This document shows, piece by piece, positions 1 to 64,000 of a stretch of 64,000 nt of DNA (its first letter is position 1; every line of letters begins with the position of its first letter). The notes beneath the pieces were generated by a model. The model was not told where the DNA came from, made no database searches, and saw only the letters and a program-made list of their open reading frames with translations. Both the position numbers and the translations under genes were made by a program. The stretch is from Lepidodermella squamata. Lineage: Eukaryota > Animalia > Gastrotricha. The stretch spans positions 2,873,809 to 2,937,808 of the forward strand of contig JBLDXI010000033.1 of the NCBI GenBank assembly GCA_047495785.1. Direction: 5' to 3'.

Positions 1-262
1 CTGGAATTTGGTGATCAGACAGGATCGGTAAAGGGATCGGAGGCTGTCTACCAATATACATGTAATTTAATCCACACACAGTAGGATCACATTCAGCTAG
101 GAAATTAGGGCCAAACGGGTCTAATAAACGTTCAAAATTATTAGCAGATAAAATTCCGTGAAGGTTGATTGAATAAATTCATGTTATTTGCAAGTTTTTA
201 CATGTCACGTGATGCTAATAAAGTCACCCCAGTTGACGGTACTTGATTATTCGTTTTTCCAG

Positions 263-932
263 GCCTCTACTTTTGGGCCAGGGGACACTTCACGAAACAT
301 CTGAAAATTCGATTCGCGGTTCTATGCGGATTTCTTGGAAGTCACGCAATTTTAGGCGTTGCATTTGCTCGGCACGACAAGTTTCGAAATGTTGATGAAA
401 GGCTGGAGGCTAGGACATCTCCATACCGCTTAGCCGCTCACTTGACTCCATCACTGTTCTTCTACGTCATCTCGCTATGGAACGGACTCAGTCTAATTCT
501 TCCGCAGGTTTATATTCCTGAATCGACTCGCTACGTTATTATCAGGAGAATGTTGGTTTCAATTGTCTTTCTATGTAAAATAGCATTCTTATTCTGAATA
601 TCTCAAGGTTTGCTCATCCATTAATGCTATTGATTTTCTCCACGACTATCACTGGCATCGTCGCTAGCAGCATTCAAGCAGGCTTGGTATATAACTCGTG
701 GCCACTCTTTGCTGATCGATGGGTTCCGAGTGATTTATGGGATGAGTCACTCGTGCCATCATATCGTAACTTTTTTGAGAATCAAACCATGGTTCAATTC
801 GTCCATCGATTGGCTGGCGAATTATGCTTCATTGCTGTAGCAGGTTTTTATTTGGCAGCTAGAAGAATTCCGCATCTTCCTCCCAGAGCGAAGCTTGCCT
901 TGAATTCACTGCTCGCGATGGTTTCCATCCAG
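263..932 (+). CDS. COX15: Heme A synthase COX15-like, partial and divergent (exons 263-551, 608-932; upstream exons not identified, last exon not found)
   Basis: Spliced translation gives YFWARG...SPYRLAAHL...RRMFAH...AGLVYNSWP...NFFENQTMVQFVHR, which are COX15 motifs; 56-nt GT-AG intron at 552-607. Confidence 0.8.
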
Positions 933-3900
933 GTACATCAAACTTATGTTATGAAACCTTATGAAACCAATTGGGTTGCCCTCGCTTGCGTATCAAAATC
1001 GCTCAAATGTGGTATCACTTGCGTATTTTTCAAGTAAAATGACACCAAGCATCATTTTCGTAGCCCATAATTAAAAACTTTATATCATTCATTTCATTTG
1101 GAACAATGGGCGCTATTGTTATGTACAAGAGAGCCTAATATGAACGGTTCAGGTGTCAAAATTGTTTTCAAAGTTAACTATAAATATATCACTCCTTCAT
1201 ACGATTGCTTTTTAACACGCATTTTCTCGAAAACCGTAAGCTTCTCGCGATCGTCTCAGAGCAATATGAACTCTCTGGCATAATCATCTGATGAATTCCC
1301 GTCAACTGCTCTTGGATCTAATACAGTTGGCTACGAATGCTCAAGGTTCAACAAGGCAAGGAAGCTGCTCTGCTTCCAGGGGTCCGTTTTCATCTGCGAA
1401 CACTGTGAAAATGAAAGAATCCCTACTACCTAATAGTATACACCTAACTGAAATATGAACATATTATTATACCGTTCTTATATATGACGAATGCGCCATC
1501 ATGCTATGAGTCATATTATTCTTGGACTTGAATTGCAATATGTGAACGAATAACAGAAATGAAAAAACACCCAAATTTCTCTCTTGGAAAGTGTTCGTTC
1601 CGGGCGTGAGCGCGGCTCTGGCGGTCCGTAGAGGCTCTCGTTGTCAGCCGGTTGGCTAGCACGAGCCTTATGTTGTCGGGCTTCCTTAGCTATGCGCTCA
1701 GTTGTCCCCGGGGCTCTCACTTTCTCACTGAGAAAAGGCATACTGTTTCCTGTTTCACGTCCTTGATGTTACTTAATTTACGTTTTATAATCAGGATTAT
1801 TTCATAATGATGAACTTTAAAAAACAAACTATTACTATATTGACTGCTGCTATATACCTACAAAGAAATCGAAACATCTTTACTAACCTAAATACAATTA
1901 GCGGTTATAAAATACTACGATTTTAAATAATCGCGGGGTTGAACCCAAATAAAACATGATATAAAAAATAAAAATAAAAAATTTGAGCGATTTTGATACG
2001 CAAGTGATAAAATGCGCAACCTGCAATGTTTTCCTTCAATTTGATGTAATGCTGAGATTTTTTTACATTCGCATAGGCTGGATTAGGAGTGGCAGCTTTA
2101 TTGACATACGTGCCTATCCACGTTGCTGCAACTCATCAGACCGGATCTGTTGCTGTGCTGTCTTGTGCGGTGTGGTTTGCCAATGAAATCCGAAAATGGA
2201 AGATACCAATCAAATGATGATGAAGCATATCTTTATTGTTGTAACTGAGATGAGCCTCTTTATTGTGTTCTTGTATTTACATTGCGTTTCTGTGAAATGT
2301 CCAGTGATTTCTTTTCGGGTACATTATGCGGATCTTCATTCTAGAATGTTCAGATATTTGTGAATAATGTTAATAAAAAAGCGTGAACAAATAACTTCGT
2401 AAAGCGGTTTATTGTTTGACACATCATAAATTTGGAAAAAAGAGCTGCGGTCTTTGCATTGCCTTGGAGAGCTTTGAGAGAACAAAGAATGCTTATTTTA
2501 TATAATGTATAAGGTATAAAAATCAAACGCCATCTGAAATTCCATACATCAAGAAAACGAATCGAATAATATCATTTTTTGTCTGCGTCATTAAGGAAAA
2601 TATAGCAGATGATGTAGAATGTACCATTCTTTCTTCTTCTTCTTTTGTTATGATTAAGAATAAATTGGTTGGTAAACGGTGCGCTGTTTGTTATCGTTTT
2701 GCAATCGTTAAGAATGGCGCACGGCCAGGCTGTTAAAATAAACGAGCGTGTACTATATAAATCTTTATAGACAAAGAATCGATCACGCATTGTTGTGAGC
2801 AGGTAAAAAGTCTTCGTCTCATTCATTATTGCAATCGCAAGATCGCAATTTGTAGATGCAAAATAATGAATGAAGGTGTCAGAGCGCAATATTTTTACTT
2901 CATATTCGCATTGCCGTCCCTTCGATCACGCATTTTCATCAAAGTCCTTGTTCCCAGGAAAGCTTTCCCATGAAATATTTAATGCAACAAAGGCGCGCTT
3001 TGTTGTTTAATTTAACCTGCAGCTTTGTAAACAAACACAAGCATTTTTCACAATGATACGATTCTATATACTCCTCATTCTTTCTCCTTGCTTGCAAAAA
3101 TGGCGCGGCTAGAATACATATTCGGATCCACTTCGTAGATAATGCAAAATATAAAATATTATTTAAAAAATACCGAGATCAAATTGATCTTCCTGTTTTT
3201 GCGAACTGTTTTCCCAACCATCATGCGCGTCAAACGTCTGTGTAGTTGAAAAACGTAGGATAATCGTATTATACTAGTTATTAGCTATGGAACTCCTGTC
3301 AGCACCCCGGTCGACGACTCACCAGTTGCTGAACCGCCTTTTACATCAGTATTCACGATAATTCCTATGTGAAGTAATTATCGCCATCAAATAATCTTTG
3401 GCAAAGATGAGACAATATTATAGAACAGCGGTGGAGCTTTATCCAGCGCGAGTAAATTACTTGTACATGTATTTGGACAGGGAAGGAATATATGGATCCA
3501 GAGGATGCAAGGCGCGCAGTGCGCATCATCCTATAATTCCATTTTATAACCGCAGCGCGTGCGTCTGTTGTTTGCGCCTGTTTGCTATAAGTGCGACACT
3601 CGACCAAATCCTTGGCCCTCTTGTGGCAGGCGCGTGCTGGCGTTTGCGAGTGGCAGAGTTAACAACAGTGGTGGTGGTGGCAAATTATTGACAACACGGC
3701 TGCAAGGCTCATATTATTTTCTTAACATAAAATGAAGATATTATACCTAGGGAGTAGCACACGGCTGAACAAATAAATGACTATAAATATATTTCATTTG
3801 TTGTTCTTTCTACTTTCTCACTTTCCAGCTTCTGAATAATAGCCCGTTGTTGCATTCTTTAAGGCAGATTTTTCCTTGACCGCTTATAAATTATTTTTTA

Positions 3901-6900
3901 ACACTAACCCATAACAGCAACGCAGAAAATTGATTTCATGTCCCCTGGCTAATATCTTCCTCTTCCGTCTCTTTTCTTCCCTCTCTATTCTTCCTATTCT
4001 AAGGTGGTTTAGGCCTGCTATATACAAATTGATATTGCAGTTATCCGCGGAAACATAAATATTCAATTTGTTCTCAACGTGAAATGTATTATCGCATATC
4101 GATTGGATGTGATAAATCATAATTTGTTTAAATTTGTGCTCATGAAGTTGCTGTCCTGCGGCTGCTATCAGGGATATTCCAATTTATCAAGTGACACGAA
4201 TAAATGCGAGACAGTGCACCGTAGAACATCTGTCCGATCATCCTTTGCGATATGCTCGTCATCATCGCGCCATGCCATATCAAAACTTTGTCGAATTATT
4301 CCGCCTCGGCGCTGACAGCACTGGACCCCGACCAACTATATCATCGCCTAAAAATAAGTTCGCCATCCTTTGCTCTCATCCACAAACCTTTTGGAGGTGG
4401 ACAATATTCCTTCTTCGTTTTCTGAGGTATTCCTTCTTCTTTCTTCCATCAATTTCCATTACACTTTCCATGGGCATATGAGCATCGGCCCGTTTTACAT
4501 TCGTATACGACTTATTTACTGCAGAGATCTAACTGCAGATAAAGAAAAGTGAACCCGATCATTTTACATTTTCGTAAACATGGCAAGGATATATTTATCA
4601 TCGTCGCGTATTTTAAAATTATAAATTTGGTATCGCCGTGCTCATAGAGTATCATTCTAAGAATCCGGTTTAAATTCTCCTTTGAAAAGCACCATTTAGA
4701 ACGGCGCATCTTTTCTAATTTCTTGCTTAGCCTTGGAGGGAAAGCTTGCAACTCCAGCAATATGAGGTCAAAATCGGTATGATGCAAGTATTTAGGAAAT
4801 GTAGCGATGTGCGCATTAAGGCGCATACAGTTTCTGCGCGCCTCCCTAATTTGACAGCCATCTGCGCGCACTTATAGGCGTAAGGGCGCGCGTCCTCAAC
4901 ATCATTCTCGCACAACGCGTGCTACTACTGGCCTCATTGACGACGACTGCAGCTATCTGTCTACTGGTGCATCATTCGCGCATCCCGGATCAGGCGCAAC
5001 ATCGCCGCGCCTGGTGTTATAATTCTCCACTACTATGTATGTACGATTGCTCGCAGGAGGCCAATCGTGCCTCGGAGGCAAAGACAGACGCTATACCCGT
5101 AATGTACAAAGTATTATTGCTCCCTTAATACGGCCAAGGAATGTCATTATTATTACCATTGCGATCAAATCCTTTCGGCTAATATTATATGCATACATCG
5201 TTATTACTTGTCCATCAGCATCTCAGTTCCTCGCATGATATTACAATATCGGCGACGCTAGAATAATTCGTTAATCATTAACGTGGTCGCGTTCCGATAT
5301 GTATGCAATGGTGAAGAGTTTCAACCATGCTATATTATAGCAGCCCAGTCTTATAGCGCTAATTATTCTTTTTCAATTTTTACTCTCGAAGTAACAATGA
5401 CCCCGTATCAACTCAACAAATTCGATGGTCATTAAACGAGTTGATATTTCATGCTCTTGTGTAGAAAGCATATTATACACGTCCGGCATTTCTTCGATAT
5501 TGTCACTTTCACACAGCATTTGATTCTTTGTAATATTATTTTTATAACCACTGCAAAAATTGCTGACAAATATGTCAGTCGGGACTAAGTCGGGACGTTA
5601 GACATGATCACTCCCGAGAATTTGAAGTCACCTAGAATCAGCCATCGGCCTGCATTCCAATTAACACAAAACAACCGCGACAGGAAACTGAGACGTTTAC
5701 TCGATTCTGCAGCCAGAAGCACGATCGCATCATCATAACCACCATAATCACTGATTCAAACGATTATTCGGTTGTCGCCGGACGGAATGTGCCGACGCGT
5801 ATCATCGTCATCATCTCCCGAGTCTGTCGGGTGCTCGCTAATTTGGCGCACTTTTCGTGGGCGCAGCCGCGGCACAAACGCGTAATCCGCGCGCCTTCAA
5901 TAACGCTTTTATTTAATTGTCGAAGGTTGCAACAAGCAGAATGGCCAGGATTAGGGGCAATAATCGGCATTAAATGGCGGTCATTCCCTGGTAACTACAG
6001 CCAGACTGCCCGCCCTTATTATGTGCAATATTTGCCGCCCTGCCACGCAATATTTGCCGCTGCTGTTTTCATATTATATTATTGTATCTTTCTCTCCATC
6101 GGTCTGCTGTTTTAGCCGTGAAAACCGCCCATGAATTCGGAACTTGACTGCTGACATTTCGCTCTTCATTTTATTTCTTATTTGATCAGTTCTCACTGAA
6201 AGCAATTAAATTTAGGGCTCAGCCCCACCACCTATTAACACGCCATGTATACCGCCGCTGTCCGTTTTTACGACTCGGCGTTTCCACTTGCCCGATTGAA
6301 AGTGAAACTGTTGTTAAACTACAAAACGAGATGTATTTTGTGTTCGCACGTGGCAGAGCTCTTTGACTCGCCTCTCATCTCAATGCGATGAAACTGCGGT
6401 CACTTGATGAGGTGCCTTGCCGTGAATACAGAGCAACCGTGCCATCTCTGTTTTTATCTTGCTCCTCTCGCTTATTGACACATCCTCATCATCATCGCTG
6501 TCACTGCTTCTTTATTCTTTCTTCTTTCACGTCCGATCCCAAAGCGGATTCTTTCTTTCTAGAAATGGAATGGGTTTATTGACCGAAAATTCTTTCTTCT
6601 AATAATTCTGCGCCGATTTGACAGTTTGCTGTTTCATTACCCTTCAATAAAACGTAAACGTGCGTTGCTCGTTCTAAAATAAACAACAATGCGCGTGGGT
6701 GCCGAACATTCAATACCTAATAAATCAAAGTGGCCACTGTTCGGCTGTTTTTGATGCATTTTGTTCGGTTTTATGTTAGGACATACTTCAAATTCAACAA
6801 AAATAATTGTTAGTAAAAAATAAAAACTTTTACAGACTGTGAGATTTGAACCCTTGTTCACACGTTTCACACCCAGCCTCTCTCTCTCTCATCATTAAGC

Positions 6901-7536
6901 CACCTATATTAGCTTGACAATAGTGATCGATTTTTTGCTACTTGCTACCGTGACACAACAGGAGGTTTCCCAAATCCTCATCATCATCGCTGTCACCGCC
7001 GCCGCCGCCGCTGGCGTTGTATATCTCTTTATTGTAATTATTTTGTTCGCTTTGTTATTGTCTGCTGTTTTTCTCGTGCTAAGCCGCGGAAATCAATGAT
7101 AGTGATATATGCGCGCGCATTTGACAGCGATGTATTTTCTTGCGATTGCTAATAACTGCTGTTTTATGCATGAATAGAATCAGGGTTGATCGATCTGCTT
7201 CTACTGCGATTTTAAAAATTCGATTTTATAATTTTTGACATTGCTATAACTTTACTCTTGATTAGCAACAACAGAAATTCAGTTTTCTGTTTCTGTTTGG
7301 GATGTATACATGTAGTACAGGATGTGACGAGTGATTAAACTTACTGTGAGCTACTAAACATATTTAACAAACTTGGTTGATGGTAATATTTCTTACAATT
7401 TTGAATGTAATAGTTATTGAATTAATCGCTGTAAACTGTCGCGGTCCCTATGCCACTTCACCCGTTTGTCTGACGGAACGCGCACTGCCTCCGACGATTG
7501 CTGACATTTAGTTCGAGGCGCTGAAATTGTGAATCG

Positions 7537-9866
7537 ATGATGTTCCCACCTTCAAGTCTTCCTTGCTCAACTAGTTTCGTCGTACTTGCATCTATTTTCC
7601 TGCTGCTACCGGGCTACAATACGTGCTCGACCGATATTGGCACGAGCGTTGTTAGGCGAACTTCTTTTGCGACGCCGCCGAGAGCTCTCATCACCACGTT
7701 GACAATCATTTTCGGCGTTTGCGGCGCTGTCCTCCTTGTCGCGCTTGCAATCCTTTTCGTTCACTTTTTTGTCATCGATTTATCTGACTACATTCTATGC
7801 TGCTTTCACAAAAGGCGTCACAGTTAGTTTTGCAATTTTGAAAATTGTTCAATCTGTTTATTTGTTCCTCAATTACACAGGCGATCCTTCGACACTGTCA
7901 TGCTTCAGCCGTTTGTCTTTCAACCGGTGTCCGCTGCTGCCGTCATTTTTGCGATGCCATCACGAACCGATCATTTTATCGCGACAGTGTAACCGCAATG
8001 TGTATCGCCCACATTTATTGGCTGTTACTTCCTCTCCAAGTCTACCACCGTGCCTCAATTTCAGGTATACGCTTCGTTTATTTCTTCCTTTTCACATTCT
8101 TGTTAAGTCTTCCATGATTTGTCTTCAATTGCTATTTTCAAGTATTTTTGCTGTCGCTTTCGCTATTTTCAAGTTGAATTTTGTGCGAAAATTTGGTCAT
8201 CTGATTTTTCATATTTTACTGCTTATAGAGGTTGGATGGGCCAAGAACTTGATTTCATATTCTAGCGCGGAATTAGAGCCCCTGTCAAATATTTGTTCGA
8301 AATACTTATGGGTTTTCAAGTTGCACGTAGCCTTTGAGATATCATTATTTTTAATATCAAGTATTCCCTAAATTTCACGCGAATTTTTTAACCGGAAGAG
8401 CTAGTCTTACATGGCGTGTAAGCGCAAATTGCTATTCGTACATATTTTCGCAATAATTTTTCTGAGGTCTGAACTTTCTCAATTTTCATTCGAAGAGTCT
8501 TAATTTTTTGCGTGCACACAGCTGACCATCAAATCTATCTCTTCTCAAAAAATAATCACAACCCTTCGACCCTCTATGGGTGGCCAAGATGGGTGGGGCG
8601 TAAGAGAGAAAACCTTTTATTGGTATACTGTGTTATATACAATACGAATTGGGACCCTAGTGACAAATCATGAAAAACTATGTACGAATAGCAATAAAAC
8701 GAGCGAAAATTTCAACCGGCTGAAAATACGCCTCTGCGCGAAAATTGTTGGTGCGCGAAAAATAAGATTTATACAGTTTACAGGAAAAGCGTGACCCTTT
8801 TTAATTACTCCAAAGCTCTTGGGGAGTTTTTTACGCGGTTTATTTTCCCCATCGATAGGAGTAGTGAGAGATTATTATGAGATGAATTATGAGAACTAGA
8901 TCATCTGATCAGAAGAAAACTAAATGAAAAATAACGTTAAATTATATTTTAATATAGACGCCGGCCAGATCCATCCCTGTTTTTCGTTGATAGCGAGGCG
9001 CCATCTAACGCATCATCCAACCACACCAGTAGAAACGCACGACCGGCCACAATATTTTCCGTCTTACCGATGTCGTCGTCGTCGTCGTCATCGACTTGTC
9101 TAGTCACATCAACTCGTTTACAGTCACAAGCTGCTCGCTTCAGCCAAAACAATCGCCACCACTCGCTGCTCTCGTCATTCTACGCGAACTCACTCTTCAT
9201 GTCGGACGATCCTGTTGGTGGAGGAGTTGTAGCCGCTGATCGCGCCTTTACTTCTCAGCTTCCACAACCGCCCACTTACGATGACGCTGTCCGGCTGTCT
9301 TCAGTGACTGCGGGATCCGTACCAGCAGCTTTCATTCATCGAGGGGGGCGCGGCAGAGCGGGGCTTCCTCCGTACAGTTCTCCGTACACTTCCCCGCCTC
9401 CTCCAGCCTACGACGAGGTCGTCACATTTACGCCGGTCCATTCGGCCATACAGCCATCAGGAATCGAACTTGGGGATTTACCATTGCAGACTAGTCAAAC
9501 CTCTTCAGGAATGTCGACCGAAAACGCTGTTCCGATAATAACGTGCCACTCGTCAAGAGCATCGGCGGCCTCGTCACTTTCCGAGCATCTTGACATCTCG
9601 AGTATGACTCGTCTTGTCACCCAAAACGACCTTCCTCAAAATCGGTATGCTCAGAGTGCTCTACTATTCATTTGACGCTATTTATGTATTTTGTCGACAG
9701 AATAATCCAAGTCAAAACATCTTCTCAGCAGCCGAACAATTATCGATACATCTTGCCTCACGGCGACGATCAGATCGGCACGTCGAATTCATCATCATCA
9801 TTCCAAAACGAAGACTCTGCGCCGGCAGATAGTTACGATATGATCCAATATAGCTGGCATATTTGA
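7537..9866 (+). CDS. Single-pass membrane protein with cytoplasmic PY motifs (WBP1/Shisa/PMEPA1-like architecture); exons ~7537-7820, 7881-8064, 8958-9644, 9701-9866
   Basis: Hydrophobic N-terminus, TM helix (LTIIFGVCGAVLLVALAILFVHFFVI), juxtamembrane Cys residues, PPTY/LPPY/PPPAY motifs; GT-AG junctions keep frame across ORFs 7537, 7736, 9070 and 9672. Confidence 0.65.
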
Positions 9867-11695
9867 TTTGTTTTTTTTTCGTCATCAAAAATTGGTGTAC
9901 CATAAAATACCGAGAAATGTCCTATTGTATCTATTATAATCTGATCTGATTTATGATATTTTGAACTGATGATAATGCATTCATTTTATAAATGCTGTCG
10001 CTCAATTTCCGATTCACCTCAGTCGATATCTTGCAGCTCCTCATCTCTTCTGCCGATAGAAAACTCCGTTCTCTGCTCACGTAATATTTGCACAAGACCA
10101 AGGTTACCCAAGGCGCAATTGAAAGCTTTGCATAACACTGTGAATGATTGCTGGAATAATTATTTGAACACTGCGAAAAGCAGAAAATAAGCGGTAGTGT
10201 CTAAATGTCTCATGACTTGCATCGGCCATATTAAAAAACGAGTTGTAATGAGGTTGGTGTAATGTAATATCGCAACAATAACAAAGTCATTTTATTTGAT
10301 AACTCTAGTATACCTTTCGGAAGATGAGCTGTTGTTACTGTTTGTAAACTATCGCATACCTATGAACACATCGACACGTGCCTATTTCATATGTATATGA
10401 AGCGATTTGACAATAAAAATATTCCTTTTTCCACTCTAACGATATGGCGTAGTTCTTGATGGGAGCGTTGGCAGAGGACGTTCTTTTTTCTTTCTATTCT
10501 TCCTGTCTTTCTTTCGCGGCTGTCGCAGATTTTGGCTTCGTTATCAGCTAGGCGAAACATGAATATTGAATGAATATTTCCTTTCCCGGACGGTGGCATC
10601 GTATGCGAAAATGAGTAATGAATCAATTTTTCATCAGCGACGCAATCTGCACCACGTTACACGTCAAATTGTACCTATTATCCATGTAGATTAAGAATTG
10701 GAAAACACAAAAAACTCGAGAATTTGCATTTATCTTGTTTATTTTTATATCATTCGTGCTTCTCATCATAAGTAACGTCGCAGTAACAAAGACGCAAAGA
10801 CAGCAGCTGAGCTCTGCCAGTACAAGATGCCTCGAAGAAACGACGATGCTTATCATTTCGTCGGAAAGGCAAGCAGAGAAGCTCAGCAAAAACAAATACC
10901 TGAGTAGCTATCGCACTTTCATTACCATCAGGGGTTTGCAAGTAAAATCTGTCCATTTGGTACACTAAATACAACAGACAAATGATAGAATAATAACAAT
11001 GTTATAGAATAATAATAGAAAATCAGAAAACTTAACAAAATGCATGTGTATAGATAGCTACACAAGCAAAGAGCAATATAATAATGATGTAATTGATATT
11101 CCTCAACACTGTCAATAACAAGTTTCTTCCGCAAAAAACAATAAGTCTATTTACAGGTATACATGGCTGGTATAAAAAGTGAAAATGATGATAACCTTCA
11201 CAAACAAGCACTTAGTAAGGACAAGCTGTTCCGGTTCAGGAGGAGCAGACAGAAAAAAATTGTCATTTTTCTAAAATTGCCCAATTAGCATTTGCATTTG
11301 TCATTCTTTATGTTAGAAGCGGGTGATAATATTATTCGTGAATAGTGAAAATGATGTTTTGAATGCTCGCTATTTTGACACTAGCTTTGTTGTAGAAATC
11401 ATGAATCAGTATAGCAAGGAGGACAAATGAATAGACTGCATTTCATTCGGCCATTCGCATGGCCACAGAGACAAGCAACGATTGGAATGAGAGCAAGATA
11501 AAAACAGAAAAAACTAGAATGATCTTTCTACAATAATTTTCTAGCCAAAAATTGTCGTTTTATGGTTTGACACACACACGAGTGGCAGACTCTGAGCTAT
11601 GAAAACCTAGTAAATTCGTCGCAGGCGTTGTAATAGCTATAAGCAAATTCAGGAAGAGAAGTCAGCTTCACTTCACCATCTCCACGCAGAAATGT

Positions 11696-14600
11696 CTATG
11701 CTTTCGACGAGCCGCCACCCGTCGCGTGGTGCTGTTCCGTCTTCACCTCGATTCGCTCGACAACCACGTTGGGATTGGCACCGATTGCACGGCTAATAGC
11801 CGCTTCCAGCTCGTCTTCGTCGCCTGCTCCGAAGGTTGTGCCAGCAGGCACCGCGCCCCGCACATCTTGATTGCCACCGCGCTCGGTCGTGTAGCTGCTG
11901 TCAACAATGAGCTGCTGATGGCGAGTGACCTGTGTCGTGGTTGTCACGGTGCGCTCGACGTTCGAATCGCCAACCTTCTGCCGTGTTGTTGCCACCGTAG
12001 TGTGCGCTTCAGTCTGAGGCGGGCTTGCCGACTGAATAACAAGCCGCGTTGTACCAGCAGCCGGTGCTCCGGGGACCACCATACCCGACCCGCGAGATCC
12101 ATAAGCTTCATTTTCGACAACGAATTGGTCGCCACCGCTAACCCGTTGCTACACAGAGAGATATAGAAAAATACAGATAAGCCAAAGAAAAGATACCAAC
12201 AGAGAGAAATTTGAGGTTTTAATGTGATAGAAACCGTTCAACAACCTGACAGCCCGTAGGCTCAACTCATATTGCCTGAATCAAACACGTAAAAATAAGC
12301 AATTCAGTGACTAAAGGGCGCCGAAAAAAAAGCAACAGGGCATTTGCCAAGCAGATAAATTCGGACAAAATCGCCAACAGTGCCGCGGCAATATACGAAA
12401 AAACTTAAAGATGTCGGCCAAAACATGGGCTGGTTGACTGCTCTCCCGATCTCTGAACCGGCCGGTTAAAATACCAAGATCTTCCTTATCAATTAAGATA
12501 TTATATAATTGTTTTTGGTACTGGATAATGCCAGTTATCGATTTTGCGAATTTAATTTCGCTAACCTTAGTAAACTATTGCCACGAGTGAACGCGGAATC
12601 GAACGAAGTCAAACTAACTTTAGCCATGATACTAGACGTCGAGGAAGTCTGGCCTAAGAAAACCTAGTTTGTGCTACCTGCTTATCCTAATCTGGCTATA
12701 TCATACGTATATCATTCAAGCACTTCGGCAGTGTAATTTCTAATGGCGGCAACCATATACAAGAAATCGTCAGTTATTTTTGAGACATACCTTTACAATG
12801 GTAAGACTTTTTAAAACCCGGGTTGTCCAAATATTAGTTACATTACCCAAATTGTAGTTACAATTAGGTTTCTTAACTTATCAAAAAATCCCACTCTTAT
12901 CTCTTATCTCTTGCATATTTGCCAACTTACTTGCTATATATTGAAGCGGCCCGAAAATAAGATGTTTCTGGGAGAAATATTGCTTGTGAGGCAATACAAA
13001 CGGCACGGGGCCGAAAACAAAGCAATAAAAACGGCACAAACTAGGTCAACGCAATAAAATGCGGCAACCCGGCAGAAGCGCACTCTATGAAACGAGAATT
13101 TGTTCAGAAAATTTCGACTCAAATCACAGATATTTTTGATTAAGAGAATATGGGAGATCGATTAATAAGTTCAAACACGCTAATTTTTTAAGCAGCAGCT
13201 GGCAGTATGACATTAAAAGCGCGTCAAACCTGTGCTTGGTATGCCGGGTACTGCGACTGAGCTGGCGCCTGCTGGCCATATGGGGTATTCGAAGGCGTCC
13301 TCCTCGAATCCATCACAGCAGCCAGGGCAGTGGGTTGGTAGTAGTCCGGTCGACGAGAGGTCTGCGGCGGGACGTACTGTTGTTGCTGTTGCTGGGGTTG
13401 ATACTGGGCTTGTGGTTGCTGCTGCTGGTACTGCGATTGAGCATACATGTGCTGCTCGTGAGGCATTTGCATCGAAATTTGAGCAGACGATGGCGGTATA
13501 TACTGCAAGCCAAAACAGCATTTATCATTAATAGAAGCGCAAGCAGAAACTTTATGCGAGCTTTTATAATTACACACGCACAAAACACTCATCAATCAGT
13601 TTAAGAAAGGGCCTTCTGGGGGAACATGCGTCAGTGCCACGACAAATCACGGTTATACGAAGTCTCAAATCTGAACCTTCTGCACTCTAATTTCTCGAGC
13701 CTGATTCAACTTCGGCGCAGTCAAAAATCGCTAAAAACGTGTAACCACAAAGTAAAATCGGAAGGTCGACTCGATGTAACACGTACGTCTCGTTCAGCAG
13801 CAACATCATGACATGATTTGTGAAAAAAGCGACGAGGACTCGAATTAGTTGCGATGTTGTCGCAACTTGCCCGGTAGTCTGGATAAGTCAGGTAAGGATT
13901 CAACTGAGTTGAAAATTCACTGATCGAGGCGTCGTTCAACAGAACCAGCGGGGCACTAGGCTGTTTCGGGCCCATGCCGGGGCAAGGCATGAACAACACC
14001 GGGTAACTGGTATTCTGGTCGGTATATGAAGGACACAGCCGATGTTGTTGGAACTGACGCATCTGAAGGCGAGCGAGGCAGCACTCGTGATCTCGAGCGC
14101 CATGCCAGCAATGAAGCTTCAAGGAGCATATTAACCACACACACACAATTCAAGCACAGCTAAAAGGTTCAACTACTAAAAGCTAAGCACTACATTTGAG
14201 AGAAAAACGTGACACAAGGAAGGAAAACAAGGAAGCTACAGCTACAAGATTCATAATTCAGGCCCAAACCACATTGAAGATTTAGCTGCAGGACTCACCT
14301 CTTGTTGTTGGCCGCGAATTGGTCCGCGTTGTAGTTGATCACCAGGACCGGGCATCGTCGCATATCCCGCACCGCGATGTTCAGTTCCCATCATTTGGTC
14401 GTCATAGTCGATTGGTTGCTGGTGGTGGTAGCCGCCGGCGCCACCGCGGGGTCCCGTGCCATACGCGCTACCGTTCGTGTGACTACCGTATCCGGCCGAC
14501 TGAGGTGTGCGATTGTGACCACCGCCCTCTCGTCGATCAAATTCAGGTGGCGGGCGTTCGATGCGGTGGCCGGCTTCCAGAGCCTGGTGAATGGTTCTAC

Positions 14601-17600
14601 CCGAGAAGCGGAAGCGCGAGCCGAGGGTGATGAAGCCGGTGCCAGTCTTGACGGGTTCCGGCTCTTTCAGGCGGAAGAATGTATGATGTTCGACAGCAGT
14701 TCGCCACAGCCTTTTAGCAAGTTTGTGATTGGCGAGTTTAAAACCAATGGTGCTTTCAAACTGCTCAAACTCGGCCGGGCGAATTTTGATGTAAAAGTTG
14801 TTGCGTTTGTAGGAAATTTTCAAAATCTTAGGCCAGGCGAAACGGTTAATGCGCAGTTTGTCACGGTAGATCAGCAGTCCCGAGGCACACACGCCAATAC
14901 GAATAGGAATTCCTTCGGAATCTTTTGCGTCATGAAAATCGACGCCATACATCGCCAGCTTCTTGGCATTTTCCAGAAAGTGGGTATCTGCCTCTGACGG
15001 TGTTTGGCCTTTATGCGTGCGATGTAGCTCGGCAATCTTGTCCAGCAGTTCATTCGTCTGGTTCTGCACGAAGGAGAACGCGCGGATATATTCGCTGGTG
15101 TCCCCGTGTTGCAGTGGGTCGAAATCACCGATTTCCGACTGAACCATGTAAGAACCGAGGAGGGCGTGGGTGACAAATGAACACGGCAGGCGACCACTGA
15201 AAATGTCGTTGCGGATTTGCAGACATAGCATGTAACGTGTAATGTCTTCCTGCAACTGTGATGGCTCTGGCGGGTAAAATTTCACTTCAAACGCGAAAAC
15301 TGGCGGCCTGCGTTTCAGCTGCTGCGTTATTTTCTTCTCAGGGTGCAACCAATAGCGAACGCCATTTTCATCTTTAAAGCTCAAGCCGAAGAAATCTTTC
15401 TCCAATAAATTAAGAAACTGCAACACGCTGTCGAGAAGAACTTGGCCTTTCGCTCGTTTCTACAAGAAAAAATGAAAAATTGTTAAATTTGAGCAACATG
15501 CCATATATCGATAAATGGACATCACCGAGAACAAGCATAGAGAACGTAGTGATCAATATCCTACTTGGAAAATCATACCGAAGTGATAGGGGAAAAGGTG
15601 GAGTCGAGCTATCCACCATAATAATTTTTTAACCCGGGATAGAGCGAGTAACAATGACAAATTGATAGCTAAAAGATGTTTTTTAAATCATGACTGCTGA
15701 GGAAGTGAGCCAACATTACCCAAAATGAGCGCTCTCGCGTCTCAATATTTCATGGGCTAATAATACGCGTCTCTTGTGCGCGTAGATTCTCATTCATAAA
15801 ACAGCAACGCAATAATTATATTACTGTTGCACGCACAAAACGCTGTCAAGGTTATAACCGTGGCGCAAGCAACAAGTTACAACTGGCGAGCGCAGCGATA
15901 ATTATTGATTAAAGCTGGGTCTAGCAGCTAATGCGAGTGAAATGAGCCAAAATTTGCTTATCGGCGATAGTAGAAACGTGTGGCGAGACAATTTTCAACG
16001 TTTCCAATATTTGAAAACCAGTTTCTGCTTGCTGTTTAATAAACGTCATATCGCCGCGCAAGGGAATCACTTATTGTGGCGGCGGGTGAAAATTATTGCC
16101 ATCAATAAAACACAAAAACACACGCACACAACAGCAGGATAACAAACGATAACAGGAAGTCGTCATCGGTCATCGACATAAGATTCGGCAAGAACATGTT
16201 CAATTTTCGATTTATCCCTAAATTGTTGTACGCAATTTTGTAATCATCATCACATTCGCTCGCTGAAAAAGTCATAGCATTTGGCCGACGTGCAATAAAA
16301 AACTACGCCCTTATCTACCCTTGTGACTAATACCACTTGACTCGACATACACAGGCGCAGGCCATAGACTACACTAATAGTTACGCAACCGCGCTTCGTT
16401 TTCAACGAAAATTTCAACAAGTCTCATTTGGCCCCTTTTTGAGAAATCAATTTTTGATATTGGGTGAATGGTTCGTTATAGAGCAAATACTGCCGCTTAC
16501 CGCGGACTAAATTTCGTTAAAAATGCATTATAGAATGATCATGAGAGGGAGAACAAGTAGCATGATAACCGGCGCGCGCATGTAACTTGCTACACCTGGG
16601 CACGCAGCATGTGCATTGATTGGGTCCTTTTTACAAAATCCTTCAGGAAATTTTCAATTGTAAACAAAAAGTGCGCTCAATACACAAGAATATAAGTGGC
16701 TGCGATGCATTTTAGGAAATAACGTAATGGACATATTCCCAACATAGATATTAGATTATCAATGTGTGGCGGAATAGTTGAAGTCGGTAGAATAATTGAA
16801 AAACAATGCCTTAATTACCTAGGACATATAACGTAAGATGGAAACGTATGTCGATGATGTCATGATGTCGATGAGGGTGAGCCAATACCACATGGGGCCA
16901 GTCTACAACCTTTACAGGTGGGTAGCTCCTAAGGAATGGCAGAGACCGGTGGGGAGACCTCGAACTAGGTGGCTAGATTCGGTAGAAAGAAGTCTAAGAA
17001 GAGTGGGTATAATAAGGAAAAAACTGACAGGTCCCGTGGCAGACCTCGTAAAGATGGTTGTAATATAATCAAAATTATCGAAATAACTGTTGACTGGACA
17101 TTGACCGAAACAACTGCACTAGACCGAGACGAATGGCGTAGGAAATAGTCGAGACTTGAGAAGATTTTGAATTTTACAACAAAAGCAAGATACTCTCGGA
17201 CGTGGGGGCAGGTGACAGATTCTTTTGGTTTGCCTTGCCTTCGCCTCCCTCGAAACCCGAAAAAGTATAGACGCTCAGTCGTGGGGAAATAAAACAATAA
17301 AATCTTTTTCATTTTCACAATATAATTAATTTCACCTTAATGTCAATTTTATCGTGGTTTGATTTGTCAACAAGGAGCGCGGCCTCCTCAAAGAGAGCCG
17401 ATTCGCAAACATAACTATTTTCTCTCGCGCCATCTAATTAAGATATGACTTACATTCGGGTGCATGAAATGGAGCACAGACATACGCACAGATATAAACT
17501 TCTCCCGTATGTTCCTCACGGTTGACGAAATATCGGTACCCAAATGAGACAAGTACCGTGAGGTTCAGCGCAACGCAGCAAGTGGGTGCCCGCGTACTCT

Positions 17601-20600
17601 CAGTTGCAGCCTGTTGCGCATGTATTTATTTATTGCTAATTTTTTGGGCGAAAATATAGCAGAAGCAGATGCGGGACATAATTTTTTGAATATCCGTCGT
17701 CGATAATTTTGTCCCATTGCAATATGAGAGGGTGAAACAATTTTGATGAAATAGATAATGGCCCTGATTGAAACACCATTTGATAGCCTTGATTATTCCA
17801 ATAATTTTGCATTTCAGCAATAGCTTATACACACGCTCCACTGTGATGCGCTGAAGACGGCAACCTTTTCGCCATCGCGCGCGCCCCTCGCCTCACCCTC
17901 AAGAGCAATTGAACGACAGAGGTTGATCAAGACGAGCGATGAGTGGCTAAGATTTACTTACAAATGGTCATTTTGCGATTGAATTGTTGAAATCATGCCG
18001 AGTATATGAAGCGCTACCAGCTAAGAAGCAAGAAAAGAGCAACCAACCGAGGGTGCGAGCCTATAAAATGGCCGTGCCGTTCGGTTAATAATGTCGGACG
18101 GCCATAGCGCTTTGCCGAGCCAGCAGCGACGACGACCAACACCATCCCATATAGCAATAGCAATTCATTTTCGTTCTATCCGCGAGATTTCCGATGGTAT
18201 GTGATATTTGTTATGATATCAAGGAAAAAAGAGAAGTAAAGAATAAGACGCGCTTCGGTCATACCAATGAGTGTGCATATTACCGTAAATACCGAATTAC
18301 TAGGCATCACCTAAATTTAAGGCAGGACCGGAATTGAGGGCAGAGATCAGAGGTCAATTGAAATAATATAAGGCAGAACCGAAATATAAGGCACGTGCCT
18401 CTTATTTTCCGGCTTGAGTCAGCTGTGCAAATGGAAGAAGCTTAATCTCGCGCACTTGATAGAGCGTAAGTAGTACTTAATCCACCTGTGAGGAATTTAA
18501 TCCCTTGTTTACACACAGTCGCTAGCAGCAAATGAGGTAAAGAACGCAGGCGCCTCCCAGGTGTCCCAAAGTGACGATGAGGTTGAAATTATAACTGGTG
18601 ATGATAATGAATGAATTTCTCGTGCTCGGTAAAATAAATATAAGGCAGACCCGAAATTAAAGGCAGACCCGTTTTACAAGGCAGGACTTTTGGGGCATCT
18701 GAAATTATTATAAGGCACTCTCTTATAATTCGGTATTTACGGTATGTTACAGTTACAGGTGTTCATATACAATAAAGAGGTGCTAGTGTGTCGCGTCACC
18801 CCAGCTTCGAGATGCCAACGACAAGAAGGCTGAAAAAACCCCATAGGTTTCATCTCCTGAGCATTGCGACTACTCCCGCGGGTCTTCAATTCAAGTTAAT
18901 TTTTTGCCCTTCACATTTAACCCAATTTTAGGAAAAAAATGCTAAAGACTGTCGCATTGGACCCAACAATGCAGTATGTGAGCGAAGCGAGCTTTAGCTA
19001 ACGTTATTTCAGCGAAATTTTAGCTGAAAATAGGCTGATTTTCGGGTTATGATCGTGCGAAACTCCAGCAATTCTTTGAGAAAAGCCAATCGGCAGCCAT
19101 GAACTGCCGAGCCGGTGGCCGGGAAAACCGAGTTTGCGACGCACTGGGCTACTTAGTAAGTGCTAAATGCTAAACCCGTCAGTTTCTACTCCTTCATTCC
19201 TCCAAGCCTGCGCGAACTCAGTACTTACCATATACCGGCAGAGCAGAACCGGAGTAAAGCTTGGAGGACTGAGGGGAGTTAAGGGCAGAGAGGACAGGTC
19301 ATGTAGAATAATAAAGACAGAACTGTATTAATAAGTATTGGCAAGTATGGGTAAGAGGTTGAAGCTTGATAGGGCGCGATTCCTCGAAATTGAGTTCACT
19401 AATCCTCCTAATCCACTTGATCAAGCACTTCACGCATTTGGTCACTGGTAGTGGGCGGTAGCTAGCAGTTATTTGGCGGCTTTAACCGTTGATCTATAGT
19501 GACTCTTGAGATTGACTGATGAGGTTCGAAAAAATAAAGAGCAGAACCGAAATAAAGGGCTGACTCTAAATACAGAGCAGGACTTGGACATAGTTCGAAA
19601 AATATAGGGCAGTGTCTTATAATTCGTAAAATAAGAAACACGGTAAGTTGCTATGTATTAGTTTTAGCGCGTGCGGAGTGAGCACCTTAGAGTAATAAAT
19701 GGTGATTCCGGCACGTAAATCAAGTGCCAATTGCGGATGCCTTCGGGTAGAAGGTGCGCGAAACACACACACGCCCAAGGTAAAACGCAAAAACGAAAAA
19801 AGACCGCGTGGTATTGCGTGTTTCTTCATGAGCTGTAATTTTCAACGGAAGCAAATTACATAGCTTGATGCAGCGTTCTACGGGTTATTCAATGTATAAG
19901 CCATTTTAGTGGACATAATAAAACTCTAGATTTTAATATGTAATGGATATGCTATGGAGAGACATGCTGACAAGCGCAATGTCTCTTTGCACTTGTCTCT
20001 TGTATCTAATTTGTGAATCGGAAAAGAGACTTGAAGACAAGAGACGAGAGCCACGAATTCTTGTCTCTTTAATATGTGAATACTACATGAGAAAAGTGAA
20101 TCTGAGGATTGATAGCCTTGAATGTCTCTTTCGATTTAAAACCTCATGGTCGTCCTATTTATGGTTATTGCTAAACAAATGCGAATTACCTAATTCAATA
20201 TCGCGAGAAGCTGAGGCAAAATCTACGCAGTCCTGCGACAAGTGCGCGAGGCGAGCTGCCTGCATCGCTCGCACGCGCAAGATGAGAAAACGGCAGCACG
20301 GTAATACCATTTTTCCGTCAATTTCAATGATATTGAACTGTGCTTTGGAAGGAAGCTAGCAGAAAGCGAGTCGCATCGGTATATCGAAACATTTTTGGAT
20401 TCTGACCTAGGGCTGAGGAATAACTTGAATATTACTAGAGTGCCTGTTCTTTCAATACTACCGCGTTAAAAAAACCTTGTGGTACCGTTTACTCCTTAAC
20501 GGTAGATGATGTCTTGATAAAATTTGGTTTAGTCGTAGCTAATAGCGAACCTATCGGTACACAAAAAACCGACATCGATGCGATGCACAGTTGCTAAGAA

Positions 20601-23600
20601 AAAGTTTCATAAAATGCACGCGTCTTCATTCCTCAAAGATGTCGATTCCAGTGGTATAAGTCACTACAAGCATCTACCAGCACACACAACAACAACACAC
20701 ACACACAAGCGGACGAATATAGAAAGCATAATCACGCAACGCGTACGCGTCGATCAGTTATTGTCAGCGATCAATGGTAACCTATATAATATAATGCTCG
20801 CTGATACCTATACATGATAACCCTCATAAGCGCCGATACCATTAATGAGACAAGTCACTTGGTTCGGCAGGCTGCATGATAGGTTTATGCATGGAGCGCG
20901 GTCAGCAGCCGACATTGTTCGCGCATGTTTTTCACTTCGAAACAAAACAATGCGCCCGTAAATCAGTGTTTTAACGCCGCGCATAATTCGTATACCATGC
21001 CTGCTAAAAATGTAAAACGAATGGTGCAGTGGCTGCAAATTTAAAATTTACATTTAGTCCGAGAAAAACAGGCCTCGACGTTCGCATGAATCAGCGCGGC
21101 GCAAGGTTCGAATTAGCTAAAATACGTTTACTGCTTGCTCGATTTACGAAATTTCTCTTTAGCTTTTAGTGCAAAACAAGCGATGCTACTCACTGTCAAA
21201 ATAATACATATTTGACTTGTGGCTTCTTATTGCGTATAATAAATGTTGACTTCTGCGCTCGTCTATAATAATGCCGTTATAATAATCGTGGCCGTTTCAA
21301 AATTGGGAGTTGCTAATCTGACTTAGCTACCTCGCACTAAATTAGAACCTGCTTGTATCAGAAGGCGAACTATCAGATACGATGTAGGGGTTTTACAAAG
21401 GTCATTATTAAATGCATTAAAAAGCTTGGGATTAAATAACCATGGAGAAGGTGCATCTTTTCAAAAACGATACGCGCAATCTGATCACTACGTTCTCTGC
21501 AAGAATAAGTAACAAGGCTTACATCAACGTCGAATTTCTGACGGCTGCCGTCGAGCAGCAAGACGTCGCAAATCATTCCACCGTGTGATCGCTGGCTCGA
21601 ATTGTAGTTGTCCATATTCGAAGATTTCTGACCACGTCGACCAGCTTGCTGTTAACGCAAGAAAACAATAGGTATCGGTTAATAATGAGCATTAACGCCG
21701 TTGTTTAGTAATAAACGGCAGCGGTAAAGGAGATAATGATAATAAAAACATGTGATAACAGCGGGAATCTAGAAAAGCGTTGCTGTTTACGGCTTATCCT
21801 CTGTGAGCGCGCGCGATCAGCAACGTAAACACGCCGGTAAACAAGACTAAAAGGCGGCGATGAGCGCAACACTTTCCACGTGTTTCCGATAAGCGCGAGG
21901 GAACAAAAATAAAACAATCAAGTACCGTCGCGTAGGTCATCGCCAAATCGCCACCGCGAAACCGACTGTCAAAAAGTTTATCCGATTCCGAATAATAAAT
22001 GTCGCCGTCATCAAATCTCTGCTTCCAGACAGCAGATTCCGAAGTAGCGAGGCCGAGCGCTGGTTCGAGCGGTGCGTTTTCGCGACGGCTCGGGCCCAGC
22101 GGAACAACTTTTTTAGGGCTGTTCAGATGAGGCGAAGGGGAGTTCGATTGGTGTGAAAACGCTTCCGTAGCTTCGGTATTGGGCGAGCCCGAAATCGGCT
22201 CCGAGACAATAACTGTCGCCACAAGAAGCGCCAGGTCTGCTATTAAATCTAGGCCGGTAGTAGTTCACTTCTACCCAACATACGAAATGTCCTCCAAACA
22301 AGAAATTAATATATAACTACCAAGCTAGCGCGCGAAAGAAGGCAGTTTATGTATGAATGAATAATGACGTGAGACGGCCGGATAGGGGGATTCATGTTAA
22401 ATAATGAAATTTGCCGCGCTATGTGTTGCTACTAATTTGGGCGGCAAAACATCAGCGTTTTCGGCTAAATTGGTGTGTTCATGAAAACGCTCATAAACAA
22501 GGCGGCGATGGGGCGAAAACACGGTGTAAATGACGAAGAAAACTACAGGCAGGATCGATTTGTCTATCGCCGGTCCCGCAGCCGCTAAATGCCTGGCTGT
22601 GCTAGAAACATGGCATAAAATCGACACGAACGTGTCTGCTGCCATCGGCCACACTTAGCTGCCAGCGAACTAATAGTTGAGCAAAAATAATAACGCGCTA
22701 ATAATCGTAACGACAACTGTAGGCGAAAAAGCGAAAAGCTATCGCTCGCCTGAATGACGTTATTAGCGGCAGTAATGATGTTTGCGTCCTAAGCTGACCG
22801 CACGCGGCTATTTAGAAATGTTTTAGCACTCCTAAAAAATTGGCAGCTTCACTGCCGCAAATCGGCGTTTATTCACACCCGATTCTGCCCGCAAAGAAGC
22901 GAGCAGCAATAAACGCACTCGAACAGCGCTGTTCGCAAGGTAGTCCTCGAAAAATAGACAAAATCAATAGGAAGCGAAAAAATTTGTCATAGCTAGCGAT
23001 GAAAAGTAAAACTCACAGTCGCTGCAGATTATGATGATGCTGCCGCTGATACAGCGAAATGGTGACGACGGTGGGTCGTAATAAATTTATACGAAATATC
23101 GGCTACGCGCAGCTTTAATCCAGCTGCAAACGCAATTCTACACACACACGACTTTACAAATATCGAGCAATAAAACAATGTGGATATTAGTTTTTGTCTG
23201 GCCGTACATATGTAAATCCTGTGGCACCTAGTATTGAGGCGGATTCGCAATAAGCGAATATTGCTGCGGCGCGTAGATCAGATACAGTGAGCATTAACAC
23301 ATGTTGGCATTTCGGAAATGCGTGTGCAATAAAACTTATTACAGCAGTAATATTAATATTAGTTAGCAGCAGCGAAACCCGTGTTTTTACATGATCTACG
23401 CTGAGATACTAAAAGCAGCCCAGCGTAATGGCTCGATTCGGTGGGCCAGCTAATTTTTTCCGACTACGAGCGCGTTTTTTCTCGTCGGATCGTGCCGATC
23501 AGGATGATTAAAAAAACGCGAGCATAAAAATTGCTTCAAGAACACCGCTGTATCACTGTGTAATTATTATCATAACCGCTTTCCGTACGTAACAATAACG

Positions 23601-23818
23601 AAACGACAATAAATCAGCAAATCAGACGAGTGCATGCAAAAAATAACAACTCACCCTTCCGTCTTCAGCCGACTGATGGCTTTCATCTGCAGGCATTAAC
23701 TCAGTATCAGCCTATATAAGCAAAGCGACGTGGCAAATAAATAAACAAAATGTATTTGTCCGAATGAAAATGAACAGGCAAACGTTAAAATTACCTGCTG
23801 GGCCATTAAATCAGTCAT
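11696..23818 (-). CDS. EPB41: Protein 4.1/coracle-like FERM protein; exons 23818-23795, 23711-23655, 21648-21523, 15459-14299, 13502-13230, 12148-11696 (possible alternative exons ~22240-21926 and ~14062-13721)
   Basis: FERM motifs ([63 protein letters not shown]), FA region SRFRFSGRT, 4.1 C-terminal domain ([22 protein letters not shown]); all six exons are phase 0 with GT-AG ends. Confidence 0.92.
16780..17150 (+). mobile_element. RTE-like LINE 3' fragment inside a 4.1 intron
   Basis: YLGHI..., [15 protein letters not shown] and ALDRDEWR, typical of the RTE ORF2 C-terminus. Confidence 0.7.
17985..20670. repeat. Dispersed non-coding repeat, copy 1 (inverted homolog at ~53545-56130)
   Basis: Collinear reverse-complement blocks: 18010-18130~56008-56130, 18776-19270~54790-55595, 19760-19915~54070-54710, 20095-20670~53545-53895. 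Confidence 0.85.
18281..18744. mobile_element. MITE with TACCGTAAATACCGAATTA terminal inverted repeats
   Basis: 19-bp perfect TIR; internal subrepeats ATAAGGCAGnACCGAAAT; a related right half lies at ~19530-19645. Confidence 0.85.
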
Positions 23819-26800
23819 TGCTTGAGGAACGGCGGACGCGTTAAAAAATAAACAACTCTAGATGAACACAGATCAATACATGAAATTTGATAGCACAATG
23901 ACGTCGCAGAAAGGTTTCCTGGTCGCGCGATATTTGTTCATAAACAACAAAATGTGTCAAGTTGCTCGCCGGTCAATAAAATTTGCGTTACGTGGCTGAG
24001 GTGTAATACAAAGCCGCCAATGAGTGATCAAAATCTAAATTTTCACGGAGCAAGGGAATGAAAGGAAAACAACAAAATTATAAATTGTTTGCGAAACGAG
24101 CTCGCAACGATTAAAATTAGCCAGCAGAATACGAGGCTGTTCTACGATCAGCGGGACAGGAAGAACGGCCGTACGTGAGCTATGAAAGAGAGGCAGTAAT
24201 AAAAAACAAGCGACATACCGGGCAGGTGAGTGTGATAACGCACATGCAACCAGCTCTTACACTCAACATGAAAAAAGTGAGACATGTCTTGCTGCTAACA
24301 CCGATGAATAAGAGAAGGAAATGGCGTGGATGAAAACAGCGCGTAGTAATAAATGTGTAGAGCTACATACCAAAAAGTAGGCAGTAAAAGGCTAATCTAC
24401 ATTAGTCGCTTTTATTGCAATAAAGTGATTACGCTAGGAAAAAACTAGATAACGGTAACGCGCGCCGTAGAGAAACGTGGAGCCGAACGATAAAATAACT
24501 CATGTCGCACGCGGGAAGTATGCGAAAGCCGAAAAACAAAATAACAACAATAATGTAGTGATAATAGGAGCAGAGAACACCGACGTCAAAGAACTAAAGG
24601 TAATGATACGTAATAAAACGAGCCAAATCGCAATGGCAGCGATGTGTGATATGCTTATGGCCGAGGTTGCAAAGCACATAATAAACATGCGGAACAGCGA
24701 ATGCATACCAGCACTGTATTTGTTCGCTCAAAACTATGTAGAAATGCACAAGTGTGTGTGGCCGCACGTAGCAAAAATTGCCCAGAATGGCAAACGCAGG
24801 ACACGGGAAGGTAGAGGAAATTTATGCTATCGCAGCACGAATGAAGGCAGGAACGGAGTTGCCATCGGCCGCAAACTAAACAATGAGCCGCAAACGCACA
24901 CATATACACACACACTCGCCGTACGTCGCGCTAACTCTAGTTTTCGTCGTCTGCCTAGCTAGATCTCGGGCAATACAAATTCATTCTACGGCAAGTAAGC
25001 CATACTCTTCAGTGCTAATGCGCACGGCCAGTACTACTCGCAGAGCTACTAATATAGCAGAGAGTGTGGCAACAGAATTAGCAGACAACAGAAACAAGGA
25101 CAACAACAACAGCAGTAATAATAATAACACAACGGAGGGCGAGATCTATTATAGCGACCATAAAAGCAGTACCCTCTGTGCCTGCCCCATAAAATTGTCG
25201 ACTGTTTGTCTTGACCGGCTAAGCATTTGCCGCTCATTCAATAGCGTCGTCATCCGTACCAAACAGCATTATTTAATGCGAAAGATGATATATTGTTGTT
25301 GTTGTTATCGTCATCACTATACAACTAGAGCCACCGTTTATGATCTATCGTATCAACACAAGAGATGCTCGTCGGTGGCTATTCTAGGGATAAAAATAAA
25401 AAGAAGTTGGCGCCGTGTATATAACGGCCAGGCACGCCGCCTTCGACTAATTTCAAAGACACGCATACCTGCTGGTATAAGTATATGCAAGTGAAGAAAG
25501 CCGCTTAACAAATCGCGAGTGTCTTCGCAAAGAATGCTCGAGGATTTACGACTGCTGTTGATTATAGAATATCAAGAGCCATGCGCGCCTCGCCAATACA
25601 TATATAAATAATACCAAATTAGAATTGACATGCAGAATGAGGTTTTCAGTGGTGAGAGGATGTCAAGGGAATACGCAATGCGTGATGAATAGCGCATAGA
25701 CATCAAAAATTAATGAATTCTAAAAAATTGCGATATAAAAGAAACATATGACATAACAAAATTGCAATGCGAAAGACAAGTTGGGAATCTAGTTATTTAA
25801 AACCATTTTCTTTCGAAAAAAGCTAGCACTGGCCAAATAAAAGCATAATTAAAATGATTTTCCTCTGGAGTTATTTATTCACTATCAATTGGTTGTCCAA
25901 CTGAGTCTTTCTACAAGACGACCTAACTTGGCAAACAAGTAGCCCAACTTACGCGGAGATCGGGAAGAATCCGGATCTTGCAATGTCGGGCTTCAGAAAT
26001 AATATTTTGATGCAAAAATTGCTCTATTTTCTTTGTTTTTGAAGGAATATGTCGATGACAATGATCGACTCGCCAATACGTAGCGGAAAAAATAGTAAGG
26101 CTTGCATGGACTATCGCATTGCCTTAGTGGCAGTCGGCTAAATCAGGCAACTATTTTCTTGATCGTTATTAAATGGCGAAGACGCGGCGGTTAACACAGC
26201 GCTGGCTTTAGTCCGGTGTGAGGTATGCGCCAAATTTTCCTGACTGGTTGACAATCCTTTGCTTTAGCATTACAATATGTGCATGTTGCACATAACGCCT
26301 ACTCGTGGGATTCAATCTATTAGGGTGCCAATCTATGGAACTTAGGGATATTGAAGATAGCCATGTCAGCAATAGATCACCCTTCTCAAATGGGCGACGC
26401 TATTCTATACTTCTGGTGCAGAGTGCAAATGTGACAACTGTAAACCGGCAGATAATTCAAGTAGCAGCCCATTTAGTAAAAATCTATATAGGGGGTAGGG
26501 TAGGGTACTGACAAGCCGGGCGCCGCGAAAGACTCAACGACATGACCATAAGGTCAGCGTAGTGGCTAGTCCGACAAGCATCCGAGAGAACTGTACTGGA
26601 TGCACAGCTCTTCTGCTGAACGCCCCTAACTGGGCCTGACTGCGGATGACGACAAACGATTTAAATGTTGGTTCCTCCGAGCATTCCGACCATTAGAGGA
26701 GTATGGCCACCCACGTCTACGCCCTTAAGCGGTGGCTGCGGGCGTATCCGTGTCAGAAGCTCGAAATCGAGAGTCGCATCACATCAGACATCAGTCATAA

Positions 26801-27663
26801 ACCTTAGCTAAAGAACATCCAAGAGTGACACCAGTCGATCGCACTTCTAAGGTAAGGTATATAGAAAGTACCTGTCAATATCCAATCAGAGAAGCGAAAT
26901 CTTTTTTAAATCCCGAATTGTGTCCTATCATAGACTTTTGTCTCAACTATGGATTGCAAAAACCTTTCAGTTTCTAGTCATTTGAATGAGATTGGAACGA
27001 AATGAGGTCGATAATTAATGGATAAAATTATAGAATTAATGGATAAAATGTCTGTTTCAAGTCAGTAGAGGTTAAGGGTCAAGTTTTCCTGACCGGCTTA
27101 TTATAGACGTTTGTTAACCTGCTATCCAATATCATCTTAAAATAAATATACCATATCTAATCGCTGTAAAATCTTGTCTCTTAGCTCGAAGAATTTTTTT
27201 TTCAGAAACATGGTGGTAGTGATCAAAAGTTAAATACCAGTCTGCCAGTTAACAGTCGGTTAATCTATCTTACGCATGAAAAAGTTCAGTGTTAACTGTT
27301 AACTGGCAGTTAAAGAGAGCCTAAAGGCTAGAGGCTGTCGTAATTTGAGCAAAATTCGAGTTAAAGATCAGTGATAAAACAGTTATGGACAAGGCGAATG
27401 GTGAATGAGATGGCTCAACATTATACAAGCTCTCTCGGAGGGCGGAGGGGGCCAGAAGTCAGGGTCGGGAGTTGCCAAAAATGAAACCACTCCGGCAAAC
27501 TTGAGCTATGAAATGATGAATAAGCTGTTTTCACGCAAGAAAAAACATATTATAAAAACTTATATAAATGAATAAATTAAATAAAAATGTGTATTTTAAT
27601 ATTTAAAACTAAAAAAATACCGCGTGTCTGCACGCTGCACGTGCCGCTATGGCTCCGACGCGG

Positions 27664-27671
27664 CTCTTTAG
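27664..27671 (+). promoter_or_regulatory. TCT/5'TOP-like start and tiny first non-coding exon of RPL3
   Basis: CTCTTTAG followed by donor GTTAGC; acceptor TTTTATAG ends at 27933, before the ATG exon. Confidence 0.55.
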
Positions 27672-27957
27672 GTTAGCTTGTTTGAAGACAGATTCAGAAT
27701 CTGGCCTCCGTTATCAAAACACCAGGTTCCGAGGCTGAAGGAAAATGTACCATTTTGTGTGATTTAAGCCAGGATTGTGTCCTGATTTCCTCCTGCGACT
27801 TCAAAGATATTTCTGTATTTGCCGACTTGATGAGTTAACTACGAACTCAACTTCTAGAATCCATTTATCTGCTTTCCGAGCTCGTTTCTCGTTTCTTATG
27901 CTTTGGTTTATTTTAAACTGTTTAATTTTATAGGTCCTCACGACGTTATTCTAAATA

Positions 27958-30002
27958 ATGGTTAGTTTTGTAACATATTTTATTGTCATTACTTGAACAT
28001 GGCTTTGTTTTAGTCTCATCGTAAATATTGTGCCCCTCGCCATGGCTCTCTGGGTTTCCTCCCCAAGAAGCGAAGCCGCAGAATGCGTGGCAAATGCAAG
28101 GCTTTCCCTAAGGACGACCCCTCCAAGCCTGTTCATGTTACCGCTTTCATTGGCTTCAAGGCTGGTATGACTCATATCGTGCGTGATGTCGATCGAATTG
28201 GCTCAAGTAAGATTAATTAGTATGCCAGTAGCCAGTAGTAAAATGTCGGAAAATTATAATTTTAACGCAGAGGTCAACAAGAAGGAAGTTGTTGAAGCCG
28301 TTACCATTGTCGAAACTCCGCCCATGGTCTGCTGCGGTGTTGTTGGCTATATCGATACCCCGAAGGGTATGCGCATCTTCAAGACTGTCTGGGCTCACAA
28401 TCTGAGCGAAGAGTGCCGTCGCCGTTTCTACAAGAACTGGTATGATTAGAACGCAAATTGGTCTCAAGTTTTTGTTTACAGGATGTTCCAACAAGCCTCT
28501 AAGCTCGCAGATACTCACTTGTTCTTACTTTGTCTCCGCTGAACCGAATGGTTTATGAGACATTATGTTTTAAATGAGTGCACGTTTAGTTCAGTACATG
28601 AGCCTAACGCAGCGACGCGTTGGTTAATGATACTCAGAACCAGGGTGCACTCTTTAGTCGACATCAAACTTGATTGATCGGTGTCAGCCTGCAGTCAAAC
28701 AAAGCTTACTCTGAGTTTTACAAATTCTAAGGTACAAGTCAAAGAAAAAGGCGTTCACCAAGTACTCGAAGAAATGGAGCGACCCAGCTGGTCAAAAGGA
28801 GATCGAAAGTGACTTCCGCCGTATCGTCAAGTACTGCAAAGTCGTCCGCATTCTGGCGCACACTCAGGTTAGCGATGTTTACTTTTCTAGACTGAGTTCA
28901 TAAGCAAAAACAGCATTTGGTCCCAGAAATGCCGACAGGGTTTAGGTTGATTCGCCAAACACTGATGCTTTTCATTGTGGGTAGAATAAAGCCTTAGCCG
29001 AAATAAGGGTGCTTAATGAATCGGTTTGAGTTGCTTATTGACGTTAATGTATATTCTCTGAATTTACAGCCTAAACTGACTCCTCTGAAGCTCAAGAAGG
29101 CGCACATTATGGAAATCCAACTGAACGGTGGCACTATCGCTGATAAGGTCGCCTGGGCGCGGGAGCACTTCGAGAAGCCCATCACCATCAACCAGGTCTT
29201 CAATCAAGACGAGTGCATTGACACTATTGGTGTCACGAAGGGCCACGGAGTTCAAGGTAATTATTTTTTTCCGTTTGACTTTCGTTGGTAAAAATGATGA
29301 ACAGTGCTCAGAATTTTCATGTTGAAATTTAATGTTGCCTTCCTACTGATTTTCCTCCAAGTTCATTGAAGCTTAAATTTTGCACTTCGAAACTTCTATA
29401 ATTGTGTTTATGCTTATTAACTTAGGTGTCACGTCTCGCTGGGGTACTCGCAAGCTGCCTCGCAAAACTCACAAGGGTCTGCGCAAGGTCGCCTGTATTG
29501 GTGCCTGGCATCCTGCCCGTGTCTCGTGGGCTGTTGCTCGCGTCGGTCAAAAGGGCTACTTCCATCGCACGGAGATGAACAAGAAGATCTACCGCATTGG
29601 CAAGGGCTACTACAAAGAAGGCAACAAGGAAATTAAGGATAACGCCTCGACCGAACACGACAAGACTGAGAAGAGCATCACTCCCATGGGTGGTTTCCCA
29701 CGCTACGGTGAGGTCAAGAACGACTTCCTGATGCTGAAGGGTTGCATCATCGGTGTGCGCAAGCGCCCGATTACTCTTCGCAAGTCATTGGTTACTCCGA
29801 CCAAACGGTGGCAGAACGAGAAGATCACCCTTAAGTGGATCGATACTGCTTCCAAGTACGGTCATGGTCGCTTCCAGACGCACAAGGAGAAGATTTCCTT
29901 CATGGTTTGTTGAAACACTCTAGAATGATTTGCTTTGACCTTATCTTTTTTCTTATTCAGGGTCCGTTGAAGAAGGATTTGAAGGAACCTGGCGAGGCGT
30001 AA
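27958..30002 (+). CDS. RPL3: 60S ribosomal protein L3 (uL3); coding exons 27958-27960, 28014-28206, 28271-28439, 28732-28867, 29070-29256, 29426-29904, 29961-30002
   Basis: M|[20 protein letters not shown]...KAGMTH...[20 protein letters not shown]...GHGRFQT...GPLKKD; all introns GT-AG and frame intact. Confidence 0.98.
29287..29355 (+). ncRNA. SNORD83: Box C/D snoRNA, SNORD83/snR52-like (18S Am468-equivalent guide), intronic in RPL3
   Basis: C box ATGATGA 29294-29300, D box CTGA 29346-29349, guide TGTTGCCTTCCT complementary to 18S AGGAAGGCAGCA, short terminal stem. Confidence 0.85.
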
Positions 30003-30046
30003 ACTTTATGCTATTTACGATATTTTGTGAGAGATGCGAGGAAAGA

Positions 30047-30052
30047 AATAAA
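30047..30052 (+). terminator. RPL3 polyadenylation signal
   Basis: AATAAA 45 nt after the stop codon. Confidence 0.7.
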
Positions 30053-30649
30053 AATGATGCTAAATTGAGAATACGAAGGGACCTGTTACGTCCTTGTGTC
30101 ATTGAGCCACAATATTATTGCTAGGCGTATTTAATGAGGTATTCATCAGAAACTGCTGACGTCGATGAGGAGAAGCAACCAAAGGCAACTCATTCTGCTG
30201 TTTAAAATCGTCCCGTTGCATTTAAAAGGGGCCGCTATGTTTTTGTTACTGCTGCAATATAATATAGCAAATTTATATGGCCCAAAATGTATATCCTTAT
30301 ATTCCTCACAAAATGATCTCTCCAATGACGCAGGTTGTCTAAACTTCCGTGTTCATTCAAACCTTGATTTTGTTTTTATGGTGTTTCTTTTATATTATCG
30401 CCATAGTGACAGTATTTCTATTGTACGATGGAAACGAAACGATCTCAAGTCTAGTTGTATGTGTTCGGTTTGTTAATATAACAACGACATCTCGAAATTG
30501 CCCAACTGTAATTGAAGTGTTGACAAAAGGAAAGCAATGTGGGACATCTCTGTTTGTGATGAAGTTGCTGAAATTTCTGTTTCTCTTCCACATCTACGCT
30601 TCCTTTCTCTCTATGTTCCTTCTACTCTTCCACTCTTTTTCTTCGTTTC

Positions 30650-31380
30650 TATCCTTGTATAGAAAACATGTTTGGAGTTAGTGACGCGAGCCAATCAGCT
30701 TTCGACAAATTTCAATTCCGACATTTTGAAGATGCACTTTTCATTCTTTTCTTCCGCATTTTAAGAATTAATTAATTTTTTATATGGCTCAGAATTCAGG
30801 AACACCTTTCTTGCACGACTGACTAAACAAACCGTGGTTCCGCACGAACTGAAGTTGAGTTCGGTCATTCCAGCTAATTTCGTCAGCCTGCGAAAAGCTA
30901 AATCTTCAATAAATTTCAAGTGAAAAGGTCGTGCGGCCAAGTTTCATCCCGTTTCTTCCTGGTCGTTTATGCCAGCATAGAACAAAGTGATGCCATCGGT
31001 TTTCTACCGGGGTTTATATCATCGGAAGAGAATTATACGGTGTGTTTTCTGGTTTATAATTTTTGTAATTAAAAAACCGAGAAAAATCGCGTCTTGATAG
31101 CGTGCGCCGGAAAGAACAAGTCGATGCTATCTTTTAAAGGTCGGCAATCTGCGGAATGTAGACCACGCAGAACGGCAGAACTGCGGCCGGTGGTTACGCC
31201 ATGCCGATTGATTGAATGATTGGTGGACGTGTATGAGTGATTTTTGGTTCGTTTAAGGCGAATTCTGAAAAATAAGTGCGACTTAATTTCTGCGAGTAGA
31301 AACTTTCTTGCTTATGGTTGGCCGAGGTCGACGGTCCTTAGATAAACTCGTGCTTCTGAATTCGCTGAAGTACCCGTTCC
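30650..31380. repeat. Subtelomeric repeat module; second copy at ~36252-38045 contains the tRNA cassette
   Basis: Shared blocks CCTTGTATAGAAAACAT..TGACGCGAGCCAATCAGCTTTCGACAAATTTCAATTC, TGGCTCAGAAT..GAACTGAAGTT, GGTCCTTAGATAAA..CTCGTGCT. Confidence 0.8.
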
Positions 31381-32106
31381 GATTCACCAACATAGATGTA
31401 ACTTCGTCCCATTGAATTGCTGTGGATATGAAAGATGCTATTTCCGCAGTTGACTTAGATTAGGCCGAGGAATTTAGTTTATTCTCAACCTGGAATTTCC
31501 TGATGGCGGGATCCGTTATCTTAATTAATTTATTTCTTTAGTTCTTGATCTTTTTACATCTTACTATCGGCATGCGCCAAGACAGTCTTCGTGCTATCAA
31601 CGAAATCACCGATATACGGTAGTAGAAGAAAACCCATAATACTTAATTTTATTATAATTGTTCATTTTTATATACTGTAGATCTCAATTCACAACTTGAG
31701 CCAGCTGATTGACTTTCGGCGCGTTGTGTGGCAAGAAACAAGCCACAAGACGGCGAACATCAGGAGCGCTGGCGAGATAAGCGGCCGATATAATGTGAAA
31801 TGTGAATAGCCTCGCGTTGACGATGGGCAAAGCAAAAGGGACCAACACCTCGTGCCTCCTTGCGAAAGTAGGTTGCAACGTGGCGTAACCCGGCCGGTTC
31901 GTCGGTGTTTTTATCTTCCAGCGAAAGCGTTTTTTTGGTGATGAGGCGAACCAGGCGGCGAGAAAAAATGCGCCTAAGCAGCCTTGGTGTAATCTTTTCT
32001 TGAATTATTCTTGAGTGACGGCAGCTGAAACGTTTCTGCAGCAGGAGACAGCGCGGTAGTCTGCAATACTGGATTTTGCTTCAATCATGTCGCGTTTTTG
32101 TCCACG

Positions 32107-33550
32107 CTATTTCTCCAACAGATGCCAACGTATTGGAAGCTCGGTCTACCTACCTGTGGCCTACGGCGTGCCGCAAGGTAGTGCCATTGGTCCGGTTCTG
32201 TTTCTGCTGTACGTGGCAGATCTACCCGCTGCGATGTCACCCAATGCCACCCTGTACCAGTTCGCTGATGACGTCGCGCTCGTTGTCTCTGCCAAAACTC
32301 GCGACCAACTCGAGGCGGCTATGCAGCGTGAGCTGGACACTGTCGACCGATGGATGAAGGCAAATCGACTAGCCCTCGCTGCCAACAAAAGCCAGGTGAT
32401 GTCGATCGCCTACAATACTACTTCCGAACCCATCGATGTTTCGTTAAACGGGCAAAAAATCGAACCGGTGGACCAAGTCAAATACCTCGGTTTCATCATC
32501 GATTCCCGCCTGTGTTGGTCATCACACATCGATCTAATCGCGAAACGTGTCTCATGGAGAATCAGCCAGTTTTACCAACTACGACGCTTTCTATCAAAGA
32601 AGCAATTGCGAAACGTATACTGCGCTGTGATCCAGCCCTACTTCGACCGCGGCGACAAGGTCTGGAGCACCACCACCAAGGGCAACCTCGACCGTCTTCA
32701 GCGTCTTCAAAACCGAGCCTGCCGTGTGATATGCGGCGTTCGTCTACGCGACAGAAAACGAAGCGAAGAACTGCGGAACAGCCTGAAGCTCGACGATCTA
32801 GCTACTCGGCGCCGCAAGCGATACTCCGCCTTCGTGAAGAAGCTCCAAGTCAGCGGGCATAAAGTCGCCGGAAAATTTGCCATGCCATCACTGCGACCTG
32901 AATCTCGGCATCAAGCGCCACTACTACCTTCCACCTCCACATCTGCCGGCCAGCTGACGGTCCGATTTCGGGGGACAGCGCTGATACGAGACGAGCACGG
33001 CATGCAGAACGTACGAAAGCTAATGAACAGTTTTGTGAGAGGCGCCTTATAACTACCTCGTGTTTTTCTACTATCTTTTCTCCTGATTACCTATATAGCA
33101 CCTTAGTCTATGTTTCTCTTCTTTTCTTGTCACTATGGTTTCAGAGAGATCAGCTGATGGAGAGTGTTTACGCAAACTTCTTGTTTGTTTTGGGCGTATA
33201 ACGGCAAATCCGTCGCCTTCGCTTCTCATTTCCAACTACGAGTAGACTAGTAAACCAGCGGCGTCGACTGATTGTTTCTTTCCAGCGTGACTATGAAAAG
33301 TGTCCACTTTAGTGATTGTTGTTAGCTATTAGTTTCAGTACTCCTCTGTTTTCATGTCCTAACTAATTATATTTATGTCTGTGAATTAATGCCTGTGAAA
33401 ATTTGTCTATTTCTACCCAGATACCTATATTTGTCAGATTTTTCTCTCTACAATTTTCATGATTTCTATTTCTATGTCTAAATGTCCTGTGTGCGTGTGT
33501 GTGTCAAAAGTTGTCAACAAACTTACCGCAATAAAACTTTGAACTTTGAA
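32107..33550 (+). mobile_element. 5'-truncated L2/CR1-clade LINE with CCACG target-site duplication
   Basis: Open RT ORF (GVPQGSAIGP, FADD, KYLG, RLQRLQNRACRVI), 3'UTR with AATAAA and (ACTTTGA)2 tail; CCACG at 32102-32106 and 33551-33555; empty site near 62249. Confidence 0.9.
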
Positions 33551-34059
33551 CCACGAACTTTTTCGTCCAGCCTCCCGATTCGAACATTTCACATTTTGCC
33601 AGCGCAGGACATTTTGATCGTTCGCCCTCGACCTGACCGAAACAACTGCGCAGATTCGGCGTTGTGGCGGTGTGGCGAATTGAGCATTTTGTGTCTTTGC
33701 CAATTTTATTGTTTTGACGTCGTTACGCGAAACAATTCTCCAAATCATCGAGCTGCAAAATCAACTAGAAGGCGAATTTTGTTCTTGTGAGAGTTTCTAG
33801 TTGATTTTGAATTGTCATGTACCTTTTATATGTGAAACTTTGGTACGATACTCGCGTTTTTCATCTCTTGGCTTCCGGTTTCTATGAAATTACAACGCCG
33901 CGCAGCTGGTTAAAACTATTCTCGCGCGCACTTATTACTAATCGCGCAACTTATTGACTTATTGTTATCCCTTGCGCAAACATCGACGATCGACGCACTA
34001 GCTGTTACGCGCCTAAATAAACAAAGATGTTGACGCTCAGAAATTTCGGCACATTGTGA

Positions 34060-35025
34060 CGGATAAAATTTTAATATGGAAATTGAACAGAACAACCAGA
34101 TCGCTCTCTGCGGTGCTCTCGTGAAGACAACTGGGTCGGTTCTGAAGACTGAGGTGTACCACAAACCAACGGACACCGGGCTGTTGTTGCACTTTCAGAG
34201 TCACACCGACACCAAGTATAAGACGTGCCTCATCAAGACCATGCTGTATCGCGCCTACCGGCTTAACAGTGAATGGCTCGGATTCAACAGGGAAGTTGAT
34301 CATCTGCGTAAAACCTTTTAGAATCTTCAATACCCTTTAGCCATGTTTGAGAAGCTGTTGGCATCATTTGTTGACAAGGTTGACCAATGGTATAAAAACT
34401 GAGGAAACGAAGACCGAACCTGTACGCTTTGTGTTACCCTACAAAGACGGGAAAAGTGCTCGACAAGTCAAGATGAGACTCAATGATCTTTCTGGAAAAC
34501 TCCGGGGGGCTGTTCAAGCCATGTTCACAAGCCGGAAAATCAACGAAAATTTCTGAGCGAAGGAGATCAAGCCCGAACTCGTAAACCGCCAGTGCGTCGT
34601 ATATCGTTTTTCATGTCGCCAGTGTGACGCTGGCTATGTTGAGATGACCACACGGCACCTACATCAACGGGTCGAAGAACACAAGCTCGTTTCGAGTTCA
34701 AGTGGCAAACATCTGGCCACACACAAACTGCCTGACAGCTTTGACATCAATGCTCACTTCAAAGTATTACGCAAGTGCAGCAACAGGTGGGACTGCTTGG
34801 TCCACGAAAGTCTACTCATCAAGCAGAAAAAGATTGCTGTGAGCTTCAACGTGCAGTCCGACTCAATAAAATTAAAGCTATTTTGACAGTTTCTATTTTC
34901 ATCCTGATACCTTGTTGTGCTTTCGTTCTTTTCCTGTAATGATTTCTTGTTGTGTTTTCTTTTGTTGTAGCCTGATGATGGTCCGCGCAAGGAACGAAAC
35001 GTCGCCCGTTATAAATAATAAAGTT
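34060..35025 (+). mobile_element. Penelope-like element 3' part (RT C-terminus + GIY-YIG endonuclease + pseudo-LTR), degraded
   Basis: VYHKPTDTGLLLHFQSH, VVYRFSCRQCDAGYVEMTTRHLHQRVEEH, ESLLIKQ; stops and frameshifts. Confidence 0.88.
34968..35006 (+). ncRNA. Minimal type I hammerhead ribozyme of the Penelope pseudo-LTR (degenerate)
   Basis: AGC-CTGATGA-T-GGTCC gcgcaa GGAAC-GAAACGTC-GC: both core boxes and a GUC cleavage triplet; mismatches in stems I and II. Confidence 0.7.
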
Positions 35026-35311
35026 GTAATCAGAAGCAACTTGCGGTCGCTTTCTTTTTTGGTTATTCATTAGCGAGAAATGTGCATTATATTCCGAATC
35101 TATCCGCAAATCTCTTAAGTGTAACTCAGCTCGTGTTATCAGGAAAGAAAGTTGAATTTGAAGGTAGACACGGTAGCGTGGTTGATAGGTGAGGAATCCA
35201 TGGTCTTGGCGGATTTGATCGGCAAGCTTTGGAATTTGCGTGGCGTACCGGTCGCCAGCGCGACGCCATCTACTTCTTCGACCAGCTTCCCTTCTTCTCC
35301 TGACTGCTTGC

Positions 35312-36000
35312 TTCTTCTCAAAAGCATTAGGTTTCAACTGTGTCTTCACCGTCTATTGCTCGGGTTTTCAATTTTTATACAATGAACTCATTGGAATTTC
35401 ATCGATTTCTTAGCCAATATGACTGGAACTATATATCATTGAAAACACACCTTCCACAGATGTGTGCTACATGCGTCTTCTCAGAATTATATACCTGCGT
35501 TTCTTTCTGTTTGCGCCTCGACGAAAACATCGCAGTGCGAAGAGTGCTCCGTGGATGAATTTTGACTTGCGCGGTCGGCTGAGAAATCTGCGTAAATTGT
35601 CCTCTAAATTGAACAGTTCTGGAGTTTTGCCATCAGCAAATTCGACATATCGTGCTGCTAGAAGCTCCTATCAAAAGGCCTATCGAATTGAAAAGGAAAA
35701 ATTTGAGAATGCCACTATTTCCGATCGCTCTCTGAGCTTGTTCTAATCTTATGTTTATACTCGGTTCAAATCACGTTCTGCGATACCGCCCTTGCTTCAT
35801 AATAAGGCTTATTATGAAAATTAGATGTGCACAAAACAAATATCTTGTGAAATGTTTTCTCGGATGCTTATAACAAAAAATCACTGAAGTATGAAGCGAA
35901 ATTCCGATCACTCGATGACTGCCTTCAGGATATAACCTTCAGGATCGTGTCTTGTACTTCATCGCTTCATCGCTTCATCGCTTCAACTCGCGAGCGTTCA
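35312..36000 (+). mobile_element. LINE ORF2-like fragment nested in copia; same insert at ~60580-61260 (-)
   Basis: YDW...APWMN..LR..LRKL..YRAARSSYQK linker-like region; absent from the copia copy at ~44135. Confidence 0.6.
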
Positions 36001-36495
36001 AAAAGTGGCATTAACGTTTAGTGCGCTTGAATGTGAATGAAGTCAAACGCATGGCCTCTCACGGTTTAATTAAAAAAATCTTCTCAGTATGTCTGTGAGA
36101 GCACTGAGCCGCGGTGTTCTCGATTTAGTTCATACTGATTTGGCAGGTCGTGAGCCGACTGTACCTGCTGTCATTCAAAGATGATTATTCTTCCTACTGT
36201 TTAGGTTTCCACTTGTTACAACGTTTTATTTCTTCTACGATCATCTCTTATAGCCTTGTATAGAAAACATAATTCGAGTCACTGACGCGAGCCAATCAGC
36301 TTTCGACAAATTTCAATTCGGAAATTTGGAAGATGCCGTAGTGGAACCAGTGAATCCACAATTATCTGATTGGTCGGGTGGCTTCAAGTCTGTGATTGGT
36401 TGGTTCAAAGAGCACGCGACACACATGGTTCGAGGGGTTGGTTTAATTTTTTTTCTGCGATCATGAAATTTGAAATGTAGCGGTAAGTGCCATCC

Positions 36496-36568
36496 GCCGA
36501 GATAGCTCAGTTGGGAGAGCGTTCGACTGAAGATCTAAAGGTCCCTGGTTCGATCCCGGGTCTCGGCG
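36496..36568 (+). tRNA. tRNA-Phe(GAA) with an anticodon-stem mismatch
   Basis: GCCGAGATAGCTCAGTTGGGAGAGCG TTCGA CTGAAGA TCTAA..GGTTCGATCCCGGGTCTCGGCG followed by a T-run. Confidence 0.85.
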
Positions 36569-36637
36569 TACTTTTTTACGCCGCCTTTGGCCTATCCTAA
36601 TTGCCATGTTAGAAACCCGCGGGGGTTTTCTATCGCA

Positions 36638-36709
36638 GGCCCGTTGGTCTAGGAGTATGATTCTCGCTTCGGGTGCGAGAGATCTCGGGTTCAATTCCCG
36701 AACGTGCCC
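36638..36709 (+). tRNA. tRNA-Pro(CGG) with an acceptor-stem mismatch
   Basis: GGCCCGTTGGTCTAGGAGTATGATTCTCGCTTCGGGTGCGAGAG..GGTTCAATTCCCGAACGTGCCC. Confidence 0.85.
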
Positions 36710-36785
36710 ACTCGTTTTTTCTTCATTTGAATTTCAACAAGGTATTGAAAATTTATCACATAATCCAGGCATTTAATTTCATATC

Positions 36786-36857
36786 TCCCTGGTGGTCTAG
36801 TGGTTAGGATCCCGCGCTTTCACCGCGGCGACCCGGGTTCGATTCCCGGTCAAGGAA
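36786..36857 (+). tRNA. tRNA-Glu(TTC) with an acceptor-stem C-A mismatch
   Basis: TCCCTGGTGGTCTAGTGGTTAGGATCCCGCGCTTTCACCGCGG..GGTTCGATTCCCGGTCAAGGAA. Confidence 0.85.
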
Positions 36858-36911
36858 AGTTTTGCTTTGAAATGAGTTTTTTGCAAAAATCACTGCTTAT
36901 TGCTTATCGCA

Positions 36912-36984
36912 AAAAATCTCAGGGGAATCGAACCTTCAATCTTCTGCTAACTGGGCAGACACTGTATCACTAAGCTACTTTCCC
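36912..36984 (-). pseudogene. tRNA pseudogene, Thr(AGT)-like
   Basis: Minus strand: GTAGCTTAGTGAT (A box), TCTGC-CCAGTTA-GCAGA arm, GGTTCGATTCC (B box); acceptor stem unpaired. Confidence 0.55.
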
Positions 36985-37055
36985 TTTTGGCTTGGATGGC
37001 CATTCAGTCCTAAATTTAAGCTGCCGAAGCAAACGATTCGTGGCAATAAATCTTT

Positions 37056-37128
37056 TGTAGGATACGAGTGCCGATCCTTTTGCCTCTCGCATGTTAAGCG
37101 AGTGCTCTACCATTTGAGCTAATACCCC
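37056..37128 (-). pseudogene. tRNA-Ala-body pseudogene with anticodon changed AGC>AAC and broken T-arm
   Basis: Minus strand: GGGGTATTAGCTCAAATGGTAGAGCACTCGC-TTAACAT-GCGAGAGG..GATCG. Confidence 0.75.
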
Positions 37129-37243
37129 ATGTATTTGAGTCAATATTAAAAAAAAGCATTCTCAACAATAACGTAAAACCAGCAGTAAGTTTTTGAAAAG
37201 CTGGCGCCCTTCGGGAGACTTGAACCACAGAAACTGCGATTAA

Positions 37244-37283
37244 CTGCTCACGGGAGACCAGGGTTCGATTCCCTGCCAAGGAG
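37244..37283 (+). pseudogene. 3' half of a tRNA-Asp-like gene
   Basis: GGGAGACCAGGGTTCGATTCCCTGCCAAGGAG followed by a T-run; no 5' half. Confidence 0.5.
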
Positions 37284-37340
37284 CTAGCTTTTTCCTCGAT
37301 TTTAAAGCTGAACTATGCGTATTGGCCAAAAATGTACAAC

Positions 37341-37413
37341 CGCCCGATGTGGGGCTCGAACCCACGACCCTGGAATTAAGAGTCCCATGCTCTACCGACT
37401 GAGCCAACCGGGC
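37341..37413 (-). tRNA. tRNA-Lys(CTT)
   Basis: Minus strand: GCCCGGTTGGCTCAGTCGGTAGAGCATGGGACTCTTAATTCCAGGGTCGTGGGTTCGAGCCCCACATCGGGCG. Confidence 0.92.
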
Positions 37414-38261
37414 TGAGACTGAGTAGTGTACTGCTACATTTTATATTTCCTTACTGGCACTTATCATTGCAACCTTTTCTTTCATATTTAAGAATTAGTC
37501 ATCTTGTTTGGCTCAGAATGCCGGAACTCTTTTTTGCACGATTGACGAAAAAATGGTGGTTCAGCAGGAACTGAAGTTTAGTTCGGTGAAAATTGGTCCT
37601 CATTTCAAAATTTTGTTGACAATTTGATCAGTTGTTGACTAGGTATCAAGTGGTGACCAATGAAAACTATTTTCAATATTTGCACAGAATTTGGCATGCA
37701 TGGGTTTTTTTACGTGAATTGGTAGACATTATCTTTCGTGCGTAATCTTTCGTGATCGCGATGTAGCCCTATTTGTTGTCAAAGTTGAGCAGTGCGCCGG
37801 AAGCAACAAGTTGATTCTATCTTTTTAAGATCAGCGATCTGCGCAATGGCGATGAAGTAGCTCGGCAGAACAGGGCGACTGCGCCTTATTGTCGTCCGGC
37901 TTAACGCGAAACTACTGTATATTGTTTATTTTGCCTGATCGTTTGACGTCATGTCGATTGATTGGCTGGCCGAGTTCGGCGGTCCTTAGATAAAACTCGT
38001 GCTACTGAATTCGCCCGTTCTACCAGTGTAAGTACCCGTTCCGCAGTGCTCCAAAAAGTGGTTTTCTGTCTCGTAATCTGTACTAAGCCTTGGATAAAAC
38101 TGTCTCTTGTCTGCCATTATATAAACATGGCAAAGTGAAAGATTTGTCTCTTTACTTGTCTCTTTCTCGCGTATCGCCAACAAATAGCGATAAAAAATTT
38201 CGTAAAATTGAATACATGCTAGTTAAGGATTAAGGAACGAGGATTGAAAACTTAGATTAAA

Positions 38262-38669
38262 CGGTTGTGTGCGAAAAGAGCAAGCGAAATAAGAGCAATG
38301 ATATGAGAGCAATGACAAAAGAGCAAAACGAAATAAGAGCAACGAGATAAGAGCAGAACGACGAAAGAGCAATTATTAATGATAAATCACGAAAAAATAG
38401 TGGCACGCGATCATATATTTTTCCGCATCATTATCAAGTGATTAGCGGAGCGGTTAAACAGCAATTCGAGCTACTTGAAGGGTCGAGATTCACTTGTCTG
38501 TTCAAAGAAAAAAAACAAGTCGCGTGCCACTATTTTTTTCTTGATTTATCATTAATAATTGCTCTTTCGTCGTTCTGCTCTTATCTCGTTGCTCTTATTT
38601 CGTTTTGCTCTTATGTCATTGCTCTCATATCATTGCTCTTATTTCGCTTGCTCTTTTCGCACACAACCG
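38262..38669. mobile_element. Foldback MITE with ~150-bp modular TIRs and a 6-bp TSD (ATTAAA)
   Basis: 38262-38411 is a near-perfect reverse complement of 38520-38669; ~15-bp AAGAGCA subrepeats; ATTAAA at 38256-38261 and 38670-38675. Confidence 0.9.
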
Positions 38670-38764
38670 ATTAAACATGAAACATGAACCTGTCTGTTTC
38701 CAAACATTATTTAAATCCGTGATTTAACATGAAAACGAAGGTAGTAGAAAACAAGCAAGCGGTG

Positions 38765-39840
38765 TATTTTATTCTTCAATTATTTACAAAACGCCGGCCA
38801 CGGGTGGGCTTTGGGCGCACACCGCGTGATCGCAAGTGATAAGAATTGTAGATTATTATATATTAGTTGTAGTTTATAATTATCGAGGTATTACGTTGTT
38901 TCGATATTAGCGGCAGGTGGATACACAAAAGATTTTAGCGTCTTACGATAGAGATGAGCTAGAGATATTATTCTGGATAAATTTACATTTTTAATATATT
39001 TACAGCAGTTGATTGATTCGTAGATATCTTTCGGGTCGGCATTAGTATCTTCAGAATTGTCATCAATATAATTTTTGTAATACGGAGTACGGAGTATGCT
39101 TACAATTAGTGTACAGGTGAGTTAAGTGGTCGGTCGCATCTAAATGAACTTTGACGGAAGAAAGAAGATCATCGCTGAATTTGAAACAGAAAATACATTT
39201 AATACCAAAATTATTTATATAACAAAAAGGTTTATGAATAGAATTAGTTCGGAGCATAGCTAAAGTTTGAATATTTTTCATCGACCAGAAGGCTTTCCTA
39301 GTACTCGAGTATAGCAAAAATTTGTTATATGTTTCATCGGTATATACTGGATTTTGGTATAATGTTTTTAGGGAGGAGATTGTCGACAATTTGTCGTCGT
39401 TTACCCATCTTTCAAACCATTTCCCAAGTAGGGCAAGACCCTCTTTTAAGCGAATTCTGACATGCATACGCTTGAAGTTCATCTAGCATTTGTTGTAATT
39501 GTTCCGGGCTCTCCGCCATTAACGCAAAGTCGTCTGCGTAAAGTATCGCTAAAATCACGTATTCTCCGAAGGTTAGCCCCGGAAAGATTTTCATTATATG
39601 AGGAATCAAATCGTTTATGAATATGCAAAAAAGGAGCGAGGAGAGCGGGTCTCCCTGCCGCACGCCTACATTCGACGTGATCGGGTGGCTAAACCATATC
39701 GACGACTTCAACCTCAAAAATAACTTATTTTCTGCGTACATGTTTCTTATTACATCGACGAGAAAACAAAGCAGAAGCAAATCAAGTAGAAATTGCGTTT
39801 ATAATTATTCTTATCAAACCGCCCGAAGCATGCGTCTCAC
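38765..39840 (-). mobile_element. Non-LTR retrotransposon RT and 3' end, internally deleted
   Basis: GVRQGDPLSSLLF, LYADD, C-terminal CIFC..HLYTNC zinc knuckle, AATAAA at the 3' end. Confidence 0.85.
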
Positions 39841-39899
39841 TTGTGCTTTTGCTCGAAAACTTCAAAATTTAATCTAGAAAAGAACGCTTTTATCGTTGC

Positions 39900-41780
39900 G
39901 TGCGAAACGAACTGCCAGTTGGCGGGACCACCGGGAAATCGCAAATTCAGCCCCTTTCGAATTATCGAATCCGCGTTCAATCGGCTATGCCCGTTCCACC
40001 GAATGAAGGTCTCGGAATCGATTGCGTCTGGCGACCGGGCGCCCTCCAGGGAGACGCGATTCGGTTGATGGTTGATCCCATTGATTCAACCACTGATTCA
40101 GCAGGAGAGGGTCGAAACGAGAAATTCATGCCGCTGTTCGGGCGTAGAAATTAGGGAACGATTGAATGGTACCGGCTTTTTACCGTCTCGCGTAATTTTC
40201 TCTCTTCCAAACCGGAGTACTTCGTAGACAACATCATCGGTCATTGGAATTTGCGATTCAGCCGCGTTTCTCATGTCACAAGCCGTCGGAACCGCTGAAA
40301 GTTTCGTCAAGCGACACTTGCCTTCATATTCATCCGCGCCGAAACCTTCTCTTTAAAGACGTGGTTAAATCGGCAGCGAAATCCTCAAGCTCTTTGCTAA
40401 CTTCATCGATAACTTTTTTCGCCCGTTGCCAAAAATCGATATGTTGTTTCTTCGAATGTGTTGAATTTAATCATGCCGAACAAGTCGATATATTCTGCGG
40501 TGGCGACCGCTCGTTCGGCTGTCGTTAGTGCGACTTGTTGTACAGTCGTCGATAGTTTGCTGAGCAGCAAATAGACGTCGAACAGCACAACGACTCAAGT
40601 GATGAGGCAAGCGTCAAGCATGTCTGACAGAGAGTGCTTTTGTTCGCGTAAAGCTTGCAGCATAGGGGCAGCCTCGTTGAGAAATGCTGGTATCACGCGG
40701 TGCTGATGAGCAGCAAACTTTGTCTCGCTTTCGTTCTTCAAAATCAACAGCTTGCGATCTGGAAGCAGTGCTGAGTGGGCCTGTCGCAGCAGTCGACCGC
40801 GGCACCGTGTTGAATGTCCTGTCGACCCAGGAGCGCAATTTGCGAGCGTCGTCTTCGGCTAAAAAATGAAAATTTGTTTTATTCGAATCGAAACATTTAA
40901 TCAATCGAACTAACCGATTCCAGTCAAATGTGCAGGATCCCACCAATAACATCTCTCCCTGCCATCTGGAAACGGGGCAGAAGCCTTTCAAGCTCACCTG
41001 GCACATCCAGCTGAAAATATTGGCCATCGAAGCTGCCACCGTGAATTTGCCGACTGATTTCGAACGATTCAGCCACCGAGAAGATGTGTTTAGCCAGTGC
41101 TTCGCTAGTGTGGCCGGATTTAAGTACAGCTGCTCGAGTTGAGGAGTGTTTGACCAAACAGCCGACCATTTGATAGGTTCGATGATGCACCGTCATCTTG
41201 TCAGCTAATAGCATGACTGGCGGGGGTTTGTTAGTGCACTCGAGAGGCGCTGTAATTTTCGAAACAAATTCCTCGCGGCAGACGGCGGCGAACAAGGGAC
41301 GCATAGAACGTAGAAACTCAGCACTGTGGTTCAGATTTCCGACTTTTCCTTGTTCTCCTCGCAAACAGACATTGTTTGTTCGAATATTCTGGTCCATCCT
41401 TGAAAATTTGATAGCAATGGCGACCAACGCACATTCCAAATTTTTTGTTGCGAAGTTCAATTTTCCGAGCCTCAGCATCCGCGGCTTCGAGTTGCAGAAC
41501 GTTATGCTTGCGTCTAGCTATAATAAGGCAGCGATAAATCGTATTCAAATGTGAATTTCAAGGCGGCTTACCTGTTACGTAAAAATGCTTGATGACAACG
41601 GTTTTCAGGTTCACGAATTGCACGGGTTGATTTTCTTCTGCGTGAAATTTGATCGGCAAATCGGAAGGATAAGTAAACGACAGTTTGCAAGCCCTGCATG
41701 CGACTTTCTTGAATTTTGTGATGACGAGCCATTTGTTGATTTCCGGAAATTTGTTCGCATCGCTGCAATTTCGAAGCAGC
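39900..41780 (-). mobile_element. Degraded DDE transposase, Dada-like (hAT-related alternative)
   Basis: Across frameshifts: N-terminal CRAC..H finger, LLADKMT, SFDGQYF, WDPAH, AESVVESMGS (~40076-40102) and FIRWNG. Confidence 0.6.
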
Positions 41781-41817
41781 GTTTCGGCGTGTAACGCGCT
41801 ACACGAGTGCTCGAAAA

Positions 41818-41895
41818 GTGTCGTACCCGGGGATTGAACCCGGGCTGCCTTTCTGAGAAGGCACGGCTCTAACCTTTGAGCCACCATGGCCGACA
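41818..41895 (-). other. tRNA-like Pol III A/B-box element next to the transposase 5' end
   Basis: Minus strand: TGGTGGCTCAAAGGTTAGAGC..GCCTT-CTCAGA-AAGGC..CCGGGTTCAATCCCCGG; non-canonical anticodon loop. Confidence 0.6.
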
Positions 41896-42529
41896 CACAC
41901 TCCGTGTTCGCTTACGCGGTTGTAAGGGGACCAGGAGGAGAGATGGGAGGTGGACTCGCTCCCTATACGGCGTTTTCCGGTAGCAGATTTTGTGCTTGAT
42001 CCGAGGTGATTTTTGTCGGCGGCGGCGTAGGTTGAGCTATTTGTAAGCGGCCGAGCGCTTCAGTTGGAGTTTTAATTGTTGCCTCGTACGATTTTACTTG
42101 AGCTGGAAATATGGGCTTTATATAAATTTGAATATGGAGGAAAATCGCTATTTACCTAGTAGTGCTTCACACGATGCGCAAGAAACGGCAGGCTTGGGCT
42201 TAGCATTGGGCTTGGGGGCTTGGAGGCTTTGACCACCTTCGAGCGGGGTGCATTTTCGAGCGTTACTGGATCGGCAGGCGAAGTAACACGCGGCAGACTT
42301 TCGTCAAATTTATATATTTAAATATGACGCTATTTCAAATCAACTACTGCTTATCGTTACCGTTTAAGGCAGATAATTGCCCGTCGGTTGTTTGAGGCAA
42401 TGTATCGACTGACCGATTTTCGCTCGAAACGATTTGCGGCGTAATCGCGCTGATCTCAGTTCCGTCATTCGCATCTATTTCTAGAGCGGGCGCCGCAACA
42501 CTCGCCACGGGTGAATTGCCTAGATCTGT

Positions 42530-43140
42530 CGTTCCGATTCCCCAACATAAATGTGACTTCCTCCCATAGAATTGCTGTGGATATGGAAGGAGCTATTTTC
42601 GCTGTTGACTTCGTTAAGGCCGATTCAACTTATTCTCAACCTGGAATTTCCTGATGACGGGATCCGTTATCTTCATATCTTCACATCTTACTATCGGCAT
42701 CAACGAAATCGCCGATATACGGTAGTAAAAGAAAATCCATACACTGATTATGGCGGCGGTGTTGCTATTCTGATGAAGAAGTCCTTCCACAAAGGAAGGC
42801 GACTTTCCATCACTAATCTGCCGCTGATCGAAAAGCTAGACGTATCAGTCGAGTCGAAACATGGAAAGTTCATCCTCGGCGCCGTCTACAACCCGCGCCC
42901 GACCGACTGTTCTATTGGGGACTTGAGGTTTTCACCGACAACCTCACAGAAAAGGCCGATGGCAATCGAATCATTATTGGGGGCGATTTAACTACGACTT
43001 GCGCCAAAGCCGAGTAAAGCTTGCTCTCGAAGCCGTTTTTTGAGGGTGCGAAGCTCTAGCTTGGCTTGCCTGACTGCCCAGTCAATCGCTATGAGGAAAT
43101 CCAAGCCCAGCTGCTTCGATCACATCTGGCTGTCTGTCTG
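42530..43140 (+). mobile_element. LINE APE endonuclease fragment (5' part also at ~31375-31640)
   Basis: GGGVAILMK, ILGAVYNP, IIGGD and CFDHIW-like motifs. Confidence 0.75.
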
Positions 43141-43261
43141 TCAAAATGTTTGCGTCCTGAACGTATGAGCCTTTCATTGACGACCTTGGTGTATTTTATT
43201 CTTTCCGTCTAGAACTGAAGAAACAGCCTGAGAAGAAAACCAGAAGAATTGAACAAAAGCA

Positions 43262-44460
43262 ATGGGTATCTTTGCCAATTTCATTGTTTTGACCTCGTTA
43301 CGCGAAAAACCTCTAAACCTTCGAGTATCTGTGTAGCAAGAGGCAGCTCCTCGAAGAAAATACTCTTATTGCATCGATCGGCGAATTTAGCTTTCAGGGC
43401 TAATGGACTCCCACCGCACATGACGCGACAATAATAATCTGATGGCTTTGATCGCTGAGATAGACTCATCCGAGAACCATCCAAGTCTGATTCCATCCAC
43501 AGTTGAAACTGCTGCTTCCAATCTGCTTTCGCAAATAGAGACAGACGCGAAGTTGTGCAATACGGCGAAACGATAACCTCGTTTTTGGCAATGGCGAAGT
43601 GACGAGATGAGAGAGCCGGAGATTCGCGCAACCTCTCTAAGGCCAGAGAGAATCTCCTCGCTGGCAACGCCTTGAATTATGATTCATTTGTCTTGTACAT
43701 CTAATTATACATAGGTCGCCACGGCACTAACGCCGCCCTGGTTAGTTGATAGCGGATGATGTTAGCATGTTACTGCGAGCCATGATTACGTTATACTGAG
43801 TTCTATCCGAAATGATTCTAAAGCAAAGAGATCTAAAATGGTAGCTTATTGCATTCAATTGGTGAGATGTACTTTTTTCCTGCTACTTCTGGTGCGAAGC
43901 GTGCATTAATGAGAAATGTACATTATATTCCGAATCTGTCCGCAAATCTCTTAAGCAGTGTAACTCAGCTCGTATTATCAGGAAAGAAAGTCGCCTTTGA
44001 AGGTAGTCACTGTGGTGATGGGTGAGGAATCCATGGTCTTGGCTGATTTGATCGGCAAGCTTTGGTATGTGTGTGGCGTAACGGTCGCCAGCGCGACGCC
44101 CTCTACTCCTTCGACCGCTTCCCTTCTTCTCCTGATTATCTTGTAAAGTGGCATGGATGTTTAGTGCACTTGAATGTGAGTGAAGTCAAATGCATGGCCT
44201 CTCACGGTTTAATTGGACTCTAAGGAAAATCTTCTTAGTAGGGGAAAGTCCATAAGCTTGTCCACCGGCGAGTTGAGCATGCACAGAGCCGCGGTGTTCT
44301 TGATTTAGTTCATACTGATTTGGCAGGTCCTGAGCGGACTGCCGGGCTTTTTAATCATGATTTGTACCTCCTGTCATTCAAAGATGATTATTCTTCCTGC
44401 AATATAGGTTTCCCGCTTGTTACAAAGGGTTATATTGTTGCTACGATCATCTCTTATCGC
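43262..44460 (+). mobile_element. Ty1/copia-like fragment, copy B
   Basis: VHYIPNLSANLL, KWHGCLVHLN, VLDLVHTDLAGP..YLLSFKDDYS (protease, GAG-pre-integrase and integrase remnants). Confidence 0.75.
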
Positions 44461-46658
44461 AAACTGCGAAATCAAATTGCGGGTTTGCGGTCAAATACCG
44501 CCAACCGAATAAACTCGAGCGCAACCACAAGGGCTACGTTGATGCGTGCCATCCGCTATCTTGGCGTGCCATCGGACAGCTTGCGGCAGACAACGTGAGG
44601 GACAGCTCTTTGCCAATCACGATTGGCCGGAGTGAAAACCACCGTCAATCTCTCGCCATCGTCGTCACAGCCGCCGAACGCCGAATACGCCCGCCGCTCC
44701 TTTGTCGTCTCGTCTCAGCCTACATCAGCCTGTCGGTGAGTAACAATCAAGTATTATCAATTTTTATTTTCTTGCTTGTTTTCCAGATCCTCGCCCTTCT
44801 GTAACAAAACGAAGAAATTCTGCTCACTGCTGCCGACCCGAGTCAACCGGCCAATTGCCGCGCTCCCGCCCTCGGCTCGAATAAATGGGCTATATTCACT
44901 TGATATTCACTTGTCACGGAGTCTTCGACTACGACCGCTTGGCGGACGGCATCGCCTAGCCAACCAGCGCCAATAAATCAAACAGCACGACAATCGACGA
45001 CTCGAGTGCTCATGTGTAGCTCGAATCTTTTGAAGCACGTTTTGTTGCTGTTTTCTCTGTTTTCTCTTAAGTTCACAATATTATTGAACAGTCACGTATC
45101 GTTTTATTTTCGGCGACCAAATTCGGCGATGCGACGAGCTAGTGGGGCAACGATGAGCGCCGTCTTCACGCTGCGCCTGATGCTGAAGCTGCCGGCGCCG
45201 CCCATCCGGCCCACTGGCCGACTCATGAGGTACAGCACAGAGGTGAAACTTGACTATGTCAGGATATTTCCAGTCTCCAGTGAGCAAAACTATCGTTTTC
45301 AACCAGGAAAACCACAGCGACATTCTTGTCATCGTTTTCTGCCTGAGGACTTCGCATTGATCGTCAGTCGTCAGCGCTGGTTTACTTGGTTGTACTAAAA
45401 TGTAAAAACTTAGACCTGCGTTTGAATGCTTGCCGCTTGTCTGCAATAATTCGATTTAGAAGCCAGCAAGACGCCATTGAATTTCTTCCATAGAAACTCG
45501 GTGAATTTTCATAAGTTCCGATGGCTGCGTCCAGCATGTGAATATTCGAATATTTGAACTACGTTCGATCAGTAGGTAACTGCGCAGAGTTCATGCTAAC
45601 GTCTGGTAATCTAGATTTGCTTTTATACAGGGTGAGCAAAGAATAAAGTTCGGTCTGGGCTGTCAATTCGTGAGGTGCGGAAACTGGCAGTAGTCGCCCG
45701 TCCATTACTATGCTAAAACTTGATAAGCTGTACGAATTACGGTAAGAGTGCTGACATGTTAATTGCCTGCTGATAAACGTTCTCATCTTTGTTTTTCATG
45801 CATGTAGCCCTTGGAGCGGAAATGAAGCGGTTACGAAGAAGAGAAGCTGCCGTAGCAAGGCAAACGAAATTTTGGCTGTGCCTGATGCCTGAAATGCTGC
45901 TGAAAATAGGTTGCTGGAATATGGAATACCTGGCACATCTCAAAAATTTACATCTCATTCCGCGATAACATACTACGCATCGACAGGAGCAATTTCAATT
46001 TCGGTAAAAAGAAGCGCGCATTTGACGTGTGTGTGCGAAATGATGAGGAGTCGATTGAATCATTCAAAGCAATCGCTATTGGATTTTTCGAAGGGTGCCA
46101 ACTTGGATTCGAACTCGAGTCGGATTAAATAAACTTATAAACTATGCCACGTCATCTCGCGTTTTGAAGCAGCAATCAGCGGACTCCCACTCGCACTTAC
46201 GACTAACAATTTTTGCGCACATTTGTGCTGATGCAATTAATTACTCTTCGCATTTTTCTCTCTTGAGCTCAATTCATGCTTGAATGAAAACTTCGAAGCA
46301 ATGAAATTAAAATAAAAAGTCTCAAAATGCCGGAAACAATCTGTTTTATTCGGAATTTCACAGCACAGAATCAGGGTTATAGATTGAAAAGGTGTTTCGG
46401 TCTTTGAATTTTTTATCACAGCAGCGGTTTCTTTTTGCGCGGAGCAGTCGTCATCGGCTTCTGTGCGATGCGACGTTCCAGGTCTGAAAACAATACAATG
46501 TTAGACAGAAGGTATTGAATTGAAGCGTAAAATTTACCCATGATAGCGTGTTGAAGGCGGTCACGTTCAGCATTCAGCTGACGGCCAGCTTCTTCCTCGG
46601 CCTCTAACCGGCCCTCCTCCTTTGCTGAAAGTTACTCGATGGAGTTTATTGAAGCGAT

Positions 46659-46934
46659 ATGCCGCTGAGTGGGCGGAATTCGCGTCGTGATAATGGTGAC
46701 TATTTATCCCCATCAATTTCCAACGCTTCAATTCGTGTTCAAATGTATGAAAAACACCAGAAGCAAATCGCTGATTTAAAGGCGTATTACGAGGAAGAGC
46801 TCGACGAGTTGAAGGCGAAAGTCCACCAATTAGAAACGCATCAGCCGAAGATACGGCTAGAACGAGCAGCGTTCTCCTTACCCCGCCATCTCTCTTCCAA
46901 TCCAACAATAAGAGAAGCTCGAATGAGCACCTGA
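46659..46934 (+). pseudogene. Isolated coiled-coil gene fragment, MPHOSPH9-like
   Basis: EKHQKQIADLKAYYEEELDELK resembles the recalled MPHOSPH9 motif EKHARHIADLRAYYESEI. Confidence 0.5.
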
Positions 46935-47112
46935 TCTGTCTCTAAAATAATGATCTCAGTGAATAAATTGAGAGTGACCACACACAAATTAACTAAAATT
47001 AATGGGCAAAATATAATCTCAAACCTATTGTGATCCCGATCATATATCGCCTGAGGCAGCTATTACCTACTGGCAATACCTTTGATTGATTATTAATATT
47101 TCAAAATTATTA

Positions 47113-47427
47113 TTATACACGGACAGCAATAACATGAACGTTTTTTGAAAATTTGACGCACTCTAGGAGATCGCCAATTCGGTACCGGTAGAACCCAACT
47201 ATGGTTGTGACTATTAATTCGTATCGCTTGCCAACTTCAAGCTCCTCCATGAAGTAAATTCTCGGATTCTCAGCATTGATTTCACTTTCTTCGATGAACT
47301 CGAACACCGCTTGGTTTGGAGACAACGTAAACAGAGGCTCATCTGTGCCGAATGGTGTGCACAGCTCACCGAGGTTCACGGAGTAGAAAGTTTCACTAGA
47401 GCAAATGCCGCCAGTGAAAAATCGCAC
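47113..47427 (-). pseudogene. GH3-domain (GHDC-like) gene fragment
   Basis: SSE..VNL, AVFEFI, ELEVGKRYELIVTT..GFYRYRIGD are GH3 family motifs; no flanking exons found. Confidence 0.8.
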
Positions 47428-47562
47428 TTACATGGCCCCGAGCCCCAAGCCCACCGCGCTATCTACGACTGAATCTTCCAAGCCTATCAAAGCCGACTGA
47501 ATGAACGTTTTATCAATTTATTTATTGAAAAATATCACAAAATGTGCATTTAAAAGCTAATA

Positions 47563-48061
47563 CAGTGGTCCTTTGATATAACGAACCACCACCGCGCCAG
47601 CCAAAAAAGTTCGTTATAAGAAAAGTTCGCTACAACAAAGGTTAAAACTTGACTGACATCCGGCTCGTCGAATTCAGATAACCCAGATTCTGCTGATGAT
47701 TCTTTGTAAGAATAGTCAGAGGACGCATCGCTTTTGCTTTTGCTTCTTTTTACTCATTTTAAACAAGCATTGAATGAGAGAAATGTCTATTCTTGGGAAA
47801 ATACTTTTGTTACTGTGTCATCAGCATGGAAAGAGCGCGCGCGAAGCTCTGGTTCGTTATAAGTAAGGTAAAAAAACACGTGTGCTTAGTGCGACGAGCC
47901 ATCTGGAACCGTTCGTTATAGGGAAAAGTTCGCTATAGAAAGCTCGCTATAACAAAGGTTCTTTATATGCAAAATGTCCAATTTTGGCACGAGCCACCGA
48001 TTTTGGTTCGTTATAGCCAAAGTTCGCTATATCACCGGTTCGTTATATCAAAGGACCACTG
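47563..48061. mobile_element. Tc1/mariner (pogo/Tigger-type) MITE with TA TSD
   Basis: Perfect 25-bp TIR CAGTGGTCCTTTGATATAACGAACC, TA flanks, internal GTTCGYTATA repeats. Confidence 0.92.
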
Positions 48062-48231
48062 TAAATACTGTGGAAATATTCAGTTTTTGTCCCGAGTGAA
48101 AGTTATGATTGAATGGCGAATAGTTTTGAATTCCTCCCGCTGCCTTAGCATTCCGTTATATCCTCTTTCACCTATTTAATATTATAAATGATGACGAATT
48201 AGGAGTGGTGAAAAGGTGGGAAAACGACTCA

Positions 48232-48730
48232 CCGTAGTATGAACTAGGATCTGGCCACTCAGGAATGCCGAATCGTTTGGAAACTATCAACATGACGGTG
48301 TGGTCGTGTCGATTAGCGACAAAAGTGTTGTTTTCCTTCGTCGGACTCAACGCTAGATATCTGTTGAAAACCGGCTGCGACGGCAGATTCATTTCGGTAT
48401 CGCTGGCTTCGTTCACAATGCGCTCATCCTGGTTGTAAGTCAGCCAAGCTGATGTGAAAACCAGAGATTTCAACGATTTCCGCAGTATAACTATCCCCGT
48501 CATTCGCTGCATTGTATTTGAGCAATTGTTGGCTTCCGAGCAGTCCATGAGCAACATAGAATCTGGCTTCGTATACTGCCGTTTCTTCAGCCCAGCGCTG
48601 AATACCACCATGTCTTGTTGCCGCTCGGCCATAAGGCAGATGTGGTCTTCTGGCGAGGCGATGAACAGCGATCCAGAGTCGGGGTAAAACAGAACATCGC
48701 CTTCGTTCATTTCGAGCAGGGTTTTGTAAA
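48232..48730 (-). CDS. Exon-like ORF of an unidentified protein, possibly a fragment
   Basis: Stop-free ~165 codons bounded by a TTTACAG acceptor and a GTGAGT donor; no family recognised. Confidence 0.35.
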
Positions 48731-49459
48731 CTGTAAAAATTTCGATGAAAATAAAAAACGGGTTAAATTTTCACAACTTATGAACGGCTTCCAAACAGCG
48801 TAACCAGCGAGGATGTACCGAGATAGTAAAACCCGATTGATATCTGCAAAAAAATCGTCGATCGACGACCGATTGAATTGAATGCAAATATCAAATCCGA
48901 ATTCTAAGCCAGATTCACAATTTCTCTGTAAAAAAAACCAGATCTGCGGATGTCAGCTATGAGTTTTTGGGGTTGTGGCTTACCTGTTGGGACCGCTGAT
49001 ACATAATGTGCGAATAATTGATCAAAATACGCCGACCTTTGACGGATTTACACTGCTCGCGTTTTAGTGAGCTATTAGCCACCTTAATTACAACATTTTC
49101 AATGACGAAAATGCCGCTTCGAGGGCTAATTTTGGAGGCTGTTGAACTTCTTCGGGCCGGGTTTGAACAGCTACATTTTTAGTTGCACATTCGGGAACAA
49201 TTAAAAATCGGCTGAAGCAGTAGACAGCGGCTAATATTGCCACCACTATAGTAAACGAAAATATTGCTGAGAATACCGAGCAATGTCATTGCAAAATAAG
49301 CAGCAATAAAGAAGACGACGAGGTTGTGCTTGGTCTTTGGCTTTTCATTTATTTTTCATACTCATGTCTCAAAGAAATGAGTTCTTCTCAAAAGAGATTC
49401 GCATTACCGAAATGGGGGCGCGAAAAAACAAAAGCGATAACGAGGACCACACCGTTGAA

Positions 49460-50410
49460 TTAAGCTGACTTGGGTTTCTTGCTGAAGTAAGCTTTGCGGA
49501 AGTAGTCCGCGAACAAAACAAAGTACGTCGAGTAGATAGTAGATACCGAGGGCGAGGAATATCGACTCGTAGCAAACTTCCCACTTGGCTCCGCTCAGCT
49601 TGTAGTAAAGGGCTGAAAAGTTGATGATGTATCCAATGATCTAAATCGGGATTAATAAATTGAAACTTTGGTTATTTTGAGGAATGACAAAACCCTATAC
49701 CATTTTGCGAGATTTGAAGATCAGTGATAGCCATTTGAGCAAAGCGAGGGACCATAATTCGAGCAGAGCGCAGGCAGTAATAGGAATACATGGCGTGAAC
49801 AAACGAGTTCAAAGCAACATAAAAAAAATCCTGAAAATTGAAAATTATACTATATCGCCTTGATGGAGGAAATTCAAACTTACACATTCGGAGGAAGAGG
49901 TTCGACACCGAGCGAGAACCAGCACAAAATTACAACAGTAATATGGTGGTAATAATGAAGAAAATGCTATAATAAATGACGAAATTCAGTGTTACCTTTG
50001 GTGTCTTTTGACTAAAAAAACTCACCAGAGGTTACTTTCTAAGAACGATGAACAAAGTGTCGACAAATTCCATCGGTTTGGTCAAGACAAAGAGATCGTG
50101 CCAAAAGGGGAGAGGCAGAATTTTTTCGTACTCGATAAAGCACATCATCGGATACCAAGGCATCGTGAAGCTTCGCTTAAAAAAATACGGCCACACCTTG
50201 ACGGCCACGGCTATGCTGAAAACGGCCATGAAGATGTTCCACAAAGCCAGAGCTATCAAATTGATAATTTGATTAATTTAATTTAATTTTGACGCAGTCT
50301 CGGGGAGAAAGGCTTGCGATCTTGCATCATTCGACGACCGATAAACAATAACGCGAGATAGACGGCTCCGGCCGCGACTGATATCCATCGGTTTTTCAAC
50401 ATCCATAGCG
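49460..50410 (-). pseudogene. ELOVL3/6-type fatty acid elongase pseudogene
   Basis: LALWN, KPMEFVDTLFIVLRK, FLHYYHH, LNSFVHAMYSYY, FRKAY; in-frame TAA at 50032-50034, AT-rich insert ~50262-50290, frameshift in the last exon. Confidence 0.88.
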
Positions 50411-51216
50411 TTGTTGGGAAGTAGGCGAGCAGCATGTCGGACTGCGAGATCGACTTCAAGGCGTTGTTGTCATAGCCCTCAAACTGTTCATTGGTCTGTT
50501 TCGTTGGGTTGTAGGCGAAAGCCAAGCGGCGCGCGTGGTCCAACGTGGCGTCCGAGGCGGCGTCGCGAGGCATACTCGCCAAGCACCGCATATAGTACCA
50601 GTAATGGATAAGTTATAACTCTGTTTTCGGACAAGGTGAGATAACTAATCGAATTCTGAAGCAAAATTTTACCTTCAACTTCGATCGAGCCAGCCTTGAA
50701 GTGTTTTTCCCAGGCCATAGTGTGCGAGTTCAAAATCGAAGTGAAATCGGACGACTTTGTCCGGAACTCTTTGAACTCGTCGAGCGACTATTTACACCAT
50801 GAGCAATTAGGTTGAAATTTATTAAATGATTTTTATTATACCCTCTTGTCCTTTGATGGTGCGACGGTTTGAAGAATGAGCAGATCTGACTGAGTCGCGT
50901 CCTTTAGGAATACGAATTGCAAGCTGGTATCGGCAGATGAGGTAATTGGGCTGCTGGAGTATATGACTATCTCTGAATCGCTACTGTCCGCCGCACCGTT
51001 CACACTGACAGTTCGTTGACTAGACAAAACGTTGATAACAATGTCAACTAGAAAAATATTAAAAAAATTGCTTACAATGCATCGACGCCCTCAGAAGTGG
51101 GGACCGGCTCTCGCTGCGCATTAAGGTTGAGATCTTCGTTGAAATGCTTGACAAGCGTCGATCGGCGAAGTCTCTGCCGATGCAGCTGCAGATTTTCGAC
51201 GCGATGCGGCTTGGCC
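50411..51216 (-). pseudogene. GH65/PGGHG-like glycosidase fragments, internally deleted and joined to ELOVL
   Basis: HTMAWEKHFKAGSIEVEG, WYYMRCLASMP and EQFEGY..ISQSDMLLAYFP resemble GH65 H..AW, LYYLLS and EFDGY..KQADVVLLGYP. Confidence 0.55.
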
Positions 51217-52179
51217 TGGAAAACAATACGAAAATATCAGTAGGCATCGCAATGCTTACCTATAAATTGTATGGGTGTACTTATAACGGGTGAATTTTTC
51301 TACTCCAAAATCTTTTGAAAATGACCACACCGTTGGTCAGTTCAAACTTTGGCTTGGGTGTAAAATGTGCAACATGCCTTAAAACACTGACCTACTCTTC
51401 ACATAGTGCGTGTGTTGCTGCGAGTCACTGCCAGTTCACTGCCAGTTCACTGCCACTCGGTTTTTGAGGTAACCGTATCTTCGAAGACGCAGGTACAGCC
51501 GTCAAAGAATTTCGCTTCGAAATTTTTTGATTTAGCATCATAGCGGCTTTTGATGGGGACGCGGTACTTGAAATCGTTGATGCCTTTGCTTTGCTGCCTA
51601 GGTAAACGGTTCAGACACGGAAGCGCTTTCCTGATACAGCTTAATCGCAACAACTGTTATTCTTTATATCTTTAATTCTATAATTCTTTACTTCTTTACG
51701 TTCTTTGCAAACAGGAGAATGAGCATGGCTCAAAAACTACCCGGCCGTTGGCAATGAAATTTTGCACGGAGTTAGGTGGAAAGACGACCCACATACCGTA
51801 AAAATTGCATGACCTGAGAGTAAGTGGTTGTGAAGATATGGGCTTTCCTTTCAGGTGTAAGTTTAAATCAGTTTAAGCACTGTTCTGCGTTGAATTACCT
51901 GGACCCGAAGAGAATTTTGCTGGACCTGCGCCCAATTTTTCCTGAATCTACAGACGCTAGGGCACCCATGAAAATTAAAAACGCCCCGATCCGACTCATA
52001 CTTTTGTCTAATTAATTGCGTCCTTTTAGCCCCACGAAAAAATAATGTTGTGGGGCTATTCGGTCTGCCATTTGAATATGCTAATGAACTGCGTTATTCA
52101 TACGTTCCTGGCTGATTAAAGCGGACTTTTACTTCATTTACAATTTAATTTTTGAATAAGCTGGGAAGACGTTTACTGG

Positions 52180-52641
52180 CCTTTTGATGCGAACGCTGTC
52201 ACGACTTCTCACATCGCGGCGGCATTTGGCGAGAAACTGATGAAGACTGTGGAACTGCGAGGGAAACAGCTGATGTTCGAATTGTCCGACTACGATCTAG
52301 CTGAACGTGCTGTGAAGAACGGCCTGACTGCGAAACCTTTTCTGCTGCGTTTTCGATGGTTTGTCGTTAAGACCCCTGAAGTTATTCAATGCTTTCGCTG
52401 CCAGCGATACGGCCACATGGCGCGAAGCTGTTCTGCTGAAGAAAGATGCCTAAGATGTGGTCGGCCACACAACGTTTCGACATGTTTGCGCGCTGTTAGC
52501 TGCTGCAATTGCGGTGGCAAGCATGCCGCGAACTCGAGGGAATGCCCTCAGCGCCAGCCTTCGGGTCTGGCTGATGCAAACAGCATCTGGGAAAGCGTGA
52601 TTTCGAAAGAAACCGCGCTTTCAAGACGGGACGAGTGGTAA
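52180..52641 (+). mobile_element. Non-LTR ORF1 (gag-like) fragment with three CCHC zinc knuckles (Jockey/I/R1 type)
   Basis: QCFRCQRYGHMARSC, CLRCGRPHNVSTC, CCNCGGKHAANSREC. Confidence 0.85.
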
Positions 52642-53044
52642 CTGGGATTTCTAACGAAATCCTAGTTGCCACTGCTCAAAATTGGGGAAAATTCTTAAGA
52701 ACGGGATAGTTTGGGATTCCAACACGGTGGGGTGGTCCTGGGTGTGGGTGGAGACGGCGGGTGGTTAAGAGGGTCCCACTTGGCACACATGATGACCCCG
52801 CCGGTCCGCACGTGACCTTCAGTCATAGTGACGCTGTAGGGGCGACCTTGATTTGCCCGACCGGCGCGGCTACTGAGCCAAATGCCCCAGTAGGTTAGGG
52901 GGGGGGGGGGGTTTACTGGCCTACGACATTGCCAACTAATTAATTACGACTATAATTGACAAATAATTCAACTAAAAACCAGTGTTTTAGTTTGCTCAAA
53001 TTCTTGTGCATAAAAATAATAATAAAAAAAATTTTGCGGAAAAA

Positions 53045-53135
53045 ATTTGCTCCGCGGCGTGGACTCGAACCCTCGTTTCGTACTTTACTATGCTTTCTAG
53101 AAGCACATTCGAAGCCACTCGACCACTGAACACAG
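53045..53135 (-). repeat. tRNA-derived SINE-like head
   Basis: Minus strand: GTGGTCGAGTGG (A box) ... GGGTTCGAGTCC (B box) followed by a T-run. Confidence 0.5.
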
Positions 53136-53544
53136 CATATTAGTAATATTTGAATTCAATATTTATGTATCATTAATAGCCCCACACCTGCCCGAATAGC
53201 CCCATCCGTGGGGCTAGTCGGAATCCTGGTTCCATTGGAATCAGGACCTTCTGAAACGTGTAAAAATGCAAAAAAATCAGGGGGTAATTTTTTTCGCCGT
53301 CCGGATAGCCCCAACTGACGGTAGTCACCAGTCGCTGCAACTTTTTGCTGGGTTCGACTGGTTTTCAACAAAATTTTTCATTTTTTCGCCTTTGCAACTC
53401 GAAAAATAGCCACCTGCGAGCGAAGCGAGCTTCATCTAACGATAATTCTTCGACTTTTTGGACCAGGGATATGTTAGAGTGAGGGTAAATAAGCAGTGTG
53501 AATTCAAAGACACTGACAAAAAATGCATAAGATCGTAGTGTAGA

Positions 53545-56130
53545 TTGTAGTGACTTATACCACTGGACTCGACATCTTGGAGGAATGGAGACGCGTGCAT
53601 TTTATGAAACTTTCTGGCTTCATTCTAGCTTCATCATTCCAAAGCACAGTTCAATATCATTGAAATTGACGGAAAAAATGGTACCACCGTGCTGCCGTCT
53701 TGCGCGTGCGAGCGATGCAGGCGGCTCGCCTTGCGCACGTGTCGCAGCTCACGATTTTGCGTAGACTTTTAGCCTCAGCAGCTCGCAATATTAAATTAAT
53801 TCGCATTCGTCTAGCAATAACTATAAATAGGACGACCATGAGGTTTTAAATCGAACGAGACGTTCAAGGCTATCAATCCTCAGATTCGCTTTTCTTACAT
53901 TAATTACGGTTGACGAGTTATTCAGCTAGACAAACATTTTTGATCCAAACGAGTCGAATTAAATCTACGGTGTGGCTATTGGCACATGAAATTTTGCATT
54001 CAACTGCTTTCGGGAGTTTAATTCATAGATACCAGCATTTCAACCTTGTGTTAGCACTCTAGGGGCGGCGAATTTCCACTAAAGTGGCTTATATATGTCG
54101 TAGCAATTTATAAGCAATTTAGTTGGATTGGGAATCCAACTAGTTTTTTGCCAATTTGCTCAAAAAACTAGTTTAATATCTTGTAATATTGGATCCTATT
54201 CCAAACATTTGGATCAAATGTCAAACTATTATGCAATTCGGCGAAAATGTAGAGAACTCTGAAGAAGGTCGGGAGTAGTTTTCCAGGATGTTCAGTCTCT
54301 TTTTTTTCGCTGAGAGTGCAAGGACTCCACCTAAAATTTAATTTTCCAAATTGAAATATGGCGCAAAAATACTCAAAAATGCATTTCTAACACTGTTTGA
54401 CGCTATCAATCGAGTTGGTTGTTCAAAACCTCAGCCCCTCTACACGGAGGTAATGTTTTGCGCAATAAATGTATTTGATTGCCTTAAAATCTAGTTTTTG
54501 AAAGGTTTGCCCATTAAACTAGTTGGATTCCCAATCCAACTAAATTGCTTATTAGACTACGACATATACCATGGAATAGCCCGTAGAATGCTGCATCAAG
54601 CTATGCAATTTTTTCCGTTGAAAATTACAGCTCATGAAAAAACACGCGATACCACGCGGTCGTTTTTGCGTTTTCGCGTTTTACCTTGGGTGTGTCTGTG
54701 TGTGTGTGTGTCGCACTTCCTTCAACCTGAAGCCACTTGCCAAATGACTACTCCGGTTCTGCCCTGCCCGATAATTCTTAAAATATGTTCAGTACTGAGT
54801 TCGCGCAGGCTTGGAGGAATGAAGGAGTAGAAACGGGCGGATTTAGCATTTATAGCACTTATTAAGTAGCTCCGTAAACTCGGTTTCTCGGCCGCCGGCT
54901 GAGCAGTTCATGGCGGTCGGTTGGCTTTTCTCAAAAGAATTGCTGCAATGCGGCCAGATGCCTCGTTTCGCACGATCATAACCCGAAAATCAGCCTGTTT
55001 TTCACTGTTTTCAGCCAAAATTATGCTAAATAACGTTAGCTAAAGCTCGCTTCACTCGCACACTGCTTTACTGGGTCCAATGCGACAGTCATGAGCATTT
55101 TTTCCTAAAATTGGGTTATTTAGGAAGGGCAAAAAATTAGCTTGAATTGAAGATAGGACCCGCGGGAGTAGTCGCAGTGCCGAGGAGATGAAACCTAAGG
55201 ATCTTGTGGTCTTTTTTTAGTCGTAGGATTTGATGGAAAAGCGATATCATAATTATGACTCAAAAATGAAAAACCAGTCGCCTAATCCGACATGTTTCAG
55301 CTTTTATTCAGCCATCTTCAGGGTCTGACAACAAGTAAGGAAATCAACAATCAAGTTTCGAGACTAATATTAAAACAAGTTTACCAATTTTGTCACCAAT
55401 CGTTTTTTCCGTGTAATTATCAAAAATTAATCAAAAGAATCAAAGATAGAAATCATGATCTATTAAAATAAATTGTATGAGTAATTATTTGTTACAGTAG
55501 TTATTAAGGCTAGGGTTACTTGTGATCTTGTGGTCTTTTCAGCCTTATTGTCATTGACATCTCGAAGCTGGGGTGTCGCGACACGCCAGCACCTCTGAAT
55601 CCGTGAGTCCCAAATGGGGTCCATTGAGGAAACAAGTTTTAGTACCGCTAAAATAATGGCTTCTCTTGGCTTCTCTGGGAAAGCAGTTGCCTTAGTTGTC
55701 GTCGACGTTTTCAAGGCCTGTGGAAATAATTAAAACCTGCCCCTACTAAGCGCAACTTTGCTCTCGTGTGCAAAAATTTGTTAGAGAACAATTTACTTGA
55801 AGCTTGACAAAAATTTGCGGCCGATAACAGACCAATTCCAATGTTATTGCGGCTGGAGAAGGGTCGAATTGTACCTGTGGCCAGAGCTTCCCGGCCGCCA
55901 AAAATGCCGACGGTGAAAAAATAATATACGCTCATTATTATAACCAAAGCGCGTCTTTTTTTACATCTCATTTTTCCGGATCATAAAAAAGCGCCGGGGA
56001 CAGCCTCCGCTGCTGGCTCGGCAATGCGCTATGGCCATCCGACATTTGGAGTAATAGTACATTCCTCCAAGCACTTTATAGGCTCGCAACCTCGGCTGCT
56101 CTTTTCTTGCTTCTTAGCTGCGGTAGCGCT
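53545..56130. repeat. Dispersed non-coding repeat, copy 2 (inverted relative to 17985-20670)
   Basis: Collinear reverse-complement blocks listed under copy 1. Confidence 0.85.
54092..54568. mobile_element. TA-flanked MITE inserted in repeat copy 2
   Basis: TATATGTCGTAG..TAAGCAATTTAGTTGGATTGGGAATCCAACTAGTTT is mirrored at 54516-54568; empty site at ~19895. Confidence 0.8.
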
Positions 56131-56630
56131 CGATAAACTATAATAGCGCTCGATAAACTATGCCGTTATTTCCTTGGAGGAATAGAGATGGAGTGAGCAC
56201 TGCCTCTTATCAGCGCGTACTATCGTTGGACAAATCTCTGCACTCTGCACTCTAACGGCCAATCAGCTCTCTAGCGTCCCTAGTTGTTGCTTAGTTATCA
56301 AGGCTCGCCAAAACCAATGGCTCGCAAATCCTGGCACGCGTGCCAATCGTTTTAGTTTGAGAATACCACAAAACAAAACAAATAGAGTACATTCGCCTCA
56401 AAGAATTGTGGGAAAAGAGTTGAGCCTCTTGAGTTGGTGGTACTCATGGCAGTTGGCTAAAAAAACCTGATCAAAAAATTGCTCGTGGCCTGTTCTGCCT
56501 GTTCTGCAGCGCTGACGCAACGACGGCGAATAAATAGGGGAGCAAATTCTTATTAGAAAATGAGTAAAATATTTAGTGGAAGAAATGAGGTGGATTTTTT
56601 CTACGAGTACAGCTGTGTCAGGATAGTAAC

Positions 56631-57100
56631 TTATTTATTTATTTATTTATTTAATGAGCATAATATCCAGGAATGAAGCTCGATAGTGAAAAAGAAAGTG
56701 CAGCCGCAGTAGAGTAGTCAGAGTGCCATGATAGTATCAGTTCCGTTTCAGGTTTCCGGTGAATTATTTTATGATTTTTTTATATTAGAATTATTAGAAA
56801 AAGCGAATGGGTTTTTCAGGAGTTCCAGGTGAGTTTGTTGGCGGCAGCTATTAGCCGAGATAGCACTTCGTGCATCAGTAGACAGATTGTTGAATAGTAT
56901 TGCCCCTCGATACGCCAAAGTCTTTTGACCCTGTGCCGATGTTAAATTAGGGACAACGAGCGCTTGTGTGAACTGACTACGCATCATTTTTTGCGTAGGG
57001 TCAAACATCTTGCGAGAGAACAGATTCACAAGACTTTCTGCGGGGCTTCGCCATTCACACATCGCCACACCAATGTCGCCAGGTGCAAATCGCGTTTGCC
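56631..57100 (-). mobile_element. CR1/L2 LINE 3' end with (AAAT)n tail
   Basis: GQKTLAYRGAILFNNL C-terminal motif; (TTAT)n at 56631-56652. Confidence 0.7.
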
Positions 57101-60100
57101 TTGCATAACTTCAACTTTCTCCAGCTGATTTTCCTTATTTTACGGGCTTGTGCCATTTAGTCGTGTTGAATGCCACCTGGAATAAGCTGGAATTTTTCTA
57201 ACCAAATTTTCCCACCGCCTTCCACGAATTTCCAGCTATTTCCAGCTTCGGTTTGAAATTCCAGTCATCTCCAGCGTAAATGCCGATATGGGAATTGCGT
57301 GAATGGAACACTTTTCTACGCAGTCGCGGAGGCACTTGCGCCAGGCTCGCAAAAATTGGAACGCACTGCGCTGAACGCTGAACAACTGCGCCGACTATTG
57401 CCCGATAGACACTTGAGACTAATACTTTTAAGCCTCAAGGATGAACCGACCCGCCGAGTTGACATGGTTAAACGTGAAACCAGCTCGGATGAAAGCATGA
57501 AACTGATTTGGGACTCTTTCTTAGATTTATCGAATGAGTATCTACATTTGAGGCTGCTTCTTTTGAACTGCGCAAATTCGGAAGCGTATTCTTTTTTTAC
57601 ATGAAATTTGGGTCCTGATGAGCTGATTTTTGGACCAAGGACTGTAATTCTGTCGTAAATAAGTCTTCTGTAAATTGTATACTTTCAGCGTATGTACGAT
57701 TAGCCTTGATAGCACTGAATTTCAGCCATCATTGAAACTTCATTTGAGAATAAAATATGCAAAACTGAAAGTGCAAAACTTTTTGAAGGAGCCACAAAAA
57801 ATCTCTCGCTTCCAACAATTTATGCTTACCTGCGCCTTTTGGCATGTCAAACGCTGAAACTTGGCAGGATAACGTCATATAGATCATTCAATTCTTCAGC
57901 ACTGTTGCTTAAACTGTTCCTTATTTTGAATAAAAACCTGCGTTTCAAGTGCTTAATTTCTCCCCGAAAAAATCTGCACGCAAATGCTTCCTCGTATGAA
58001 ATTTATTATAATCTTCTCTTACATGTGCCATAATTGCGCGGCGATCAAATAGAACAAATTATCAGAATGAGAGTGTAAGATCGCAACAAAATAAATAAGC
58101 AAAGTTTATTGTTTTGGCCTAGCGAAAAAAATTAGTTACTATAAATACAAAGATTCAATTTTTGGCGGAACTTCAGAGGCCGCATAAGACCGGGTGAATC
58201 GAGTGAAAATATTGCCAACGTAAATATTGCCAAAGCAGCGTCGAGAATAGAAGCCCACACATTTATACGACCAATTACATGAAAACACGAAAACACGAAA
58301 TAATGACAACAAATGCGGAGAATAAAAATTCGAAATATGCATATTAACATGAGCAAAAAATTGAGCAAAGTCCGGAAATAATAAATCGAATCGTGTATCG
58401 TATCCCGATGACTTCTTATACAAAAAATGCGTGAGATATGTGCTCGATCAAAATCAGAAGCAGCAATATAAGGAAAGAGCACTTCGCAGAAGAACATCAT
58501 AGCAGCAGAAAAAACTAAATTTCCAGGGCAGAAAACCAAAATATTCAAGATATAATAGTAAGTATTACGGCAAGTGATGACGATGCTGCTGCTGTTGCTG
58601 CTGCATGAAGAATGAAGACAAACAAAATCGAGCATCAAGAATCTCAAGCAAAGTTGCAAGTATAAGACCACTTGGCGTCTGGCGTCAATTAAAGTTTGTT
58701 CCGCATTAAATGAATGAGGAACCACGGCCATTAATTGCATGTTATCTGCATAGCCGAATCTAAGGTGTGGTGAGTGAACAGATGAATGCATAAACATTTG
58801 TTTATCGCTAGAACGTGGTTGCGCATGCGCATGCGAACAAGAGGGTGAATCGTCGTTCCAACATAAATCATCAGCGACCCATTCAAATTGTTGATGTAGT
58901 ACAAAACATTGACGACGCAATATTCATCAAGCAGGCCGAGTTTCGCCCAGCGACCGGAATTCGTGAAGCAACAATTTCGATTAACCAGCGATGACACCGC
59001 GGCGAATAGTACGACTTATACGTTTCCGCGTATATGTTCTTAAATTCGGGTTTTTTTCGTGAAACTAGCAATCGCTTGGAAGAACCGTTTGAGTCATCAA
59101 CCGCACGATCGGACAAATTCAGCAATGTCTGCTTCAGATCATGCAGGACAGGAATGTGACACCAATGAGAATCTTCAGGGCGAAGCAAATACGAAAATCG
59201 ATTAAATCAGCGCGAAAGATTTCATTTCGCTGTAAATTCAGCATTTTGCTCGCTCAAATCCGATCTATTACTACATCTTGTCCTTCGAGTTTAACTGCGT
59301 GGCCCACCTTACTGACAAACTCCGCAGCTTTTGCAGGAGACTCAAATTCGAGCATGGCTACTTTCCGCGTAGATGCCGATGTTTGCGCGAAAGCAATGTT
59401 AACAATTGGTTGGTGCCAGCCAACCCTCTACAGAGAAGCCCGAGAATTTCATCCTGCGTTGTCCTCAGCTCAACGTTGGCCTTAGAGATTAACCGCTCAG
59501 AATCCGCTTAGTTAGCCAAAAGTAGTGTTGTTCCATTTCACTTAGGTGACTTGAGCGTTGGAACCGCTGTAGATGAAACAGCCGACGCTGCCGACGTTCC
59601 AACTGAAGGTGATGAGCTAGATGATGAAGGGTCAGCAGAAACGTACCATCAGCCCTGTTGTTGGTACAGCCGAGGCATTTGAAGATTTGTCACGACCTAT
59701 TTCCATCATATAAGAAAGCTTAAATATTCCGATTCATAGGTTGTATATCTAAATTTACCCTTGAAAAATTGCTTGCTGCTGTGTCAACTTTCGCCACGTA
59801 GTTATTTTCTCCTTGCCTGTAAAATCGACAAATCATAGCAAAAATGAATCTTATGCTCATTTTTTTTACCCTTAAAAACGCCAACACCGCCGGATCTTGA
59901 CGAAATTTGTAGCTTCTGCCACTCGACAGAAATAAAGATGTATAGAATCAAACTCTGATGATCAATGCGAAGTCATCAGCCAGAAAACGATGAGAAGAAT
60001 ATCGCTCTGGTTGTCTTGGTTGAAACGATCGTTTCGCCCACTGGAGACTGGAAATATCCTGCAATCGTCAAGTTTCACCTCTGTGTTTCATAAGGTACCG

Positions 60101-60269
60101 GCACTGAGCAAAAAGAGGCGTCGCGCAGGCGCAGAAGATATCACACTGCTGCCGATCATAGAACTCAAGCGTAGCATAATTTGTGTAAGAGGCGAACTGG
60201 CTGATGAAGGCGTACATCAGGTCCAGGAAATGCGGCTTGAAGCTGCGCTAAGTCGCAATTTGCTTTCGG

Positions 60270-62327
60270 TGCTTGTTGGCGTCCAGTTTGCAATAAGAGA
60301 TGATCGTAGAAGAAATAAAACCCTTTGTAACAAGTGGAAACCTAAACAGTAGGAAGAACAATCATCTTTGAATGACAGCAGGTACAGGTACAGTCGGCTC
60401 ACGAAATCAGTTTGAACTAAATCGAGAACACGTGTTCAACTCGCCGGTGGACAAGCTTATGGGCTTTCCCCAGTTGGCAAGGTTCACAGACATACTGAGA
60501 AGATTTTTCTTAATTAAACCGTGAGTGGACATGCGTTTGACTTCATTCACATTCAAGTGCACTAAACGTTCATGCCACTTTTTGAACGCTCGCGAGTTGA
60601 AGCCATGAAGTACAAGACACGGTCCGGTGTGAAGGTTATATCCTGAAGGCAGTCATCGAGTGATCGGAATTTCGCTTCATACTTTAGAGATTTTTTGTTA
60701 TAAGCATCCGAGAAAACAGTCACAATATATTTGTTTTGTGCATATCTAAAGTTCATAATAAGCCTTATTATGAAGCAAGGGCGGTATCGCAGAACGTGAT
60801 TTGAACCGAGTATTAACATAAGAATAGAACAAGCTCAGAGAGCGATCGGAAATAGTGGCATCATCAAATCTTTCCTTTTCAATTCGATAGGCCTTTTGAT
60901 AGGAGCTTCTAGCAGCACGATATTCCGAATTTTCTGATGGCAACACTCCAGAACTGTTCAATTTAGAGGACATTTACGCAGATTTCTCAGCCGACCGCGC
61001 AAGTCCAAATTCATCTACGGAGCACTCTTCGCACTACGATGTTTTCGTCGAGGCACAAACAGAAAGAAACACAGGTATATAATTCTGAGAAGACGCATGT
61101 AGCACACATCTGTGGAAGCTGTGTTATCAATGATATAGCTCCAGTCATATTGGTTAAGAAATCGATGAAATTCCAATGAGTTCATTGTAAAAAAATTGAA
61201 AACCCGAGCAATAGACGGTGAAGACACAGTTGAAACAATGCTTTTGAGGAGAAGCAAGCAGTCAGGAGAAGAAGGCAAGCAGGTCGAAGAAGTAGATGGC
61301 GTCGCGCTGGCGACTGGTACGCCACGCACATACCAAAGCTTGCCGATCAAATCAGCCATGACAATGGATTCCTCACCTATCAACCACGCTACAGTGTCTA
61401 CCTTCAAAGACAACTTTCTTTCCTGATAAGACGAGCACGCTACAGTGTCTACCTTCAAAGACAACTTTCTTTCCTGATAAGACGAGCACGCTACAGTGTC
61501 TACCTTCAAAGACAACTGTCTTTCCTGATAAGACGAGCTGAGTTACCCTTAAGAGATTTGCGGATAGATTCGGAATATAATTCACATTTCTCTCTAATGA
61601 CGCTTTGCACCAGGAGTAGTAGGAAAACAAAAGGACATTCCACCAATGCTACTTGAAGGCAAAAAGGTACCATCACCGATTTTAAATCTTTTTGCTTCAG
61701 ATTCATGTCGAATAGAACTCAGAATATAGCAATAGTGGTTCGCAGTAACATTCTCACTAAATCCACTGTCAACTAACCAGCGATGGTCGAGTATAGGTGT
61801 TGGCATCGGAGTTGGCATGGATGAGAGGGCATAATCACGAGCAACTTTATTTAACAAAATGTTAACATGCGCATGTAGGAATAGACAATCCCGTGCACAA
61901 GAAAGAAATTTTCTCGGCGTTCAAAGCCATCGTACAGCTTGATTATCCCTGTCGTGGCATGTGCGGTGAAAGTCCATTAGTCCTGAAAACTGAATTCGCT
62001 GATCGATGCAATCGGAGCATTTTCTTCGATGAGACGCCTCTTGCTACGCAGCTCGAAGATTTGGAGAATTTTTTCGCGTAACGACGTCAAAACAATAAAA
62101 TTGGCAAAGGTACAAAATGCTCAATTCGCCACACCGCCACAACGCCGAATCTGCGCAGTTGTTTCTGTCAGGTCGAGGGCGAACGATCAAAATGTCTTGC
62201 GCTGGCAAAATGTGAAATGTTCGAATCGGGAGGCTGGGCGAAAAAGTTCGTGGACAAAAACGCGACATGATTGAAGCAAAGTCCAATATTGCAGACTACC
62301 GCACTGTCTCCTGCTGCAGAAACGTTT
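60270..62327 (-). mobile_element. Ty1/copia-like element, copy C (gag, protease and integrase remnants)
   Basis: WLVDSGFSENVT protease site, KIGDGTFL, VNYIPNLSANLLRVTQL, YLLSFKDDCS. Confidence 0.8.
61385..61537. repeat. 51-bp tandem triplication
   Basis: CACGCTACAGTGTCTACCTTCAAAGACAACTTTCTTTCCTGATAAGACGAG x3; single unit in copies A and B. Confidence 0.95.
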
Positions 62328-62579
62328 GCTCTTTATTTCTTTAATCCGCAGGCCGTAAGGACTGTGTCTTATCCCAGGGGAAAAGTTGCCTGCAGAAGGT
62401 ACCTTGCCAAAACAAGGCGAATATTGACGGGTCTTCTCGGTCCCCGAAAATTTTGAAAATTGAAATTTGAAAATTCTAGGTTTTAATTTTGAAATAATAA
62501 TTTCCGCTATTTCTTTACGGAATAATATAAAATATTAGTAAATTTGAAAAATAATTTTAAATCTACTGTGAAAACGTAG

Positions 62580-63346
62580 CGCGCTAATTTATTCAAATCT
62601 TTTGCGGGAATCTGCGGTGATGTTCATCCAAACCCCGGCCCGAAGTGCCAAGCTTGTGCTAAACCTTGTAAAACCGATTACGTCCAGTGCATTGGTTGTC
62701 AAATTTCTTACCACAAAAAGTGTATAACTGATTCGGAACTTGGAAATGGCCCAGTGAGTGGCTGGCTCTGTGCATGCTGTGCTAGCTGCAGGTGTAAGGT
62801 TTGCGATGAAGCAGCAGTGGAGAAGGTGATTGAGTGCAGTTCTTGCCTAACGTGGTGGCATTACAAGTGCGTTAAAATGTCATCGAAGACCTTCGGCCAG
62901 CACCAGAAAAACGCTAATCTATCATGGCAGTGCCCCGTTTGTAAGGAGATGGGCGCGGATAAGAACACCGAAATTGCAACGGCCGATGCCCAAGAGGCCA
63001 TAAGATCGTGCCTGGCCATTAAACCGACCAACAAATGGCATGACTTGATCGGCTGGCGGGAAAGCTTCCCATCATGTGTATTGACAGCCCAGTTCAACCT
63101 CAACGGCCTTCTTGTACTGGAAAACACACGTCTTCAAGAGGTAGCCGACTTCATCTCAACCTACAAACCAGACATCGTCTTTCTTTGCGAAACCAAAGTT
63201 CCTCCTGGCAAGCTAACCACTATGGTTCACAAGTACTTTCAAGGCTATGTGTTGCACTCGAATGGCCGCAAAAAAGGGGCCGGAGGAGTAGCTATACTCC
63301 ATCGCTTGCCACACGAGATCGAATCTGGTCAAATCAAAAATACTTT
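62580..63346 (+). mobile_element. Non-LTR retrotransposon ORF N-terminus: 2A-like peptide + two PHD fingers + APE endonuclease, truncated by the telomere
   Basis: Frame is open from 62580: CGDVHPNPGP, CQAC..CIGC..HKKC..WLCAC, CKVC..CSSC..HYKC..WQCPVC, QFNLNGL, PDIVFLCETK, GGVAIL. Confidence 0.9.
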
Positions 63347-63383
<37 letters not shown>

Positions 63384-63982
63384 GGTTAGGGTTAGGGTTA
63401 GGGTTAGGGTTAGGGTTAGGGTTAGGGTTAGGGTTAGGGTTAGGGTTAGGGTTAGGGTTAGGGTTAGGGTTAGGGTTAGGGTTAGGGTTAGGGTTAGGGT
63501 TAGGGTTAGGGTTAGGGTTAGGGTTAGGGTTAGGGTTAGGGTAGGGTTAGGGTTAGGGTTAGGGTTAGGGTTAGGGTTAGGGTTAGGGTTAGGGTTAGGG
63601 TTAGGTTAGGGTTAGGGTTAGGGTTGGGTTAGGGTTAGGGTTAGGGTTAGGGTTAGGGTTAGGGTTAGGGTTAGGGTTAGGGTTAGGGTTAGGGTTAGGG
63701 TTAGGGTTAGGGTTAGGGTTAGGGTTAGGGTTAGGGTTAGGGTTAGGGTTAGGGTTAGGGTTAGGGTTAGGGTTAGGGTTAGGGTTAGGGTTAGGGTTAG
63801 GGTTAGGGTTAGGGTTAGGGTTAGGGTTAGGGTTAGGGTTAGGGTTAGGGTTAGGGTTAGGGTTAGGGGTTAGGGTTAGGGTTAGGGTTAGGGTTAGGGT
63901 TAGGTTAGGGTTAGGGTTAGGGTTAGGGTTAGGGTTAGGGTTAGGGTTAGGGTTAGGGTTAGGGTTAGGGTTAGGGTTAGGG
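63347..63982 (+). repeat. Telomeric (TTAGGG)n array, G-strand running toward the end
   Basis: About 635 bp of TTAGGG with rare single-base variants. Confidence 0.99.
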
Positions 63983-63983
63983 C

Positions 63984-64000
63984 ACTCTCACGAGATGTGT
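63984..64000 (-). other. Probable untrimmed PacBio barcode (bc1003) remnant
   Basis: Reverse complement is ACACATCTCGTGAGAG+T, matching the recalled bc1003 sequence plus the T-overhang. Confidence 0.8.

Follow-up and report, generated by a model that had tools for sequence, protein, structure and literature searches.

Telomere repeats joined to a truncated LINE reading frame at a contig tip of the gastrotrich Lepidodermella squamata

How does a chromosome end come to carry telomere repeats that are joined straight to the front third of a LINE reading frame? This question is raised by the tip of the 2.94-Mb contig C33 from the 121-Mb assembly of Lepidodermella squamata (151 contigs); the last 64 kb of this contig (C33:2873809-2937808) constitute the window analyzed here. 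A sequence-only reading of the window had proposed that telomerase recently healed a break within a retrotransposon. We regard a break in the LINE followed by telomerase addition as the best, and a probable, explanation of this junction, which is known from the assembly alone.

Anatomy of the contig tip and its junction

The features of the tip, in the order of their positions in the window, are as follows.

62343-62613, plus strand: AT-rich unit of 271 nt, 83% identical to C21:2547719-2547982 (minus strand)
62580-63346, plus strand: N-terminal piece of an APE-type non-LTR retrotransposon; 255 open codons ending in ...GQIKNTL, 3' side cut by the telomere
62616-62642, plus strand: 2A-like core GDVHPNPGP, in which His replaces the consensus Glu (compared with PMC3708506)
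62643-62942, plus strand: two PHD-type zinc fingers, the second of which is a strong Pfam PHD match (62793-62942, 3.2e-9)
63087-63346, plus strand: N-terminal third of an APE endonuclease (Exo_endo_phos in Pfam, 2.6e-9; the match is confined to profile positions 1-80 of 225)
63345-63348, plus strand: junction; the element extends with certainty to the T at 63346, and GG at 63347-63348 fits either a continuation of the element or the repeat
63347-63982, plus strand: telomere array of GGTTAG, about 106 units, whose G-strand points 5' to 3' to the contig end
63983-64000, plus strand: C, A-tail and 16-nt library barcode (the barcode itself at 63985-64000), technical sequence

The reading frame of the LINE piece lacks an ATG and presents, in this order, RANLFKSFAGICGDVHPNPGP (a 2A-like motif), two PHD-type fingers and the start of the APE endonuclease; solved exonuclease III structures gave a weak match over the same N-terminal part of the APE domain. 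An alignment with L044 (1507 aa) and L045 (1073 aa), full-length relatives in the same genome that are 29-30% identical to the piece, showed the motifs N-x-N-G, (S/C)E(T/S)K and GGGVAIL to be kept and YRPP, GDSNIN, LDHIW, SDH and the entire RT to be missing from the LINE piece. Since both relatives possess the full 2A-PHD-APE-RT order, it is the distal part that is missing from the C33 piece. The sequence-only reading had likewise noted the lack of the later APE motifs and of the RT, and it is borne out by this alignment and by the restricted span of the Pfam match. Judged by its sequence, the piece appears to belong to an APE-type non-LTR element.

The frame is open up to 63346 and the array starts at 63347, with ...AATACTTT followed directly by GGTTAGGG; the abrupt switch from a stop-free APE frame into near-pure TTAGGG that had been described for this site was thus confirmed. 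Tandem Repeats Finder delineated the array at 63347-63982 with a period of 6, 106.3 copies and 98% matches. Its six imperfect units are single-base variants that are scattered along the array (63359, 63540, 63605, 63622, 63867 and 63904), and none of these six variants over 636 nt is clustered at the junction, where we detected neither degenerate repeats nor a subtelomeric zone, in keeping with the earlier claim of a clean transition. When up to one mismatch was allowed, TTAGGGTTAGGG occurred 98 times in the window, always within 63349-63982 (chance expectation, 0.18). The 64-kb window is otherwise free of telomeric tracts, and the 5' side of the LINE carries no telomeric repeats, again as the sequence-only reading had stated.

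Element and array share precisely GG at the junction, since the repeat contains no TGG. An overlap of this size (2 nt) is expected for 5/16 random ends (31%), as 5/16 dinucleotides occur in the repeat, and since it stands at chance level, the microhomology provides no evidence; the proposed GG/GGT seed gains no support from it. The last five bases of ...CTTTGG are all T or G, as would happen about once in 32 times by chance. T/G-rich ends are the type of end preferred by telomerase.

The LINE has its sense strand oriented outward, 5' to 3' towards the chromosome end, and it is the 3' side that it lacks. Retrotransposition truncates 5' ends, not 3' ends. Elements that are copied onto the 3' end of the G-strand (HeT-A/TART, Athena, endonuclease-independent LINEs) have a sense strand that runs from the tip inward, and their distal 5' end is often truncated. 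The outward-pointing 3' side of the C33 LINE therefore excludes telomere-primed attachment, and the orientation argument that had been raised against a HeT-A/TART- or Athena-like origin holds.

Copy number and relatives of the LINE piece

We searched the assembly with the 787-nt piece at the DNA level and found no other copy, only 54 nt of leader on C21. At the protein level, the closest resident elements are 29-30% identical, and the best match among 1.84 billion protein representatives reached 34% identity; length-matched protein clusters yielded no match to the LINE piece, and the 32-mer immediately before the junction is absent from metagenome contigs. An intact family copy from which microhomology or loss could be measured was found neither in the assembly nor in the protein sets nor in the metagenome contigs, and the assembly holds no second haplotype or alternative contig for the C33 end. 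Since the DNA of the LINE is single-copy in the assembly, the same junction cannot recur across chromosomes, and the suggestion that other ends might terminate in the same family finds no second DNA copy in the 121 Mb to rest on.

An N-terminal 2A-like motif has been described in elements of the Rex1, Crack, L2, CR1 and Ingi clades (Odon et al. 2013, PMC3708506). The C33 LINE resembles such 2A-bearing APE non-LTR elements in that GD(V/I)xxNPGP precedes the APE domain within a single long frame, and its resident relatives extend into the RT. It differs from them in having His for the key Glu, in the two PHD fingers between the 2A motif and the APE domain, and in the lack of a close relative. 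The 1507-aa frame of L044 (L044:3094-7617, minus strand, corresponding to C33:1999093-2003616) is apparently intact; in it, GDIESNPGP, a canonical 2A motif, is followed by two PHD fingers, the APE domain and the RT. The approximately 385 residues ahead of this 2A motif are largely hydrophobic, and so long a hydrophobic N-terminal part is unusual.

Like HeT-A/TART of Drosophila and the Athena Penelope-like elements of bdelloid rotifers, the C33 LINE is a retroelement that adjoins telomere repeats at a chromosome end. In those systems, the 3' end faces the centromere and truncation affects the distal 5' side, whereas the C33 LINE, an APE-bearing element, has its 3' side towards the end and is 3'-truncated. 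SART/TRAS insertions have repeats on both sides; here, repeats are present on the distal side only. Hebe of Adineta vaga is a subtelomeric non-LTR element, some copies of which are 3'-truncated beside telomeric repeats (PMC2861651), and the C33 LINE is similar in that it lies in a subtelomeric, transposon-rich region and is 3'-truncated next to telomeric repeats. Unlike the C33 LINE, Hebe belongs to the jockey clade, has a CCHC ORF1 and about 15 copies, and deletions, not telomere addition, were invoked to explain its truncations.

Explanations for the junction

Since the orientation is opposite to that of HeT-A and Athena and the junction is abrupt and clean, the C33 tip is best read as a broken end onto which telomerase added repeats. 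A non-LTR copy of the 2A-PHD-APE-RT type would have resided among the many transposons of the subterminal region, with the G-rich strand as its sense strand; a chromosome break within the endonuclease-coding part would then have led to the loss of everything distal to it. The exposed T/G-rich 3' end (...ACTTTGG or ...ACTTT) would have served as a primer for telomerase, and the addition of GGTTAG repeats, followed by C-strand fill-in, would have produced a new telomere of at least 636 bp. In this scheme, we infer the break, the action of telomerase and the former presence of the lost part at this site. With regard to the recent healing that had been proposed, healing stands as the best reading, and its recency is plausible in view of the clean array and the open frame. 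The event is best read as a one-off ordinary break that was sealed by telomerase, not as a programmed or recurrent site. Against a simple insertion followed by a break speaks that the piece seems to be cut at its 5' side as well, a cut that such a history does not need.

De novo telomere healing is known from human terminal deletions, from truncations of subtelomeric Plasmodium genes, and from broken ends in yeast and plants. The C33 tip resembles chromosome healing in its passage from unique sequence (here a coding frame) into canonical, end-oriented repeats, in what may be a short T/G-rich seed and in the lack of a subtelomeric buffer; it differs from these precedents in that there is no intact allele or copy for comparison and in that its support may come from a minority of molecules. 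In Adineta vaga, neotelomeres have been reported at heterogeneous deletion breakpoints (PMC13564844), and an ongoing neotelomere dynamic has been proposed for irradiated animals of this species; the animal studied here uses TTAGGG, as opposed to the bdelloid TGTGGG. The C33 end would be a new instance of a well-known process and carries modest weight unless ends prove to be heterogeneous or tissue-specific. If real, it would represent a clean natural case of telomerase healing inside a coding frame and would mark this arm as recently shortened; healing and retroelement-chain routes of end repair would then coexist in one genome.

We consulted three sequencing runs, all in the form of Logan contigs. 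Contigs from run X1 could be placed up to 63108; 63342-63390 was skipped as repeat, and since contigs with TTAGGG may have been filtered out, the blank beyond 63108 has no bearing either way. The unique flank at 57600-60279 is covered in X1 by zero-difference contigs with depths of 21-31, and the repeats between this flank and the LINE reach summed depths of 70-300. A single zero-difference contig (62487-63108, depth 3.2) represents the LINE, and its depth is seven- to nine-fold below that of the unique flank; since this contig runs across the left edge of the LINE, X1 confirms the join at that point. A difference of this size points to a minority status of the assembled tip in X1, or to a different isolate as the source of X1, and the assembled end may rest on few molecules. 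It is rather unlikely, and put forward only tentatively, that the LINE-capped end is present in a minority of genome copies and that, in some cells or clonal lines, this arm is being broken and re-capped by telomerase at positions that vary. Such a situation would amount to an ongoing natural neotelomere dynamic or, conceivably, even to a difference between soma and germline, both of which belong to this same tentative reading. As a separate observation, an X1 contig with a depth of 70.7 is a variant of 60251-61348 that differs from the window by 31 bases and several indels; nothing closer to it than 89-90% is present in the assembly, and the window's version has no separate X1 contig.

Among the alternatives to break and healing, an artefact is unlikely: a chimeric long-read molecule or a weak assembly tip would have joined an unrelated telomere fragment to the LINE, and the true chromosome would continue beyond it. 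The contig ends in a 16-mer library barcode, probably PacBio barcode bc1003. The assembly contains 190 occurrences of this 16-mer (31 forward, 159 reverse), very often at contig positions 1-16 or at the last base, and never in a control orientation. With the barcode at the end of the window, C33 ends where one long read ended. That 190 barcodes were left untrimmed, some of them within contigs, lends the artefact some weight, as do the stop of X1 coverage short of the junction and the LINE depth of only 3.2. The window contains no further barcode, not even between the LINE and the array, and the junction is therefore not one of the barcode-linked joins of this assembly. Moreover, the repeats are correctly oriented, begin at the first unit and extend to the end of the read, the remainder of the LINE is found nowhere in the assembly, and a depth of 3.2 means that more than one read has the LINE beside its left flank.

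Untrimmed barcodes were seen both at contig ends and in contig interiors (e.g., C2:1-16, C4:1-16, C13:1117-1132 and C1:2059199-2059214), and those inside contigs are artificial insertions that may mark weak joins. The start of C13 is like the C33 tip in design, with a barcode, a T and then the insert. Its first 1971 nt (C13:1-1971) comprise a barcode, 340 nt of non-telomeric sequence, about 125 CCCTAA units, an internal barcode, 37 nt of repeats and apparently coding sequence. This start is two stitched reads with different distal ends; the molecules of that chromosome end differ. Annotators should be aware that contig tips of this assembly contain leftover barcodes and that their read support may be low.

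The left edge of the LINE piece bears on a further history, which we consider improbable. LINE DNA or cDNA, in the form of a 733-bp piece truncated on either side, would have been attached at 62613/62614 to a chromosome end that lacked a cap, and telomerase would then have capped it; the whole element would never have been present at this site; the final step, healing by telomerase, is identical to that of the break-and-heal explanation. In accord with a captured fragment, 62613/62614, five codons ahead of GDVHPNPGP, is the exact point at which the AT-rich unit ceases to resemble C21. A start codon is lacking from the frame, which reaches back only 20 codons from NPGP to the nearest upstream stop, as opposed to the 40-80 residues into ORF2 at which the 2A motif is usually found in described elements (PMC3708506), and the frame is open even though the element is an orphan, in this genome as well as in public data. 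On the other hand, 5' truncation is a normal outcome of LINE insertion and accounts for the left edge, and the 271-nt unit may be the leader of the element itself. From the sequence, the left edge appears to be either a 5' truncation of the LINE piece at about 62614 or the border between the piece and a leader formed by the 271-nt unit. The composition of the piece (GC 48.2%, GC3 51.8%) equals that of the resident LINEs, and a foreign origin, for which base composition gave no signal, was dismissed.

It is very unlikely that the end arose by programmed or retroelement-defined breakage with telomere addition, i.e., by programmed DNA elimination. Indirectly, the apparent under-representation of the end in X1 would fit such a process, and the missing family of the element could be imagined if its copies were restricted to the germline. 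The assembly contains no second copy of the element or of the junction, and there is no shared motif to define a break site. We surveyed the assembly for tracts of at least four TTAGGG repeats followed by a non-T base, obtained 26 hits and examined 21 of them in pieces of about 600 nt. Most of the examined tracts are 24-108 nt long and lie within dispersed repeat families with identical flanks. A sense-strand LINE frame joined to a tract was found in none of these 21 (0/21), and the retroelement-defined breakage that the sequence-only reading had envisaged is accordingly not borne out, with a single-copy LINE and no recurrent junction.

The only long open frame that touches a tract in this survey, on C46 at 20 kb from the contig end, is antisense, as is expected of telomere-primed attachment. 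Least credible of all is that the C33 LINE itself arose by telomere-primed (endonuclease-independent) retrotransposition or as a telomere-repeat-specific LINE of the SART/TRAS kind, since, despite the C46 frame and a retroelement on the telomere tract at the C13 start, its orientation is the reverse of that given by priming from the G-strand 3' end, its truncation is on the 3' side and its 5' side has no flanking telomere repeats.

For the break-and-heal explanation, one feature of the array deserves mention. A single non-telomeric C follows the array directly, ahead of the A-tail and the barcode. Across the surveyed TTAGGG hits, the base after the tract is C in 14 of 26, and those that were fetched often go on as CTGG, CTAG or CTGA; the stray C at C33 could be the first base of such a continuation. 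Further elements might possibly lie beyond the array, as they do at the C13 start, which would make it interstitial, and this counts against a healed break.

The survey also brought to light two dispersed families with short internal TTAGGG tracts of 24-55 nt that are joined at the same nucleotide on one side. In the first (L073, L074, L078 and L085; C7:2129074, C7:2206642, C11:1652459 and C32:2235689), both flanks are identical. In the second (L075, L077 and L080; C10:2420317, C11:1057668 and C15:3024811), ...AACTGG or ...AACTGC always precedes the tract, and the distal sequence varies.

Subterminal surroundings

The distal 30 kb of the window contain few recognizable genes and many transposon fragments. 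One repeat block adjoins the AT-rich unit.

59955-62327, no strand assigned: subterminal repeat block, an inverted paralogue of 32028-36254 (89-97%) and 43258-45367 (72-88%); not part of the LINE

Three copies of this block (about 2-4 kb) are present in the last 32 kb, the terminal one inverted, and further copies are found on C3, C17 and C2. The three copies could be the relic of an old inverted duplication at the C33 end, or merely a dispersed element. A fold-back artefact was considered and rejected, as the inverted paralogues are only 89-97% identical.

The internal paralogue contains, at approximately 32117-33550, a 5'-truncated LINE of another family that covers the C-terminal half of the RT and is open over 321 codons; about 20 fragmentary copies of this family are present in the genome. 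The terminal paralogue is devoid of that LINE and shows a 17-nt overlap at 62237-62253. From the aligned sequences, it looks like an empty site, with the 17-nt overlap as the unduplicated target site. We rejected the fragment at 32117-33550 as a member of the family of the terminal LINE piece: its longer relative on C74 has a CCHC ORF1 and an APE domain without 2A or PHD, and that APE domain is 29% identical over 65 residues to that of the orphan LINE.

Run X2 revealed a spliced minus-strand transcript at approximately 58080-60300, with introns at 59694-59757 and 59815-59869. Within the terminal repeat block, a 51-nt tandem repeat is present in three copies that are 99% identical (61385-61538). 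Five tRNA genes, located on both strands, are clustered within 920 nt at 36496-37413.
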